From the NCBI GenBank assembly GCA_045652405.1, contig JAZRUF010000107.1, forward strand, positions 1-60,081: 60,081 bases of DNA, given 5' to 3'. Position 1 is the stretch's first letter, and every line of letters starts with the position of its first letter. The DNA is from Eubacteriales bacterium. Lineage in GTDB: Bacteria > Bacillota > Clostridia > Oscillospirales > JAAYXM01. The notes beneath the pieces are model-generated. The model worked only from the letters and a program-made list of their open reading frames with translations, made no database searches and was not told the DNA's origin. Positions 1 through 60,081 of this stretch are shown piece by piece. The translations under genes were made by a program, and so were the position numbers.

Positions 1-1
1 T

Positions 2-166
2 ATCCTTGATATGGATAGAAACACTGCACCGTACTTCCTGGAAATCGGTATGCACTGCCTGGGTTGTCCTGCATCGCGCGGCGAAACAATTGAACAGGCT
101 TGTGCGGTTCATGGTACGGATGCAGATGCGCTGGTTGCAAAGCTCAACGCTCATTTTGGTGAGTAA
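2..166 (+). CDS. C-terminal fragment of a DUF1858 / hybrid-cluster-protein-associated redox-disulfide domain protein (5' end outside window)
   Basis: Frame 2 reads ILDMDRNTAPYFLEIGMHCLGCPASRGETIEQACAVHGTDADALVAKLNAHFGE*. It carries the GMHCxGCP motif of this small domain. The track ORF 6..188 is in a different frame. A terminator follows. Confidence 0.6.
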   Translation: MLDMDRNTAPYFLEIGMHCLGCPASRGETIEQACAVHGTDADALVAKLNAHFGE

Positions 167-190
167 TCAGATGTCTTTTTGCAAATAAAA

Positions 191-227
191 ATCAGGAGCC
201 GGGTTTTAGCGGCTCCTGATTTTTTTG
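191..227 (+). terminator. intrinsic terminator
   Basis: ATCAGGAGCC-gggttttagc-GGCTCCTGAT followed by TTTTTTT. Confidence 0.85.
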
Positions 228-395
228 GATATTGTTCTTATGGGAGAATTTATATATGCCCGGATTTCTTCTAAGATTAAAATCGTTTACATATGAGTAT
301 GGTATGGGGCGAATGTCAAAGGAGTTTCGTACCTTTGCATATGTGTATTTTGCCCTTGATGCAGCACTTAATATGCAGTTTAGGGGAGTAGAAAA

Positions 396-1076
396 ATGAA
401 AGAAAAAGCACTTACCCCAAGGCTTATGACGGTCGCAACGCTTGTCCCCAAATGTCAAACCTGTGCAGACATCGGCTGCGACCATGCGCAAGTTTCTATA
501 TGGCTTGCGCGTCAGGATAAAGTAAATAGAATAATTGCGTCGGATGTCAACGAAGGACCGCTCAGCCGCGCAAAAAGCGCAGTGCGTGCGGCAGACCTTG
601 AGGGGCGAATAAACTGCGTGCTGACCAACGGTCTTGAGGGTATTGAGCCACAGGATTGCGTGATAATCGCAGGTATGGGCGGTGACCTTATAGCGGATAT
701 TCTGAGGCGTGCTGAATGGACCAAAAGCGGAGAGAGGACACTGATTCTTCAACCCATGACCGCCGCATACCGTCTGCGCGAATTTTTGCTCGAAAATGGG
801 TACAGTATGGTAAAAGAAACCTATGCGGCCGAAAAAGAAAAAATATATGCGATTATATGTGCAAAACCCGGAATGCAAGAATACCGGGATATTTCAGAGC
901 TGTACATTAGCCGGGCGGGAGAGGCGGATGCAGGTGGATGTGAATACGCAAAATGCGTCATAAAAAAACTTGAGTGTGAGCTCCACGGTCTGCTTCAGGC
1001 GGAAGACCCCAGCCAAAAGGATATAGAGCATCGCCGTCTGGCAATAGAGCTTTTACAAAAGCGCTTTAAAATATAA
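396..1076 (+). CDS. trmK: tRNA (adenine22-N1)-methyltransferase TrmK family
   Basis: SAM-MTase motif DIGCDHA, IIAGMGG and LILQP, with the usual helical C-terminal domain. It sits next to a Nif3 gene, as in many Firmicutes. Confidence 0.8.
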   Translation: MKEKALTPRLMTVATLVPKCQTCADIGCDHAQVSIWLARQDKVNRIIASDVNEGPLSRAKSAVRAADLEGRINCVLTNGLEGIEPQDCVIIAGMGGDLIADILRRAEWTKSGERTLILQPMTAAYRLREFLLENGYSMVKETYAAEKEKIYAIICAKPGMQEYRDISELYISRAGEADAGGCEYAKCVIKKLECELHGLLQAEDPSQKDIEHRRLAIELLQKRFKI

Positions 1077-1093
1077 ATGGGAGTGACTAAAAT

Positions 1094-1897
1094 ATGAGCA
1101 TATGCGTTTCGGATATTTACAATGAGCTTAAAAATTACGCACCCCTTGAATACGCGTTGGATTTTGATAACCCCGGTCATTTGGTGGGCGACTTGCGCCA
1201 ACCGGTAGAGCGTGTACTCATCGCGCTTGATGCAACAAGCGCCGTGATAGACGAAGCTTTAAAGAATAATGCACAGCTTATTATTTCCCACCATCCGCTT
1301 ATTTTTAATAAACTCGGCGCAGTGGTAGCTGACGATAGCGTGGCAAGACGCGTAATCCGCCTTATAAAGTCGGATGTTTCGCTCATCTGCATGCATACGA
1401 ATTTAGATGCGGCAGAGGGTGGCGTGAATGACATTCTTGCTGAGAAAATAGGTCTTAGAAACTGCCGTGTGCTGGATGTTCTCGGAACTTGCGAGAACAG
1501 GGAGTACGGCATAGGTCGAGTCGGGGAGCTAAGCCAGGAAGAAGATGTCACGACCTTTTTAAAACGCGTAAAATCCGTTTTAAACGCACCGGGACTGAGA
1601 TATGCGGCATCTGACAGAAAAGTAAAAAAAGTGGCTGTCGGCGGCGGCTCATGCGGTTCATATCTGGAGAAAGTGTATAACATCGGGTGCGATGCGTTTG
1701 TCACCGCGGATGTAAAGCATGATGTTTTCCTTACCGCGCGTGAGCTTGGAGTAACCGTAATTGATGCTGGGCACTTCTCCACGGAAAACCCGGTGTGCAT
1801 GGCGATTGATAAGCGCTTGCGTCAGTGCTTTCCTACGCTTGATGTAAGCATCGCAAAAGCAAACCGCGAACCCGAGGAATTTTATATAGGAGAGTAG
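1094..1897 (+). CDS. Nif3-like dinuclear metal centre protein (YqfO/GTP cyclohydrolase 1 type 2 homologue)
   Basis: Family-typical blocks include DNPGHLVG, ISHHPLIF, MHTNLD and GHFSTE. Confidence 0.85.
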   Translation: MSICVSDIYNELKNYAPLEYALDFDNPGHLVGDLRQPVERVLIALDATSAVIDEALKNNAQLIISHHPLIFNKLGAVVADDSVARRVIRLIKSDVSLICMHTNLDAAEGGVNDILAEKIGLRNCRVLDVLGTCENREYGIGRVGELSQEEDVTTFLKRVKSVLNAPGLRYAASDRKVKKVAVGGGSCGSYLEKVYNIGCDAFVTADVKHDVFLTARELGVTVIDAGHFSTENPVCMAIDKRLRQCFPTLDVSIAKANREPEEFYIGE

Positions 1898-1903
1898 TAA
1901 GCT

Positions 1904-3634
1904 ATGGCATTGGATGCTTTGTTTTTATCCGCGCTTGCACGTGAGCTCGATGAAAAGCTTAAGGGCGTGCGTGTGGATAAAATACATCAACCGGATAAGG
2001 AGGGTGTTCGTTTTGCCCTGCGCACCGGCGAAAAGCTTTTGATAGATGCGGGAAACAATTACCCGCGTATTCATTTAACAAAATCAGCAACCGAAAACCC
2101 GCAAACGCCGCCCATGTTCTGCATGCTTTTGCGGAAGCACCTTTCGGGCGGAAAAATTTCCGAGGTGCGGTGGCAATATCTTGAACGCGCAATAGATATA
2201 GAATTTGAGACTACGGATGAGCTTGGAATGCCTACCCGGAGAACACTCACCGCCGAGCTTATGGGAAGGCATTCAAACCTGATTTTGCGCGATGCGGATG
2301 ACCGTATCATAGATTGCTTAAAGCGTGTGGACCTTGCAATGAGTGAAAAACGCCAGGTTTTACCCGGGCTTTTCTACCAAAAGCCTCCTGCGCAGGATAA
2401 AAAGAATCCGCTTACAATCGGGCGCGCAGAGATGTTTAATGAGCTTCTCTCAGCACCTGACGAGGCACGAGCAGATAAATGGTTGCAGGATACTTTCATG
2501 GGCGTTTCACCCCTTATATGGCGCGAGATTATCTATCGCGCGGCGGGGGATAGCGGATTGCGCTTCTGTGAGATGGATGTTAAGGTAAAAGAGCGCATTG
2601 CATCATGCGCGATAGAACTGTTTGAGCAAGCCCTCGGCGAAAAGTACGTGCCGTGGATAGTCTATGAAAACGATAAGCCCAAGGACTTTAGTTTTTGCCG
2701 CATAAGCCAGTATGACGGAGTGTATGTCGGAAAAGAAATGCAAAGCCTTTCTGAGCTTTTGGATGCCTTTTATTCTGAGCGTGGTCTGCAGGAGCGTATG
2801 CGTCAGAAATCCCAGAATATTACGCGCACCGTCCAAAACGCCTATGAACGCGCTGTCCGGAAACAGGAGGTTCAGAAAGAAGAGCTTTTGCAGGCGCGCG
2901 ACCGTGAGCGGGACCGCGAGCTTGCGGATATAGTAACCGCAAACCTTTATCGCATGGAGCGTGGAATGAACCGTCTTGTCGCGCAGGACTTTTTTAAAGA
3001 GGATGCCCCCGAAATAGAGATTCCGCTTGATATACGCCTTTCCCCTCAGCAGAACGCGGCAAAGCTCTATAAGAGCTATAACCGCAAGAAAAATGCCGAA
3101 CTGTTTCTCACTGAGCAAATAGAAAAAGGTCAGCAAGAAGCTGAGTACCTTGAAAGTGTTTTGGAGAGTATTTCGCAAGCTGAAAGTGAAAAAGAACTCG
3201 AGGCGATACGTGAAGAACTCCATGACGGAGGATATATCTCGCATAGAAAAAATGCGGGAAGGGTACGCAAAAAAGACGAGCTTGCGCCTCGTGAATTCAT
3301 ATCCGAGGATGGATTTAGGATACTCGTCGGTCGCAATAATCGTCAGAACGATATATTGACGCTTAAATACGCCAATAAAAACGATATTTGGATGCATACG
3401 CAGAAAATACCCGGCTCTCACGTTGTCGTCGAATGTAACGGCCGGCAAGCGCCTGACAGAACACTTACTCAGGCGGCAGAGCTCGCCGCATATTACTCAA
3501 GAGCGCGCGAGTCAGGTCAGGTTCCGGTGGATTACACAAAAGTACGCAACGTTAAAAAGCCTGCGGGCGCAAAGCCCGGCAAAGTAATTTATGTTGATTA
3601 TCAGACCGCATATGTTTCGCCTAAGAAAATATAA
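1904..3634 (+). CDS. rqcH: NFACT-family ribosome quality control protein RqcH (fibronectin-binding protein A-like)
   Basis: 576 aa. It has an N-terminal NFACT-N block (LxGxRVDKIHQP), a central coiled coil, and a C-terminal NFACT-R block (GFxILVGRNNxQND, PGSHVV). Confidence 0.85.
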   Translation: MALDALFLSALARELDEKLKGVRVDKIHQPDKEGVRFALRTGEKLLIDAGNNYPRIHLTKSATENPQTPPMFCMLLRKHLSGGKISEVRWQYLERAIDIEFETTDELGMPTRRTLTAELMGRHSNLILRDADDRIIDCLKRVDLAMSEKRQVLPGLFYQKPPAQDKKNPLTIGRAEMFNELLSAPDEARADKWLQDTFMGVSPLIWREIIYRAAGDSGLRFCEMDVKVKERIASCAIELFEQALGEKYVPWIVYENDKPKDFSFCRISQYDGVYVGKEMQSLSELLDAFYSERGLQERMRQKSQNITRTVQNAYERAVRKQEVQKEELLQARDRERDRELADIVTANLYRMERGMNRLVAQDFFKEDAPEIEIPLDIRLSPQQNAAKLYKSYNRKKNAELFLTEQIEKGQQEAEYLESVLESISQAESEKELEAIREELHDGGYISHRKNAGRVRKKDELAPREFISEDGFRILVGRNNRQNDILTLKYANKNDIWMHTQKIPGSHVVVECNGRQAPDRTLTQAAELAAYYSRARESGQVPVDYTKVRNVKKPAGAKPGKVIYVDYQTAYVSPKKI

Positions 3635-3673
3635 GATAAAAGGAACCACAGTTTTAGGTGGTTCCTTTTGCGC

Positions 3674-4738
3674 TTATTTACTGAGAATTTCATCCGATAC
3701 CCGCTCGGCAAGAGCGTAGATACTGTCAAAATCTATGTGCGGATTATATACCGCTTCAAGCTCATCATGTGCTGATTTTGCTTCACTTAATGTTAAACAT
3801 GCCTCATCGATAAGCGCAGAGTACAGTTTTCCGGTAAATGAGAATTTTTGCTTTTTGGGTTTTAATATTTCGGGGCTCAGCATAGCATCTATCCGGCATC
3901 TGCGTGTGTACGGATAAGGATACATTTCTTTTTTGTTGGATGTAACGAATGCCAAAGAAAGTTCGGGAATAATAAGATGTTCAATACGTTGAGGGATAAG
4001 GGGTGAGTAGCAACAAATAGCCTTGTATTTTGAGCTCAGGGCCGCATCTTTTATTGGGCTTAGAACTAATGATGCAAGGCCACAGGTGTCCTCAAGTATG
4101 TACACACGCTCTGCTAAACTCCCAACAGTGTCAAACAGTGTTACATATCCGTCAGGTGAAATGGAGGATAAAAATCTGGGGATTTCAACCGCGCCGTTTC
4201 CTGCCCCCTTTATTTCACGCGAGGCTATTGCGCGAGCTTTTTTGTTAAGCTTTTCAGAATCTGCCGCACTGAGCGCAATATCAAACATTTCATTTGCCAA
4301 TGTTCCCGCACATCCGCAAAGGCGGTAAGCGCGGGTATAAAAACTTTTGTACTTTTTATAAAGGGATATAATTTCATTCTTCTTTTCAGCGATTGCAGAT
4401 GAGTCTGCGTATACAGATAAATCAAGATAGCTCTCAACCGCTATCGGATATTTCGGCTCCACGACATGCGGTGAGGTTCCATCAACCAATGCAACACCCA
4501 ATGCAGGGAAAACAACACCGTCGAGGGAGGATGGGTCTGAAGAGCATTTAATCTCATCTGCATCATAGCCTGCGGATACTACGTTTTTCTCCACGCGCCG
4601 CATAAAAGAAGATTTACCGCATCCCGGGCTTCCCTTTATAATAAACACCTTGCGGGCTAAGTTTTCATCTATCAGAGTATCATATAACGAGAAGAAGCCT
4701 TGTTTTGAGTTGGCTCCGAGGAAAAAACTTGTTTGCAT
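3674..4738 (-). CDS. P-loop NTPase of unknown function
   Basis: Walker A GSPGCGKSS lies near the N-terminus. A GGAGG RBS sits 8 nt upstream of the ATG. I recognise no further family. Confidence 0.7.
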   Translation of the reverse strand: MQTSFFLGANSKQGFFSLYDTLIDENLARKVFIIKGSPGCGKSSFMRRVEKNVVSAGYDADEIKCSSDPSSLDGVVFPALGVALVDGTSPHVVEPKYPIAVESYLDLSVYADSSAIAEKKNEIISLYKKYKSFYTRAYRLCGCAGTLANEMFDIALSAADSEKLNKKARAIASREIKGAGNGAVEIPRFLSSISPDGYVTLFDTVGSLAERVYILEDTCGLASLVLSPIKDAALSSKYKAICCYSPLIPQRIEHLIIPELSLAFVTSNKKEMYPYPYTRRCRIDAMLSPEILKPKKQKFSFTGKLYSALIDEACLTLSEAKSAHDELEAVYNPHIDFDSIYALAERVSDEILSK

Positions 4739-5124
4739 CGAAATTACCTCCGATTATCTTTATCTGTTAACAGATTATGCAAAAGGAGATTATTTCGTCC
4801 GTTATTACTTGGATTTTAACCAAGCTGTGGCTATTGTTGGCAGCGGAACTACCCGGGGTTAAGCCTTCAATTTTTACCGGGAAGGAGTTTTCCAAAGTAG
4901 AGATTTTCTCATACAATGATATATCATTAATGAAAAACACCTTGAAATCAAAATTGTGCTAATAATAAGCAAAAAACAATGGCGTACAGGAAAAATATAT
5001 AATATAATATTATTGTACTTATAGGATTTAAACAGAGAAAGCAATAAAAGAGATTTATTATGCATTTGGGTGTAATGCCACATTAACGGTTTAATGAATT
5101 TTAAAAGGGAAAGGTGAACAGCAC

Positions 5125-5790
5125 ATGAATGAAAGTCTTAAAAAATGCATGCTAAAGCGCGTTGAGCGCACATGCGAGAATTTAAACAAAAATGGGATTG
5201 ACAGTTTTTACGTTGAGAAAAAAGAAGAGGTGGTTGAGCTTCTCAAAAAACTCATCAAACCCGGAGCGACGGTATCCGTAGGCGGTTCGGTAACTCTCGA
5301 TGAATGCAAAGTCACCGAGTTTTTGAAAAACGGAGATTTCAATTATCTTGACAGATATGCCCCCGGTCTCAACCGTGAGCAAATAGAGGAGATTTTTCAC
5401 AAAGCATTTTTTGCAGATGTGTATTTATCAAGCTCCAATGCGGTCACGGAAAAAGGTGAGCTTTATAATGTTGACGGTAATTCAAACCGCGTAGCCGCTA
5501 TTTTATACGGCCCCAAGCAGGTTATCTTAGTCTGTGGTGTAAATAAAATCGTGCCAGATATTCAAGCGGCGGTACAGCGCGTCAAAAGCGTGGCAGCACC
5601 GGCAAATGCCATGCGCTTAAATTGTGATACTTACTGTGCCAAAAGCGGAAATTGCGCAGGTGTAAACGGAGATATGCCGAGCGGCTGTGCTGGCGACGGC
5701 AGAATTTGCTGCAACTATGCAGTAAGTGCGAAACAGCGCAAATCCGGCAGAATTAAAGTGATTTTTGTCGGCGAAGAACTCGGGTATTAA
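5125..5790 (+). CDS. LUD (lactate-utilization, LutC/YkgG-like) domain protein with Cys-rich C-terminus
   Basis: Contains a GGSVTL block, NAVTEKGELYNVDGNSNRVAA, and C-terminal CDTYC..C..C motifs. Confidence 0.75.
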   Translation: MNESLKKCMLKRVERTCENLNKNGIDSFYVEKKEEVVELLKKLIKPGATVSVGGSVTLDECKVTEFLKNGDFNYLDRYAPGLNREQIEEIFHKAFFADVYLSSSNAVTEKGELYNVDGNSNRVAAILYGPKQVILVCGVNKIVPDIQAAVQRVKSVAAPANAMRLNCDTYCAKSGNCAGVNGDMPSGCAGDGRICCNYAVSAKQRKSGRIKVIFVGEELGY

Positions 5791-5812
5791 TACTAAAAAA
5801 CAAGAAATATCA

Positions 5813-5853
5813 ACAGAAGCACAGCGCTTTGCGCCGCCGTGCTTCTGTTTGTA
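5813..5853 (+). terminator. intrinsic terminator
   Basis: ACAGAAGCAC...GTGCTTCTGT stem followed by a T-rich run. Confidence 0.7.
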
Positions 5854-5877
5854 ATTTAAGTATATATGTGGTATAAT
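5849..5877 (+). promoter_or_regulatory. sigmaA-like promoter TTGTAA-17-TATAAT with TGn extension
   Basis: TTGTAA at 5849-5854, a 17 nt spacer ending TGTGG, and TATAAT at 5872-5877. Confidence 0.55.
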
Positions 5878-5880
5878 GAT

Positions 5881-6075
5881 TTCAAGCCTAGCTTGAAATC
5901 GTCGATATGAATTCTTACGAATTCTCGATATGTCATAAATGACTCGATATTTGCTAATGCACTCGATATGTCGCTTGCGCGACGAGAATTCATATCATAT
6001 CGAGTTTGACCGAAGGGAAAACATATCGATTTTACAAAGTAAAAATATCGAGCAAACTTTAGTTTGCATATCGAC
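5881..6075. repeat. symmetric array of 4x TCGATAT plus 4x ATATCGA separated by unrelated mini-palindromes
   Basis: TCGATAT starts at 5902, 5925, 5944 and 5963. ATATCGA starts at 5997, 6023, 6045 and 6068. The apex hairpin GTCGC-ttgc-GCGAC is at 5970-5983. Every spacer is a small palindrome (see findings). Confidence 0.85.
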
Positions 6076-6147
6076 AAAAATGATGTCATCTAAATCGTTT
6101 ACGAATTCTATAATATATTGTATCTGCAGTCAGATGGGAATGATTAA

Positions 6148-7395
6148 ATGGAGAAAACTAAATCATATGGGCTTGCAAAATATGCCTGCTATCTTACGAA
6201 TATATCAATGGCGGTTGTGGCTAGCTTATCACCGCTGTTGTTTGTCACGTTTCGTCAAATGTATGGGATTTCATATACTTTGCTTGGCTTGTTGGTAGTC
6301 GTAAATTTTTCAACTCAGTTGTTTATCGATTTGGTATTTGCTTTTTTTGCAAAAAAATTCGATATACAAAAAACAGTTCGGCTTATGCCATTTATTACTT
6401 TTTTAGGTCTTTTGATTTATGGAATACTTCCGGCGGTGTTTCCGAAAAGGGCATACTTGTGTATTGTGCTGGGAACGGTTGTGTTTTCGGTTTCTTCAGG
6501 CTTAAACGAGGTGTTGTCAAGTCCTGTAATAGCCGCTATTCCGAGCAAAAATCCTGAAAGAGAAATGAGTAAATTGCATTCAATGTATGCGTGGGGCGTA
6601 GTTGGTGTTGTTATAGTAAGCACGACGTTTTTAAGCGTGTTTGGAACTCACAATTGGGGATATCTGGCATTGTTTTGGTCGTTAGTTCCTCTGTCTGCAT
6701 TTATAATGTTCAGAAAAGCTGAACTTCCTGAAATCGGAAATTCAAATGATGAGTGCAAAAAACAAAAAAGTATAGGTATAGGAGTCATTCTTTGCTTTGT
6801 ATGCATATTCCTCGGTGGTGCTGCTGAGTGTACGATGGCGCAGTGGGCATCGGGCTTTATTGAAAACGCGATAGGGATACCGAAGCTTTGGGGTGATATA
6901 CTGGGCGTTGCGCTATTTGCGGCTCTTTTAGGGCTTGGACGAACTGTGTACACCAAATATGGGAAAAATGTACTTAATGTTATGCTCTGGGGAATGGCGG
7001 GTGCTGCAATATGCTATTTTGCTGCGAGCATCTCGCTCAATCACATAATAAGTCTTTGTGCATGTATTTTAACCGGAATTTGTGTTTCAATGTTATGGCC
7101 GGGAACTATAATATGCGTTGGCGAAAAATTCCCTTCAGCGGGAGTTGCAATTTATGCATTGATGGCTGCTGGAGGAGATATGGGAGCTTCGATTGCGCCT
7201 CAGTTGGTAGGTATCGTTTCAGATAAAATAAGCCTTAGCAATTTTGCTCTTGAATTATCGGAACTTCTTAAGATAAGCACGGAACAGATAGCAATGCGAA
7301 TGGGTTTGCTTGTTTCAACGGCATTTCCGATAATGGGTCTGATTGTGGTTATTTGCTTAAAGGCATATTTTTCTACACTGAGAAGTAATGGATAA
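6148..7395 (+). CDS. MFS transporter
   Basis: 415 aa with about 12 hydrophobic segments and a short charged central loop. Confidence 0.8.
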   Translation: MEKTKSYGLAKYACYLTNISMAVVASLSPLLFVTFRQMYGISYTLLGLLVVVNFSTQLFIDLVFAFFAKKFDIQKTVRLMPFITFLGLLIYGILPAVFPKRAYLCIVLGTVVFSVSSGLNEVLSSPVIAAIPSKNPEREMSKLHSMYAWGVVGVVIVSTTFLSVFGTHNWGYLALFWSLVPLSAFIMFRKAELPEIGNSNDECKKQKSIGIGVILCFVCIFLGGAAECTMAQWASGFIENAIGIPKLWGDILGVALFAALLGLGRTVYTKYGKNVLNVMLWGMAGAAICYFAASISLNHIISLCACILTGICVSMLWPGTIICVGEKFPSAGVAIYALMAAGGDMGASIAPQLVGIVSDKISLSNFALELSELLKISTEQIAMRMGLLVSTAFPIMGLIVVICLKAYFSTLRSNG

Positions 7396-7431
7396 AGTGT
7401 TTCTGCTGATGTGATTTTGGAGGAAGAAGCG

Positions 7432-8070
7432 ATGACAAATCTGATTTTAATAAGGCATGGAGAGAGCGAAGCTAACCGCATGGGCGTGTTTGCAGGGCAT
7501 ATAGACCCTGATTTGCAGGGTAGAGGTGTAAAGCAAGCGGAGCTTACAGCGGAATATATAGCCGGAAATTACAGCGTTGATAAAGTTTATTCAAGCGATT
7601 TAAAACGTGCTTATAGAACTGCGAAGAGTCTCGCGGACAAGTTGGGGCTGGAGATTATCCCTGATGTGAGACTGCGTGAGATAGACGGCGGCAAGTGGGA
7701 AAATGTTAAGTTTGAAGATATAGTAAAACTTTATCCGGAAGAGTTTGGAATGTGGATAAACGATATAGGAAATGCAGCTTGTCCGGATGGAGAGAGTGTC
7801 GCCGAGCTTGGTGAGAGAATAATGGAAGTCCTTGAGGAGATTGCCGTGAATAACGTTGGAAAAACCGTTGCAATTGCTACGCATGCTACACCTATAAGAG
7901 TAGCGCAGGGCATTATTCAAACCGGCGGACTGGGTGAAATGAAGGATATACCGTATGTGTCAAATGCGTCTGTGACGCATCTTGAATATGACGGAGACTG
8001 GCGGGTTCTAAAAGCCGGTGAGGATGCGCATTTGGCAGAGCTTAGGACTTCGCTTCCACACAATATTTAA
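7432..8070 (+). CDS. histidine phosphatase family protein (phosphoglycerate mutase-like)
   Basis: Has LIRHGES (RHG motif) at the N-terminus and ATHATPIR later. I moved the start to the ATG at 7432 because a GGAGG lies 8 nt upstream. The track ORF begins at 7411. Confidence 0.85.
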   Translation: MTNLILIRHGESEANRMGVFAGHIDPDLQGRGVKQAELTAEYIAGNYSVDKVYSSDLKRAYRTAKSLADKLGLEIIPDVRLREIDGGKWENVKFEDIVKLYPEEFGMWINDIGNAACPDGESVAELGERIMEVLEEIAVNNVGKTVAIATHATPIRVAQGIIQTGGLGEMKDIPYVSNASVTHLEYDGDWRVLKAGEDAHLAELRTSLPHNI

Positions 8071-8113
8071 GAAAAGATATTATAATATTTGAAAGCATTG
8101 AGGATTTAGAAAG

Positions 8114-10183
8114 ATGGCGTACATTAAGTGGGATGTTGGCAGTTACTGCCCGGATAAAGTGCAGAAGCTCTCTGAGAGCTTGGGGATATCGTCGCTTGCG
8201 GCGCGGGTTTTATGCTCGCGCGGAATATGTGACGAGGCAGCTGCACGCGCTTTTCTGGATACTAAATCTGCGGCATTTCATGACCCGATGCTTCTGCGGG
8301 ATATGGATTTGGCACTCGAGCGCATAGAGATGGCGCTTGAGGGTGGAGAAAAAATTGCGGTTTACGGCGATTATGATGTTGACGGAATAACCGCAACTTA
8401 TATATTGTCCGATTACTTGCAGAGTCTGGGAGCAGACTGTGTTTATTATATACCTGAGCGCGATGGAGAAGGCTACGGAGTAAATATGGAAGCCGTGAAA
8501 AAGCTAAGTTCAGAGGGTGCAAGTCTTATAGTCACGGTTGATACCGGCATAACTGCGGTTGCAGAGGTTGAAGCCGCACGTGAAATGGGAGTTGACTTTA
8601 TAATAACCGACCACCATGAATGCCAAAGTATTTTGCCGGATGCCTGCGCGGTTATAAATCCGCACAGATCTGATTGCGATTATCCGGAGAAAAATCTTGC
8701 AGGTGTCGGTGTCGCGTTCAAGCTCATATGCGCGCTTGAAGAAGGGATAGCCGAGCAATACTTGCCGTTTGTATGTATTGGAACGATTGCGGATGTCATG
8801 CCGCTTGTTGGAGAGAATCGGGTTATTGCGGCTCAGGGACTTTCGCGTATTGAAAACTCCAGAAACCCGGGGCTGTGCGCGCTTGTACGCTTAGCAGGTG
8901 CGGAGGGTAAGGCGATAAACGCGGATACAATAGGCTTCCAGCTTGCCCCGCGCATAAATGCGGCGGGGCGTATGAGCTCGGCTTCGCGCGTGGTTGAGCT
9001 CTTTACGGTTGGTGACTATCAAACCGCAGAAAGTCTCGCTGAGGAGCTTTGTTCGCTTAATGTGCAGAGGCGCGAAATTGAAGCGGATATTTTCAAAGAA
9101 GCTTCCGAGAAGGTTGACAGAGAGTTTGACTTAAACCGCGACTATGCTCTGGTAATACAGGGACGCGGCTGGCATCACGGGGTTCTCGGCATCGTGGCAT
9201 CGCGTATTTGTGAAAAGTATCAGAGACCCGCGGTGCTTATATCGATTGATGAGGGTGAAGGAAAAGGTTCCGGAAGAAGTGTAAAAGGTGTTAATCTTTT
9301 CAGGGCGCTTTCTTCATGCGGTGAGTATTTGCAGAAATTCGGAGGCCATGAGCAAGCCGCAGGCCTTAGCATAGCCGAGGAGAATATAGACGCATTTCGT
9401 AAGGCTCTCAACCGCGAGATTGAGGAAGAAATGAAGATCTATCAGCCGTCCATGCATATCGATTTTGAAGCCCAGCCGGGCGAGCTTACAATTGAGGAAG
9501 TACGCTCACTGCGCGTGCTTGAACCGTACGGTACAGGTAATCCGAGACCGGTTATAAAGCTTAGCAATATGCGCGCTTGTGATATAACACCAATCGGCGC
9601 GGGCAAGCACCTTAGAATGACCTTTGAGCGCCAAGGAAAGTTCCAAAGTGTGTTTTTCGGAAAGACTGAGCGGGATATTGGCTTTGAAAACGGCGCGGTG
9701 GTCGATGTGGCATTTGTGCCTGAGATAAATGATTTCAGGGGCGAGAGTGTTCAGCTTATGCTGCGTGATGTTCGCCCGGTGCAAAGTGAGGAGCCTAAAG
9801 AGCTTAATGCGGTGCAGTGCTACAGAAGCTTTCGAAACGGCGAGGCGCTCAGCGAGGACGAAACGAACGTTTTAAAAGTCCAATATAACGATTTGGGCGC
9901 GGTTTGGAGATATATCGCCAAGTGCGGTAAAATTAAGGATACACCGCTTGAAGAACTGTGCAGTGCGGTAAATTCGGTCTTTAACAGAAATCTTTCGAAG
10001 GTAAAGATAATTATAGCAATGGACATATTCAAAGAGCTCGGGCTTTTGGAATATAAGAGCAGGGCTTCGCGTATAAGTGTTACGGTTTGCGGGCAAATAC
10101 AGAGAGTGGATTTAAGAAATTCACAGACTGCGCGGAGGTTGGGTTGTATCGGAAATCCCGCGCAGGACAGAGAAAGGGCGTAG
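8114..10183 (+). CDS. recJ: single-stranded-DNA-specific exonuclease RecJ
   Basis: DHH motifs (GDYDVDGITA, ITDHH) and a DHHA1 block (GGHxxAAG). Confidence 0.95.
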   Translation: MAYIKWDVGSYCPDKVQKLSESLGISSLAARVLCSRGICDEAAARAFLDTKSAAFHDPMLLRDMDLALERIEMALEGGEKIAVYGDYDVDGITATYILSDYLQSLGADCVYYIPERDGEGYGVNMEAVKKLSSEGASLIVTVDTGITAVAEVEAAREMGVDFIITDHHECQSILPDACAVINPHRSDCDYPEKNLAGVGVAFKLICALEEGIAEQYLPFVCIGTIADVMPLVGENRVIAAQGLSRIENSRNPGLCALVRLAGAEGKAINADTIGFQLAPRINAAGRMSSASRVVELFTVGDYQTAESLAEELCSLNVQRREIEADIFKEASEKVDREFDLNRDYALVIQGRGWHHGVLGIVASRICEKYQRPAVLISIDEGEGKGSGRSVKGVNLFRALSSCGEYLQKFGGHEQAAGLSIAEENIDAFRKALNREIEEEMKIYQPSMHIDFEAQPGELTIEEVRSLRVLEPYGTGNPRPVIKLSNMRACDITPIGAGKHLRMTFERQGKFQSVFFGKTERDIGFENGAVVDVAFVPEINDFRGESVQLMLRDVRPVQSEEPKELNAVQCYRSFRNGEALSEDETNVLKVQYNDLGAVWRYIAKCGKIKDTPLEELCSAVNSVFNRNLSKVKIIIAMDIFKELGLLEYKSRASRISVTVCGQIQRVDLRNSQTARRLGCIGNPAQDRERA

Positions 10184-10189
10184 CAGAGA

Positions 10190-12370
10190 ATGAAAAACCT
10201 TGAAACTCGCTATAAATTGCTTATAGAGAAGGTAAAACAGTATATTCCGAATGCAGATGCGGATAAGATTCATCAGGCTCTTGAGTGTGCAACTGATGCA
10301 CATACCGGGCAGAAAAGGAAGGATGGCACGGATTATGTAACGCATCCGATTGCGGTTGCGGAGATAATTGCGGATATGGGCCTTGACACAGAGAGTGTCA
10401 TCGCAGCTCTCCTGCACGACTGCATTGAGGACACCCGGTTCGTATACGAGGATATAAAGAATAAATTCGGCGAAGATGTGGCGGATATTGTAGAGGGCGT
10501 ATCAAAGCTTACGCGTATGCCGTACACGAGCAAGGAAGAAGAGCAGATAGAAAATTTGCGCAAGATGTTTCTTGCAATGGGCAAGGATATTCGCGTAATT
10601 ATGATAAAAATTGCAGACAGGCTGCACAATATGCGTACAATCCAGTTCCAGCCTCCTGCAAAGCAACGTGAGAAATCTCTTGAAACCATGGAGGTTTACG
10701 CGCCGCTTGCTCACCGCTTGGGAATGCAGAAGATAAAGTGGGAGCTTGAGGACAGGTCGCTTAAGTGCTTAGACCCGGTCGGATACGAGGAAATTACCGA
10801 GGAGCTTGAGCGCCGCAGACCTGAGCGCGAGGAGTTTCTGCATCATATAAAGGACCGCCTGATGGAGCATTTAAACCATGCGGGAATAGAGGCGGTTGTA
10901 GCCGGGCGCGTAAAGCACATATACAGTATTTACCGCAAGATGTATACCCAGCATAAGGACATCAGCGAGGTATACGATTTATATGCAATGCGCGTTATAG
11001 TTGACAGCGTGGCGGACTGTTATAATGTTTTGGGATTTATCCACGATATATACCGCCCGATACCCGGAAGGTTTAAGGATTATATTTCAACGCCGAAGCC
11101 TAACATGTATCAGTCACTTCACACTACGGTTATAGGCCGTGAGGGAATACCATTTGAGGTTCAGATAAGAACGCATGAAATGCATCAGACGGCGGAGTAC
11201 GGTATCGCCGCGCATTGGAAATATAAATCCGGTGTTTCCGGACGTGATAATCTGGAGGAAAAGCTTGCCTGGGTGCGCAGACTGCTTGAAAATCAGCAGG
11301 ACGTTGACGGCGAGGACTTTATCCGCTCGCTCAAGACCGAGATGTTTGCAGACGAGGTGTATGTATTTACACCTAAGGGAGACGTTGTCAGCTTGCCGGC
11401 GGGCTCAACGCCGATTGACTTTGCATATTCCATCCACTCGGCTGTAGGAAACCGGATGATTGGTGCGAAGGCAAATGGGCGCATTGTACAGCTCGATTAT
11501 ATTTTGAAAAACGGTGAGATAGTTGAAGTTTTAACGTCTAATGCCAGCCACGGTCCGAGCCGTGACTGGCTCAAGATAGCCAAGAGCAGCGAGGCTAAAA
11601 ATAAGATTAAGCAATGGTTTAAGAAAGAATGCCGCGAGGAAAATATTCAGCGCGGAAAAGAGGCGCTGGCAGCGGAACTCAAGCGCATGGAAGTGCATAT
11701 GTCGCTTCAGGATTTAAATGAGGTTTTGCAGAGCGTAAGCCGCAGAATATCATTTAATACGCCTGATGATATGCTTGCAAGCCTTGGATTTGGCGGTATA
11801 ACGCTAAATCGTGTAGTAAATCGCATACGCGATGAGATTGCAAGAAGCCATAAAGAACAGACCGGAAAGGATATAATAGATAAGCTTGTCGCGCAGCCTA
11901 AAAAGCAAAAATCCACTTCGGGCGTAATTGTACCGGGTGTGGAAAACTGCATGGTTAAGTTTGCGCGTTGCTGTACTCCTATACCCGGGGACAGGATAAT
12001 AGGATTTATAACTCGCGGTTACGGTGTAAGCGTGCATCGTATGGACTGTAAGAACGTTACGGAAGCTATGAAAAATGCCGATGATTTGAGCCGTTGGATT
12101 CGTGTGGCATGGGCGGATGAAATTAAGGACCGCTTCCAGACATCGCTTCAGATTTCCGCAAAGGACCGAATGGGTATTGTAGCGGATGTGGCTACTGCGC
12201 TCTCCAACCTCAAGATACCTGTGCATCTGATGGATGCCAGAAGCTTTGAGGATGGGTATGCGGTCATGAACGTGGTTATGGATTTAAACGGCGTTGACCA
12301 GCTTGAGTACGTAGTCGGAAAGCTGCGCGGAATTCAGGGCGTAATAGACATAAAGAGAACGTTAAGTTAG
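10190..12370 (+). CDS. relA: bifunctional (p)ppGpp synthetase/hydrolase RelA/SpoT (Rel)
   Basis: Contains an HD hydrolase block (HDxxED), the synthetase block (YxSLHTTV), and TGS and ACT C-terminal domains. Confidence 0.95.
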   Translation: MKNLETRYKLLIEKVKQYIPNADADKIHQALECATDAHTGQKRKDGTDYVTHPIAVAEIIADMGLDTESVIAALLHDCIEDTRFVYEDIKNKFGEDVADIVEGVSKLTRMPYTSKEEEQIENLRKMFLAMGKDIRVIMIKIADRLHNMRTIQFQPPAKQREKSLETMEVYAPLAHRLGMQKIKWELEDRSLKCLDPVGYEEITEELERRRPEREEFLHHIKDRLMEHLNHAGIEAVVAGRVKHIYSIYRKMYTQHKDISEVYDLYAMRVIVDSVADCYNVLGFIHDIYRPIPGRFKDYISTPKPNMYQSLHTTVIGREGIPFEVQIRTHEMHQTAEYGIAAHWKYKSGVSGRDNLEEKLAWVRRLLENQQDVDGEDFIRSLKTEMFADEVYVFTPKGDVVSLPAGSTPIDFAYSIHSAVGNRMIGAKANGRIVQLDYILKNGEIVEVLTSNASHGPSRDWLKIAKSSEAKNKIKQWFKKECREENIQRGKEALAAELKRMEVHMSLQDLNEVLQSVSRRISFNTPDDMLASLGFGGITLNRVVNRIRDEIARSHKEQTGKDIIDKLVAQPKKQKSTSGVIVPGVENCMVKFARCCTPIPGDRIIGFITRGYGVSVHRMDCKNVTEAMKNADDLSRWIRVAWADEIKDRFQTSLQISAKDRMGIVADVATALSNLKIPVHLMDARSFEDGYAVMNVVMDLNGVDQLEYVVGKLRGIQGVIDIKRTLS

Positions 12371-12380
12371 GAGATTTGAT

Positions 12381-12833
12381 ATGCGTGCGGTTGTAACGCG
12401 TGTAAGTCATGCAAGGGTCGAGATAGACGGAAAAGTACATTCGCAGATAGGGGCAGGACTTATGGTGCTTCTTGGTGTACTTGATACGGATGAAAAAGCC
12501 GATGCAGAGTATGTGGCTAAAAAAGTCGGGGATACACGGATTTTCAGTGACAGTGAGGGCAAAATGAATTTATCGTGTGAGCAGATAGGCGGCGAGATAC
12601 TCGTTGTAAGCAATTTTACGCTATACGGCGATACACGCAAAGGAAACCGCCCGAGCTTTGTGCGCGCGGCGCGTCCTGAGCTTGCCGAGCCGATGTACAA
12701 ATATTTTTGCAACATACTGCGTGAGCGCGGGTACACCGTGGGATGCGGGGTATTTGGTGCAGATATGCAGGTTAGCTCTGTAAATGACGGACCGGTGACG
12801 TTGGTTATAAACAGTCCGTCAAAGGAGAATTGA
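12381..12833 (+). CDS. dtd: D-aminoacyl-tRNA deacylase
   Basis: 150 aa with MRAVVTRV..., SNFTLYGD and NDGPVT motifs. Confidence 0.95.
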   Translation: MRAVVTRVSHARVEIDGKVHSQIGAGLMVLLGVLDTDEKADAEYVAKKVGDTRIFSDSEGKMNLSCEQIGGEILVVSNFTLYGDTRKGNRPSFVRAARPELAEPMYKYFCNILRERGYTVGCGVFGADMQVSSVNDGPVTLVINSPSKEN

Positions 12834-12853
12834 TTAAAAGGCAGGTTTTAAAA

Positions 12854-13489
12854 ATGAAAATACGCAGTTTTACCGTCGGGCGCGTGGCGGCACAGTGCTA
12901 TATTGTGTCAGATGAGGCATCGGGTGAAGTATTTATGATAGACCCGGGCGATAACGCGGAGTATCTTCTAAAAAAGCTTGATGAACAGGGTGTAGAGCTT
13001 AAATATGTTATTCTGACGCATGGGCATTTTGACCATGTCATGGCGGCAAATGAGATACTCAAAAAGACCAGGGCAAAGCTTGTCGTATGCGATAATGAAG
13101 TGCCCGCACTTACTGATCCGGAGCTGGGCGGATTTAACAATTTTGGAATAACAAAGTTTGTGCCGCTTAGCGCAGACATTGTGGTATCGGATGGAGAAAC
13201 ACTTGATTTTGCAGGGCATGAGCTTGAATTTATGAATACCCCGGGGCATACTAAAGGCAGCATGTGCATAAAAATGGGGGATGTTATTTTCACCGGGGAT
13301 ACGCTCTTTGCGGGAACCTGCGGCAGATGCGATCTTGCAGGCGGGGATTACCGCGAAATGCTCGACTCGCTTAAACGCTTGGCAGAGCTTTGCGGAGAGT
13401 ATACCGTCTACCCAGGGCACGGTGAGGCGACAAAAATGAGCATAGAGCGGCAGTATAACCCCTATATGCGTGAGGCAGTGAGAAGATGA
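12854..13489 (+). CDS. MBL-fold metallo-hydrolase
   Basis: Has the THGHFDH metal motif. The start may be 12830 (track) or 12854 (MKIRSF...). Confidence 0.85.
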   Translation: MKIRSFTVGRVAAQCYIVSDEASGEVFMIDPGDNAEYLLKKLDEQGVELKYVILTHGHFDHVMAANEILKKTRAKLVVCDNEVPALTDPELGGFNNFGITKFVPLSADIVVSDGETLDFAGHELEFMNTPGHTKGSMCIKMGDVIFTGDTLFAGTCGRCDLAGGDYREMLDSLKRLAELCGEYTVYPGHGEATKMSIERQYNPYMREAVRR

Positions 13490-14958
13490 AGCTTTATCTT
13501 AAAGGACATGATTACCGTTTTGCGGTAGAACAAATACTGGTGGTGCTCTTTCCGGGGGAAAAGCCGGAATATCCGGAAGGTGAGCCGTGCGGCGATTTTG
13601 CCGAAGTAAGTCTTAAAAAGACGAAAAAACAGATTTCGGCATGCACAAAACTTGTAAAAGACGGAAAGCTGTCGAGCTGTACATCTGTGTTGCCGTTGCC
13701 ACAGGACGATGACGTGCAGGAATATGACAGACGTGCGCGCCAGGTGATACGCACATCGTTTTTTAAAGCCAGTAAAAAAGCTTGCGGAATATCTCCGGAA
13801 TGGGGTGCGATGACCGGTATAAGGCCGGGGAAGGTTGCGCAGAAGCTTTTGGAGCAGGGCGAGAGCGATGAGAGTGTTGATAAGATACTCAAAAATGCAT
13901 ACTATGTAAAAAAGAAACGCCGTGATTTATGTCTTCAAGTTGCGCATGCGGGGATAAAAGCCTCGTTGGGTGGCACGGACAAGGATATATCTGTTTACGT
14001 GGGGATACCGTTTTGTGTGTCGAGGTGTAAATATTGCTCCTTTGTAAGCCATTCGATTGACAAGGCGCAGCATTTGGTTGAGCCCTATCTGGATGCACTT
14101 GTTTATGAAATGGAGAATACCGGCAGGGTAGCAAGGGAGCTTGGGCTTAATATTAAATCCGTATATATTGGAGGCGGTACGCCTACGTCACTTTCTGCCG
14201 CTCAGCTTGAGCGCGTGATGAAGGCTTTAAATCAAAACTTTGATTTATCGTCAATAGAGGAATATACGGTGGAAGCCGGGCGGCCGGACACAGTGGATAA
14301 AGAAAAGCTAAAGGTAATATTTGAAAACGGAGCGACGCGCATAAGCGCAAACCCGCAGACAATGGATGACCGTGTGCTGGAGCTCATGGGCCGTCGCCAC
14401 ACCGCGCAGGATATAGTAAAAATGGTGTCTGACATAAGAGCGTGCGGCGATATTGACATCAACATGGATGTTATTGCGGGACTACCGGGTGACAACATTG
14501 ATGGCTTTACAGATACTATTAAGAGAGTAATAAAGCTGGGTCCTGAAAACATAACCGTACATACTCTTGCCATAAAAAAAGGCTCCACACTAAAGGACGA
14601 AGGAGTTGCAATTCCAGACGGTGAGGAGACTCTCGCGATGGTAGAGTATGCGCAAAAGGCATTGAAGCGCGCAGGATATGCGCCGTACTACCTGTATAGG
14701 CAAAAGTATATGTCCGGAAATCTTGAAAACGTCGGATATGCGCGTGACGGAAGAATAGGGCTTTACAATATTTATATTATGGACGAGTTGCATACCATAC
14801 TTTCATTGGGGGCAGGAGGAGTTACAAAACTCGTCAATAAAAAAGAGGTCAAGATAGAGCGCATATTCAATCACAAATATCCGTATGAATATAACAATGC
14901 CCAAAATCGACTCGAGGAGAATGCGGAAAAGATACGTAACTTCTATAGCGAAAAATGA
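13486..14958 (+). CDS. hemZ: radical SAM coproporphyrinogen dehydrogenase-like protein (HemZ/HemN family)
   Basis: Has the CxxxCxYC radical SAM motif (CVSRCKYCSF) and a HemN-like C-terminal part. Its start overlaps the upstream stop by 4 nt. Confidence 0.75.
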   Translation: MKLYLKGHDYRFAVEQILVVLFPGEKPEYPEGEPCGDFAEVSLKKTKKQISACTKLVKDGKLSSCTSVLPLPQDDDVQEYDRRARQVIRTSFFKASKKACGISPEWGAMTGIRPGKVAQKLLEQGESDESVDKILKNAYYVKKKRRDLCLQVAHAGIKASLGGTDKDISVYVGIPFCVSRCKYCSFVSHSIDKAQHLVEPYLDALVYEMENTGRVARELGLNIKSVYIGGGTPTSLSAAQLERVMKALNQNFDLSSIEEYTVEAGRPDTVDKEKLKVIFENGATRISANPQTMDDRVLELMGRRHTAQDIVKMVSDIRACGDIDINMDVIAGLPGDNIDGFTDTIKRVIKLGPENITVHTLAIKKGSTLKDEGVAIPDGEETLAMVEYAQKALKRAGYAPYYLYRQKYMSGNLENVGYARDGRIGLYNIYIMDELHTILSLGAGGVTKLVNKKEVKIERIFNHKYPYEYNNAQNRLEENAEKIRNFYSEK

Positions 14959-14975
14959 CTCAGGAGGGGATAGAT

Positions 14976-15911
14976 ATGCCACTTGATTTAGCGCAAGTAA
15001 ACAGACGAATAGAAGAGGATGCGAACGCTTTTGTAAGCGAATGTGAAGCGGAGTATGCAGCAAAAATCGACAATGCTGCGCGCAAAATTGCAAGCCGCGC
15101 AGAAAACTGCCGAATAGTCTTGCTTTCGGGACCGTCAGGTTCAGGGAAAACAACCAGTGCGCTTAAGCTTCAGCGCGCGCTTGAAAGCTACGGCATAGGT
15201 ACAAAGTCCATTTCGATGGATGATTATTTTAAAACGGTTAATCCGGAAACCGCGCCTAAAAATGACAAAGGGGAGATTGACTATGAATCACCGCTTTGTC
15301 TGGATATTCCGCTTCTTAAAGAGCACATGCGGATGATTGTTCGCGGTGAAGAAATTGAGGTTCCCTCATTTATTTTCGCAAAGCAGTGCCGAAGCGACAT
15401 AAAAAAGCCGATGAAACTTGAAAAAGACCAGGTTGTTATTATAGAGGGGATTCATGCGCTCAATGATATGTTTGACGATGCTGCGGGTGAGCACGAGACC
15501 AAGCTCTATATAAGCGCGAGGAGCAATTTTGAATTAAACGGCGAGACGATTTTTAAAGGTACGTGGACGCGCCTTATGCGACGGATTGTGCGTGATAATA
15601 ATTTCCGTGGCACAAATGCGGATTTTACTCTTAAAATTTGGGATGGCATACGCACGGGTGAGAAAAAGTATATATCACCGTTTAAAAATAAGGCGGATAT
15701 AATAATAGATTCTACGCACCCATATGAAATATGCATGCTCAAAAAGCATATAGCGCAGGCGATGCCACATATACCCGAGCAAATACCGCGCTATAAAGAG
15801 GTATGCTCAATACCGCCCTCCCTTGAGCTTTTTGCGGATATGCCCGATGAGCTTGTGCCTGAGGATTCACTCCTGCGTGAATTTATAGGCGGCGGGAATT
15901 TTAAATATTAA
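14976..15911 (+). CDS. uridine kinase-like nucleoside kinase / P-loop ATPase
   Basis: Walker A is GPSGSGKTT. I chose the ATG at 14976, 6 nt after GGAGGGG. The track start is 14955. Confidence 0.7.
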   Translation: MPLDLAQVNRRIEEDANAFVSECEAEYAAKIDNAARKIASRAENCRIVLLSGPSGSGKTTSALKLQRALESYGIGTKSISMDDYFKTVNPETAPKNDKGEIDYESPLCLDIPLLKEHMRMIVRGEEIEVPSFIFAKQCRSDIKKPMKLEKDQVVIIEGIHALNDMFDDAAGEHETKLYISARSNFELNGETIFKGTWTRLMRRIVRDNNFRGTNADFTLKIWDGIRTGEKKYISPFKNKADIIIDSTHPYEICMLKKHIAQAMPHIPEQIPRYKEVCSIPPSLELFADMPDELVPEDSLLREFIGGGNFKY

Positions 15912-15982
15912 GCTTGAAATATTTTATAATTTATGATAAAACTTTCTTAAGGGAAAGATATAAGTTTAGGAGGTAAGTGATT

Positions 15983-16369
15983 ATGAATTTTAGTGAATTA
16001 ATTAATAAAGTAAAGGCGAGTGCGACTGTTGCGGGAGAATATGCGAGCAAAAAAGCTGCCGAAATCGGTGAAAAAACCAGTGATGCATTTAATACCGGCA
16101 AGCTCAATGTAAAGCTGTTTGACCTTAATACAGATATGGATGTTATTTACAAGGAAATCGGAAAAATTATTTATGCATCCCATTCGGGTGAGGATACCGA
16201 GGCTGAAACGCTTGAGGCAAAACTCAGTCAGGCAGACGAGAAAATGGCGGAGATAAATGAGATTAAAGAGCAGATAGCAAAGCTTTCAGCTTCTAAGAAA
16301 TGTCCGTCATGCGGAAAAGAATGCGAAAGCGATGCGGCGTTCTGCTCTAAGTGCGGGGCAAGCTTCTGA
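15983..16369 (+). CDS. zinc-ribbon domain protein
   Basis: C-terminal CPSCG...C..CG motif. An AGGAGG lies 9 nt before the ATG at 15983. Confidence 0.7.
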   Translation: MNFSELINKVKASATVAGEYASKKAAEIGEKTSDAFNTGKLNVKLFDLNTDMDVIYKEIGKIIYASHSGEDTEAETLEAKLSQADEKMAEINEIKEQIAKLSASKKCPSCGKECESDAAFCSKCGASF

Positions 16370-16441
16370 TATTCGTAAATTGCTAAAAGCAAAGCGGCGA
16401 GGGATACTTCCTCGCCGTTATACTTAGGAGGTATAATAACT

Positions 16442-17260
16442 GTGACTGCAGAAAAATATATGCAAAGTGCAAATGCGGTTAAAGAACGCATAGGCGATAT
16501 AAAGCCTGAGGTCCTTTTAATACTCGGTTCAGGACTTGGCGGGCTCTCGGATGAAGTCGTCAATGCGGTAGAGATACCATACTCGGAGATTCCAAATTTT
16601 GAAGTATCCACCGCGCCCGGGCACAGCGGAAAGCTTGTCTGCGGAAACTTGGGCGGAAAACAGGTTATAGTTATGTCAGGTCGTATGCATTACTATGAGG
16701 GATATAGCTACGATAAGGTTACGCTTCCTGTTCTTGTTGCAAAGCTTTTGGGTGTGGATAAGCTTATAGTTACAAACGCGAGTGGCGGAATAAATGAAAG
16801 TTATAATGTTGGTGACCTGATGCTTATATCAGACCACATAAAGCTTGTTGGAGATTCACCTCTTCGCGGCAAAAATTTAGACGAATTTGGTCCGCGATTC
16901 CCGGATATGACATATGCGTACTCAAAACGCCTGCGCACTCTTGCAAAGGAAGTGGCGGAGGAAATGAATATTGCGCTGCGGGAGGGTGTGTATTACTATG
17001 CTATGGGGCCGCAGTATGAAACACCGGCGGAGATACGCGCAATGCGAGTTCTGGGTGCAGATGTTGTCGGAATGTCTACCGCGCCGGAGGCGATTGTAGC
17101 ATCTCATTGCGGGATAGAGACGCTCGGGATTTCATTGGTTTCAAACATGGCGAGCGGAATTCTTGATAAACCACTTACAAGCGAAGAGGTAATAGAGGCA
17201 GGAGAAAAGGCAAAGGATGTATTCGGGGCACTTGTTGTAAAATGCTTGGAGAGAATGTAA
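16442..17260 (+). CDS. punA: purine nucleoside phosphorylase (trimeric PNP family)
   Basis: Has GSGLG, a GRxHxYEG block and VGMSTxPE. The start is GTG with an AGGAGG upstream. Confidence 0.9.
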   Translation: MTAEKYMQSANAVKERIGDIKPEVLLILGSGLGGLSDEVVNAVEIPYSEIPNFEVSTAPGHSGKLVCGNLGGKQVIVMSGRMHYYEGYSYDKVTLPVLVAKLLGVDKLIVTNASGGINESYNVGDLMLISDHIKLVGDSPLRGKNLDEFGPRFPDMTYAYSKRLRTLAKEVAEEMNIALREGVYYYAMGPQYETPAEIRAMRVLGADVVGMSTAPEAIVASHCGIETLGISLVSNMASGILDKPLTSEEVIEAGEKAKDVFGALVVKCLERM

Positions 17261-17276
17261 AAGGGGGATGTAATTG

Positions 17277-18584
17277 ATGGAGCTTCTTTTTTGCAATATA
17301 TGCGTGGTTACTATGAACGACGCGGGAGTTATAAACAACGCTTATGTAGGCGTAGATGGAGGGAAGATTGTATATATCGGCGAGAGTGAGCCGGAAAATG
17401 CAGATATTAAACGTCGTGTTTCCGGAAAAAACAAAGTGCTGATGCCGGGTATTGTAAATACTCATACCCATATTCCGATGACGCTTTTGCGCGGATATGC
17501 GGATGATTACGCATTGCAGGACTGGCTTAACAATCACATCTTCCCGGCAGAGGACAGGCTGGATATACGCTCTGTAAGCGCGGGTGTTTATGTGGGGCTT
17601 GCAGAGATGATAGCCACGGGAACCACGTCTTTTTCCGACAGTTATTTCTTCTGCGAAGCTATCGCGGATGCAGTAGATAAAAGCGGGATAAAAGCAAATA
17701 TTGCGCGCTCTGTCACCAATTTCGGAAATGAAGTGCGCTTGATGGAGTTTACAGGTACTCGTGAGGAAGTCGAGCTTAAGGAAAAATGGCATATGGCAGA
17801 TTGCGGGCGTATACGAATTGATGCAGCTATACATGCCGAATATACCACATCCGAATCTCTGTGGCGTGAGATTGGCGGATACGCAAAAGAGAATGGCTTA
17901 ATAATGCAGGTACATTTATCTGAAACACAGGCAGAGCATGACGTATGCATCGAGAAGTATAAAAAAACACCGGCGCGCCTTTTTTGCGATGCGGGAGTTT
18001 TTGATGCAAAGACGGTTGCGGCGCATTGCGTTTGGGTAAATGACGAGGATGTGGAGATTTTAAGAGAAAAGGGTGTCAGCGTTGCGCATAATCCGGTTTC
18101 AAACTTAAAGCTTGCATCCGGAATTGCGCGCGTTCCTTATATGATGGACAGAGGCGTAAATATTGGGCTTGGAACCGACGGCGTGGCTTCAAATAACAGC
18201 TTTGATATGTTCGAGGAGATAAAGCTTGCCGCAATTTTACACAAGGGGAATACCCTTGAACCCACGGTTATATCAGCCTGTCAAGCATTGGAACTTGCCA
18301 CGATTAACGGTGCAAAGGCGCAGGGGCGCGAGTCAGAGTGCGGCAAAATCCAATGCGGTATGGATGCAGATTTGATAATGGTTGACTTTGATAAGCCTCA
18401 TCTTACACCGTGCCACAATCCGGTTTCGAATTTGGTTTATGCCACGCGCGGAGGCGATGTGTGCATGACGATGGTGCGTGGAAAGATACTCTATGAAAAC
18501 GGTGAATTTACCACGATTGATTGGGAAAAGGTAAAGAGTGAGCTTTCAGAGTACGGTGTCCCGAAAATCTGCGGAAGACTGTAA
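17277..18584 (+). CDS. mtaD: amidohydrolase, 5'-methylthioadenosine/S-adenosylhomocysteine deaminase-like
   Basis: Has HTHIPM, HLSET and GTDG motifs of the ATZ/TRZ-type deaminases. Confidence 0.8.
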   Translation: MELLFCNICVVTMNDAGVINNAYVGVDGGKIVYIGESEPENADIKRRVSGKNKVLMPGIVNTHTHIPMTLLRGYADDYALQDWLNNHIFPAEDRLDIRSVSAGVYVGLAEMIATGTTSFSDSYFFCEAIADAVDKSGIKANIARSVTNFGNEVRLMEFTGTREEVELKEKWHMADCGRIRIDAAIHAEYTTSESLWREIGGYAKENGLIMQVHLSETQAEHDVCIEKYKKTPARLFCDAGVFDAKTVAAHCVWVNDEDVEILREKGVSVAHNPVSNLKLASGIARVPYMMDRGVNIGLGTDGVASNNSFDMFEEIKLAAILHKGNTLEPTVISACQALELATINGAKAQGRESECGKIQCGMDADLIMVDFDKPHLTPCHNPVSNLVYATRGGDVCMTMVRGKILYENGEFTTIDWEKVKSELSEYGVPKICGRL

Positions 18585-18620
18585 ATTGCATAAAAGAGAA
18601 GTTATCAGCATAAATTCCCA

Positions 18621-20255
18621 GTGACAATTAGTTTTGTTAGACTGAAAGGTTGTGACCGGGAATTGAAACATTCTCAAAAGCAGAGTTTTTTACACGGTGC
18701 AGCGGTGCTTGCAGCGTCCGGAATTGTCGTCAAAGTGCTTGGAGCATGCTTTAAAATCCCGATTGGAGCTATTTTAAAGCCGGAGGGAATGGCAATATTT
18801 TCTATTGCCTATAATATTTACGCTCTTCTTTTTGTTTTGTCAACCGCGGGGGTTCCGGTTGCAGTGTCAAAGATGATAGCGCACACTCAAGCGATAGGAC
18901 GAGGGTGGGAGAGCGAGAGGATATATAAGATAAGTCTTACGTTTTTTGCTGCAATAGGTGCTGTTGCAAGTGCTGTGATGTATGTCGGCGCTTTCCGATT
19001 TGCCCGGATGATGTCCGGACCCGGCAGTGAGGCGGCTATACGTGCAGTTGCACCGGCTGTGTTTTTTGTATCTGTTTCTGCAGTCAGCCGCGGATATTAC
19101 CAAGGATTTTCTGATATGTACCCCACCGCTAAGTCACAAGTGCTTGAGGCATTTGGGAAACTCGCGGTTGGATTTGGTGCGGCGTGGTTTTTAAATAAAA
19201 ACGGTTTTGGACCGTCAATTGTTGCAGCAGGCGCGGTATTCGGTGTGAGTGTCGGAGCTCTTTTTTCGACGGTTTATCTTGCGGCTATAGGGAAACGGCG
19301 AAGAAAAGAGGAAAAGCCTAAATTTGCAGTTCCGAAAGCGGGGAGGAAAATTATATCCGAGCTTATCGGGTTATCAGTACCGATAACATTGGGTGCTGCG
19401 GTTATAAGCCTTACAAATGTTATCGACAGTGCACTGGTAATGAAGCTTTTGCAGAAAATCGGATATGCCGACAGGGAAAGCATGTGGCTTTATGGGGCGT
19501 ACAGCTATGCGTGTAACCTATTTAACCTGCCGTCTGCACTGATAACCACTTTAGGAGTGAGTCTCATTCCTAAAATCAGCGCGGCACATGCGGTGGGAAA
19601 TTCCTCTGAGCTTAATAAAACCTCGCAGTCGGCAGTTGGGCTTGCAATGCTTGCGGCACTGCCGTCAGCGGCAGGACTTTTCGTTTTAGCAGAACCGATT
19701 ATGGATTTACTTTATGGGCATAGTATAGACCGCGATGCAATTGTTCTCTCCGGAAAGCTTTTGGCATATTTGGCTGTGGCTATACCCGCGATGGGAACTG
19801 TAACCGTTACAAATGCAATACATCAGGCGTGCGGAAACGTAAGGCTTCCGGTGGTTTCGATGCTTTTGGGCGCGGCTGTAAAGCTCATAGCAAATTATTT
19901 TTTTGTAAGTATTCCGGAAATTAATATAAAAGGTGCTGCAATCGGGACGATTTTGTGTTATACTGTAATTGCTGTTATAAATTGCGCGGCATTTGTTAGA
20001 AATGGTATACGGATAAGATTTGTAAAAACATTTTTTAAACCCGTTATACTCGCACTTGTTGCGGGTGGTGCAGCTTTTGGTGCATTTTCCTGCTTTACAG
20101 GCGGGAATTTTGCCAGAATTGGCGTTATTGTGTCTGTTTTGGCGGGGGTATGTGCATGCGGAGTATGCGCTATTTTCATCGGCGCAGTGGGCGAAGATGA
20201 GAAAAAAAGCGTTTTTAAGGGCGATAAAATCTCGAAATTTTTAAAAATACATTGA
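18621..20255 (+). CDS. MOP-superfamily polysaccharide/lipid II flippase (YabM/SpoVB/MurJ-like)
   Basis: About 14 TM segments. It sits immediately upstream of mazG, as yabM does in Bacillus. The start codon is uncertain (GTG). Confidence 0.8.
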   Translation: MTISFVRLKGCDRELKHSQKQSFLHGAAVLAASGIVVKVLGACFKIPIGAILKPEGMAIFSIAYNIYALLFVLSTAGVPVAVSKMIAHTQAIGRGWESERIYKISLTFFAAIGAVASAVMYVGAFRFARMMSGPGSEAAIRAVAPAVFFVSVSAVSRGYYQGFSDMYPTAKSQVLEAFGKLAVGFGAAWFLNKNGFGPSIVAAGAVFGVSVGALFSTVYLAAIGKRRRKEEKPKFAVPKAGRKIISELIGLSVPITLGAAVISLTNVIDSALVMKLLQKIGYADRESMWLYGAYSYACNLFNLPSALITTLGVSLIPKISAAHAVGNSSELNKTSQSAVGLAMLAALPSAAGLFVLAEPIMDLLYGHSIDRDAIVLSGKLLAYLAVAIPAMGTVTVTNAIHQACGNVRLPVVSMLLGAAVKLIANYFFVSIPEINIKGAAIGTILCYTVIAVINCAAFVRNGIRIRFVKTFFKPVILALVAGGAAFGAFSCFTGGNFARIGVIVSVLAGVCACGVCAIFIGAVGEDEKKSVFKGDKISKFLKIH

Positions 20256-20300
20256 AAAATTTATTTTTTTCAAAAAAAAGCTTGCAGGATGTGAAAAAAT

Positions 20301-21113
20301 ATGATAAATTTTTTACATAAGCCCAATTATACGTTTGAGGACTTGGTCGAGATAACAAAAATCCTCAGATGTGATGAAGGTTGCCCATGGGATAGGGTGC
20401 AGACGCATGAGTCAGTGCGAATGAACTTTATTGAAGAGGTCTACGAAGCTTGCGAGGCTATAGATAATGGGGATCTTGACCTTTTGAAAGAGGAGCTTGG
20501 CGACGTACTCGCCCAGGTGGTTTTCCATTCTCAGATTGAAGAGGAGAATGGGAACTTTAATGTTGATGATGTGGCAGATGGAGTTTGCAAAAAGTTCATT
20601 GAGCGGCATCCACATATTTTTGGGCAGGTAAAAGCTGAGACTGCGGATGAGGTTTTATCAAATTGGGATGACATCAAACGTAGTCAAAAGGGGCACAGCA
20701 CCCATTTTCAGGCGATGGATTCGGTGGCGAGAAGCTTGCCGGCGCTCATGCGTGCCGAGAAGCTCCAGTCAAAGGCAAGAAAAGCCGGGTTTGACTGGGA
20801 AGACGCGGAGGGCGCGTTTGCAAAGGTTACCGAGGAGCTTGAAGAGCTCAAGGGCGCAATGAAGGATGAAACTAGCGAGCATATCGCAGAGGAAGCAGGG
20901 GATTTGCTTTTCGCGGTTGTCAATGTAGTCAGACTTTTAAAGATAAATCCTGAGCTTGCGCTTGACCGCGCCAATGAGAAGTTTCTGCGCCGCTTTGGCG
21001 AGATGGAAAAGCTTATTGCCGAGGACGGTAAGGAAATGTCAGACATGCAGCTTCCGGAGCTTGATGCGTACTGGGAGCGTGTGAAAAAGTTCGAAGAGGC
21101 GGACGGGAAATAA
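20301..21113 (+). CDS. mazG: nucleoside triphosphate pyrophosphohydrolase MazG
   Basis: Tandem MazG EExxE motifs (EELGDVL and EEAGDLLF). Confidence 0.9.
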   Translation: MINFLHKPNYTFEDLVEITKILRCDEGCPWDRVQTHESVRMNFIEEVYEACEAIDNGDLDLLKEELGDVLAQVVFHSQIEEENGNFNVDDVADGVCKKFIERHPHIFGQVKAETADEVLSNWDDIKRSQKGHSTHFQAMDSVARSLPALMRAEKLQSKARKAGFDWEDAEGAFAKVTEELEELKGAMKDETSEHIAEEAGDLLFAVVNVVRLLKINPELALDRANEKFLRRFGEMEKLIAEDGKEMSDMQLPELDAYWERVKKFEEADGK

Positions 21114-21168
21114 GAATACATCCCTAAGAGCCTTGCGATAATAAAAAAATTTTAGGAGGATATCACAA

Positions 21169-21444
21169 ATGAACAAAACAGAACTCGTAAACGCAGTAGC
21201 AGAGAAGGTTGGAGCTTCCAAGAAGGACTCTGAGAAAATAATCAATGCTACAATCGACGCTATCGCTGACGCTCTTGCAGCAGGCGATAAGGTACAGCTG
21301 GTTGGCTTTGGTGCATTCGAGGTTAAGACCCGTGCAGCAAGAATCGGCCGTAATCCGAAGACCAAGGAAGCTATCAACATTCCTGAGTCAAAGTGCCCGG
21401 TATTCAAGGCTGGCAAGGCTCTGAAGGACGCTGTTTCCAAGTAA
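21169..21444 (+). CDS. hup: HU family DNA-binding protein
   Basis: 91 aa with MNKTELV... and GFGxFE..R.AR.GRNPxT. Confidence 0.95.
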   Translation: MNKTELVNAVAEKVGASKKDSEKIINATIDAIADALAAGDKVQLVGFGAFEVKTRAARIGRNPKTKEAINIPESKCPVFKAGKALKDAVSK

Positions 21445-21521
21445 GGTCAAAAAATAACAAGCAGCCTCGCGGCGGAAACGTCGCGGGGCATATTCTCATT
21501 TAAGGGGAACAGAGACAGGTT

Positions 21522-21761
21522 ATGCGAATTGATAAATATTTAAAAGTTTCACGTCTTATAAAGCGCCGCACGGTAGCAAACGAGGCATGCGATAAGGAAC
21601 GAGTTCTTGTAAACGGCAAGGTGGTGCGCGCCTCATACGATGTAAAAGTCGGCGATGAAATTGAGATTCGCTTCGGTGAGCGCTCGCTTCGCGTGCGCGT
21701 GCTGGAGGTTCTTGAGCATGTAGGCAAAGACCAGGCTCATACCATGTATGAGGAAATCTGA
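21522..21761 (+). CDS. S4-domain RNA-binding protein (YabO-like)
   Basis: MRIDKYLKVSRLIKRR is an S4 signature. The position matches the yabO cluster. Confidence 0.85.
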   Translation: MRIDKYLKVSRLIKRRTVANEACDKERVLVNGKVVRASYDVKVGDEIEIRFGERSLRVRVLEVLEHVGKDQAHTMYEEI

Positions 21762-21842
21762 TAGGACATAAATAAGCATATTTTCTATGCGCCTTAAATA
21801 TATTTTGAATAAAGGCTATATTTTAGGAGGCGTGTAAAAAAT

Positions 21843-22133
21843 ATGCTTGCAGATGACAGAATCAGAGCGTTAAATTCAGATGCCCCGCACAATGTTATCA
21901 TGGAGGGGCGCAGTCGGATGAGTATTTCAGGTGTTGAGGATGTTGAGAGTTTTGATGATATGTCCGTCTCTCTTTTTACGACGCGTGGACTTATGACTGT
22001 GCACGGTGCAGGGCTTCATATTGAAAGACTCAGCCTTGAAACCGGTGAGCTCAATATAGAAGGCACGATTGATGGGGTACAGTATTCGGACGAAGCACCG
22101 CAAGGAAGCTTTTGGTCACGGTTGTTTAAATAA
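21843..22133 (+). CDS. yabP: sporulation protein YabP
   Basis: The size, the GVEDVESFD block and the conserved neighbourhood all match. Confidence 0.8.
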   Translation: MLADDRIRALNSDAPHNVIMEGRSRMSISGVEDVESFDDMSVSLFTTRGLMTVHGAGLHIERLSLETGELNIEGTIDGVQYSDEAPQGSFWSRLFK

Positions 22134-22147
22134 GCGGCGGTGAGCAA

Positions 22148-22603
22148 GTGAATGTATCTGTAACAGGTCAGACGCTTGAGTTTCTCTACTCAGGTGCACT
22201 TGGAATAGGGCTGGGAGTAGCGTATGATATTTTCAGGCTGTTTAGGGTGCATTTGAGAGCAGGAAGGATACTTACCGGCGTTTTTGATGTTATTTACTGG
22301 TTAGTTGCAATTGCCGCACTTTTATTTTTTGTTTTGACGGTTTCGGGTGGGCAGATGCGATGGTACGTATTGCTCGGAGCTTTTTGCGGCGGTTTTATTT
22401 ATATGTGCACCGTAAGCTACTTGTTTTTTAGAGCGTTAGATATTATAATTAAAGTAGTGGTGCGCTTACTGCATGTGGCGGTAAAGCCAATATACTTTAT
22501 TTCAGAAAAGGCTTTGCATGTTGCGAGAAGTGCTGACAAGCGCATAAAAGAGCGTGTTAAAAATAAGGGGCAAAAGGAAGACTCCGCAGTGCAAGATGAG
22601 TAG
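22148..22603 (+). CDS. yabQ: spore cortex biosynthesis protein YabQ
   Basis: A membrane protein directly after yabP, with the typical YDxFR motif. Confidence 0.7.
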   Translation: MNVSVTGQTLEFLYSGALGIGLGVAYDIFRLFRVHLRAGRILTGVFDVIYWLVAIAALLFFVLTVSGGQMRWYVLLGAFCGGFIYMCTVSYLFFRALDIIIKVVVRLLHVAVKPIYFISEKALHVARSADKRIKERVKNKGQKEDSAVQDE

Positions 22604-22620
22604 CAAGGAGGTATGCCATT

Positions 22621-22911
22621 GTGGCAAGCAGGAGAAGAAAGAAGAAAACCGGCTTTTTTCCAAAGCTTATTTTAGTTGCTTTTGTTATTTATTCTGCGGT
22701 TACATTGGTAACCCTTCAGATGAAAATAAACGCACAGAAGGCTGAAAATGAGCTCATAGCAGCCCAGATTGAAGAAGAGAGAATAAAGCAGGCTCAACTT
22801 AAGCAGGAAAATGAAGCTGTAATTGAGGATGAATATATAATAAGTGAAGCACAGAAGCAAGGATACGCAGCTCCAAATGAGCGTGTGTTTATTGATACAT
22901 CCGGCAGTTGA
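22621..22911 (+). CDS. septum formation initiator family protein (DivIC/FtsB-like)
   Basis: Basic N-terminus, one TM segment and a coiled coil. The position matches the cluster. The start is GTG. Confidence 0.7.
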   Translation: MASRRRKKKTGFFPKLILVAFVIYSAVTLVTLQMKINAQKAENELIAAQIEEERIKQAQLKQENEAVIEDEYIISEAQKQGYAAPNERVFIDTSGS

Positions 22912-22951
22912 TAGGTCGGAATAAACTAATGAGAGGACTTTGTGGGAAGGT

Positions 22952-23368
22952 ATGAGTTTGGAAGTCGGTTCAATTTTAGAGGGAAAGGTTACCGGTATAA
23001 CCAAGTTTGGTGCGTTTGTATCATTGCCTGACGGGAAAAATGGGATGGTACATATTTCGGAGGTTGCAAATTCCTATGTCAGTGACATAAACGAGCACTT
23101 GAGCGAGGGGCAGGAGATCAAGGTAAAGGTTCTGTCTGTTGATGGTGGTCGAGTCAGCCTGTCAATAAAAAAAGCGCAGGAAGCGGATAGAAGCCGCAAC
23201 TTTAATGGGCGTAGCGCACCTTCCGGCAGAGGAAGACAACCGGCAGGGGATAGCTCTGCGTCATCTTCGTTTGAGGATAAGCTCAAGCAGTTTATGCAGG
23301 AAAGTGAAAACAGGATGTCCGATCTCAGAGCTCACACGGAAAACCGGCGGGGAAGAGGTCGCCGCTGA
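22952..23368 (+). CDS. S1 RNA-binding domain protein (YabR-like)
   Basis: G.ILEGKVTGITKFGAFV... is an S1 signature, followed by an R/G-rich tail. I prefer the ATG at 22952 over the track start 22940. Confidence 0.85.
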   Translation: MSLEVGSILEGKVTGITKFGAFVSLPDGKNGMVHISEVANSYVSDINEHLSEGQEIKVKVLSVDGGRVSLSIKKAQEADRSRNFNGRSAPSGRGRQPAGDSSASSSFEDKLKQFMQESENRMSDLRAHTENRRGRGRR

Positions 23369-23385
23369 TAGCGTAAATGTGTCAG

Positions 23386-23422
23386 TGCGCACTGCAAAGC
23401 AGGTTTTGCAGTGCGCATTTTT
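23386..23422 (+). terminator. intrinsic terminator
   Basis: TGCGCACTGCAAA-gcagg-TTTGCAGTGCGCA followed by TTTTT. Confidence 0.85.
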
Positions 23423-23670
23423 GCATAAAAAAGGGACGCCCGGAGGAGATATACCTCGGGCGTCAGAAAAGTGGGTTGTGGGGATAAAGATATGAATGGT
23501 GCCACTGTAAAAGTTGCACGCTACCGGGGACACTGCCAAAAGAAAAGTACACTGTTCCCGCCTACACGCAACTTCCAAAAAATGGAAATATCTTACGGTT
23601 GTTAGTATAGCACGTCTTAGGAAACTTGTCAACCAATTTCTGGAAATTTTTAAAAAATCAGGAGGAAAAA

Positions 23671-24819
23671 ATGAAAACCATAATAAACTGCCGTGTGTAC
23701 ACTATGGAGTCAGCTGTTATAGATAATGGATATGTATGCCTTGAGGCAGGTAAAATAACCGCTTTGGGTGATATGCGTGATATGCCCGCGAATATCGAGA
23801 ATGCAGATGTTATTGACGGTAATGGAGGGTATCTGCTTCCGGGACTTATTGATATACACAGTCATATAGGACTCTTCAATGAGGGGTTACGCATTGAAGG
23901 TGAGGACGGAAACGAAGATACTGACCCGGTTACCCCGCAGCTTAGAGCGATTGACGGAATTAATCCGCAGGATCGTGCATTTGGCGATGCGCTTCGTGGC
24001 GGAGTTACTACGGTTTTGACAGGCCCCGGCAGCGCAAACCCGATTGGCGGAAGCTTTGCAGCTATGAAAACCTCCGGTATATGCGTGGATGACATGGTAA
24101 TATCCGAGTGCGCGGCCATGAAGTTTGCATTGGGTGAAAATCCGAAAATGACTTATAACAGCAAGGAACGCTCACCTGTGACGCGTATGGCGACGGCCGC
24201 CGTAATACGTGAAACGCTTCTCAAAACGCGTGAGTATATGGAAAAGATAAATGACCCGGATGAAGATATGGAATTTGATTTTAAATATGAGGCACTTGTT
24301 CCGGTTTTAAACGGTGAAGTACCGGTTCAATTCCATTGCCACCGTGCGGACGATATATTTACCGCCGTGCGTATAGCAAAAGAATTTTCACTTAAATATA
24401 TGCTTGTGCATTGTACTGACGGATATTTGATAGCTTCAAGACTTGCAAAAGAGAATGTGCCGATAATCGTAGGCCCTGTAATGACTACGCGTGGGAAGCC
24501 CGAGCTTAGCGGGATGACGATATCAAACGCCGCATTGCTCAGTGCTGCGGGAAATACCGTTGCACTGTGCACGGACTATCCGGAAACCGCTCAGGAGCAT
24601 CTTATGCTCTCTGCTGCGCTTGCCGCAAAAGAAGGTTTAAGCGATGAGCAGGCATTTTCTATGATAACGATAAATCCTGCGCGAATAGCCGGTCTTGACA
24701 CACGCGTTGGAAGCATAGCCGTCGGAAAAGATGCGGATATGGTTTTGTATGACGGACATCCGTTTGACATGCGCACAGGCGTAAAACAGGTGTTTATAGA
24801 CGGAAATAGTGTACTGTAG
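23671..24819 (+). CDS. amidohydrolase family protein
   Basis: Has a DIHSH metal motif and a GKDAD C-terminal block. The ATG at 23671 follows AGGAGG. The track ORF starts at 23626. Confidence 0.85.
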   Translation: MKTIINCRVYTMESAVIDNGYVCLEAGKITALGDMRDMPANIENADVIDGNGGYLLPGLIDIHSHIGLFNEGLRIEGEDGNEDTDPVTPQLRAIDGINPQDRAFGDALRGGVTTVLTGPGSANPIGGSFAAMKTSGICVDDMVISECAAMKFALGENPKMTYNSKERSPVTRMATAAVIRETLLKTREYMEKINDPDEDMEFDFKYEALVPVLNGEVPVQFHCHRADDIFTAVRIAKEFSLKYMLVHCTDGYLIASRLAKENVPIIVGPVMTTRGKPELSGMTISNAALLSAAGNTVALCTDYPETAQEHLMLSAALAAKEGLSDEQAFSMITINPARIAGLDTRVGSIAVGKDADMVLYDGHPFDMRTGVKQVFIDGNSVL

Positions 24820-24996
24820 AAGTGTCTCCCAAAAAAGAGTATAAAATACACCGGTGAATGAATTGGTTTTACTATGCAAAATGTTTGTAAAAATATGCAA
24901 AATGTGCCATTTTATTTCAATTGTATTGAATATGAAAAAAACATGTGATAGAATTAAAAAACGGAATTTTATGACAGGTTTGAGGAGGCTTTATCT

Positions 24997-26214
24997 ATGT
25001 CTAATACAAACAAAAGTTGGCATGAGAGATTGCATAATACCATGCCAAACGGTTCGAGTACAACGTCTAAGAATCCTACGTTCTTGCCTGAAGAGCCCGA
25101 GGTAATTGCAAGAGGCAAGGGTTGCCGTGTATGGGATGACAAGGGCAGAGAGTTTATTGATTTTAGAAACAGCTTAGGTCCGGTTACCCTCGGATACTGT
25201 TATCCGGAAGTTGATGAAGCAATAAAGGCTCAGATGGAAAACGGCATTATTTTCGGCCATCCGACTGCGCTTGAAGCGGAAGTTAGCGAGATGCTCTGCG
25301 AGCGAATTCCGTGCGCTGAGCAGGCACGCTTCTTAAAGACCGGCGGTGAGGCTTGCTCTGCGACAATTTATATTGCGCGTGCATATACCGGCAAGGACCA
25401 TATCATTCAGATTGGCTACAACGGCTGGCTCAATACCTTGGGAGTAGGCGCACGTATTCTTCCGACTCAGACTTCGATGGCAAAACCCGGTGTTCCTGCT
25501 GCAGTAAGTGCTCTGTACCATCCGGTTGGTTGGAATGACACCGAAGCTGTAGCAAAACTTTTTGAAGAGTATAAGGGAAACATTGCGGCGGTTATCGTTT
25601 CAGCTGATTATGTGGATTTTGAGGCGGGTAAGACTTTCTACCCATGGCTTCGCGAGATTACGAAGAAAAACGATGCTCTTCTTATTTATGATGAAATTGT
25701 TACCGGATTCCGCGTAGCTTTGGGCGGTGTTCAGGAGTACTTCGGTGTTACACCGGACCTGTGCGTATTTGCAAAGGGTATTGCAAACGGTATGCCGCTT
25801 TCAGTTTACGCAGGCTCACGCGAGGTAATGAAAACCTGCGAAACTCCGGGATTTAGCGTTTCTTCCACCTACGGTGGCGAGACACTTTCTCTTGCAGCAT
25901 GCCGTGCAGTAATGCAGGTACATGCAAAGCATGACGTTGTCGGTCACATCTGGAACGAGGGTAACTTCGTATGGGATGGGTTTAATAAAATCATGGATGA
26001 AAAGGGAATTCCGGTACATATGCACGGTGCTGCACCGTGTAAGGCTCTGCGCATGGATGAGGGAGCACCTGCAGATATGACAGAGAGATTTTACAGAGCT
26101 GCATACAGAAACGGCGTATCCCTATACGCAACATCGTATGTAAACTTCAGCCACAAGCATGAGGACTTAGTTGAGGTGCTGCAACGCTTAAGCCGCGCGG
26201 CGGATGAACTATAA
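24997..26214 (+). CDS. class III (PLP) aminotransferase, glutamate-1-semialdehyde aminomutase-like
   Basis: Has the DEIVTGFR block and the AKGIANG lysine block. Confidence 0.85.
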   Translation: MSNTNKSWHERLHNTMPNGSSTTSKNPTFLPEEPEVIARGKGCRVWDDKGREFIDFRNSLGPVTLGYCYPEVDEAIKAQMENGIIFGHPTALEAEVSEMLCERIPCAEQARFLKTGGEACSATIYIARAYTGKDHIIQIGYNGWLNTLGVGARILPTQTSMAKPGVPAAVSALYHPVGWNDTEAVAKLFEEYKGNIAAVIVSADYVDFEAGKTFYPWLREITKKNDALLIYDEIVTGFRVALGGVQEYFGVTPDLCVFAKGIANGMPLSVYAGSREVMKTCETPGFSVSSTYGGETLSLAACRAVMQVHAKHDVVGHIWNEGNFVWDGFNKIMDEKGIPVHMHGAAPCKALRMDEGAPADMTERFYRAAYRNGVSLYATSYVNFSHKHEDLVEVLQRLSRAADEL

Positions 26215-26224
26215 AATAAGATTT

Positions 26225-26260
26225 AACCGGTCATCGCAAGTTTTGCGATGACCGGTTTTT
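26225..26260. terminator. intrinsic terminator (between convergent genes)
   Basis: AACCGGTCATCGCAA-gttt-TTGCGATGACCGGTT followed by TTT. Confidence 0.85.
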
Positions 26261-26280
26261 GCGTGTTGGAAATCACGCGT

Positions 26281-26652
26281 TTAAAATAAATTCTGTTCTG
26301 TGATGTTATGGCCGTGATGCGATACGAGCTTGCTCCTTGTGCGTTTTACGAAATTTGAAGGAACTTCTACTTGAAGACACACATCGTTTGAAACTACATC
26401 TCTGAAAAGGTGCTCATGCGTTGGATTTACACTGCTTGTAAGCAATGGGAGAGGTGCTATACTGTGGCTCATCGGGTCAGCGCGATGAGCGGAATATATA
26501 GGTGCCATATAAAAGATGTCATGCTCATGCTTGTAATTGTCTACCTTGCGTGAGGTGTAATGCAAGATGGGGATATTGTCACGATGCATTGAGATAAGTG
26601 CAAGCTCTGCCGCATCCGGGCTTTCGAAAACTGCGGAAATTGCCTTTTTCAT
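26281..26652 (-). CDS. hypothetical protein
   Basis: A 123 aa ORF between a terminator and an AT-rich promoter region. I recognise no family. Confidence 0.55.
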   Translation of the reverse strand: MKKAISAVFESPDAAELALISMHRDNIPILHYTSRKVDNYKHEHDIFYMAPIYSAHRADPMSHSIAPLPLLTSSVNPTHEHLFRDVVSNDVCLQVEVPSNFVKRTRSKLVSHHGHNITEQNLF

Positions 26653-26835
26653 ATAAAATCATCCTTTGGTTGACTGAGTCTTATTCCGCCAACAATCATA
26701 GCTTGTGTAAAAACGGGGAATATATTTAAGGCAATTATTACTTTAAATTCAAGTAAAAAACGCAATGTTTGCGTTGCAATTTTACGTCAAAAATGGTATA
26801 ATATTTTTTAATAATTACAATGGGGATGAATAGCT

Positions 26836-27027
26836 ATGGATATACAAGTCGGCGACGTTCTCGAAATGAAAAAACAGCATCCCTGCGGAAATAAATGTTG
26901 GGAAGTCTTGCGGACGGGTATGGATTTCAAGCTTAAATGCCAGGGTTGCGGGCATCAGGTTATGCTTGCGCGCCATAAATGCGAAAAAAATATAAAAAAA
27001 ATCATCAGAAACGGGCAGGTGCTGTAA
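26836..27027 (+). CDS. DUF951 family protein
   Basis: 63 aa with HPCG...C.GCG, the four-Cys small protein typical of DUF951. Confidence 0.75.
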
Positions 27028-27028
27028 T

Positions 27029-27805
27029 ATGCTCAGTGAACATAAGCGTCAGTATCATATCGGATGCTTGCCGGGTGATGTGGGAAGATACTGTATTTTA
27101 CCGGGTGACCCGGGGAGATGTGAGCAAATTGCGAAATGTTTTGATAATGCGAAAAAAATTGCTCAAAACCGTGAGTTTGTGACATATACCGGCGAGCTGG
27201 ACGGAGTTTCGGTGTCGGTTACGTCTACCGGGATAGGCGGTCCAAGCGCGGCTATTGCTATGGAGGAGCTTGCTGCAATAGGTGCGGATACCTTCATACG
27301 CGTAGGTACTTGCGGCGGCATAGCGCGTGATGTACGTTCAGGTGATGCGGTTATAGCTACCGGCGCGGTGCGTGCGGAGGGAACGAGTCGGGAATATGCG
27401 CCGATAGAGTTTCCGGCAGTATCGGATTTTGGGATTGCCAATGCGCTTGCTAACGCTGCTGACAGCTTGGGTATAAAGTGGCACGCAGGTGTGGTTCATT
27501 GCAAGGATTCTTTTTATGGGCAGCATTCGCCGGAGCGGATGCCGGTATCATATGAGCTTAAAGAAAAGTGGCAGGCATGGAAACGCTTGGGCGTTTTAGC
27601 AAGTGAGATGGAGTCTGCAGCACTCTTTACGGTGGCGGCTGCGATTAATGTGCGATGCGGTGCGGTTTTTCATACGGTGTGGAACCAGGAAAGATATGCA
27701 GCAGGGTACAGAGAAGAGGAAAACCATGATACGCAAAGTGCGATAAATATAGCAATTGAGGCACTTAGCGAGATAATAAAATGTGATATAAGGAGGCAAA
27801 AATAA
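27029..27805 (+). CDS. udp: uridine phosphorylase / PNP-UDP family nucleoside phosphorylase
   Basis: Has [15 protein letters not shown] and a SEMES block. Confidence 0.85.
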
Positions 27806-28356
27806 TGAAAGACGGTTTAAAAGAAATCGGTGCACGTATCCGTGAACTGCGCGATGTGTGTGGATATACATGTGAGGAGCTTGCACGCGAGCTGGGTCTT
27901 GAGCTTGAGGTCTATTGCGCCTATGAGGAGAGCGGAGAGGATATTCCGATAAGCGTAATATACGAAATTGCAAATAAATTCGGTGTGGATTTTACCGAGA
28001 TTATCACAGGTGTCGGCGGTAAGCTTGATACATACCATGTTGTAAAAAGCGGCGAGGGAAAACCGATTAACCGTGTTCCGGGTTACAGATTCGAGGATTT
28101 GGCATTCAGATACCGCAACAAAATAATGCAGCCGCTTCTGGTTACGCTTGACCCATCTGATAAGCCGGCTGAGTCGATTACCCATAAAGGTCAGGAGTTT
28201 AACATGGTGCTTGAGGGATGCATTGCACTTTGCTTTGACGGAAAAGAGATAATTTTAAATAAGGGTGACTCAATTTATTTTAATCCTGAGCATCCGCACA
28301 GTCAGAAATGCATAGGAAATGAAAAAGCGCAGTTTTTGACTGTGATTGCAGAATGA
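27805..28356 (+). CDS. XRE-family HTH regulator with C-terminal cupin domain
   Basis: An N-terminal HTH_3 pattern plus a cupin block (GDSIYFNPEHPH). Confidence 0.85.
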   Translation: MKDGLKEIGARIRELRDVCGYTCEELARELGLELEVYCAYEESGEDIPISVIYEIANKFGVDFTEIITGVGGKLDTYHVVKSGEGKPINRVPGYRFEDLAFRYRNKIMQPLLVTLDPSDKPAESITHKGQEFNMVLEGCIALCFDGKEIILNKGDSIYFNPEHPHSQKCIGNEKAQFLTVIAE

Positions 28357-30034
28357 AAGGGCGGGGACAGACGTGCTTCTTGACAGATTTCTTCCGAGAA
28401 TAGAATTTGATTCATATGAGGATTTTAAGAAAAATTACAGAGTAAATGTACCGGAAAACTTCAATTTCGGATTTGACATTGTTGATGCGTGGGCAGAGCA
28501 GGAGCCGGAAAAACGCGCGTTGGTTTGGTGCGATGACCACGGCGGTGAAAAGGAGTTTACCTTTACTGATATTAAGCGTCTTTCAAACAAAGCTGCGAAT
28601 TTTTTAAAGGATTTGGGCATTGGTAAGGGCGATGTTGTAATGCTTATCCTACGCCGCAGATGGGAGTATTGGGTATGCGCAACCGCGTTACATAAGCTCG
28701 GCGCAACTCTTATCCCGGGTTCACTTCAGCTTACAAAGAAAGACATAGTCTACCGAGCAAATGCCGCAAATATAAAGGCGATAATATGTGTAAACGATGA
28801 TTTTGTAATAGACCAGGTAGAGAGTGCATGGGATGAAACCCCAAACCTCAAAAACCGTATCATGGTTGTTGACAAGCGCGACGGTTGGCTGTGCTTTGAA
28901 GATGAAATAGAAAAGTATTCGGATGTTTTTGAGCGCCCGACAGGTGAGGATGCTACAAAGATTGATGACATCATGCTCGTCTACTTTACCTCAGGAACTA
29001 CCGGGATGCCCAAAATGGTTCAGCACAACTTCGCATATCCGCTCGGACATATTGTTACAGCCAAGTATTGGCAGCAGGTTCAGGAGAATAAGTTGCATAT
29101 GAGCGTATCTGATTCCGGCTGGGCAAAGTTTGGCTGGGGAAAGATTTACGGTCAGTGGATTTGCGGAGCGGTTATCTTTGCTTATGATATGGACAAGTTT
29201 ATCCCCTTGAAGCTTCTTGAGAAGATAACTGAGCACAAGGTAACCACGTTCTGCGCACCGCCTACCATGTTCCGATTTATGCTGCAGGAGGATGTTACTA
29301 AGTTTGATTTAAGCTGCATAGAGCACTGCTGCATTGCGGGTGAACCGCTTAATCCGGAGGTGTTCAAGAAGTGGTACGAGGTTACCGGTCTTAAGCTGTG
29401 CGAGGGATTTGGTCAGAGTGAGTCATCGGTAATTTTAGCAAACTTCCAGTGGTTTGACCCGATTCCGGGTTCGATGGGTAAGCCATCTCCGCTTTATGAT
29501 ATTCAGCTTGTCGATGCCGATGATAACCCTTGTGAGGACGGTGACGAGGGTTCGGTTGTAGTAATGGATGTTGCTCATAATCCCCCGGTCGGACTGTTTA
29601 CCGGTTATTATAAGGATGAGGACCTGACTTGCGCAAACCTGGGCGGAAAGTATTACGATACCGGCGATATTGCATGGAGAGACAGTAACGGTTACTACTG
29701 GTTCGTCGGAAGAAATGACGATGTTATAAAATGCTCCGGATACCGAATTGGACCGTTTGAGGTTGAAAGTGCATTGATTGAGCATCCTGCGGTTGTAGAA
29801 TGTGCGATTACTGCAGCACCCGACCCGATTCGCGGTCAGGTGGTAAAGGCTACGGTAGTTCTGGCAAACGGATATGAGGGAAGCGATACACTTGTAAAAG
29901 AGCTTCAGGATTATGTTAAAAAAGTAACCGCGCCGTACAAGTACCCGAGAATTATTGAGTTTGTTGATGAACTTCCAAAGACCTTGGGTGGAAAAATTAA
30001 ACGTGCGGAAATCCGCAAGAAAGACCACGAATAA
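28346..30034 (+). CDS. AMP-forming acyl-CoA synthetase (medium-chain type)
   Basis: Has YFTSGTTGMPK, YDTGD and GKIKR motifs. The start is ambiguous: ATG at 28346, or GTG at 28373. Confidence 0.85.
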   Translation: MQNERAGTDVLLDRFLPRIEFDSYEDFKKNYRVNVPENFNFGFDIVDAWAEQEPEKRALVWCDDHGGEKEFTFTDIKRLSNKAANFLKDLGIGKGDVVMLILRRRWEYWVCATALHKLGATLIPGSLQLTKKDIVYRANAANIKAIICVNDDFVIDQVESAWDETPNLKNRIMVVDKRDGWLCFEDEIEKYSDVFERPTGEDATKIDDIMLVYFTSGTTGMPKMVQHNFAYPLGHIVTAKYWQQVQENKLHMSVSDSGWAKFGWGKIYGQWICGAVIFAYDMDKFIPLKLLEKITEHKVTTFCAPPTMFRFMLQEDVTKFDLSCIEHCCIAGEPLNPEVFKKWYEVTGLKLCEGFGQSESSVILANFQWFDPIPGSMGKPSPLYDIQLVDADDNPCEDGDEGSVVVMDVAHNPPVGLFTGYYKDEDLTCANLGGKYYDTGDIAWRDSNGYYWFVGRNDDVIKCSGYRIGPFEVESALIEHPAVVECAITAAPDPIRGQVVKATVVLANGYEGSDTLVKELQDYVKKVTAPYKYPRIIEFVDELPKTLGGKIKRAEIRKKDHE

Positions 30035-30063
30035 TACTTGATACAAAGGGCAAGGTGGTAGAG

Positions 30064-30789
30064 ATGGATAAAAGAGTTGATATTTTCGGGATAGGCTTTG
30101 ACGATGTGACTCTGCCTGAGGCAGTTGGGCGCGCCATGGCGTTAACTGAAGCGGACGGAAATCACATGGTTGTAACGCCGAACTCTGAAATTGCTTATAT
30201 GACCAAGGATGATTCAAAGCTCAAGGATATTATTAATAAGGCTGACCTTGTTGTACCTGACGGAATAGGAATAATCAAAGCCGCAAATATTCTTAAAACA
30301 CCCATGAAGGGCAAAGTTGCGGGAATAGAGCTCGGTGAAGCGCTCATTGAGCGTTTGAGCAAAACCGAAAAGAGAATATTCCTTTTAGGTGCAAAGCCTG
30401 GCGTTGCGCAAACCGCGGCGGATAATCTGGTAGAGAAATATCCGGGACTTGTAATTGCAGGCGTGCACGACGGCTACTTCAAGGACGATGCCGAGGTTGT
30501 TGATGAGATAAACGCAAGCGGTGCCGAGGTCCTGTTTGTATGCTTAGGCGCTCCCAAGCAGGAGTATTGGATGGGCAAGAACTTTTCAGCGCTTAATACA
30601 AAGCTGATGCTCGGTCTTGGCGGCTCATTGGATGTTTTTGCAGGTGAGGTTAAACGTGCACCTGAGTTTTGGATAAAGCTTGGGCTTGAGTGGTTTTACC
30701 GCCTTGCAAAACAGCCGTCAAGAATTGGACGCATGATGGCACTGCCTAAATTTATTTTTGCAGTGAAAAAGTATGCCAAAAAGAAATAA
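30064..30789 (+). CDS. WecB/TagA/CpsF family glycosyltransferase
   Basis: Has a VTPNSE block, PDGIGI and GAPKQE. The ATG at 30064 follows AAGGTGG. Confidence 0.85.
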   Translation: MDKRVDIFGIGFDDVTLPEAVGRAMALTEADGNHMVVTPNSEIAYMTKDDSKLKDIINKADLVVPDGIGIIKAANILKTPMKGKVAGIELGEALIERLSKTEKRIFLLGAKPGVAQTAADNLVEKYPGLVIAGVHDGYFKDDAEVVDEINASGAEVLFVCLGAPKQEYWMGKNFSALNTKLMLGLGGSLDVFAGEVKRAPEFWIKLGLEWFYRLAKQPSRIGRMMALPKFIFAVKKYAKKK

Positions 30790-30810
30790 AAGGGAACGAG
30801 TGAATTAAAA

Positions 30811-31467
30811 ATGCCTGGAAAACTGATTGTTTTAGAGGGAACTGACGCATCAGGGAAATCTACGCAGTTTAAGCTTTTGTGCAATAGGCTGCGTGAGGAA
30901 AAATGCGAGTTTAAAACGGTAACTTTCCCGAGATATAATGAAGAGTCATCTGCGCTTATACGCATGTATTTAAACGGTGATTTCGGCAAAAAGCCGGAGG
31001 ATGTTAATGCTCATACCGCGTCTGTTTTCTTTGCGGTTGACAGATGCGCCTCATACTTAAGCGATTGGCGTGAGTATTATCAGTCGGGAGGATTATTAAT
31101 ACTTGACAGATACACTACATCCAATGCAGTCCATCAGGGAGCTAAGATGAGTGAGGAAAAAAGGGCAGAGTTCTTTAACTGGCTCTTTGATTTGGAGTAC
31201 AATCTTCTGGGACTTCCGGCACCTGACCACGTGTTCTTACTGGATATGCCGATAAGCTGTGCGGCTGAGCTTCTTGCCCAGCGCGAAGGAAAGCAGATTG
31301 ATATACATGAGCATGACATGGGATACCTGCAGCAATGTTATGAGTCGGCAGCTCAGGCGGCGCAAATGTTTTCGTGGCACAGCATAAAATGCACGGAAAA
31401 TAATCATATTAGAACTATTGAGGATATACATTCCGAGTTATATACGCGTGTGCGAGAGGTTTTATAG
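30811..31467 (+). CDS. thymidylate kinase family protein
   Basis: Has an EGTDASGKST P-loop and a DRY motif. It may be a tmk paralogue. Confidence 0.75.
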   Translation: MPGKLIVLEGTDASGKSTQFKLLCNRLREEKCEFKTVTFPRYNEESSALIRMYLNGDFGKKPEDVNAHTASVFFAVDRCASYLSDWREYYQSGGLLILDRYTTSNAVHQGAKMSEEKRAEFFNWLFDLEYNLLGLPAPDHVFLLDMPISCAAELLAQREGKQIDIHEHDMGYLQQCYESAAQAAQMFSWHSIKCTENNHIRTIEDIHSELYTRVREVL

Positions 31468-31486
31468 AAGGTAAGGGACGTTTAAC

Positions 31487-32392
31487 ATGATGCTTGATTT
31501 TGAGCCGGTTGATATTTCACACAGAGAGCGAGCAGGGAAATATCTGTGCTGTGAAAACGCCATACATGCGGAGGGGTCATTCAATGCGTTGTATGCATGG
31601 GCGAAGTTTTTTAATACACAACTGTGTTTTTATGAAGATTTTCTCTTTATACGTTCAGGCAAAAATGGGAATAATTTTTATCAAATGCCGAGGGGCGAGG
31701 GCGACTCTGTCCACGCGATAGAGTTAATATGTAACGACGCAAAAGAGCGTGGCACGAGGCCTACGCTTATTAGTGTTACCGAGTGTATGCGTGAGCGCCT
31801 GGAAGATATTATGCCCGGTGCATTTGATTTTTTTGAGGACCGCGACAGCTTCGATTATGTTTATAACGCAAAAGACTTGATTGAACTTGCGGGAAGAACG
31901 TTCCATCAGAAGAGAAATAACGTTAATAAGTTTAAAAAGCTTCTTGACGGCAGATATGAATATCATGACTTTACCTCGGCTGATTTAGCGGAGGTATATG
32001 AGTTTCAGAAGTACTGGCTTGAAAAAAACATAAACGATGATAACCGTGTCTCTCTTGAAGGCGAAATGACGGTGATAGAGAGAATATTTAAAAATTTTGA
32101 TGAACTGGGTTATGTTGGAGGACTCATCAGAGTCGATGAAAAGATTGCCGCATACAGTATAGGTTCGCGCTTGTGCAGCAATGCGTTTTTGGTATCGGTA
32201 GAAAAAGCGGATATACAGTATCCGGGCATTTATCAGGCGATAAATCAGTTTTTTGCCGCGAGCCATTGCACAGACGTGCGATACATTAACCGTGAGGATG
32301 ATGCGGGCTCTGAGGGATTGCGTAAAGCAAAGCTTTCGTACCACCCTGAAATTTTGCTTACAAAATACAGAGCGGTTTGGAAAAGGGACTGA
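31487..32392 (+). CDS. DUF2156 (lysyl-PG synthase C-terminal-like) domain protein
   Basis: Size and the FHQKRN / GLRKAKLSY blocks are typical of this GNAT-like fold. Confidence 0.6.
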   Translation: MMLDFEPVDISHRERAGKYLCCENAIHAEGSFNALYAWAKFFNTQLCFYEDFLFIRSGKNGNNFYQMPRGEGDSVHAIELICNDAKERGTRPTLISVTECMRERLEDIMPGAFDFFEDRDSFDYVYNAKDLIELAGRTFHQKRNNVNKFKKLLDGRYEYHDFTSADLAEVYEFQKYWLEKNINDDNRVSLEGEMTVIERIFKNFDELGYVGGLIRVDEKIAAYSIGSRLCSNAFLVSVEKADIQYPGIYQAINQFFAASHCTDVRYINREDDAGSEGLRKAKLSYHPEILLTKYRAVWKRD

Positions 32393-32394
32393 AC

Positions 32395-33249
32395 ATGGAA
32401 AAATACTGCGTAAGACACGGCGAAGAGAACGACTTTGAACAATTACGTGAGCTGTGGGAGATATGCTTTCCGGAGGCTCCTGAATTTAACGTTTTTTTCT
32501 TTGAAAGAATGTATAATACCTGTGCGGTAAGGCTCATTTCATGTTCGGGGAAAATTGCCGCAGCGCTGTATGTTTTCCCATACTCGTTTATTAAAAAAGG
32601 ACAAACCGAGCTTAAAGGATATTATCTTTACGGCGTGGGTACGCACCCTGAAATGCGTGGACGCGGACTTGCAGGAATTCTTTTGAATGAAACGCTCAAA
32701 GAAGCGCGTGAGTGCGGCATGGATTTATGTATGCTGGTTCCGCAGAATGAAGGACTTTTCGCATTTTATGAGAAGTTTGGATTTTTACCTGCGTTTGGCA
32801 TGCAAGAAAAGCTTTATCACGCGAGCGCTAGTGGGGAAAAGAATGTGCGCAAAGCATGTGCGACGGATATAGAAAGTATAAACGCTATATATGAAGCGTG
32901 TTTTGGCGATAAGCTTCACGTGAAGAGAACATATGAAGAATGGAAGCTTCTTATTGAAGAGTTTGAGCTCTCGGGTGGCGGTATTTACCTGCTTGAAGAG
33001 TGCGGGAAGCCGGTCTCATACGGAACGTATGCCGAGGAGAATGGGAGAGCAACCGTAAGGGAAATTGCCACAGAGGATGATAAATATGTTGATGCCGTGC
33101 TCGAAGGTATAGCGAGGGTATCGGATAAAAGCGATATTAATATCTTTATGCCGTGCGGTGAGGTGTGTTACGGAAGCGTGTGCCCGCTCAGTCAGGCGGC
33201 AGAAGAGTTTGATTTTAAAGATGCATATATGAATTTAATGCACAGCTGA
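32395..33249 (+). CDS. GNAT family N-acetyltransferase
   Basis: Has an HPEMRGRGLAG acetyl-CoA loop. The ATG lies 2 nt after the upstream stop. Confidence 0.75.
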   Translation: MEKYCVRHGEENDFEQLRELWEICFPEAPEFNVFFFERMYNTCAVRLISCSGKIAAALYVFPYSFIKKGQTELKGYYLYGVGTHPEMRGRGLAGILLNETLKEARECGMDLCMLVPQNEGLFAFYEKFGFLPAFGMQEKLYHASASGEKNVRKACATDIESINAIYEACFGDKLHVKRTYEEWKLLIEEFELSGGGIYLLEECGKPVSYGTYAEENGRATVREIATEDDKYVDAVLEGIARVSDKSDINIFMPCGEVCYGSVCPLSQAAEEFDFKDAYMNLMHS

Positions 33250-33272
33250 TATGGAAAGGTGAGTATTTAAAA

Positions 33273-33818
33273 ATGGTTTACGTTTTGGTTGCTGACGGAT
33301 TTGAGGAAACCGAGCTTATTGTGCCTGTGGATATACTCAGGCGCGGAGGGGCGGACGTAAAGCTCGTCGGTGTGCACGGCAGCGAGGCGCGCAGCACGCG
33401 CGGAATAACTGTAAAGACGGATATTTGTCTTGATGACTTGATAATATATGAAATGGATATGCTTGTACTCCCCGGCGGTCAGCCCGGAGTAGATAACCTG
33501 TGGGCTGATGAGCGCGTCAGATTGCTTGTAAAGCAGGCGGCTGCAGCCGGGAAGATTGTAGGCGCTATTTGTGCCGCACCCATGATTTTGGGAAGGCTTG
33601 GTCTTCTGGATGGCAAAAAGGCGGTGTGTTATCCGGGATGTGAAGGCGATTTAAAAGGTGCGCAGATTTCGGAAAAATCCGGTTGTGTATCTGACGGTAC
33701 GTTTATAACCGCCAAAGGTGCGGGGGCAGCATTCCAATTTGGATTTTCGCTTCTTTCAGCGCTCAAAGGGAAAACAGTTGCCGATGACGTAGCTACGGAA
33801 ATTCAGTATAAGAAATAG
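33273..33818 (+). CDS. DJ-1/PfpI family protein
   Basis: AICAAP nucleophile elbow and a LPGG block. Confidence 0.85.
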   Translation: MVYVLVADGFEETELIVPVDILRRGGADVKLVGVHGSEARSTRGITVKTDICLDDLIIYEMDMLVLPGGQPGVDNLWADERVRLLVKQAAAAGKIVGAICAAPMILGRLGLLDGKKAVCYPGCEGDLKGAQISEKSGCVSDGTFITAKGAGAAFQFGFSLLSALKGKTVADDVATEIQYKK

Positions 33819-33836
33819 AATTTGCGGGTGGTTTAA

Positions 33837-34397
33837 ATGGATAAAAAGCTGCTGCGTAAAATACATATGGAAGAGCTCGTGCGAATGCAGGAGAGTAGGA
33901 TGGTTGAGGCAGATTTTAAAATTTGCAAAAACATACTGCAATCAGAAGAGTACAAAAACGCTAAAAAACTGTTTTTATATGTAAGTGTAGGAAAAGAGGT
34001 CAGTACACGTAAGCTTATATCGCAGGCACTTGGGGACGGTAAAAAGGTATATATTCCCATATGCTACGGTGGCGGTATTATGCATGCGGCACGGCTTAAA
34101 AGCGAAGATGAGTTAGTCGGGGGGCGTTACGGTATTCCAACGGTTTCGGAGGAAAGTGAAAAGGCACTGCCCGATGAGCTTGATTTCATACTCGTACCCG
34201 GTGTATGTTTTGACAGGCGAGGAAACCGTTTGGGGCGTGGTGGCGGATATTATGACCGGTACCTTGCAAATGACATTGGAGCGTCTCTTGTAGGCGTGTG
34301 TCGCAAAGAGCAGCTTCTTGATTATATGAATGTTGATGAGCACGACAGGAAAGTCAATATAATCATAAGCGATGAAGAGATTGTACGCATAAAATAG
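33837..34397 (+). CDS. 5-formyltetrahydrofolate cyclo-ligase
   Basis: Has the RLGRGGGYYDR signature. Confidence 0.85.
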   Translation: MDKKLLRKIHMEELVRMQESRMVEADFKICKNILQSEEYKNAKKLFLYVSVGKEVSTRKLISQALGDGKKVYIPICYGGGIMHAARLKSEDELVGGRYGIPTVSEESEKALPDELDFILVPGVCFDRRGNRLGRGGGYYDRYLANDIGASLVGVCRKEQLLDYMNVDEHDRKVNIIISDEEIVRIK

Positions 34398-34402
34398 ACA
34401 AA

Positions 34403-34423
34403 GGCTCCGGAAAATCCGGAGCC
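34403..34423. terminator. hairpin, probable terminator mainly for the minus-strand micro-ORF
   Basis: GGCTCCGGA-aaa-TCCGGAGCC. The T-rich tail is present only on the minus strand (TTTGTCTATTTT). Confidence 0.5.
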
Positions 34424-34456
34424 CCGTACAAAGGGTATGGACATTTGCGTTAAGGA

Positions 34457-34540
34457 TTAGTTGCAGCAACAGCAGAGAACAACGATGATTACAAGAATCC
34501 AAATCCAGTTGCAGTCGTCAAAAATATTGTTAAAGCACAC
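34457..34540 (-). CDS. 27-aa hydrophobic Cys-rich peptide (not on the ORF track)
   Basis: GAGAGGTG RBS, 7 nt, GTG, then VCFNNIFDDCNWIWILVIIVVLCCCCN*. A hairpin with a T-tract lies downstream. The composition resembles tiny sporulation peptides of Firmicutes. Confidence 0.4.
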   Translation of the reverse strand: MCFNNIFDDCNWIWILVIIVVLCCCCN

Positions 34541-34640
34541 GATATTTCACCTCTCTTTATTGGCTCTGGTTTATACTATGCCAAAGCATGCGAGAGTGTC
34601 ACAGTGTTGGGATAATAATTTGAAAGGCAGGGGATATACA

Positions 34641-35744
34641 GTGGCAGGTTACAGAAACGAGAGAACCCAGAAATTTGATGTTCGGCAGACTTCTGCAGGA
34701 CGCAGGAAATCAAAGAAAAAGAAGATAAATAAAAACGCGCTGATGATGTACTGGGCGTTTGTTCTCGGGGTATCAATGCTTCTTTCGGCGTTTATTATAG
34801 TTGCCGCCAATGAGGTGTTTGCATTTAAAAAGCCGGACTATACTGCGGTTGTAGAAATACCCGAAAATGCGGGCACGTATCAGGTCGCACGCATATTGAA
34901 AAAGGCGGATATTATAAATCATCCGATGCTCTTTAGCTTTTTTGTCGGGCTTACAACCGATGATGTAAAGTTTATCGCCGGAAAACACGAGCCGAATGCG
35001 GCGCTTGATTACAGAGCACTTCTGCGTACGTTAACGCGCAAGTCAACATATAAGGAGACTGTGCGTGTAACAATACCTGAGGGATATAACATTAAGCAAA
35101 TAGTCGACCTTATGGTGGAAAATGGTGTTTGCGAAAAACAAGCGATTGAGGATGTACTCAAGGGGCATGACTTTGAAGAGACGATTCTTGAGAATTTAAA
35201 GACAGGCGAGCTAAATCGTCTTGAGGGCTACTTATTCCCGGATACCTATGAGTTTTATGTGGGCGATGACCCGGTACGCGTAGTAAATAAGCTTATCTCA
35301 AACTTTAAAAATAAATTCACCAACGCTATGGTATCCAGAGCGGGTGAGCTCAACATGACGGTTCATGAAGTCATCACGCTTGCCTCAATTATAGAGAAGG
35401 AAGCTACAGCGGCTGACCGCGAAAAAATTTCGTCTGTGTTCCATAACAGACTTGATAGCAAAAGCTATCCGTACCTTGAATCGTGCGCTACGGTTCAGTA
35501 TGCGCTGGGCACTAATAAGAAGGTGCTGACGATAGAGGATACTAAGGTTAAAAGTCCGTATAACACGTATGAGAACAAGGGATTGCCGCCGGGACCGATA
35601 GCAAGTCCGGGAATAGAGGCTATTGAGGCGGCGTTGTATCCGGCGGACACGGATTACCTGTTCTTTGCTCTGCAGGAAAACGGAACGCACAAATTCTCGA
35701 AAACATACGCAGAGCACCAAAAAGTGCCCAATTTAAATCCGTAA
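34641..35744 (+). CDS. mltG: endolytic murein transglycosylase MltG (YceG-like)
   Basis: Basic N-terminus, one TM segment, and the LEGYLFPDTY and ASIIEKE signatures. I chose the GTG at 34641. The track's N-terminal extension from 34461 is antisense to the micro-ORF and looks non-coding. Confidence 0.85.
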   Translation: MAGYRNERTQKFDVRQTSAGRRKSKKKKINKNALMMYWAFVLGVSMLLSAFIIVAANEVFAFKKPDYTAVVEIPENAGTYQVARILKKADIINHPMLFSFFVGLTTDDVKFIAGKHEPNAALDYRALLRTLTRKSTYKETVRVTIPEGYNIKQIVDLMVENGVCEKQAIEDVLKGHDFEETILENLKTGELNRLEGYLFPDTYEFYVGDDPVRVVNKLISNFKNKFTNAMVSRAGELNMTVHEVITLASIIEKEATAADREKISSVFHNRLDSKSYPYLESCATVQYALGTNKKVLTIEDTKVKSPYNTYENKGLPPGPIASPGIEAIEAALYPADTDYLFFALQENGTHKFSKTYAEHQKVPNLNP

Positions 35745-35772
35745 TTAAGATATGATAAAAGGCGGGAAAGTT

Positions 35773-36993
35773 ATGAAGAGACCGGAGCTTTTGTCACCGG
35801 CAGGGGATAGAGAAAAGCTTGAAACCGCGCTTGCATACGGCGCAGACGCGGTATACCTGGCAGGCGAGGAATTTGGAATGCGCTGTGCATCTGAAAACTT
35901 TTCGGAGGATAGCATCGCAGACGCGATAGCGTATGCCCATAAACGAGGGGCGGCGGTATATGTTACTTTAAATACAATGCCGCGCAACGATGAAGTTGCG
36001 CGGCTACCCGCATTTCTTGAGGTGCTTGAGAGTGCAGGTGCAGATGCGGTCATTGTCGCAGATATAGGTGTTATGACGGCGGTTAAAAAATACGCGCCGA
36101 ATGTTAAAATTCATATAAGCACTCAGGCAAGCATTGTAAATTATCAAAGTGCGAATGCGTGGCATGAGCTGGGCGCAGACCGTATAGTTTTAGCGCGTGA
36201 ACTCAGTCTTGACGAAATTCGCGAGATACGTGCAAAAACTCCTGCCAAGCTTGAGATAGAGACGTTTGTGCACGGAGCAATGTGTATGTCCTACTCCGGG
36301 CGGTGTATGCTCTCAACATATATGACCGGGCGTGACTCTAACCGGGGACGCTGTGCTCAACCTTGCCGGTGGAAATATGCGGTTGTAGAAGAAAAACGTC
36401 CGGGCGAGTATTATGAAATTTGCGAGGATGGAAAAGGTACGTACATATTCAACTCAAAGGATATGTGCATGATTGAGCATATCCCTGAGCTTATTGATGC
36501 GGGGATTGACAGCTTTAAGATAGAAGGCCGCGTCAAATCTGCATTTTACAATGCGACGATAACAAATGCCTACAGAATGGCGATTGACTCATATCTGGAA
36601 TGTCCGGAAAAATGGAATCCCAAGGGTCCGTGGTCAGAGGAGGTTCACAAGGTAAGCCATCGCGAATACTTTACCGGTTTTTATTTTAGAGAAACACCCA
36701 GCGAGTATCACAGGGACTCGATGTATATTCGTGACTGGGATGTTGCAGCGGTTGTTTTGGATTGTGATGTCGATGGAAAAGCGCGCATAAGCGTGCGAAA
36801 TCGCTTTTTTAGCGGGGATGATTTGGAACTTCTTGAGCCCAAAAAGGAAACATGCGCGTTTAAAGCCGAGCTTTTTGATTTGGACGGTGAGCCGCTTGAG
36901 GTTGCGCGCCATGCCAAGATGGAAGCGCATATAACCTTGCCGCGCCAAGCAGTAGCGGGCGCAATGCTCAGAGTAAGACGTGGCGAGGAATGA
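35773..36993 (+). CDS. U32 family peptidase (YrrN/YrrO / TrhP-like)
   Basis: Has PELLSPAG at the N-terminus and the E.F.HGA.C..YSG.C signature. Confidence 0.85.
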   Translation: MKRPELLSPAGDREKLETALAYGADAVYLAGEEFGMRCASENFSEDSIADAIAYAHKRGAAVYVTLNTMPRNDEVARLPAFLEVLESAGADAVIVADIGVMTAVKKYAPNVKIHISTQASIVNYQSANAWHELGADRIVLARELSLDEIREIRAKTPAKLEIETFVHGAMCMSYSGRCMLSTYMTGRDSNRGRCAQPCRWKYAVVEEKRPGEYYEICEDGKGTYIFNSKDMCMIEHIPELIDAGIDSFKIEGRVKSAFYNATITNAYRMAIDSYLECPEKWNPKGPWSEEVHKVSHREYFTGFYFRETPSEYHRDSMYIRDWDVAAVVLDCDVDGKARISVRNRFFSGDDLELLEPKKETCAFKAELFDLDGEPLEVARHAKMEAHITLPRQAVAGAMLRVRRGEE

Positions 36994-37898
36994 ACAGAGT
37001 AATTAAACACTGCGTCACAGCGGCGCAGGATGGCTCTTTTTTGCGCGATTTGCTAAGACGTGAGATTTCTATATCCGCAAAGCTACTTGCGAGGATAAAA
37101 CGCACTGCGGGCGGAATAACATTGAACGGAGAATCTGTACATGTCAATGTGCGGGTAAAACAAGGGGATATTATCAAAGTTGTAATTGAAAACAATGAAA
37201 GCGCATGTGCAAATCTTATCCCTGTGCCCGGAAAGCTTGATATTTACTATGAGGATGAAGATGTCCTTGTAATAAATAAACCGGCTGGGATACCGGTTCA
37301 ACCCGCCATAGGTGCACCTGAAGGTGCGTTGGGGAATATAGTTGTCTGGCACTATGCTCAAAAAGGCGAAAATGTGATTTTCAGACCTGTTAACAGACTT
37401 GATAGCGGTACATCCGGTCTTATGGCTGTGGCAAAGAACAGCCATGTGCATACCGCACTCATAAAGACGCTGCATACTGGGCAGTTTAAGCGTAAGTACC
37501 GCGCGATAGTACACGGTAGATTTAGCCGAGAGTGCGGTAGTGTAGAAGCTCCTATTTGCAGAGTGGAAGGCTCGGTGCTTAAAAGGATGGTTCATCCGGA
37601 TGGGAAGTGGGCTAAAACGAATTATCGCGTTCTCGAAGAAATCGGGGATTGCAGCCTTATTGAGCTTGAACTTATGAGTGGGAGAACTCATCAGATCCGC
37701 GTGCATATGTCACATATAGGTCATCCGCTTGTCGGCGATTTTTTGTACGGAATAGAAGAGGTGGAAGTAATAGGAAGATTTGCGCTTCACTCTGCAGAAA
37801 TGAGGTTTACTCATCCTATTTCGAGCGTAGAGATTATCTTAAAATCCGATTTACCCGAGGATATGTGTGATGCAATGAGAAAAATCAGCAGTATCTGA
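36990..37898 (+). CDS. RluA family pseudouridine synthase
   Basis: S4-like N-terminus, the HRLD-type motif (NRLDSGTSGL), and GRTHQIR. Confidence 0.9.
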   Translation: MNRVIKHCVTAAQDGSFLRDLLRREISISAKLLARIKRTAGGITLNGESVHVNVRVKQGDIIKVVIENNESACANLIPVPGKLDIYYEDEDVLVINKPAGIPVQPAIGAPEGALGNIVVWHYAQKGENVIFRPVNRLDSGTSGLMAVAKNSHVHTALIKTLHTGQFKRKYRAIVHGRFSRECGSVEAPICRVEGSVLKRMVHPDGKWAKTNYRVLEEIGDCSLIELELMSGRTHQIRVHMSHIGHPLVGDFLYGIEEVEVIGRFALHSAEMRFTHPISSVEIILKSDLPEDMCDAMRKISSI

Positions 37899-37938
37899 AA
37901 TAAAAACAAAAAAACTTATAAAAAGTCTGAAATAACTC

Positions 37939-37967
37939 TTGACAATCAGCTCGGAAATCTCTATAAT
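37939..37967 (+). promoter_or_regulatory. consensus sigmaA promoter TTGACA-17-TATAAT
   Basis: An exact hexamer pair lies about 20 nt upstream of tRNA-Pro. Confidence 0.8.
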
Positions 37968-37986
37968 ATAACAAGTGTTGAGACAA

Positions 37987-38063
37987 CGGGTTGTGGCTCA
38001 GTTTGGTAGAGCGCTGCGTTCGGGACGCAGAGGCCGCAGGTTCAAATCCTGTCAACCCGACCA
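37987..38063 (+). tRNA. tRNA-Pro (anticodon CGG), CCA encoded
   Basis: The cloverleaf folds by hand. Acceptor is CGGGTTG/CAACCCG, anticodon arm is CTGCG-ttCGGga-CGCAG, and T-arm is GCAGG-ttcaaat-CCTGT. Confidence 0.95.
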
Positions 38064-38067
38064 AAAT

Positions 38068-38103
38068 AAAGGAATCTCGAAAACCGAGGTTCCTTTGTTT
38101 TTT
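38068..38103 (+). terminator. intrinsic terminator of tRNA-Pro
   Basis: AAAGGAATCTCG-aaaac-CGAGGTTCCTTT followed by GTTTTTT. Confidence 0.85.
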
Positions 38104-38108
38104 GTTTA

Positions 38109-38270
38109 GATTGGGAGGATTTGAACCTTAAGAAGGCATGCGGAGAAAAGCAAAATACTCCGGTGGAGTGTTTTGCCGACGCATGGTGCGAAGACGGGTA
38201 CTGAGCGGTTAAACCGCTCGGTCGTCAAGCAAATAAGACGCGAAGCGGCTGTATCCTGTCAACCCGACCA
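38109..38270 (+). ncRNA. tRNA-3'-end-linked structured element, copy 1 (unclassified candidate ncRNA or miniature element)
   Basis: 5' arm 38116-38128 is the reverse complement of the tRNA-Pro T-arm (13/13). Hairpin A is 38151-38175 and the TGGTGCG box is 38184-38190. The bulged hairpin B GACG-GGT-ACTG...CGGT-CGTC is 38193-38226, and hairpin C (GAA loop) is 38236-38250. The tail 38253-38270 is identical to the last 18 nt of tRNA-Pro. Confidence 0.55.
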
Positions 38271-38274
38271 AAAT

Positions 38275-38310
38275 AAAGGAATCTCGTAAAACGAGGTTCC
38301 TTTGTTTTTT
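38275..38310 (+). terminator. intrinsic terminator (near-duplicate of 38068-38103)
   Basis: It has the same stem as the tRNA-Pro terminator, with 2 substitutions at the loop edge, followed by a T-tract. Confidence 0.8.
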
Positions 38311-38315
38311 GTTTA

Positions 38316-38338
38316 GATTGGGAGGATTTGAACCTTAA
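38316..38338 (+). repeat. truncated second copy of the element 5' arm
   Basis: GATTGGGAGGATTTGAACCTTAA repeats 38109-38131 exactly and then diverges. It belongs to an 86-bp direct repeat (38046-38131 versus 38253-38338). Confidence 0.85.
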
Positions 38339-38345
38339 ACAATAG

Positions 38346-38381
38346 GGAAAAAGAGAAACTCTCGTGAGAGTTTCTCTTTTT
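38346..38381. terminator. bidirectional hairpin terminator (serves the minus-strand CNNM gene)
   Basis: AGAGAAACTCTC/GAGAGTTTCTCT stem flanked by an A-tract and a T-tract. Confidence 0.8.
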
Positions 38382-38384
38382 CGT

Positions 38385-39656
38385 TTAGTCTTTGTTTTTT
38401 TCTTCATCTTCGGTTTGGACAGTGCGGATTACTTTTGCGAAAGCGACACGATGGGAATCGGTTTGCGTTACAATTATATTTAAATTCTCGTAAGTGAAGC
38501 GGTCACCTTTTACAGGTATTTTATCCAATTGCTCCATAATCCAACCACCGAGAGATACGCTATCTGCGTCTTCGTCGTCAATGTCAAAAAACTGGCAGAA
38601 GTCATTGAAATTTACTGTGCAGTCAACCAAGAATACGTTTTCGGATAATTCGCGGAAGGTAACTGTTACTTCATCGTGTTCATCCCATATTTCACCGACC
38701 AACTCTTCGAGTATATCTTCCATTGTGACAATACCTAAAGTGCCGCCGTATTCGTCAATGACGATTGCTATATGAGACTTGCGAGTTTGCAGAAGCTTGA
38801 GTAAGTCATCTATCTTCTCCGACTTATGTATAAACAGCGGAGGAGTGATGATGTCAGTCACTTCTTTTTCGGTTACACCTGAGCCGATATAAAAATCCTT
38901 CTGATGGATTATGCCAACGATATTGTCGATGTTTTCCTTGTATACCAACAAGCGTGAAAATCTTGACTCATTGAAAACGCGTGCTATTTCCTCCTTGGGT
39001 GCTTCAATAGGAACTGCTTCCAAATCTACACGGTGGGTTAAAATATCCTCGGCTTCCAAATCGCCAAACTCTATTGCGTTGCGTAAAAGGACACCTTCAT
39101 CAGTGTCAATGCTTCCTTCTTGCTCAACCTCGTCTACCAGAAGAAGTAACTCTTCCTGAGACATTTTTGAGTCTTCCTCTACGTTAAAAAGCTTAGATAT
39201 AAGCTTTTTCCACATAGAGAATAGGAAATTGATGGGGGTAAGTACCCAAATGAGCAGACGGATAAACGGAGCAGAAAACATTGCAAATTTTTCAGGGAAA
39301 TCCTTTGCTATGCTCTTTGGTGTTATCTCGCCGAAAATGAGGACTGCTATAGTTACTACAACCGTGGATACCGTAGCTCCGATATCGCCATATAAGTGGA
39401 CAAAAAGAACCGTGCCTATAGAGGCGACTGCAATGTTTACAATGTTATTCCCTACCAAGATTGTGGAAATCAGGCGGTCATATTGCTCGGAAAGAGCCAG
39501 TGCGAGTTCTGCCTTTCGGTTCCCTTTCTCCGACAGAGCTTTTAAGCGTGTCTTGTTAAGCGAGGAAAAAGCAGTTTCGGTTGCTGAAAAATACCCTGAG
39601 AATAGTATGCATAATGCCATAGATATAATATAGGGTAATATGTCACTTGCGGTCAT
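38385..39656 (-). CDS. CNNM/CorC-type membrane protein (DUF21 + CBS pair + CorC_HlyC; 'hemolysin family')
   Basis: N-terminal 4-TM DUF21 domain, a CBS pair, and a C-terminal transporter-associated domain. Confidence 0.9.
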   Translation of the reverse strand: MTASDILPYIISMALCILFSGYFSATETAFSSLNKTRLKALSEKGNRKAELALALSEQYDRLISTILVGNNIVNIAVASIGTVLFVHLYGDIGATVSTVVVTIAVLIFGEITPKSIAKDFPEKFAMFSAPFIRLLIWVLTPINFLFSMWKKLISKLFNVEEDSKMSQEELLLLVDEVEQEGSIDTDEGVLLRNAIEFGDLEAEDILTHRVDLEAVPIEAPKEEIARVFNESRFSRLLVYKENIDNIVGIIHQKDFYIGSGVTEKEVTDIITPPLFIHKSEKIDDLLKLLQTRKSHIAIVIDEYGGTLGIVTMEDILEELVGEIWDEHDEVTVTFRELSENVFLVDCTVNFNDFCQFFDIDDEDADSVSLGGWIMEQLDKIPVKGDRFTYENLNIIVTQTDSHRVAFAKVIRTVQTEDEEKNKD

Positions 39657-39883
39657 TGTTTTTTATTCTCTCCTTAAAATTAGTTGTTAAAATAGGTTTA
39701 GTTTTAAAAATCAGAGCCGAAAATAGATTTGCCGATGCATTGAAACGCAAAAAGGCATATCCACGAGGTGTTCTGACCGCGTGGATACGCCAGTATATAC
39801 ATATCTGCAACTGTAATGGTTTCCAGTTTCGTCGTCGCTACTGTCCATTTAAAATACTGTCTCCTAAAATACAAGTTTTTATT
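39657..39883 (-). promoter_or_regulatory. about 227-nt structured 5' leader (candidate riboswitch or attenuator)
   Basis: It lies between promoter 39884-39912 and the start codon. It contains an intrinsic terminator and repeated ACAGT/ACTGG segments that could pair alternatively. Confidence 0.45.
39746..39791 (-). terminator. leader (attenuator) terminator
   Basis: On the minus strand it reads GGCGTATCCACG-14 nt-CGTGGATATGCC followed by TTTTTG. It sits about 95 nt upstream of the start codon. Confidence 0.65.
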
Positions 39884-39912
39884 ATTGTACCAAAAAGGAA
39901 TTAAACTGTCAA
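39884..39912 (-). promoter_or_regulatory. sigmaA promoter TTGACA-17-TACAAT
   Basis: Read on the minus strand, TTGACA is at 39912-39907 and TACAAT at 39889-39884. Confidence 0.7.
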
Positions 39913-40027
39913 CACATGAGAGGGATTTTCTCTGCGATTAAATCAGGGTGTATAAGGATTGTGCGCGATTTTTTGAAAATGTAGATTGAAGTTTTAAAAG
40001 AAAAAATAAAAAAATTTAAATTTAGGG

Positions 40028-40056
40028 TTGATTTTAAAATAAAGATGTGGTATCAT
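40028..40056 (+). promoter_or_regulatory. sigmaA promoter TTGATT-17-TATCAT with TGn extension
   Basis: It lies about 30 nt upstream of tRNA-Arg. Confidence 0.6.
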
Positions 40057-40088
40057 AATAAAGCTGTCAACAAAACAGCGTGAAAAAT

Positions 40089-40165
40089 GCGCTCGTAGCT
40101 CAGCTGGATAGAGTGACTGGCTACGAACCAGTAGGTCAGGGGTTCGAGTCCCTTCGGGCGCGCCA
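40089..40165 (+). tRNA. tRNA-Arg (anticodon ACG), CCA encoded
   Basis: Acceptor is GCGCTCG/CGGGCGC, anticodon arm is ACTGG-ctACGaa-CCAGT, and T-arm is AGGGG-ttcgagt-CCCTT. Confidence 0.95.
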
Positions 40166-40170
40166 GAAAA

Positions 40171-40197
40171 AGCATCGACTATAGTCGGTGCTGTTTT
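40171..40197 (+). terminator. intrinsic terminator of tRNA-Arg
   Basis: AGCATCGAC-tata-GTCGGTGCT followed by GTTTTGTTTTG. Confidence 0.8.
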
Positions 40198-40216
40198 GTT
40201 TTGTTTTGTAAATGTC

Positions 40217-40378
40217 AGGAAAGGGACTCGAACCCTGAGAGGGCACGAACCGTGAAGCAAAACAGTCCGGTGGACTGTTTTGTAGGTGAGTGGTGCGCAG
40301 ACGGGTACTGAAAGGCAAAGCCTTTCGGTCGTCAAGCAGTGCGGTTGCAAAGCAATCGTTGTCCCTTCGGGCGCGCCA
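40217..40378 (+). ncRNA. tRNA-3'-end-linked structured element, copy 2
   Basis: 5' arm 40221-40235 is the reverse complement of the tRNA-Arg T-arm (15/15). Hairpin A is 40258-40282, the TGGTGCG box is 40291-40297 and hairpin B is 40300-40333. Hairpin C (AAA loop) is 40342-40358. The tail 40361-40378 is identical to the last 18 nt of tRNA-Arg. Confidence 0.55.
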
Positions 40379-40384
40379 CAAAAA

Positions 40385-40412
40385 AGCATCGACGATAGTC
40401 GGTGCTTTTTTT
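40385..40412 (+). terminator. intrinsic terminator (near-duplicate of 40171-40197)
   Basis: AGCATCGAC-gata-GTCGGTGCT followed by TTTTTTT. Confidence 0.8.
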
Positions 40413-40452
40413 GTTTTGTTTTGAAAAAACAAAAGTATTAAATATACAATAA

Positions 40453-40481
40453 TTGACGAAAACTTAAAATATTGATATACT
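40453..40481 (+). promoter_or_regulatory. sigmaA promoter TTGACG-17-TATACT
   Basis: It lies upstream of glnA. Confidence 0.55.
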
Positions 40482-40512
40482 TATAACAATAAAAAAACAG
40501 GAGTGAAGTAAT

Positions 40513-41937
40513 ATGTCCAAAAGTGTAAATGATATTATCGCGCTTATTAAAGAAAAAGATATTAAGATGGTTGACTTTAAAATGGTTGACATCAACGGTC
40601 AGTACCGTCACGTCACAATTCCTGCAAAGAACTTTTCAGAGGATACTATGAAAAGCGGTATCGGTTTTGATGCATCAAACTACGGTTACGCGGTTGTTGA
40701 AAAAAGTGACATGGTATTTATCCCTGACCCGGACACTGCCATGATAGATCCGTTTTGTGATGTTCCCACGATTTCGATGACGGGTAATGCAATGATTATA
40801 GATAATCCTGAAAATCGACCGCTTGCCCAGTACCCGAGAAACATTGTTCTGGCTGCAGAACAGTATATGAAGGATAGCGGGATAGCAGACACCATGCTTA
40901 TTCTGCCGGAGTTTGAGTTTTATCTCTTTGACCAGGTTGCATGGGATGTTCAGCCTAACAGCATCGGCATGACGCTTGATGCAAATCAGTCGTACTGGAA
41001 CAGCGCGTCTGACGGAATGGGATGTGTGGTTCCCAAACAGAAAAATTACCATATTGCAAAGCCGTTTGACCCGACGTATGAATGCCGCAGTGAAATGTGC
41101 ATGCTTATGGAAGAGGCGGGAATACCGATAAAGTATCATCATCCTGAGGTGGGTGCTTCCGGTCAGTTTGAAATCGAGCCAAACCTGGGTCAGATGTCCA
41201 AGATGGCGGACGCATCAATGATGATTAAGTATATAATACGCAATACCGCGCTTAAGTACGGAAAGACCGCGACGCTCATGCCCAAACCTGTGTACGGCGA
41301 GGCAGGCAACGGTATGCACGTGCATATTCTGCTTATGAAAGACGGTCAACCTGTATTCTCCGATGACAACGGATATTCAAACTTAAGTGAGACTGCACAT
41401 TATTTCATGGGCGGACTGTTAAAGCATATTGCATCTCTTTGTGCTATAACAAACCCTAGTACAAACTCATTTAAGCGACTGGTTCCAGGCTTCGAGGCTC
41501 CGGTAACTGTCGGATATGCAACATCAAACCGCAGCGCGGTTATAAGAATTCCGGCATACGCAAAGAGCCCGAATATGCGTCGCTTTGAGATTCGGAATCC
41601 CGATGCAACATGTAACCCATATTTCTGCTATGCTGCAATACTCATGGCAGGGCTTGACGGAATTAAGAATAAAATTGATCCTCATGCAAACGGCTGGGGT
41701 CCGTATGACGTAAATCTTTACAATCTGCCGGAAGAGGAAAAGGCGAAATTGAAGAGCCTGCCCACTTCACTTGAAGCGGCTCTTGATGCTCTTGAGGCGG
41801 ATAATGATTACCTGACCGCCGGAGGAGTATTCCCGAAAGAGCTTATAGAAAACTTCATTAAAACAAAGCGTGAGGAATGCCGTCAGCTTGCCGCAATTCC
41901 GCACCCCGCAGAATTCGATAAATATTATAATATGTAA
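40513..41937 (+). CDS. glnA: type I glutamine synthetase
   Basis: 474 aa with KPxxGxxGNGMHVH and NPYF motifs. Confidence 0.95.
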   Translation: MSKSVNDIIALIKEKDIKMVDFKMVDINGQYRHVTIPAKNFSEDTMKSGIGFDASNYGYAVVEKSDMVFIPDPDTAMIDPFCDVPTISMTGNAMIIDNPENRPLAQYPRNIVLAAEQYMKDSGIADTMLILPEFEFYLFDQVAWDVQPNSIGMTLDANQSYWNSASDGMGCVVPKQKNYHIAKPFDPTYECRSEMCMLMEEAGIPIKYHHPEVGASGQFEIEPNLGQMSKMADASMMIKYIIRNTALKYGKTATLMPKPVYGEAGNGMHVHILLMKDGQPVFSDDNGYSNLSETAHYFMGGLLKHIASLCAITNPSTNSFKRLVPGFEAPVTVGYATSNRSAVIRIPAYAKSPNMRRFEIRNPDATCNPYFCYAAILMAGLDGIKNKIDPHANGWGPYDVNLYNLPEEEKAKLKSLPTSLEAALDALEADNDYLTAGGVFPKELIENFIKTKREECRQLAAIPHPAEFDKYYNM

Positions 41938-41945
41938 GATAAAAA

Positions 41946-41981
41946 GGCTGTTGCAAACACAGGGTTGCAACAGCCTTTTTT
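41946..41981. terminator. bidirectional terminator between glnA and the convergent transporter gene
   Basis: GGCTGTTGCAA-8 nt-TTGCAACAGCC flanked by AAAAA and TTTTTT. Confidence 0.85.
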
Positions 41982-43353
41982 AATAATTAACTACGCCCAT
42001 TATTCCAAGTATAAATATAAGTGTTATTGTAATCGGTGCGATGTAGCGAACCATAGTTGTCCACGCTCTATGGAGGGGGAAAGTAAAGCGCCTGTTTTGA
42101 GATATTTCATCCACCGCATGATGCGCACCCCATATCCAGCCTGCAAAAAGGCAAAAGCCCAGGCTGCCCAAAGGAATGAGGAGATTATCGGTTATAAGCT
42201 CGAGCATATGACCTAACGGCGGGAATACTATTCCGTCACGCACGGTATACCATATTCCCTTTAATGGCAGCGCGCCTTGGGAAAGAGAATATAATATACT
42301 GATAGGCAGCATGCCGAGGCATGAGTAAAGCACGGATTTCGACCGCGAAAGCTTTTTTTCCTCACTAAGATATGCAACCGTGCCCTCCAAAAGCGCAATT
42401 GAACTTGTAAGGGCAGCAAAGCTTAAGAGAAGATAGAATAAGAGACCGTAGAACGTGCCGCCGGACATTTGTGAAAATACCTGCGGTAAGGCTACAAAGG
42501 CAAATACACCACCGGTACTAAGCTCAGTACCGGTTGAAAAAACTGCGGGGATTATGGTGAAGGCGGCGATTAATGCGATAAATGTATCAAACACACATAC
42601 GATTATTGAGCTGGTACTTAAGTTTTCATCTTTGCTCAAATATGAACCATATGTGCAAGTGGTGCCCAGACCGATGGATAGGGAGAAAAGAGCTTGCCCG
42701 AGAGCGGAGAGAAAATCCGAAGAAGTCAGGGAAGAAAAGTCGACGTTAACAAGGAATTTAACACCTTCGACTGCTCCGGGCATTCCGAGTGAATGTACCA
42801 TTATTACGATGAGAAGCACTATAAGAGCAGGCATGAGGATTTTGTTTGCCCGCTCGATGCCACCGGATATTCCGCGTAGTACAATGAAACCGGTGATGGC
42901 AAGGAACAAAACTCCCCACAAAATGGGTTCCCATATGCCTGATATGAAGCTATTGAAATATACCGAATAGTCTTTGGAAAAGTTTGCGCCGAAGAGATAT
43001 AAAAATGTGTATTTAAGAACCTGACCGCCAATGATGCTATAATATGCAAGCACAATGAAACCGCATACAATTCCCAAGTAACCGACGAAGGTCCATTTTC
43101 GGTTTAGCTTGCGGAATGCACCTATTGTGTTTAGCTGTGTTGAGCGCCCGACGGTTAATTCTGCGAGCATTACGGATATGCCTATTGTGAATACTATGGC
43201 TGTGTATATAAGTATATAGGCTCCGCCACCCGCAGCGCCTACTTTCCCGGGGAATTTCCATATATTACCCAAGCCGATTGCGCTTCCTGCGGCAGCAAAA
43301 ATAAATCCTATTTTGGATGACCATTGCCCGCGTTTTTCCTTTTCCACCCGCAT
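41980..43353 (-). CDS. sodium-dependent transporter (NSS/SNF family)
   Basis: Has the N-terminal WSSKIGFIFAAAGSAIGLGNIWKFP signature and about 11-12 TM segments. Confidence 0.9.
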   Translation of the reverse strand: MRVEKEKRGQWSSKIGFIFAAAGSAIGLGNIWKFPGKVGAAGGGAYILIYTAIVFTIGISVMLAELTVGRSTQLNTIGAFRKLNRKWTFVGYLGIVCGFIVLAYYSIIGGQVLKYTFLYLFGANFSKDYSVYFNSFISGIWEPILWGVLFLAITGFIVLRGISGGIERANKILMPALIVLLIVIMVHSLGMPGAVEGVKFLVNVDFSSLTSSDFLSALGQALFSLSIGLGTTCTYGSYLSKDENLSTSSIIVCVFDTFIALIAAFTIIPAVFSTGTELSTGGVFAFVALPQVFSQMSGGTFYGLLFYLLLSFAALTSSIALLEGTVAYLSEEKKLSRSKSVLYSCLGMLPISILYSLSQGALPLKGIWYTVRDGIVFPPLGHMLELITDNLLIPLGSLGFCLFAGWIWGAHHAVDEISQNRRFTFPLHRAWTTMVRYIAPITITLIFILGIMGVVNY

Positions 43354-43463
43354 ATTTCCTCCTTTTGTCTATCTTTGAGCATTGCTTAAAGTGTAGTATA
43401 CCCGAAAATGTTAGGATATTTTCAATAAAACGTAAAAATAATATGAATAATTGAGTTTGAGTC

Positions 43464-43492
43464 TTGACGCTTAAAAGCTTATTTTATATAGT
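43464..43492 (+). promoter_or_regulatory. sigmaA promoter TTGACG-17-TATAGT
   Basis: It overlaps the 5' end of track ORF 43464, which argues that the real start is the ATG at 43530. Confidence 0.55.
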
Positions 43493-43529
43493 ACTTATCA
43501 AATACATATATCAGGGGTTGTGTGAAACT

Positions 43530-44279
43530 ATGAACAAAACGAAGAAAAATCGAGGTCTTGCAGCGGTTTACTTTATTCTACGTGCCTTTGTGATAGTGGT
43601 AATGGTGCGTCAGGCGTGGATAGGAAATTATACAAACGTGATGCTTTGTGCACTTACACTTACTCTTTTTATGATACCGTCTTTTGTGGAAAAACGCATT
43701 AAAATTGATATACCCGATACACTTGAGGTAATTATACTTCTTTTTATATTCTCTGCGGAAATACTCGGCGAAATCAGAGAGTATTATATAACTTTCGAGT
43801 ATTGGGATATAATGCTTCATACGATAAATGGTTTCCTTATGGGGGCTATAGGATTTTCGCTTATTGATATTTTAAACCGCAATAAAAAATTTACCATTGA
43901 GATGTCGCCGCTTTTTGTGGCGATGGTCGCGTTTTGCTTTTCCATGACAATAGGGGTGATGTGGGAGTTTTATGAATATAGCATGGATAAATTCTTTATG
44001 ACGGATATGCAAAAGGACACCTATGTTTCACAGGTGTCCTCAGTCGAGCTTAATGAAAACGGTAAAAATTCTCCAAAGGTAGTGGATATTAAAAACGTAA
44101 GAATAAATGGTGAAGAATGGCAGGGGTATTTAGATATAGGCCTTACAGATACCATGCAAGACTTGTTTGTAAATTTTATAGGCGCGGCAGTTTTCTCAAT
44201 TATCGGTTATTTTTATATAAAAAGGCGCGCCAATATAGGAGTCATACGAAGACTTACACTCGTGTACAAAAAGGATTAA
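43530..44279 (+). CDS. integral membrane protein of unknown function
   Basis: About 6 TM segments. I cannot name a family with confidence. Confidence 0.65.
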   Translation: MNKTKKNRGLAAVYFILRAFVIVVMVRQAWIGNYTNVMLCALTLTLFMIPSFVEKRIKIDIPDTLEVIILLFIFSAEILGEIREYYITFEYWDIMLHTINGFLMGAIGFSLIDILNRNKKFTIEMSPLFVAMVAFCFSMTIGVMWEFYEYSMDKFFMTDMQKDTYVSQVSSVELNENGKNSPKVVDIKNVRINGEEWQGYLDIGLTDTMQDLFVNFIGAAVFSIIGYFYIKRRANIGVIRRLTLVYKKD

Positions 44280-44281
44280 TT

Positions 44282-46921
44282 TTATTCTTTTATCCTCTTC
44301 CTCTTTATGCTTAAGAAAATTCCGTTTAAAACAGGAACTGCCGCGCAGTAAGCGCAAATTATTCCAAGTTCATTTAAACTCAGAGGAACTGTGAAGAAAA
44401 TTTTTGCAAAAAACGGAGAATATATTCCCATGAATATCGCGGCAACGGATACTATAACCGATAAAAGAAGCGGGATGTTGTTAAACCAGTTTATTGATAA
44501 AAGTCCGCGTACTTCGCTTTTACATTCAAAAACATGTATAAGCTGAGTCATAACAAGTGTAAGGAGTGCAGCGGTGCGTCCGGTATCTATATTCCCGCTT
44601 CGATGATAGAGGGTGAAGAAAGCACCCAATGTAGTAAGTCCTATAAGGATACCGCGGGTTATTATTGTCGAGGCGAGACCTCTTGAAAAAACCGATTCAT
44701 CGGCATCGCGCGGTTTTAGCTCCATTATATCTTCTTCTGCAGGCTCAAGCCCAAGAGAAATTGCGGGAAGACTGTCGGTTATTAAATTTATAAGCAGTAT
44801 CTGTATCGGAATTAAAGGTACCGGGAGTCCGATAAGCATGGCGAGGAACATAGTCACAACCTCGCCGATATTGCATGAAAGCAGATAACGAATGAATTTG
44901 CGTATGTTTGAGTAAATAACGCGCCCTTCCTCAACTGCGCATACGAGGGTTGCAAAGTTATCATCCAAAAGGATTACGGATGCAGCTTCCTTTGTCACGT
45001 CAGTCCCTGTAACACCCATGGACACTCCGATATCCGCCTCTTTTACGGCGGGAGCATCGTTTACTCCGTCACCGGTCATTGCGACAATATCGCCACGCGA
45101 TTTAAACGCTTGCACTATGCGTAGTTTATGTGCCGGAGTGACTCTTGCAAATACCGAAACGTAGGGAAGTTCGCGGCTTAGAGTCTCATCACTCATCGCA
45201 TCGAGCTCAGCGCCGGTTATTATGCGGTCGCCGTCATTATAAATGCGTAGCTTGCCGGCGATTGCCTGTGCAGTAACTGCGTGGTCGCCGGTAATCATTA
45301 TCGGGCGTATACCTGCGCGTTTACATTTTTTAACCGCGTCATACGCTTCACGGCGAGGCGGGTCGAGAAGTCCGGCAAGACCTGCAAAGATGAGGTTTTC
45401 TTCATTTGCGTCTTCAGCACCTGAAGCCGTGCGATAAGCAAAGGCGAGAACGCGAAGAGCGTTTGAAGCCATGCGATTGTTTTGGGATAAAATCATGTGC
45501 CGAGTTCGTGTATCCATCAGTTTTACACCCGAAGGAGTTAAAACATGCGTACAGCGGCCTAGCAGTAAATCGGGCGCACCCTTTGTCATCATCTCAAATT
45601 TGCCTGAGGATTCGGCTATAACGCTCATGCGTTTGCGAGTCGAGTCAAATGGGATTTCACGGCATACTGACATACCAAGTTTTTCTCTTGTGATTTTTCC
45701 TTTTAGAGCAGCTATTAAAAGGGCAGCTTCTGTGGGTTCACCGGTCACATCTGCATAGGATTTTGAGTTTTTTATAAGCTTGCCGAAGCCACGGCTTCGG
45801 GAGGGTGAGGCGGTTGCGTTGTTACACACTGTTGCAATGGTTAAAAGCTTTTCAAGCTGAGGTGTTTCATTTGTTCTGACCGGAACTTTGCCGCAGGTAA
45901 AGGTGCCTTCCGTTTCAAGACCGGTTCCTAAAACATTGATTTCTCGGTTGGGAATATAAATTTGAGTCACGGTCATTCGGTTCTCGGTTAGGGTTCCGGT
46001 TTTATCTGAGCAAATGATGTTTGCGCATCCGAGCGTTTCTACCGCGTGCAATCGCCGGATTAATGCCTTTCTTTTTACCATGCGTTTTACGGATAAGGCG
46101 AGAGCTATCGTGACGATTGCGGGTAGTCCCTCCGGGACTGCGGCGACGGAAAGTGAAATACCGGTAAGGAGCATATCAAAAACCGGCTCGCCGCGCAGAA
46201 TTCCGGTAAGTGCGACTATGGCACAGATGAAAAGACAGCCAATACCTATGTATTTACTAAGCTGTGCCAGACGGTTTTGCAAAGGTGTGGGTTGAGTATG
46301 TATACTTCCAAGCATTCCCGCAATTTTTCCCATTTCGGTCAAGTCACCTGTTTGGCGAACGCGCAGTAGACCTTTACCGCGGGTGACTAAGGTTCCCATG
46401 TACACCTTGCTTTTTTCTGAGGAGTCGCTTTCGCTTTTTGCAGCGGTCTTTTCGACCCCGCAGGATTCGCCACTCAACATAGATTCATCGCATGTAAGCT
46501 CATTTGATGTGATAAGTATTCCGTCAGCGGGGATACGGTCACCTGCGCGGAGTGAAACCAAATCGCCGGGAACAATAAGGTTTGCCCGGATTTTGATTTC
46601 ATGTCCATCGCGTATTACCGATGCCGTGGGTGCGGCAAGTTCACCGAGCTTTTCCAAGGTTTTTTCGGTTTTAAATTCCTGGATAAAGCCCATAAGAGCG
46701 TTTATGAAAATAATCGCACTTATCGTCATCGCCTCGGTAATTTCTCCCATAAAAAGCGAGAGAAGAGTTGCGGCGAGCAATATCATAATAAGCGCATCCC
46801 GAAACTGGCTTGCAAGTATTTTAAATGCTCCGTTTGACTTGCGCTTGCTTATTGAGTTCTCACCATAGCGGGTGAGAAGTTCATTGGCTGCGCGTGTACT
46901 TAAACCTTGGTATTCTGCCAT
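44282..46921 (-). CDS. P-type ATPase, Ca2+-transporting (P2A/PMCA-SERCA-like)
   Basis: Has DKTGTLT, TGDH, MTGDGVNDAP and 10-TM architecture with the PEGLP motif. Confidence 0.9.
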   Translation of the reverse strand: MAEYQGLSTRAANELLTRYGENSISKRKSNGAFKILASQFRDALIMILLAATLLSLFMGEITEAMTISAIIFINALMGFIQEFKTEKTLEKLGELAAPTASVIRDGHEIKIRANLIVPGDLVSLRAGDRIPADGILITSNELTCDESMLSGESCGVEKTAAKSESDSSEKSKVYMGTLVTRGKGLLRVRQTGDLTEMGKIAGMLGSIHTQPTPLQNRLAQLSKYIGIGCLFICAIVALTGILRGEPVFDMLLTGISLSVAAVPEGLPAIVTIALALSVKRMVKRKALIRRLHAVETLGCANIICSDKTGTLTENRMTVTQIYIPNREINVLGTGLETEGTFTCGKVPVRTNETPQLEKLLTIATVCNNATASPSRSRGFGKLIKNSKSYADVTGEPTEAALLIAALKGKITREKLGMSVCREIPFDSTRKRMSVIAESSGKFEMMTKGAPDLLLGRCTHVLTPSGVKLMDTRTRHMILSQNNRMASNALRVLAFAYRTASGAEDANEENLIFAGLAGLLDPPRREAYDAVKKCKRAGIRPIMITGDHAVTAQAIAGKLRIYNDGDRIITGAELDAMSDETLSRELPYVSVFARVTPAHKLRIVQAFKSRGDIVAMTGDGVNDAPAVKEADIGVSMGVTGTDVTKEAASVILLDDNFATLVCAVEEGRVIYSNIRKFIRYLLSCNIGEVVTMFLAMLIGLPVPLIPIQILLINLITDSLPAISLGLEPAEEDIMELKPRDADESVFSRGLASTIITRGILIGLTTLGAFFTLYHRSGNIDTGRTAALLTLVMTQLIHVFECKSEVRGLLSINWFNNIPLLLSVIVSVAAIFMGIYSPFFAKIFFTVPLSLNELGIICAYCAAVPVLNGIFLSIKRKRIKE

Positions 46922-47043
46922 TTCATAATACCTTCCTTTCAGCGGTTGTCCTTAATACTTATGATAAAAAAGAAGAGTATATGACGTGCCGCCCGAAGCT
47001 GAACGGCGGAATGAAAAAAATTTTATTTTTCTTAAAATAACTC

Positions 47044-47072
47044 TTGTGTTTTTAAAAAATGTGTGATAGAAT
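47044..47072 (+). promoter_or_regulatory. sigmaA promoter TTGTGT-17-TAGAAT with TGn extension
   Basis: It lies about 20 nt upstream of tRNA-Leu(CAG). Confidence 0.6.
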
Positions 47073-47092
47073 ATTAAAGCTGATTATCATTT

Positions 47093-47179
47093 GCGGATAT
47101 GGCGGAATCGGCAGACGCGCTAGATTCAGGTTCTAGTCGGGGCAACTCGGTGGAGGTTCAAGTCCTCTTATCCGCACCA
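47093..47179 (+). tRNA. tRNA-Leu (anticodon CAG), type II, CCA encoded
   Basis: Acceptor is GCGGATA/TATCCGC, anticodon arm is CTAGA-ttCAGgt-TCTAG. It has a long variable arm and the T-arm GGAGG-ttcaagt-CCTCT. Confidence 0.95.
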
Positions 47180-47181
47180 AA

Positions 47182-47214
47182 AGCTACCCATTGAGGGTAG
47201 CTTTTATTTTTTTT
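47182..47214 (+). terminator. intrinsic terminator of tRNA-Leu(CAG)
   Basis: AGCTACCC-attga-GGGTAGCT followed by TTTTATTTTTTTT. Confidence 0.85.
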
Positions 47215-47218
47215 CTTT

Positions 47219-47375
47219 AAAAGAGGACTTGAATCTTAAGAAGGCAACGAGCGTACAAAAAACGATTCATAATCGTTTTTAGCGAAGTTGGTGCGCAGAC
47301 GGGTACTGAAAGGCGCTGCCTTTAGGTCGTCAAGCAAGTAAGACGCGAAGCGACTGTGTCCTCTTATTCGCACCA
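47219..47375 (+). ncRNA. tRNA-3'-end-linked structured element, copy 3
   Basis: 5' arm 47221-47236 is the reverse complement of the tRNA-Leu T-arm (15/16). Hairpin A, at 47258-47280, has a completely different stem sequence from the other copies. The TGGTGCG box is 47289-47295, hairpin B is 47298-47331 and hairpin C (GAA loop) is 47341-47355. The tail 47358-47375 matches 17/18 of the tRNA-Leu(CAG) 3' end. Confidence 0.55.
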
Positions 47376-47380
47376 AAAAC

Positions 47381-47413
47381 GATAAGGTTCTAAAAGAATC
47401 TTGTCTTTTTTTA
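47381..47413 (+). terminator. intrinsic terminator (unrelated in sequence to 47182-47214)
   Basis: GATAAGGTTC-taaaa-GAATCTTGTC (2 G.U pairs) followed by TTTTTTT. Confidence 0.7.
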
Positions 47414-47514
47414 CTTTTTATACACATTTCATTTGATGTTTTGGGTTGTATAAAGGCGGAAAATGCGTTATACTATAAATATGTATGCCGCAGTTTTCTG
47501 CGGCACGGAAGGGA

Positions 47515-47682
47515 TTAGTCAAGCATGTTCTGAAAGTTGTCAATTAAGCTGCCTACGGCTTTAATAGCTTTTCCGGCGCTGCTTTTCATAGCGCGCTTTT
47601 TGCAGGATTTAGGCATTAAAGTTGCGGTGGCAGCAGCTCCGACAACAAGACCGGCAGCCATTCCTTTTACGAAGTTATTCAT
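47515..47682 (-). CDS. small Gly/Ala-rich membrane-associated protein (YtxH-like?)
   Basis: MNNFVKGMAAGLVVGAAATATLMPK... An AAGAGG lies 8 nt upstream of the ATG at 47682. The track ORF starts 18 nt earlier. Confidence 0.55.
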   Translation of the reverse strand: MNNFVKGMAAGLVVGAAATATLMPKSCKKRAMKSSAGKAIKAVGSLIDNFQNMLD

Positions 47683-47784
47683 TCTAAAACCTCTTTTCAA
47701 AATCTGTCATTTGATCGTCAGATATAGTATTTCACGCATGATTGGTATTATTGCAAGGTAGTTTGTGGGAATAGGAGAAATGTT

Positions 47785-48357
47785 ATGAAAAAATTTTTAT
47801 GCGTTACTGTGATTGCATGCATTTTAGCACTTCTTTGCTCGTGTTCAGGGGATGAGGTTCCGGTGTATGACCCAACTGCAGTTGCACCCGAAACACGCGA
47901 GGAGTTGTATTCATACTATGACCAGATAAAGCGCAACATGACGCGCGAGCAGATAGAGGACTTGTTTGGAAAAGGTGAAATCAAGTACGATGAGGACGGT
48001 ATAGAGATGTACCGCAGCTACCGCAACGAGAAGAAGAGTGCTGGCGTAAATATCATATACAAGCCAAATGATACGGTTTACGGCAAAATTCTTTATTACA
48101 ACAAAGCCGCGGACCTTGTACCGTTTTCAAATGAGTATACGGAAGATAGAATTCCTGAAATTAAGGAAGGTCAGCTTCTTGCAAAGGCAGAAGAGGTGTT
48201 TGGAAAGCCTTTGGAAATCGCGTGTACTTACAGTGATGAAACCGTCGGGCAGACATCTCGGATTCATTCTTGGTTTAATGCAGACGGCACCAATTTTCAA
48301 GTGCACACGACCGATAATATTATAACCTCGCGCGTACTCAATAAGCCTGAGAGGTAA
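47785..48357 (+). CDS. lipoprotein of unknown function
   Basis: Signal peptide with a lipobox (ILALLCSC). Confidence 0.7.
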   Translation: MKKFLCVTVIACILALLCSCSGDEVPVYDPTAVAPETREELYSYYDQIKRNMTREQIEDLFGKGEIKYDEDGIEMYRSYRNEKKSAGVNIIYKPNDTVYGKILYYNKAADLVPFSNEYTEDRIPEIKEGQLLAKAEEVFGKPLEIACTYSDETVGQTSRIHSWFNADGTNFQVHTTDNIITSRVLNKPER

Positions 48358-48410
48358 GATTTGTAAAATACAGAAAAATAATATATTAAAAATTTTCGGG
48401 GTGGGTAATT

Positions 48411-49025
48411 ATGCTTACGGTAAATAATACGAGTGTTATGAATTTTGAAAATGCACTGCGCGGAGCGCGAAATCCGATGTGCAGCTGGAACCGTATGGAC
48501 AGTAGCTATGATGCGGATGGGAATTTCTGTATAGGTGATGCGGATTTGGATTTGGCATCACGGCTTTGCCGAGCGGGAAGTGACCACAGAAAATTCCTGC
48601 GTCAGATATTTGTATCTGTGGATATAACCGCGCCGCTGTATTGGTGGAAAGAGTTTGATACATATAAGGTAGGCACAGTTGCAAACTCGACGAGTACCAT
48701 GCATAAAATCCACAGCCAGCCGTTTTCGATAGAGCAGTTTAGCTGCGATAAGATGACCCCTCAAACATATGCTTTTATGGAAAGTGTAATAGATAAACTG
48801 GAAGAAATCCGTCTTAGATATTTGGAGAATAAAGATAAGAAGGATTGGTATGATTTAATTCAGCTCTTGCCGTCGAGTTATCATCAAATGCGAACGGTTA
48901 CTTTAAATTATGAAATCCTCATCAATATCTATAATGCGCGCAAGGAGCATAAGCTAACGGAATGGCACGTATTTTGTGATTGGATAAAGAGCTTGCCTTA
49001 TGCGGATAAGCTTATAACTTTCTAA
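48411..49025 (+). CDS. ThyX-fold (FAD-dependent thymidylate synthase-like) protein lacking the RHR/SxRY motifs
   Basis: It aligns by eye to ThyX. [40 protein letters not shown] matches [72 protein letters not shown] matches [33 protein letters not shown]. Confidence 0.5.
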   Translation: [204 protein letters not shown]

Positions 49026-49107
49026 ACCTGCAGGGGAAAGAAAATGCAGTGGGGAGGAGTTGCGCGAGAGGGCATCTCCTCTTTTTACATGTGTGGGATT
49101 AAGGGAT

Positions 49108-49725
49108 ATGAGCAGAGTGGAGATAGGGAAATTATTCCTGTGCGTGATTTCCATTATAAGCTTGATGGGGTGTAAGGAAGAAAATTACAGCATTTCCATA
49201 AAACATGAAGAAATCTATATGGATGTTAACAGTGTGTGCAATTTACCTGCAATAGTATCTCCGAGCGATGCGGAGGTTACATACCACAGCTCGGATGAAA
49301 GTATAGCTTGGTACAGCAACGATTTACTCATTTCAGGAAAACCCGGAAAATGTGTAGTATACGTGACAGCCGGAGATTCGGCAAGTGAATTGGTTACCGT
49401 GCACGTGCATGATTTTTTAAAAGAAGCAGGCGAGCTTCGTGAAAGGATAGAAAAGCTGTACACAGAAGGGCGAATGAGCGAATTTATCGCCAAGGAACTT
49501 AGCTTAAGATATAACACATTTCCGGATTATGCAAAGTCCGTGGTTGATAATTTTTATATAGTAAGCATGTATAGGGATTACAGCGACGAAAAGCAGGTGT
49601 ATATCACACAGTCCGGCAAGAAATACCACGAGGTAGGATGTGGTAAGCTTAAGGGCCATGTGCGCGCGATACCATATAATCTTGCCCTAATTGAGGGTAT
49701 GACGGCGTGTACGCAGTGCAACTGA
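49108..49725 (+). CDS. lipoprotein with Ig-like (Big_2-type) domain and a C-terminal KYH..C..(n)..CxxC motif
   Basis: Lipobox SLMGC, an Ig-like segment (VTYHSSDESIAWYSN...GKCVVYVTAGD), and a C-terminal GKKYHEVGCGKL...CTQCN. The start is uncertain: 49060 on the track, 49108 preferred. Confidence 0.6.
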   Translation: MSRVEIGKLFLCVISIISLMGCKEENYSISIKHEEIYMDVNSVCNLPAIVSPSDAEVTYHSSDESIAWYSNDLLISGKPGKCVVYVTAGDSASELVTVHVHDFLKEAGELRERIEKLYTEGRMSEFIAKELSLRYNTFPDYAKSVVDNFYIVSMYRDYSDEKQVYITQSGKKYHEVGCGKLKGHVRAIPYNLALIEGMTACTQCN

Positions 49726-49827
49726 GTTATAAGGATAAAATAACCACGAAAAATAAGGGAACTTTATGGGCATGTACTATGTCATAATTATAGAGATATT
49801 AAAAAGAGACCTCCGGAGGATAAAGAG

Positions 49828-52176
49828 ATGAATTTTTTTAGGAAAGTGACCGCGTTGGTGTTTGTTGCGGTGCTTGCAGTACAGATGTTTTCTGCAATGC
49901 CAGCAGCTAAAGCCGCACAAGCTGATATGCGCGCTGTGTGGGTATCAACCATATACGGTTTGGATTACCCGAATAAAGCCACAACAAATCCGCAGGAGCT
50001 GATGGAGCAGGCGGATGTGATAATTGCAAACACTAAGGCTATGGGGATGAATGCGATAATTCTTCAGGTAAGACCATCTGCGGATGCTCTTTATAAGTCG
50101 GATTTATTTCCTTGGAGCAAGTATTTAACCGGAAGTCAGAACATTGCACCGGAGGATGGATTTGACCCGCTTGAGTACTGGGTGGCAAAAGCGCACGAAA
50201 ATGGGCTTGAGCTTCATGCGTGGGTAAATCCGTTTCGCATTGCAGTAAGTGAGGATGAGTATAATTCGCTTTCGGATAAAAATCCAGCGCGTATTAATCC
50301 GCAGTGGGTTGTAGAGCACGGCGGGCAATATTACTTTAATCCGGGGATAGAAGAAGTGCGCGAGCTAATTGTAACCGGAGTAGAAGAAATTATTGCTAAT
50401 TACCCTGTAGACGGAATTCATCTTGATGACTATTTTTATCCTGCATCCTCTTTTGCCGATGAGGATACATACGCAGAATACGGCAGTGGGTTTAAAGAGA
50501 TTGGCGATTGGCGGCGCGATAATATAAATAAGTTGGTCTCATCACTCAGCGAGGTGGCGGACAGAAAGGACCGTGAGGTAAAGTTCGGAATAAGCGTAGC
50601 CGGAATATGGGCTAATGCGAAGAATATGGATGGCGGTTCCGACACCGGCGGAAATCAAAGCTATTTTTCAAGCTATGCAGATTCGCGTGAGTGGGTAAAG
50701 AGAGAGTGGGTGGATTATATTTGCCCGCAGATATACTGGTATATAGGGCATAGCCTGGCAGATTACCAAACACTCGTTAATTGGTGGGCGGATACCGTCA
50801 AAGACAGCGATGTTTCACTCTACATCGGAATGGCAGATTATCAGGCGGGGAATGCCGATACTACAAGCCCTTGGCACGGAATAAAGGAGATAAAACGGCA
50901 GACTGAGCTCAACCGCAGTATTCCGGAGATAACCGGAGAAGTGCATTTCAGATACAAGTTCTTAGCTGAGAACGAGGATTTGTATTTGTTCTACCGTCAG
51001 TTATACGGCGGTGAAGGATACAGTGCATATCAGGAAAAGAAGCTTATAACACATCCGGCATATATGCAAGGCTCGAAAAATAAGTTTAAGCCGGACGGAA
51101 AGCTTACGCGTGCAGAAGCTGCTATTCTTTTTGCAAGGCTTATGACTGATGAGGACGGAAAAGCAATTTTTGATGAGAATTCAAACTATAAGACCTCGTT
51201 TAAGGACGTTTCCAAAAATGCGTGGTATGCCAATGCAGTAGGCTTTATGGAAAAGCATAAGGTGATATCAGGATATTCAGACGGAACATATCTTCCGGAT
51301 AAAACCATAACACGCGCTGAATTTACAGCACTTGTCGCGCGTTTTGAAGGTGATGAGAAGGAGATTACAAGCACAGATTTTCAGGATGTATCGGATGCGC
51401 ACTGGGCAGCTGGGTATATAGCAAGTTCGGTAAAGAAAGGGTATATTTCAGGATATGGTGACGGAAGCTTTAAACCGGAAAATCAGATAACGCGTGCGGA
51501 GACGGTTAAAATAGTAAATCGCATGCTTGGAAGAGCACCGGATAAAGGATATATCGACAGCGCGCCCGGCGTAAATTCCTTTACTGATATTACACCTAAG
51601 CACTGGGCATATTACGAGGTTATGGAAGCGACATATGAGCATAAATGCGCGGTGGAAGCCGGAGTAGAGGAGTGGGACGACAGCGACGGAAAGCCGATGA
51701 TACCTTATATCTCCGATACCTTTAAATTTGTATTGCCTGACCTTATTACCACAGACCCGCTTGTGCCTTTGGATTTGAGTAAAATTGAGGGCCTTGCACT
51801 CCATCACATGGCGCACCCGACTGCGGACTTTAAAACCGTGGAAAAATGGCACTTGAACCAAGGGTGGAGAGCGTTTGGATATAATTTCTGGATTGATTTT
51901 AAAGGGAATGTCTATGTAGGTCGCGGATGGAATGTGGGCGCAGGTGTAGCAAACCGCAACAGTACCCTGATTAGCATTGGATTCCAAGGTGATTATGAAG
52001 ATACTAATAAAAAAATGCCGACTGCGCAGTACAAGGCGGGCGTTGAGCTTATAAAGTGGATAGCTGAGCGTGTTCCGAGTGTTAAAGAGGTGGGTGGGCA
52101 TTGCGATTATAATGCCACACTGTGCCCAGGCAAGTATTTTCCGCTAAAAAAGATGCGGATTGAGGCGGGATTTTAA
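49828..52176 (+). CDS. secreted multidomain wall enzyme: GHL10 (DUF187) glycosyl-hydrolase-like domain + 3 SLH repeats + N-acetylmuramoyl-L-alanine amidase (Amidase_2)
   Basis: Signal peptide, then a MRAVWVST...HAWVNPF block. Three repeats of the F.DV....WA...V......ISGY.DG.F.P...ITRAE type follow. The C-terminus has HH.A....DF..V..WH...GW...GYNF.I...G. Confidence 0.8.
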   Translation: MNFFRKVTALVFVAVLAVQMFSAMPAAKAAQADMRAVWVSTIYGLDYPNKATTNPQELMEQADVIIANTKAMGMNAIILQVRPSADALYKSDLFPWSKYLTGSQNIAPEDGFDPLEYWVAKAHENGLELHAWVNPFRIAVSEDEYNSLSDKNPARINPQWVVEHGGQYYFNPGIEEVRELIVTGVEEIIANYPVDGIHLDDYFYPASSFADEDTYAEYGSGFKEIGDWRRDNINKLVSSLSEVADRKDREVKFGISVAGIWANAKNMDGGSDTGGNQSYFSSYADSREWVKREWVDYICPQIYWYIGHSLADYQTLVNWWADTVKDSDVSLYIGMADYQAGNADTTSPWHGIKEIKRQTELNRSIPEITGEVHFRYKFLAENEDLYLFYRQLYGGEGYSAYQEKKLITHPAYMQGSKNKFKPDGKLTRAEAAILFARLMTDEDGKAIFDENSNYKTSFKDVSKNAWYANAVGFMEKHKVISGYSDGTYLPDKTITRAEFTALVARFEGDEKEITSTDFQDVSDAHWAAGYIASSVKKGYISGYGDGSFKPENQITRAETVKIVNRMLGRAPDKGYIDSAPGVNSFTDITPKHWAYYEVMEATYEHKCAVEAGVEEWDDSDGKPMIPYISDTFKFVLPDLITTDPLVPLDLSKIEGLALHHMAHPTADFKTVEKWHLNQGWRAFGYNFWIDFKGNVYVGRGWNVGAGVANRNSTLISIGFQGDYEDTNKKMPTAQYKAGVELIKWIAERVPSVKEVGGHCDYNATLCPGKYFPLKKMRIEAGF

Positions 52177-52193
52177 GCGTTTGTAAATGGAGT

Positions 52194-52238
52194 AACCGTG
52201 AGGACAATTTACCGTCCTCACGGTTGAAAAAATTTTTT
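52194..52238 (+). terminator. intrinsic terminator
   Basis: AACCGTGAGGAC-8 nt-GTCCTCACGGTT, then a T-run after a short A-run. Confidence 0.7.
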
Positions 52239-52258
52239 GAGTTTTTTTGATTTCAGTA

Positions 52259-52287
52259 TTGACAAATACGATAAAAACAGATATAAT
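52259..52287 (+). promoter_or_regulatory. consensus sigmaA promoter TTGACA-17-TATAAT
   Basis: Exact hexamers lie about 30 nt upstream of tRNA-Leu(GAG). Confidence 0.8.
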
Positions 52288-52318
52288 AGTCCTGCTGCTG
52301 TAAAAATGGCGGCGATGC

Positions 52319-52402
52319 GCGAGTGTGCTGGAACTGGCAGACAGGCACGTTTGAGGGGCGTGTGCTTATGGCGTACGGGTTCAAGTCCCGTCACTCGCAC
52401 CA
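52319..52402 (+). tRNA. tRNA-Leu (anticodon GAG), type II, CCA encoded
   Basis: Acceptor is GCGAGTG/CACTCGC, anticodon arm is CACGT-ttGAGgg-GCGTG. It has a long variable arm and the T-arm ACGGG-ttcaagt-CCCGT. Confidence 0.9.
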
Positions 52403-52405
52403 AAT

Positions 52406-52437
52406 AAAAAAAGAACACCTATGGGTGTTCTTTTTTT
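52406..52437 (+). terminator. intrinsic terminator of tRNA-Leu(GAG)
   Basis: AGAACACC-tatg-GGTGTTCT followed by TTTTTT. Confidence 0.85.
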
Positions 52438-52450
52438 ATTTTATGATATC

Positions 52451-52598
52451 AGAAGGGACTTGAAGCCTAAGAGGGTTTTTGCGTAAAACAAAACAGTCCG
52501 GTGGACTGTTTTGTAGCAAAAAGGTGCGAAGACGGGTACTGCAAAGCGGTCGTCGAGCAAATAGTATGCGAAGCATACGTGTCCCGTCACTCGCACCA
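52451..52598 (+). ncRNA. tRNA-3'-end-linked structured element, copy 4
   Basis: 5' arm 52455-52464 is the reverse complement of the T-loop and T-stem of tRNA-Leu(GAG) (10/10, with partial matches beyond). Hairpin A is 52489-52513 and the GGTGCGA box is 52523-52529. Hairpin B, at 52531-52554, is minimal (ACTGC-aaa-GCGGT). Hairpin C (GAA loop) is 52564-52578. The tail 52581-52598 is identical to the last 18 nt of the tRNA. Confidence 0.55.
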
Positions 52599-52601
52599 AA
52601 T

Positions 52602-52633
52602 AAAAAAAGAACACCTATGGGTGTTCTTTTTTT
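52602..52633 (+). terminator. intrinsic terminator (exact duplicate of 52406-52437)
   Basis: It is part of the 54/54 identical direct repeat 52385-52438 = 52581-52634. Confidence 0.85.
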
Positions 52634-52715
52634 AGCTTATGTGGCAGAATTTTGACATAAAAAGGCGATGCAATTTAAATAGTTGCACCGCCTTTTCGCT
52701 TTATGCGAGGAAACA

Positions 52716-53798
52716 TCAGATATTGGCTATCGAGGTGTATATTCCTTTTTTACCGTCATCCAATAGGCTTTCTTTTGTAAAGATAACAGGGGGCACTAAA
52801 ATCTTATCCGCGAGGTTTTTGCCGGCGGAGAAGTGCTTGTAGAGCATATCTACCGCCATCACGCCTTGGAAAAATGTATTCTGATACAATGTTGCATAAA
52901 TTACACCGTCAGTTATATTTTTTCTACAATCTTCGGATAAGTCAGTTGCAATTATTTTTATCTTACCGCTATTTCCGCTATCATCAACTGCACGACAAAC
53001 ACCGCTTACCGCACCGGTGGCAACATATATTCCGTTTATCTCATTATTTGAGATAACACTTGCGACCATACTGTTGGAGAGGTTATCATCGTCACGCGTT
53101 TCTAGCTCAGCACTCAGGATAAGCTTTCCGCCTTCATTTATTCTATCCGAAAAGCCTTTTATTTTCTCGAGGTGGGGGGTAACTCCTTTACTGCCCACTA
53201 CTACTGCGACGCGGGAATTTTCAGGCAAGCAGTTTTCCAGTAACTCAGCGGCTATTCTTCCGCATTTGTATGCATCTATTTCTATTACCGCGGAAAAATT
53301 TATGCTTTTGTCCAAAAGCCCGATTCCAACGCACACTACGTCTATTCTTTTTTTGGCTGCAAACTCAAGTGCCTTTGCATATGTAGAGTAGTTGTCATGA
53401 CAGAAAATAAGAGCGTTTATGCCATCCTCATGCATACTTTTAAAGCACTCAAGAACCTGCTGCTCAGCATTATCATCTTTGACCGAGTACTTCAAAGTAA
53501 CACCTTCGACTTTCCAATCTATAAGGCGGTCCATCTCATAGGCAATTCCGTCGCAAATATCACTGTAGTAATCTTCCCAATCGACAGGTATAATTATACC
53601 TATTCGTATGGCATTTCTTGCCAGCGACCCTGCAACGTGATTTGTTTTATAATCAAGGCGTTCGACGGTGTCTAAAATTCTCTGTTTTAATTCTTTTGAG
53701 ATACCGTTCTTGCCTGTAAGGGCGCGGTTTACTGTTGAAAGGGAAACACCGGCTTCTCTTGCAACATCTTTAATTGTTGTTCTTCCCAAATATATCAC
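52716..53798 (-). CDS. LacI family transcriptional regulator
   Basis: N-terminal TIKDVAREAGVSLSTVNRAL HTH plus a periplasmic-binding-protein-like sugar domain. The start is GTG. Confidence 0.9.
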   Translation of the reverse strand: MIYLGRTTIKDVAREAGVSLSTVNRALTGKNGISKELKQRILDTVERLDYKTNHVAGSLARNAIRIGIIIPVDWEDYYSDICDGIAYEMDRLIDWKVEGVTLKYSVKDDNAEQQVLECFKSMHEDGINALIFCHDNYSTYAKALEFAAKKRIDVVCVGIGLLDKSINFSAVIEIDAYKCGRIAAELLENCLPENSRVAVVVGSKGVTPHLEKIKGFSDRINEGGKLILSAELETRDDDNLSNSMVASVISNNEINGIYVATGAVSGVCRAVDDSGNSGKIKIIATDLSEDCRKNITDGVIYATLYQNTFFQGVMAVDMLYKHFSAGKNLADKILVPPVIFTKESLLDDGKKGIYTSIANI

Positions 53799-53829
53799 TC
53801 TTTTTTATATTTAGAATAGTATAATGATG

Positions 53830-53858
53830 ATTATACATTCAAAGTGTTTGTTTGTCAA
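53830..53858 (-). promoter_or_regulatory. consensus sigmaA promoter TTGACA-17-TATAAT for the LacI-family gene
   Basis: Read on the minus strand, TTGACA is at 53858-53853 and TATAAT at 53835-53830. Confidence 0.7.
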
Positions 53859-53880
53859 ACAAAAACGTTATGTGACAAGG

Positions 53881-53924
53881 AAATAAAAAGGTGCGACGGG
53901 CGACTGAAGTTTCGCCCATCGCAC
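53881..53924 (-). terminator. intrinsic terminator of the aminotransferase operon
   Basis: On the minus strand it reads GTGCGATGGGCGA-loop-TCGCCCGTCGCAC followed by CTTTTTATTT. Confidence 0.8.
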
Positions 53925-53931
53925 GTTATTA

Positions 53932-55308
53932 TTACAGATTGAATTTTTCCTTTGCTGCAGCAAGAGCCTTGTCAAATGTTGCAAACATCTCATCAATGTT
54001 CTCATAAGTAAAGACAATCGGAGGAGCTACAACAATGAGGTCATCGTTATTTCTCATTATAAGACCGTTGTCATAGCAGAAGTCATTGATAAATGTTCCA
54101 ACGTGATACTCAGGATTGAGCGGGATAAGGTCATCGCCGTCGGTATAGGCAAGCTCGATGCAGAGCATGAGACCCAAGCCTTCATAGCCGGATACAAAGT
54201 TGTATTTCTTCATTAAAACTTCAATTTGCTCTTTTATGTAAGCACTCAGCTCGTTACATCTGTCGACAAGCTTATTCTTTTCAATGTAATCGAGGGTTGC
54301 AATAGCAGCAGCGCATGCAAGGTTGTGAGCACCGAAGGTGTTGCCACTTACAAATTCGTTGCCGGGCTTCTCTCTGAAGCTGTCCATAATTTTCTGCTTC
54401 ATCGCGCAAACACCCATCGGCATGATGCCATTTGTCAGGGATTTTGCGGTTGTCAGAATGTCCGGTGTAACGCCAAAGAGCTCTGAAACGAACATTGCGC
54501 CGCTCTTTACGATACCTACCTGAATCTCATCGAATATTAGAAGGATTCCAAATTCATCACACATATCACGGACAGCCTGCAAATATCCCTCGGGCGGGAC
54601 CGGGTATCCCGAGTTTGAACCCGGCAGCGGATCCATAATAAGGCATGAAATGGTCTCAGGATCGTTATCGATTATGGTCTGTCTGAGAGATTGAATGCAA
54701 TCCATATTGCAGGTCGATTTCTTCTTGCCGAGGTGGCAGTGCTTACAGTTTGCACCGTTTGCTCTTATTACGAAATCGTTTACCATCGGCTCGTAATTTT
54801 TTCTGAAGTAGTCAATACCTGTTGCAGACATTGCAGAAACAGTTGTTCCGTGATACGAACCTTGTCTTGAAATTACTTTATAGCGCTTTGAGTCGCCACG
54901 GTTTAAGTGGTATGAACGTGCCATTTTCATAGCTGCGTCATTTGCCTCGGAACCGCTTGATACAAAGAAGTAGCTTGAGAGACCCTCAGGCATTACTTTG
55001 TCAAGTCTCTTTGCAAGTTCAATTGCGGGTACGCAGTAGTCGTCACCAAAGTTCGGGAAAAAGTCGATTTTTTTAAACTGCTCGTTCATTGCGTCCATAA
55101 TTTCCTGAGTATTGTGTCCGCAAATGGTTGTCAGCAGTGAACCGAAGGTGTCGAGATAACGTTTGCCGTGAATGTCGTAAACGTAAACTCCATCGCTGCG
55201 ATCATAAATTTTGGGATGTTTGTCAATATCTGAATTTACTGCATAATGAGTGCACACGTGTTTGGCGGCATACTCTTTTATTTCTTTAATTTCCTGTTCT
55301 GTATACAT
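53932..55308 (-). CDS. class III (PLP) aminotransferase (omega-transaminase-like)
   Basis: 458 aa with the DEIQVG block, a TTAKSLTNG lysine block and SGSEAND. Confidence 0.85.
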   Translation of the reverse strand: MYTEQEIKEIKEYAAKHVCTHYAVNSDIDKHPKIYDRSDGVYVYDIHGKRYLDTFGSLLTTICGHNTQEIMDAMNEQFKKIDFFPNFGDDYCVPAIELAKRLDKVMPEGLSSYFFVSSGSEANDAAMKMARSYHLNRGDSKRYKVISRQGSYHGTTVSAMSATGIDYFRKNYEPMVNDFVIRANGANCKHCHLGKKKSTCNMDCIQSLRQTIIDNDPETISCLIMDPLPGSNSGYPVPPEGYLQAVRDMCDEFGILLIFDEIQVGIVKSGAMFVSELFGVTPDILTTAKSLTNGIMPMGVCAMKQKIMDSFREKPGNEFVSGNTFGAHNLACAAAIATLDYIEKNKLVDRCNELSAYIKEQIEVLMKKYNFVSGYEGLGLMLCIELAYTDGDDLIPLNPEYHVGTFINDFCYDNGLIMRNNDDLIVVAPPIVFTYENIDEMFATFDKALAAAKEKFNL

Positions 55309-55344
55309 GGTTTTACCTCCGTGATTTAGATTTGTTGCATAGAG

Positions 55345-56370
55345 TTACATGGTCTGCAATTTGCTTTCAATATATGAAATGCTGTCGAGTACCCAGCCAG
55401 AGAAGCATGCAGCATGGTCAACGTAAATGAGAAGGATATCGGGCTCGTCATCATACCAGAAACCGCCGGCATACTTACCGTCTTTATCGGAAATCTTAAC
55501 CTGAGTTTCAACAACGAAGTCGATGAATTTAACCGCAGCTTCCATAGCACGCTCGTCGCCGGTGAAGGAGTAGTACATTGCACAGCCGAGAGCTGCCTTG
55601 CCGCTGCCCCAGTAGCTCCAGGTATCTTCTGCACAGGTGAAGAGGAATTCCATAAAGCGCTTTGCATAGCCGAGGTATTTCTCATCTCTGGTTATCTGAT
55701 ACATTCTGTCCATAAGCATCATTGCAAAACCGCATTCCCAATAGCACTGCTTGGTCTTTTTGGTGTCAATGAATTCGCCGCCCATTTCCTCGGTAGCGAG
55801 CTTTCCGTCCGGAGTGGTCATGAAATAGAAGCGGCCTTCGTCCGGCTGTGCGTCGAGCACGTCGATGCACCACTTTGTGCACTTCTCAGCCATTTCCATA
55901 TCGTTAAAGTAGATTGCGGTTACGCCTACCCATGCGGTTGTCATCATACGTGCGAAGGGCATTCCGTGATGGAGCGGATAGCCACCGCACGGCATCTGGA
56001 GAGTTTTAAGGAAGTTGTAAATCGGGTAAGAAACATCAAATCTACCAAGTCTGTGAGCACCCTGACAAGTCCATGCGTGCTTGTAAACGTCTACGTTGTT
56101 TACGGTGTCATTTACATCCTCGGTCAGGATGAGAGAGCCGTTGGGGCGAAGTCTGTTATCGCGAATCCAGGTTAAAATTCTGTGTGCCTCGTCATTGTTG
56201 CCGACCAGGTTCCAGGAATATGCCTGTTTGTGGAATGCATCGGATACATATCCGTCCCAAATATATCCGCCGTCTTTCTGCAGGAAACCGAGCTGGAAGT
56301 CAACCGCGTTGCGGATGGCCTTTTTACCTGCTTCAAATTTTACCTTTAATTCATTTCTGTCCATAGCCAT
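55345..56370 (-). CDS. hypothetical protein, possibly alpha/alpha-toroid (prenyltransferase/terpene-cyclase-like repeat) fold
   Basis: Has three GG(Y/F) aromatic motifs (KDGGYIW, PCGGYPL, YAGGFWY) reminiscent of QW-type repeats. It is the first gene of the LacI-controlled operon. The function is unknown. Confidence 0.45.
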   Translation of the reverse strand: MAMDRNELKVKFEAGKKAIRNAVDFQLGFLQKDGGYIWDGYVSDAFHKQAYSWNLVGNNDEAHRILTWIRDNRLRPNGSLILTEDVNDTVNNVDVYKHAWTCQGAHRLGRFDVSYPIYNFLKTLQMPCGGYPLHHGMPFARMMTTAWVGVTAIYFNDMEMAEKCTKWCIDVLDAQPDEGRFYFMTTPDGKLATEEMGGEFIDTKKTKQCYWECGFAMMLMDRMYQITRDEKYLGYAKRFMEFLFTCAEDTWSYWGSGKAALGCAMYYSFTGDERAMEAAVKFIDFVVETQVKISDKDGKYAGGFWYDDEPDILLIYVDHAACFSGWVLDSISYIESKLQTM

Positions 56371-56421
56371 TTTCCTTTCTGCCGATAAATCGGGCTTAAA
56401 ATTTTACAAATTCAGCTCGCG

Positions 56422-56437
56422 TTCGAAACGTTTCGAA
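56422..56437. promoter_or_regulatory. LacI-family operator, perfect 16-bp palindrome TTCGAAACGTTTCGAA
   Basis: It has the AACG|CGTT centre typical of LacI/CcpA-type operators. It lies between the promoter and the start of the 56370 operon. Confidence 0.7.
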
Positions 56438-56454
56438 TTAGCTTTAAAAAAATA

Positions 56455-56468
56455 TCGAAACGTTTCGA
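56455..56468. promoter_or_regulatory. second LacI-family operator TCGAAACGTTTCGA
   Basis: It has the same 14-bp core, 32 bp centre-to-centre from the first, and sits just downstream of the -10 box. Confidence 0.7.
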
Positions 56469-56479
56469 ATCACATTTTT

Positions 56480-56508
56480 AATATATCACACCATATTTCT
56501 TTTGTCAA
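56480..56508 (-). promoter_or_regulatory. sigmaA promoter TTGACA-17-TATATT (TGn-extended) of the operon
   Basis: Read on the minus strand, TTGACA is at 56508-56503 and TATATT at 56485-56480. Confidence 0.65.
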
Positions 56509-56604
56509 CAATTTATTCGTGCCTTTTTTAAACTTATTTATATTTAGATAGAAAAGAGATAAGAGTATTTGCACAATTTATTTTGCAAAAATTAAAAATA
56601 TTTG

Positions 56605-56633
56605 TTGAAAAGCTCTTACACGTGTGTTATACT
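56605..56633 (+). promoter_or_regulatory. sigmaA promoter TTGAAA-17-TATACT (TGn-extended) for hpf
   Basis: The hexamers and spacing were read directly from the sequence. Confidence 0.55.
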
Positions 56634-56693
56634 GAAATCAGATAGCAGAGATGCTGTTTAGAACCTTCAAAAGTTAACAGAAAAGGAGTGGCC

Positions 56694-57230
56694 ATGATGA
56701 AGTTCATTTTCACAGAGAGAAAAATCAATCTTTCCGAGGATGTGAAAGCCTATGCGGAGAAGAAGCTTGCAAAGCTTGATAAGTACTTCCGCAACGATGC
56801 GTTAGCATATGTCACCGCCGGGCTTGAAAGGGGACGTCACTGGCTGGAGGTTACCGTCAAGCATGACGGAATGTATTTCCGGGCTACGGAAAAAAGCGAC
56901 GATTTATGTCATGCGATTGACAATGCTGAAACCACGATTGACCGCCAGATACGCAAGAATAAGACGCGTCTTGAAAAACGCCTGAGGGAAGGTGCTTTCG
57001 ATATGGCCTATTCCGCGATGTCTGCTGAGGATGTTGTGGAGGAAGAAAAGGAATTTGATATTGTTAAAACCAAACGCTTCTCGGTTAAACCGATGACCGT
57101 CGAGGAAGCTATTTTGCAGATGAACTTACTCGGGCATAATTTCTTTGTGTTCAAGAGCATGGATGAGGAATTGTTCTCGGTAGTCTATCGTCGCAAGGAC
57201 GGCGGTTACGGTCTTATTGAAGGTGAATAA
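56694..57230 (+). CDS. hpf: ribosome hibernation promoting factor (long HPF)
   Basis: N-terminal YfiA/HPF fold (KINLSEDVKAYAEKKLAKLDKYF) plus a C-terminal dimerisation domain (VKTKRFSVKPMTVEEAILQM...F.VF). The ATG lies 5 nt after AAGGAG. Confidence 0.9.
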   Translation: MMKFIFTERKINLSEDVKAYAEKKLAKLDKYFRNDALAYVTAGLERGRHWLEVTVKHDGMYFRATEKSDDLCHAIDNAETTIDRQIRKNKTRLEKRLREGAFDMAYSAMSAEDVVEEEKEFDIVKTKRFSVKPMTVEEAILQMNLLGHNFFVFKSMDEELFSVVYRRKDGGYGLIEGE

Positions 57231-57237
57231 TAGTTTT

Positions 57238-57270
57238 GCCCCTGCCAAAATACACGGCAGGGGCATTTTC
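57238..57270. terminator. bidirectional terminator
   Basis: GCCCCTGCC-10 nt-GGCAGGGGC followed by ATTTTC. Confidence 0.75.
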
Positions 57271-57422
57271 TATTTACAGGATATATCTTTTTTAAACTCA
57301 AGTATTTTGCAAGTCTCCCGCATGTAAAGCTCCTCGGCGCTTATTTGGGCGCACTTTAGTATCTCAAGTGCATCACTTATTCCTTTAAAGAGGATGTGAT
57401 ACATCGTCTCATAATCCGTCAC
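57270..57422 (-). CDS. 50-aa hypothetical protein (not on the ORF track)
   Basis: GAGGTG RBS, 7 nt, GTG, then VTDYETMYHILFKGISDALEILKCAQISAEELYMRETCKILEFKKDISCK*. A TATAAT-like box lies upstream and a terminator downstream. Confidence 0.45.
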   Translation of the reverse strand: MTDYETMYHILFKGISDALEILKCAQISAEELYMRETCKILEFKKDISCK

Positions 57423-57473
57423 GCAAATCACCTCACGGAATATTGATGTGCAGATGCTGCGAAATTATACCCG

Positions 57474-57501
57474 ATAAAAAAGGCGTGCCATTGGCACGCC
57501 T
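57474..57501 (-). terminator. intrinsic terminator of the SDR gene
   Basis: AGGCGTGCC-loop-GGCACGCCT, with TTTTTTAT on the minus strand. Confidence 0.85.
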
Positions 57502-57517
57502 TAAAATATGCACTTTA

Positions 57518-58372
57518 TTATACGCCTGAGTAAGCCAAGAATCCGCCGTCAACATTAATGGTGCTGCCGGTGATAAATCCTGAGTAGTTTTCATCGCACA
57601 AGAACAGCAGAGTGCCGGTCAAATCCTCCGGAATACCGAAGCGACGCATCGGAGTGTGGGAGATAATCTTTTCTGAACGTGCAGAGAGTGAACCGTCTTC
57701 GTTGTAAAGCAGAGCCTTGTTCTGAGCCGTTGAGAAGAAGCCGGGAGCGATAGCATTTACGCGAAGACCAACATCTGCAAAGTGAACGCTCATCCACTCG
57801 GTGAAGTTCTTTATACCCGCCTTAGCTGCACTGTACGCAGGAATGCGGGTGAGGGGACGGTATGCATTCATGGAGGAGATATTGATTATGCAAGCGCCTT
57901 CTCTTCCAATCATATCTTTAGCAAATGCCTGAGTCGGGATCAGGGTGCCGAGGAAGTTTAAGTTAAATACGAACTCAATGCCCTTGGCTTCCATATCAAA
58001 AAAGGTCTTAATATCGCCGTTTTTGTTTTCGAGGTCAGCCAATTCGAGAGTGTCCTTACTTGTGGTACCCTTCGGGTTATTACCGCCTGCTCCGTTTAAC
58101 AGAATGTCGCACGGACCAAGCTTTTCATTTACAACTGCGCGTGCTGCATCCATGCTCTCGCGCTCGAGAACATTGCAAGCTACTGCGATAGCAGTGCCAC
58201 CCTCTGCAATGATTTCATCGGCTACTGCCTGAGCTGCTTCCTCGCGCAGGTCAAGAACTGCGACCTTAACACCCTGCTTTGCCAGTGTTTTTGCGAATCC
58301 GCTGCACAGTACGCCGCCTGCGCCCGTGATAACTGCTACTTTGCCCTTTAATGAGTCATGTACCATCTTCAT
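57518..58372 (-). CDS. SDR family oxidoreductase
   Basis: Has TGAGGVLC (Rossmann), NGAGGN and YSAAK catalytic motifs. Confidence 0.9.
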   Translation of the reverse strand: MKMVHDSLKGKVAVITGAGGVLCSGFAKTLAKQGVKVAVLDLREEAAQAVADEIIAEGGTAIAVACNVLERESMDAARAVVNEKLGPCDILLNGAGGNNPKGTTSKDTLELADLENKNGDIKTFFDMEAKGIEFVFNLNFLGTLIPTQAFAKDMIGREGACIINISSMNAYRPLTRIPAYSAAKAGIKNFTEWMSVHFADVGLRVNAIAPGFFSTAQNKALLYNEDGSLSARSEKIISHTPMRRFGIPEDLTGTLLFLCDENYSGFITGSTINVDGGFLAYSGV

Positions 58373-58552
58373 AATTTTAAGTCTCTCCTTATCATTAAAA
58401 TTGTTGCTATATAAATTATATAGCGTATTAAAATGAAAAACAAGGATAAAGACATGTGTTTTTTTGATGTATTCTATATTATTTATTGACTTTTTATGGA
58501 AAATTTGGTTTAATTAAGTAGTTGTTAATATTAAGTCGGAGGCGAGAGACAG

Positions 58553-59059
58553 ATGCTTCTAAGTTATAGGGAAGTATCCCCATCAGTTTCGGAGAATGCG
58601 AGGCTTATCGGCATGTGTACCGTTGCCGGTGATGCCGAGATAAAAGACGGTGCAAGCATTTGGCCGGGCGCGGTTGTGCGCGCGGAAAATGCAAAGGCGA
58701 TTATTGGCAAAAATTGCAATATTCAGGATAATGTGACAGTCCATACCGACAAGGGCTTTCCGGTAATACTCGGCGAAGGTGTGAGTGTAGGGCATAATGC
58801 CATACTTCATGGCTGTACAATAGGTGATAATACACTCATCGGAATGGGCGCGGTTATACTAAACGGAGCGATTATAGGCAAAAATTGCGTGATAGGCGCG
58901 GGTGCGGTTGTGCGCGGAGGTATGGAAGTACCGGACGGCTCAATGGTTCTCGGAATTCCGGCCGTCATCAAACGCGAGGTACGAGCTGAGGAAATAGAGA
59001 CTAACAAAAATAACGCCTTGGAATATCTGCATTTATCAAAAGGCTATGAAAGTAATTGA
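58553..59059 (+). CDS. gamma-carbonic anhydrase family (left-handed beta-helix, hexapeptide repeat) protein
   Basis: Hexapeptide repeats with the His residues (VHTD..., ILHGC) typical of the YrdA/PaaY group. Confidence 0.85.
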   Translation: MLLSYREVSPSVSENARLIGMCTVAGDAEIKDGASIWPGAVVRAENAKAIIGKNCNIQDNVTVHTDKGFPVILGEGVSVGHNAILHGCTIGDNTLIGMGAVILNGAIIGKNCVIGAGAVVRGGMEVPDGSMVLGIPAVIKREVRAEEIETNKNNALEYLHLSKGYESN

Positions 59060-59074
59060 AGGTAGGTTTGTAAA

Positions 59075-59731
59075 ATGATTTTTGAAAACTATGACAGAAT
59101 AGTATTCATCGGCGATTCAGTAACCGATGCGTGCAGCGGCGGTTCGGTTACCGAGCGGGGTGACGGCTTGGGTCAGGGATATGTGCGAATGATAGAAAAC
59201 TTGCTGCTCTCTACATATCCGGAACTCAACATCCGCATCACAAACTCAGGCATAAGCGGTCATACAACCCGCCATCTTGTAGAGCGCTGGCAGACTGACC
59301 TTCTGGATTTGAATCCGCAATGGGTGAGCATCTGTATTGGTATAAACGACGTGTGGCGTCAGTTTGACCGTCCGGCATGCCAGGAAGAATGGGTGCTTCC
59401 CGATGAGTATGAGGCAAACCTTGTAAAAATGATTGACTCCATAAACGGTAGGGTAAAGGGCATATTTATAATGTCCCCATTCTTTATGGAGCCGTGTAAG
59501 GAGGACAGAATGCGCGCACGTATGGATGAGTACGGCGCAATCTGCCGCAAGCTCAGTGAGAAATACGGATGCACCTTTATTGACCTTCAGGCGATGTTTA
59601 ACGATTACTTTAAGCATAAAGCAACCACGTTTATTGCATCTGACCGCGTACATCCCAACCAGATTGGTTCAACGCTCATCGCAAAAGCATTTTTGGAAAA
59701 AGTGGGATTTGACTACGCGCACAAAGCATAA
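59075..59731 (+). CDS. SGNH/GDSL hydrolase family protein
   Basis: Has FIGDSVTD (block I), GISG (block II), GINDV (block III) and DRVHP (block V). Confidence 0.85.
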   Translation: MIFENYDRIVFIGDSVTDACSGGSVTERGDGLGQGYVRMIENLLLSTYPELNIRITNSGISGHTTRHLVERWQTDLLDLNPQWVSICIGINDVWRQFDRPACQEEWVLPDEYEANLVKMIDSINGRVKGIFIMSPFFMEPCKEDRMRARMDEYGAICRKLSEKYGCTFIDLQAMFNDYFKHKATTFIASDRVHPNQIGSTLIAKAFLEKVGFDYAHKA

Positions 59732-59743
59732 AAGAAATATAAA

Positions 59744-59777
59744 ATAGGGCAGAACGAAAAAATTCGTTCTGCCCTAT
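59744..59777 (+). terminator. hairpin, probable terminator (weak T-tract)
   Basis: ATAGGGCAGAACGAA-aaaa-TTCGTTCTGCCCTAT. Confidence 0.5.
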
Positions 59778-59851
59778 TGACATATTATGGGAAGGTGTGC
59801 TATATTAACTGTGTTAATACGAGTGATACAGTTGACGGAGGAGGTGTTTAA

Positions 59852-60081
59852 ATGATAAACCTTGACTATAAAAGTGGCCAAACTCTGCATGAACAAATAG
59901 GGGAGGGGATAAAGCAGCTTATAATTAACCGCGCGCTCAAGCCGGATGAGCAGCTTCCGTCGGTGCGTGAACTTTCAATAAGCCTGACGGTAAACCCAAA
60001 CACGGTTCAGCGGGCATATAAGCAGCTTGAACAGGACGGGTTTATTTACAGCATCAAGGGTAAAGGAAATTTCGTGTCTGA
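59852..60081 (+). CDS. GntR family transcriptional regulator (3' end outside window)
   Basis: G.KLPSVRELS....VN.NTV..AY..L...G is the winged-helix pattern. A GGAGGAGG RBS is present. Confidence 0.85.
   Translation, partial: MINLDYKSGQTLHEQIGEGIKQLIINRALKPDEQLPSVRELSISLTVNPNTVQRAYKQLEQDGFIYSIKGKGNFVS

Follow-up and report, generated by a model that had tools for sequence, protein, structure and literature searches.

A family of tRNA-linked structured-RNA elements without open reading frames in Oscillospirales, with both ends matching the neighbouring tRNA

The window analysed here is the whole stretch of 60,081 nt that makes up positions 1 to 60,081 (forward strand) of contig JAZRUF010000107.1 from an Eubacteriales bacterium (GenBank assembly GCA_045652405.1). 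Four tRNA genes, Pro-CGG, Arg-ACG, Leu-CAG and Leu-GAG, were identified in it using ARAGORN, and a 19-nt core motif, GGTGCGNAGACGGGTACTG, occurs four times where 0.02 occurrences are expected, each time approximately 130 nt downstream of one of the four tRNAs and on the same strand. The motif marks four copies of a short unit. The first three copies, and the parts of the fourth (copy 4, behind tRNA-Leu-GAG), are listed here; antiT is the segment that is antisense to the T-arm of the tRNA.

38111..38270, + strand, copy 1, behind tRNA-Pro-CGG (37987-38063)
40218..40378, + strand, copy 2, behind tRNA-Arg-ACG (40089-40165)
47219..47375, + strand, copy 3, behind tRNA-Leu-CAG (47093-47179)
52259..52287, + strand, promoter of tRNA-Leu-GAG, TTGACA-17-TATAAT (12/12 consensus), the sole promoter-like site upstream of copy 4
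52319..52402, + strand, tRNA-Leu (GAG), intact, CCA encoded (ARAGORN; RF00005, 44 bits)
52385..52438, + strand, first copy of the repeat, made up of the tRNA tail, nt 59-76 (52385-52402), and terminator hairpin R1
52455..52467, + strand, antiT GGGACTTGAAGCC, reverse complement of the tRNA T-arm (inverted repeat 52377-52392 / 52452-52467)
52455-52459, + strand, antiT GGGAC, which forms P1 of copy 4 with GTCCC of the second tail
52460-52464, + strand, anti-T-loop of copy 4, TTGAA
52466..52474, + strand, small hairpin P1a, CCT-AAG-AGG (covariation helix 2)
52476..52522, + strand, P2, TTTTTGC / GCAAAAA, around hairpin A (individual folds, helix 3)
52490-52512, + strand, hairpin A, AAAACAGTCC-GGT-GGACTGTTTT, within P2
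52525..52559, + strand, P3, the invariant core, TGC / GAA / GACG / bulge GGT / ACTG / hairpin B (C-AAA-G) / CGGT / CGTC / GA / GCA (covariation helices 4-6)
52564..52578, + strand, hairpin C (P4), GTATGC-GAA-GCATAC, which differs in sequence between copies
52581..52634, + strand, second copy of the repeat, made up of the second tail, nt 59-76 (52581-52598, ending in CCA), and terminator R2

When the four copies were aligned, a common layout was apparent. The 5' part consists of the tRNA, terminator R1, a short spacer, antiT and a small hairpin, CCYN-NAG-NRGG; the middle consists of P2 with hairpin A followed by GGUGCG-A-GACG-GGU-ACUG[hairpin B]CGGU-CGUC-RA-GCA; and the 3' part consists of the variable hairpin C, the final 18 nt of the same tRNA in a second copy, and a terminator. 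The four copies are about 30% divergent and, hence, their spread is not recent in this window. They are flanked by housekeeping genes (peptidase U32, an RluA-type pseudouridine synthase, a CNNM transporter, glutamine synthetase, a P-type ATPase, an SLH-amidase and a LacI regulator), and no TnpA, TnpB, IS110, reverse transcriptase, integrase or recombinase ORF belonging to the unit was found among the ORFs of the window or in the units examined.

Copy 4 had been singled out in an earlier, sequence-only reading for a perfect 54-bp direct repeat at an offset of 196 bp, which was taken to indicate a recent event or ongoing homogenisation. Both figures were reproduced by a repeat search and by direct reading (52385-52438 and 52581-52634 are identical at 54/54 positions and are spaced 196 nt start to start), and in the repeat search the match extends to 61 nt at 97% (52385-52445 vs 52581-52641). 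The first 18 nt of the repeat correspond to nt 59-76 of tRNA-Leu-GAG, from the last two bases of the T-loop through CCA, and the remainder is a terminator made up of an A-tract, a hairpin and a T-tract. Past the T-tract the identity drops abruptly, from 54/54 to about 60%, as would be expected of a recent conversion or duplication tract that spans just the tail and the terminator. The proposed recency or homogenisation also fits the pattern among family members: about half of them, including copy 4, have a near-identical tail and terminator, and in the other half the terminators are unrelated and the tail is still 18/18. The repeat flanking copy 1 is longer, at 86 nt with 2 differences (38046-38131 / 38253-38338), and reaches into a second, partial antiT; that of copy 3 is limited to the 18-nt tail (17/18) and its two terminators are unrelated. 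The description of copy 4 as having the smallest core also held, in that its hairpin B is ACTGC-AAA-GCGGT (52538-52550), where copies 1-3 have 6-bp stems at the same place, and the hairpin B insert is 5 nt long vs 10-16 nt in the 33 other copies compared (n=34). We regard copy 4 as a recently homogenised member, with a minimal hairpin B, of a tRNA-linked structured-RNA family.

Near copies 1 and 4, no promoter-like sites were found beyond the tRNA promoters, which match the consensus at 12/12 positions. As the tRNA's own promoter is the only one, and as in one locus outside the window (L112; L numbers are used below only where loci must be told apart) the element is placed within an operon, with a tRNA on either side, read-through from the strong tRNA promoter is the natural assumption for how the unit is transcribed. 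In the minimum-free-energy fold of such a read-through transcript of copy 4, the T-arm pairs with antiT and the 5' acceptor strand pairs with the second tail.

In order to examine the distribution of the unit, a pattern scan was performed over one genome per GTDB species. Approximately 30 true loci were recovered, all of them in low-GC Clostridia MAGs (labelled Oscillospiraceae, Acutalibacteraceae, Eubacteriales or Clostridia), and the high-GC matches of the core pattern were set aside as chance matches. At every GTDB locus with enough flank there is a tRNA (Thr, Arg, Lys, Ser, Pro, Leu, Ala, Trp or Glu) about 130 nt upstream on the same strand, and the last 17-21 nt of this tRNA recur after the core. 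A covariance model was built from 28 copies; the GTDB copies score 100-146 bits against it, and it retrieved about 22 additional copies from metagenomes, which add Met, Gln and Lys-CTT. The total outside the window is about 55 copies; the family covers 11 amino-acid specificities, and one core lineage is found with more than 20 anticodon species. Viral contigs gave 26 pattern matches, of which none (0/26) was a true copy. When the window, copy 4 and nine related loci were compared to Rfam 15, at gathering and at permissive (E<=10) thresholds, only tRNA was matched, and no description of such an element was found in full-text literature searches. This family of tRNA-linked structured-RNA elements, found in Oscillospirales and lacking any ORF, thus appears to be undescribed so far.

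The members of the family share an RNA fold that is conserved on the tRNA-sense strand. In an alignment of 28 sequences, 96% of the cells in paired columns form standard pairs vs 37-49% when the partners are slid by 1-3 columns, and double-sided changes are seen in 127 cells vs 35 +/- 5 in shuffles, with none of 500 shuffles reaching 127. Compensatory changes were found in 16 of the 33 pairs. There are 68 G.U cells vs 8 A.C cells, which identifies the tRNA-sense strand as the strand that folds; an RNA from the minus strand was rejected, though its single-sequence fold is equally stable, because the 68 G.U cells would turn into A.C mismatches. Compensatory change together with this strand asymmetry places the unit among structured RNAs in the general sense. 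The earlier suggestion that hairpin B is a stem of variable length on an invariant base (ACUG/CGGU), and behaves as structured RNAs do, was upheld: the U.G pair within the base is invariant (28/28), and the three pairs above it covary with 14, 12 and 14 double-sided changes among the 28 sequences. The GGU bulge and the helices flanking it are likewise invariant in all 28. P2 was missed by the alignment but is visible in individual folds (UUUUUGC/GCAAAAA, CAUGCG/CGCAUG, CACAAAGC/GCUUUGUG and CGCC/GGCG are examples), and pairing is better between its native 5' and 3' strands than after an exchange of strands between subtypes (p=7e-8).

Several resemblances to known motifs were considered and discarded. 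A K-turn in the GAA/GA internal loop is ruled out, as GACG/CGUC is an invariant Watson-Crick helix in another register, and a box C/D or hammerhead reading of CUGAGA does not hold, as this motif varies (CUUAAGA, CCGAGG, CCGUGG). GGUGCG would pair with the acceptor strand in the tail only in the copies behind Leu and Arg tRNAs, where the fit is coincidental; the covariation partner of UGC is GCA. The longer core types contain UAGAUGA-like strings reminiscent of RNase P RNA, a likeness that finds no Rfam support.

Both ends of the unit match the neighbouring tRNA. The tail is identical to the tRNA at 18/18 positions in 26 of 34 copies, including copies in which the flanking terminators are unrelated. 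At the other end, antiT is complementary to nt 54-58 and to nt 59-65 in all copies, with an A-U pair at position 58, and it follows the tRNA at variable positions. It complements T-loop position 57 in 33 of the 34 copies, the remaining one being a parsing error, such that TTCAA is accompanied by TTGAA and TTCGA by TCGAA, and it is also complementary to the variable positions 59-60. AntiT pairs through its first 7 nt with the 7 nt that begin the tail, and this helix, P1, closes the fold; the next five bases of antiT, the anti-T-loop, are without a partner inside the RNA. The last antiT bases form the small hairpin and are frequently mismatched to tRNA nt 50-53 (a G lies opposite G53 in copy 4, L046, L088 and L112), so that reliable antiT coverage is confined to nt 54-65. 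No excess of complementarity or identity to tRNA nt 1-49 was found in the interior of the core.

In every copy the direct repeat begins at nt 59 (+/-1-2), and two classes were distinguished by where it stops. In about half of the copies, including window copy 3, only nt 59-76 are repeated, the repeat stops at CCA and the terminators are unrelated. In the other half, including window copies 1, 2 and 4, the tail and terminator are repeated at 85-100%, sometimes together with the spacer and the start of antiT. The tail is thus intact where everything around it has changed, and appears to be constrained rather than a passive leftover. Beyond what was drawn from the repeat of copy 4 alone, the repeat is part of the design of an element that has an antisense T-arm at its other end and belongs to a widespread family. 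In the one CCA-less case, a tRNA-Ser in L097 (type 3), the tail carries on into a copy of the trailer of the gene; an origin of the tail by reverse transcription of a mature tRNA, halting at m1A58, is not supported by this case. The type-1 case that would be informative here, a tRNA-Trp in L097, is cut by the end of the locus.

Tandem arrays were found in L080 (two identical units) and in L176 (three units and a partial one, 3.3 in all), and such arrays start with the tail directly after nt 58 and finish in 5'-partial units. In a relative whose lacI neighbour is 75% identical (L148), tRNA-Leu-GAG is without the element and tRNA-Leu-CAG is followed by the terminator and a solo antiT, ACAGGACTTGAACCTTAAGAAGGCAT, with neither core nor tail. 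A second relative (L183) has a bare tRNA-Leu-TAG, the tails in L042, L115 and L172 are decaying, and one copy (L108) lies away from any tRNA, between two copies of the terminator of a protein gene. The sequence-only reading had predicted that recombination between the repeats should delete the unit. A comparison of genomes does show units gained and lost through the repeats, in the arrays of L080 and L176 and in the solo antiT and empty site of L148, but no deletion allele of the copy 4 locus was found at strain level, where exact-protein look-ups with both flanking genes led to one 3-kb contig or to nothing. Synteny around lacI and glnA is not conserved among the relatives.

Cores that are 83-88% identical lie behind Arg-ACG, Glu-CTC and Ser tRNAs, and one core lineage serves Arg, Glu, Ser, Pro and Leu tRNAs. 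Behind one and the same tRNA species, the core subtype can differ from genome to genome, in surroundings that are not syntenic (window copy 1 vs L110). Taken together, the loci show units being gained, lost, amplified and retargeted. The same antiT and tail logic is found on unrelated core types (L024/L088, L097, L112 and L080/L115), and it may be that the ends, not the core, carry the mechanism. Three Lys-TTT loci (L020, L113 and L034) share the distal terminator and the flank beyond it.

We favour, tentatively and with rather less than even confidence, a guide-bearing element, either intron-like or RNA-guided and in both cases selfish, whose direct repeats then recombine in the ordinary way; its guide function and means of mobility we infer from the fold and the cognate ends. 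The unit would comprise the tail (nt 59-76), terminator, spacer, antiT and the four-helix core of approximately 120 nt, and would formally sit in the T-loop between nt 58 and 59. That it brings a replacement tail and terminator would explain why the host tRNA is never disrupted, and the displaced original tail, with its terminator, would lie at the right end of the unit and form the second arm of the direct repeat. Insertion in this manner at 58|59 would also leave the distal terminator and flank conserved, as seen in the Lys-TTT loci. Following read-through from the strong tRNA promoter, the RNA is predicted to fold into a junction that is closed by antiT and the first 7 nt of the tail (P1), leaving exposed the 5-nt anti-T-loop and an 11-nt overhang made up of the acceptor strand and CCA. 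AntiT could then act as an internal guide across 58|59 that reads nt 54-58 before the junction and nt 59-65 after it, and tail nt 59-76 would be an attached '3' exon' placed beside the end of the '5' exon' held by antiT. Such guide logic would pick tRNA T-loops as the site of installation or propagation, and installation may proceed either in an intron-like way via an RNA intermediate or by RNA-guided recombination with an enzyme acting in trans. Once the unit was installed, ordinary homologous recombination between the direct repeats would drive tandem amplification, deletion and gene conversion.

Several points count against this guide-element reading. The four window copies are about 30% divergent, which speaks against a recent spread here, and several unrelated core types share the same logic at their ends. 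Retargeting would require antiT and the tail borne at the 5' end to change together, an enzyme partner is missing (there are only housekeeping neighbours in the window), antiT is frequently mismatched at nt 50-53, and the trailer-copying tail of L097 resembles a duplication at the level of DNA or of the primary transcript. A proposal that goes further seems to us rather unlikely, namely that the core acts as a small ribozyme or as the scaffold of an RNP and uses antiT to guide a strand exchange at 58|59 of the cognate tRNA or tRNA gene, which would swap or donate the 18-nt 3' segment or guide the insertion of the element itself. If true, it would establish a new class of mobile RNA elements that are intron-like and programmed by a guide, the host tRNA being kept functional by the spare tail and terminator. 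If the favoured reading is true, the unit would be a compact natural RNA of about 150 nt with an invariant core and both ends rewritten to match the preceding tRNA; ends of this kind are the hallmark of a programmable guide system, here without a known effector. It could reveal a new way in which mobile elements colonise essential genes harmlessly, or new RNA-guided recombination or splicing chemistry.

Two known systems bear on the guide. In group I introns, which are known in bacterial tRNAs, the internal guide sequence (P1/P10) is complementary to both sides of one junction. In the unit, too, a putative guide near the 5' end of the RNA is complementary to both sides of one junction (nt 54-58 and nt 59-65), the part that would pair on the 3' side lies 5' of the part that would pair on the 5' side, and the host is a tRNA. 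Unlike these introns, the unit has a core of only about 120 nt, leaves the tRNA uninterrupted and has an A-U pair at position 58 instead of U.G, and a search for the group I catalytic core (P3-P9, G-binding site) gave no RF00028 match at the gathering threshold or at E<=10. The bridge (seek) RNA of IS110/IS1111 elements is a structured non-coding RNA with two programmable segments, in a target loop and a donor loop (Durrant et al. 2024, PMC11208160). The unit resembles it in that one of its segments (nt 54-65) is complementary to the top strand and the other (the tail, nt 59-76) to the bottom strand, with a short core in which the two overlap. It differs in that there is no recombinase ORF (no DEDD or serine recombinase gene is adjacent), in that a single cognate pair of segments lies at the termini of the RNA rather than in internal loops, with no donor loop, and in the length of the guide, which is 12-18 nt vs 4-9 nt in the bridge RNA.

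A more doubtful but still plausible explanation is that the unit serves the host as a tRNA-directed non-coding RNA, a co-transcribed companion of each tRNA gene. Its anti-T-loop and spare tail would bind a cognate tRNA that has lost its 3' 18 nt or in which they are displaced, pairing with nt 54-58 and with acceptor nt 1-7, and it might act as a repair splint or donor, as a quality-control clamp, or as a decoy for tRNA 3'-end enzymes and toxins; the repeat in the DNA would be a by-product of the need for a copy of the tail. A role in repair, surveillance or as a decoy would be a new tRNA-directed RNA activity. This explanation draws on the presence of the element behind all four (4/4) window tRNAs, on the lack of selfish gene content in the window neighbourhood, and on tails that match at 18/18 and end exactly at CCA where the flanks are unrelated. 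It also draws on the behaviour of L020, L046 and L113, in which compensatory change in hairpin C and P2 keeps the structure behind the same tRNA across genomes while the first terminator is replaced. Purifying selection on both fold and tail is counted in its favour. The GGU bulge, invariant along with its flanking helices (28/28), would dock the CCA end by analogy with the L15 loop of RNase P or the antiterminator bulge of T-boxes. As in these, a helix is followed by a GG(U) bulge on the 5' side and a second helix, and the element RNA ends in NCCA, but the bulge is of 3 nt, not 7 nt, and neither T-box nor RNase P was matched; as the bulge and the tail CCA are both invariant, pairing of GG with C74 C75 gives no covariation signal. 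The tail also corresponds exactly to the segment, nt 59-76 including CCA, that is found in retroviral primer-binding sites and tRF-3a, but here it is sense rather than complementary, there is no reverse transcriptase, and the one CCA-less copy follows the gene trailer. What a host-serving RNA accounts for less well is the patchy distribution, with bare tRNAs in L148 and L183 and decaying tails in L042, L115 and L172, the different core subtypes behind the same tRNA species across genomes (copy 1 vs L110), and the near-identical tandem arrays and truncated units, which look selfish or recombinogenic. Moreover, we know of no tRNA fragment ending at nt 58 in these bacteria.

It is unlikely, in our view, that the repeats are att-site scars of integrase-mediated insertion, with the units being miniature CIME-like islands at tRNA 3' ends that lack an integrase. 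The repeat would then be attL and attR, the arrays would have arisen by accretion and the core would be a small RNA gene carried as cargo and mobilised in trans. Direct repeats of the 3' part of a tRNA from the T-loop, with the tRNA intact, are the classic signature of tRNA-targeting integrases, and here the repeat begins in the T-loop, the tRNA is left intact and tandem units occur, much as tRNA integrative elements and CIMEs show tandem accretion and loss via their repeats. As double-stranded DNA, antiT would constitute a second, inverted T-arm site, and other islands do occupy the same tRNAs, namely a serine-recombinase prophage (L034) and the ends of anticodon-loop islands (L154, L158 and L173). 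However, there is no integrase in or adjoining any unit examined, the L034 recombinase belonging to a separate, upstream prophage, and none of the matches in viral contigs is a copy. An integrase lineage is known to keep to a single attB, whereas one core lineage is found here with at least 11 amino-acid specificities and behind more than 20 anticodon species. Hairpin C, which adjoins the second tail on its left, varies in sequence and does not resemble the T-stem 5' half-site. The unit also differs from tRNA integrative elements in its size of 150-200 bp, in the antisense T-arm at its far end and in having a covarying RNA fold as its interior, and a DNA site does not account for covariation of the RNA that includes G.U pairs.

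That the unit is a non-autonomous element of the IS200/IS605 type, carrying a TnpB-like guide RNA, is very improbable. The unit would have inserted 3' of TTCRA as the TAM, with the core as the right-end scaffold and the flanking tRNA tail as the 3' guide, and in line with this there are about 130 nt of putative scaffold with 18 nt identical to flanking DNA behind them, a left boundary that always falls directly after TTCAA or TTCGA, and hairpin-rich ends that include GCGAAGC mini-hairpins. The guide RNAs of TnpB and IscB share this order of scaffold and 3' segment, and a conserved pentanucleotide, TTCRA in the unit, lies just 5' of the target. But there is no tnpA or tnpB ORF in the window, no IS605-orfB or omega-RNA match in Rfam and, at the variable right end, no conserved cleavage motif; antiT is without a counterpart in that system, and the guide would target the adjoining intact tRNA gene, which would be lethal self-targeting.

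A functionless tandem duplication, purely local, of the tRNA 3' end together with its terminator and present at copy 4 by chance, would explain the 54/54 identity and the tandem arrangement taken alone but is barely credible, being contradicted by the conservation of the same architecture, cognate ends, core and covariation in about 55 other copies and at all four (4/4) window tRNAs. At a practical level, the units are unannotated, break assemblies at tRNA loci and place recombination-prone repeats beside many tRNA genes in abundant gut Clostridia.

At least four further core types, unrelated, lie behind tRNAs and follow the same logic as the type 1 element, with an antisense copy of the T-arm (antiT) and an 18-nt tail. 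None of the other core types, found at the following loci, is present in Rfam.

L024 ~2076-2197 (-) and L088 6269-6393
L097 700-897
L112 6790-6960
L080 5870-6060 and L115 3320-3435

At times they are stacked with type 1 in one array. A type 3 element accompanies a tRNA-Ser-GCT gene.

L097 589-930, tRNA-Ser-GCT and type 3 element

The CCA is not encoded in this gene, and the tail of the element runs on, not into CCA, but into the gene's own trailer and terminator.

Within the type 1 core, two invariant helices are separated by an invariant bulge, the same in all copies, and the genes preceding copies 1 and 4 have perfect promoters.

Window 52535-52537, 3-nt bulge GGU
Window 37939-37967 (tRNA-Pro-CGG) and 52259-52287 (tRNA-Leu-GAG), sigma-70 consensus promoters (TTGACA-17-TATAAT), 12/12 matches

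By analogy with the L15 loop of RNase P or the T-box bulge, the GGU could pair with the NCC of a CCA end.

Units are also found in partial form, and a recurrent breakpoint is the loop of hairpin A (CAGTCC-GGTG-GACTG), the hairpin enclosed by P2, as seen in the distal partial unit of L154 and L173, in L165 (~2130), in the last unit of L176 and in L068 (~5960). Partial units break off at this loop after CAGTCCGGTGGA, and the first bases of a left-truncated unit are GTCCGGTGGACTG. The last unit of L176 is joined to a diverged tail via GTCC microhomology.

Two tRNA-Pro-type units are followed by a common module of ~100 nt, which begins GTCGAG(T/A)GCCTCGACACGCAAT and looks like a long terminator-like hairpin.

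L061 6271-6440; L108 (-), after the tail

At L061 an additional tail, degenerate in sequence, and a further antiT follow the module.

Three loci share a non-coding conserved stretch of ~250 nt that has no match in Rfam.

L154 ~6535-6830 (-)
L158 ~4960-5200 (+)
L173 ~13850-14100 (+)

It starts with the 5' acceptor strand of tRNA-Pro (CGAGGCG), includes its own promoter-like TTG...TATAAT and joins directly to tRNA-Pro-TGG at the anticodon loop, so that only the 3' half of this tRNA follows. The genes farther upstream vary by locus (GmrSD, a kinase and AAA_14 at L154, DUF4238 at L158). The stretch may be an unusual RNA resembling a tRNA, or else islands have integrated in the anticodon loop and this is their conserved end.

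Immediately upstream of one type 1 element lies a degenerate piece of a tRNA 3' end, into which the ORF of a large serine recombinase reads.

L034 2688-4280 (-), Resolvase/Recombinase/Zn_ribbon_recom domains

Here, the T-loop region of the tRNA appears to be an attachment site taken by a prophage or ICE.
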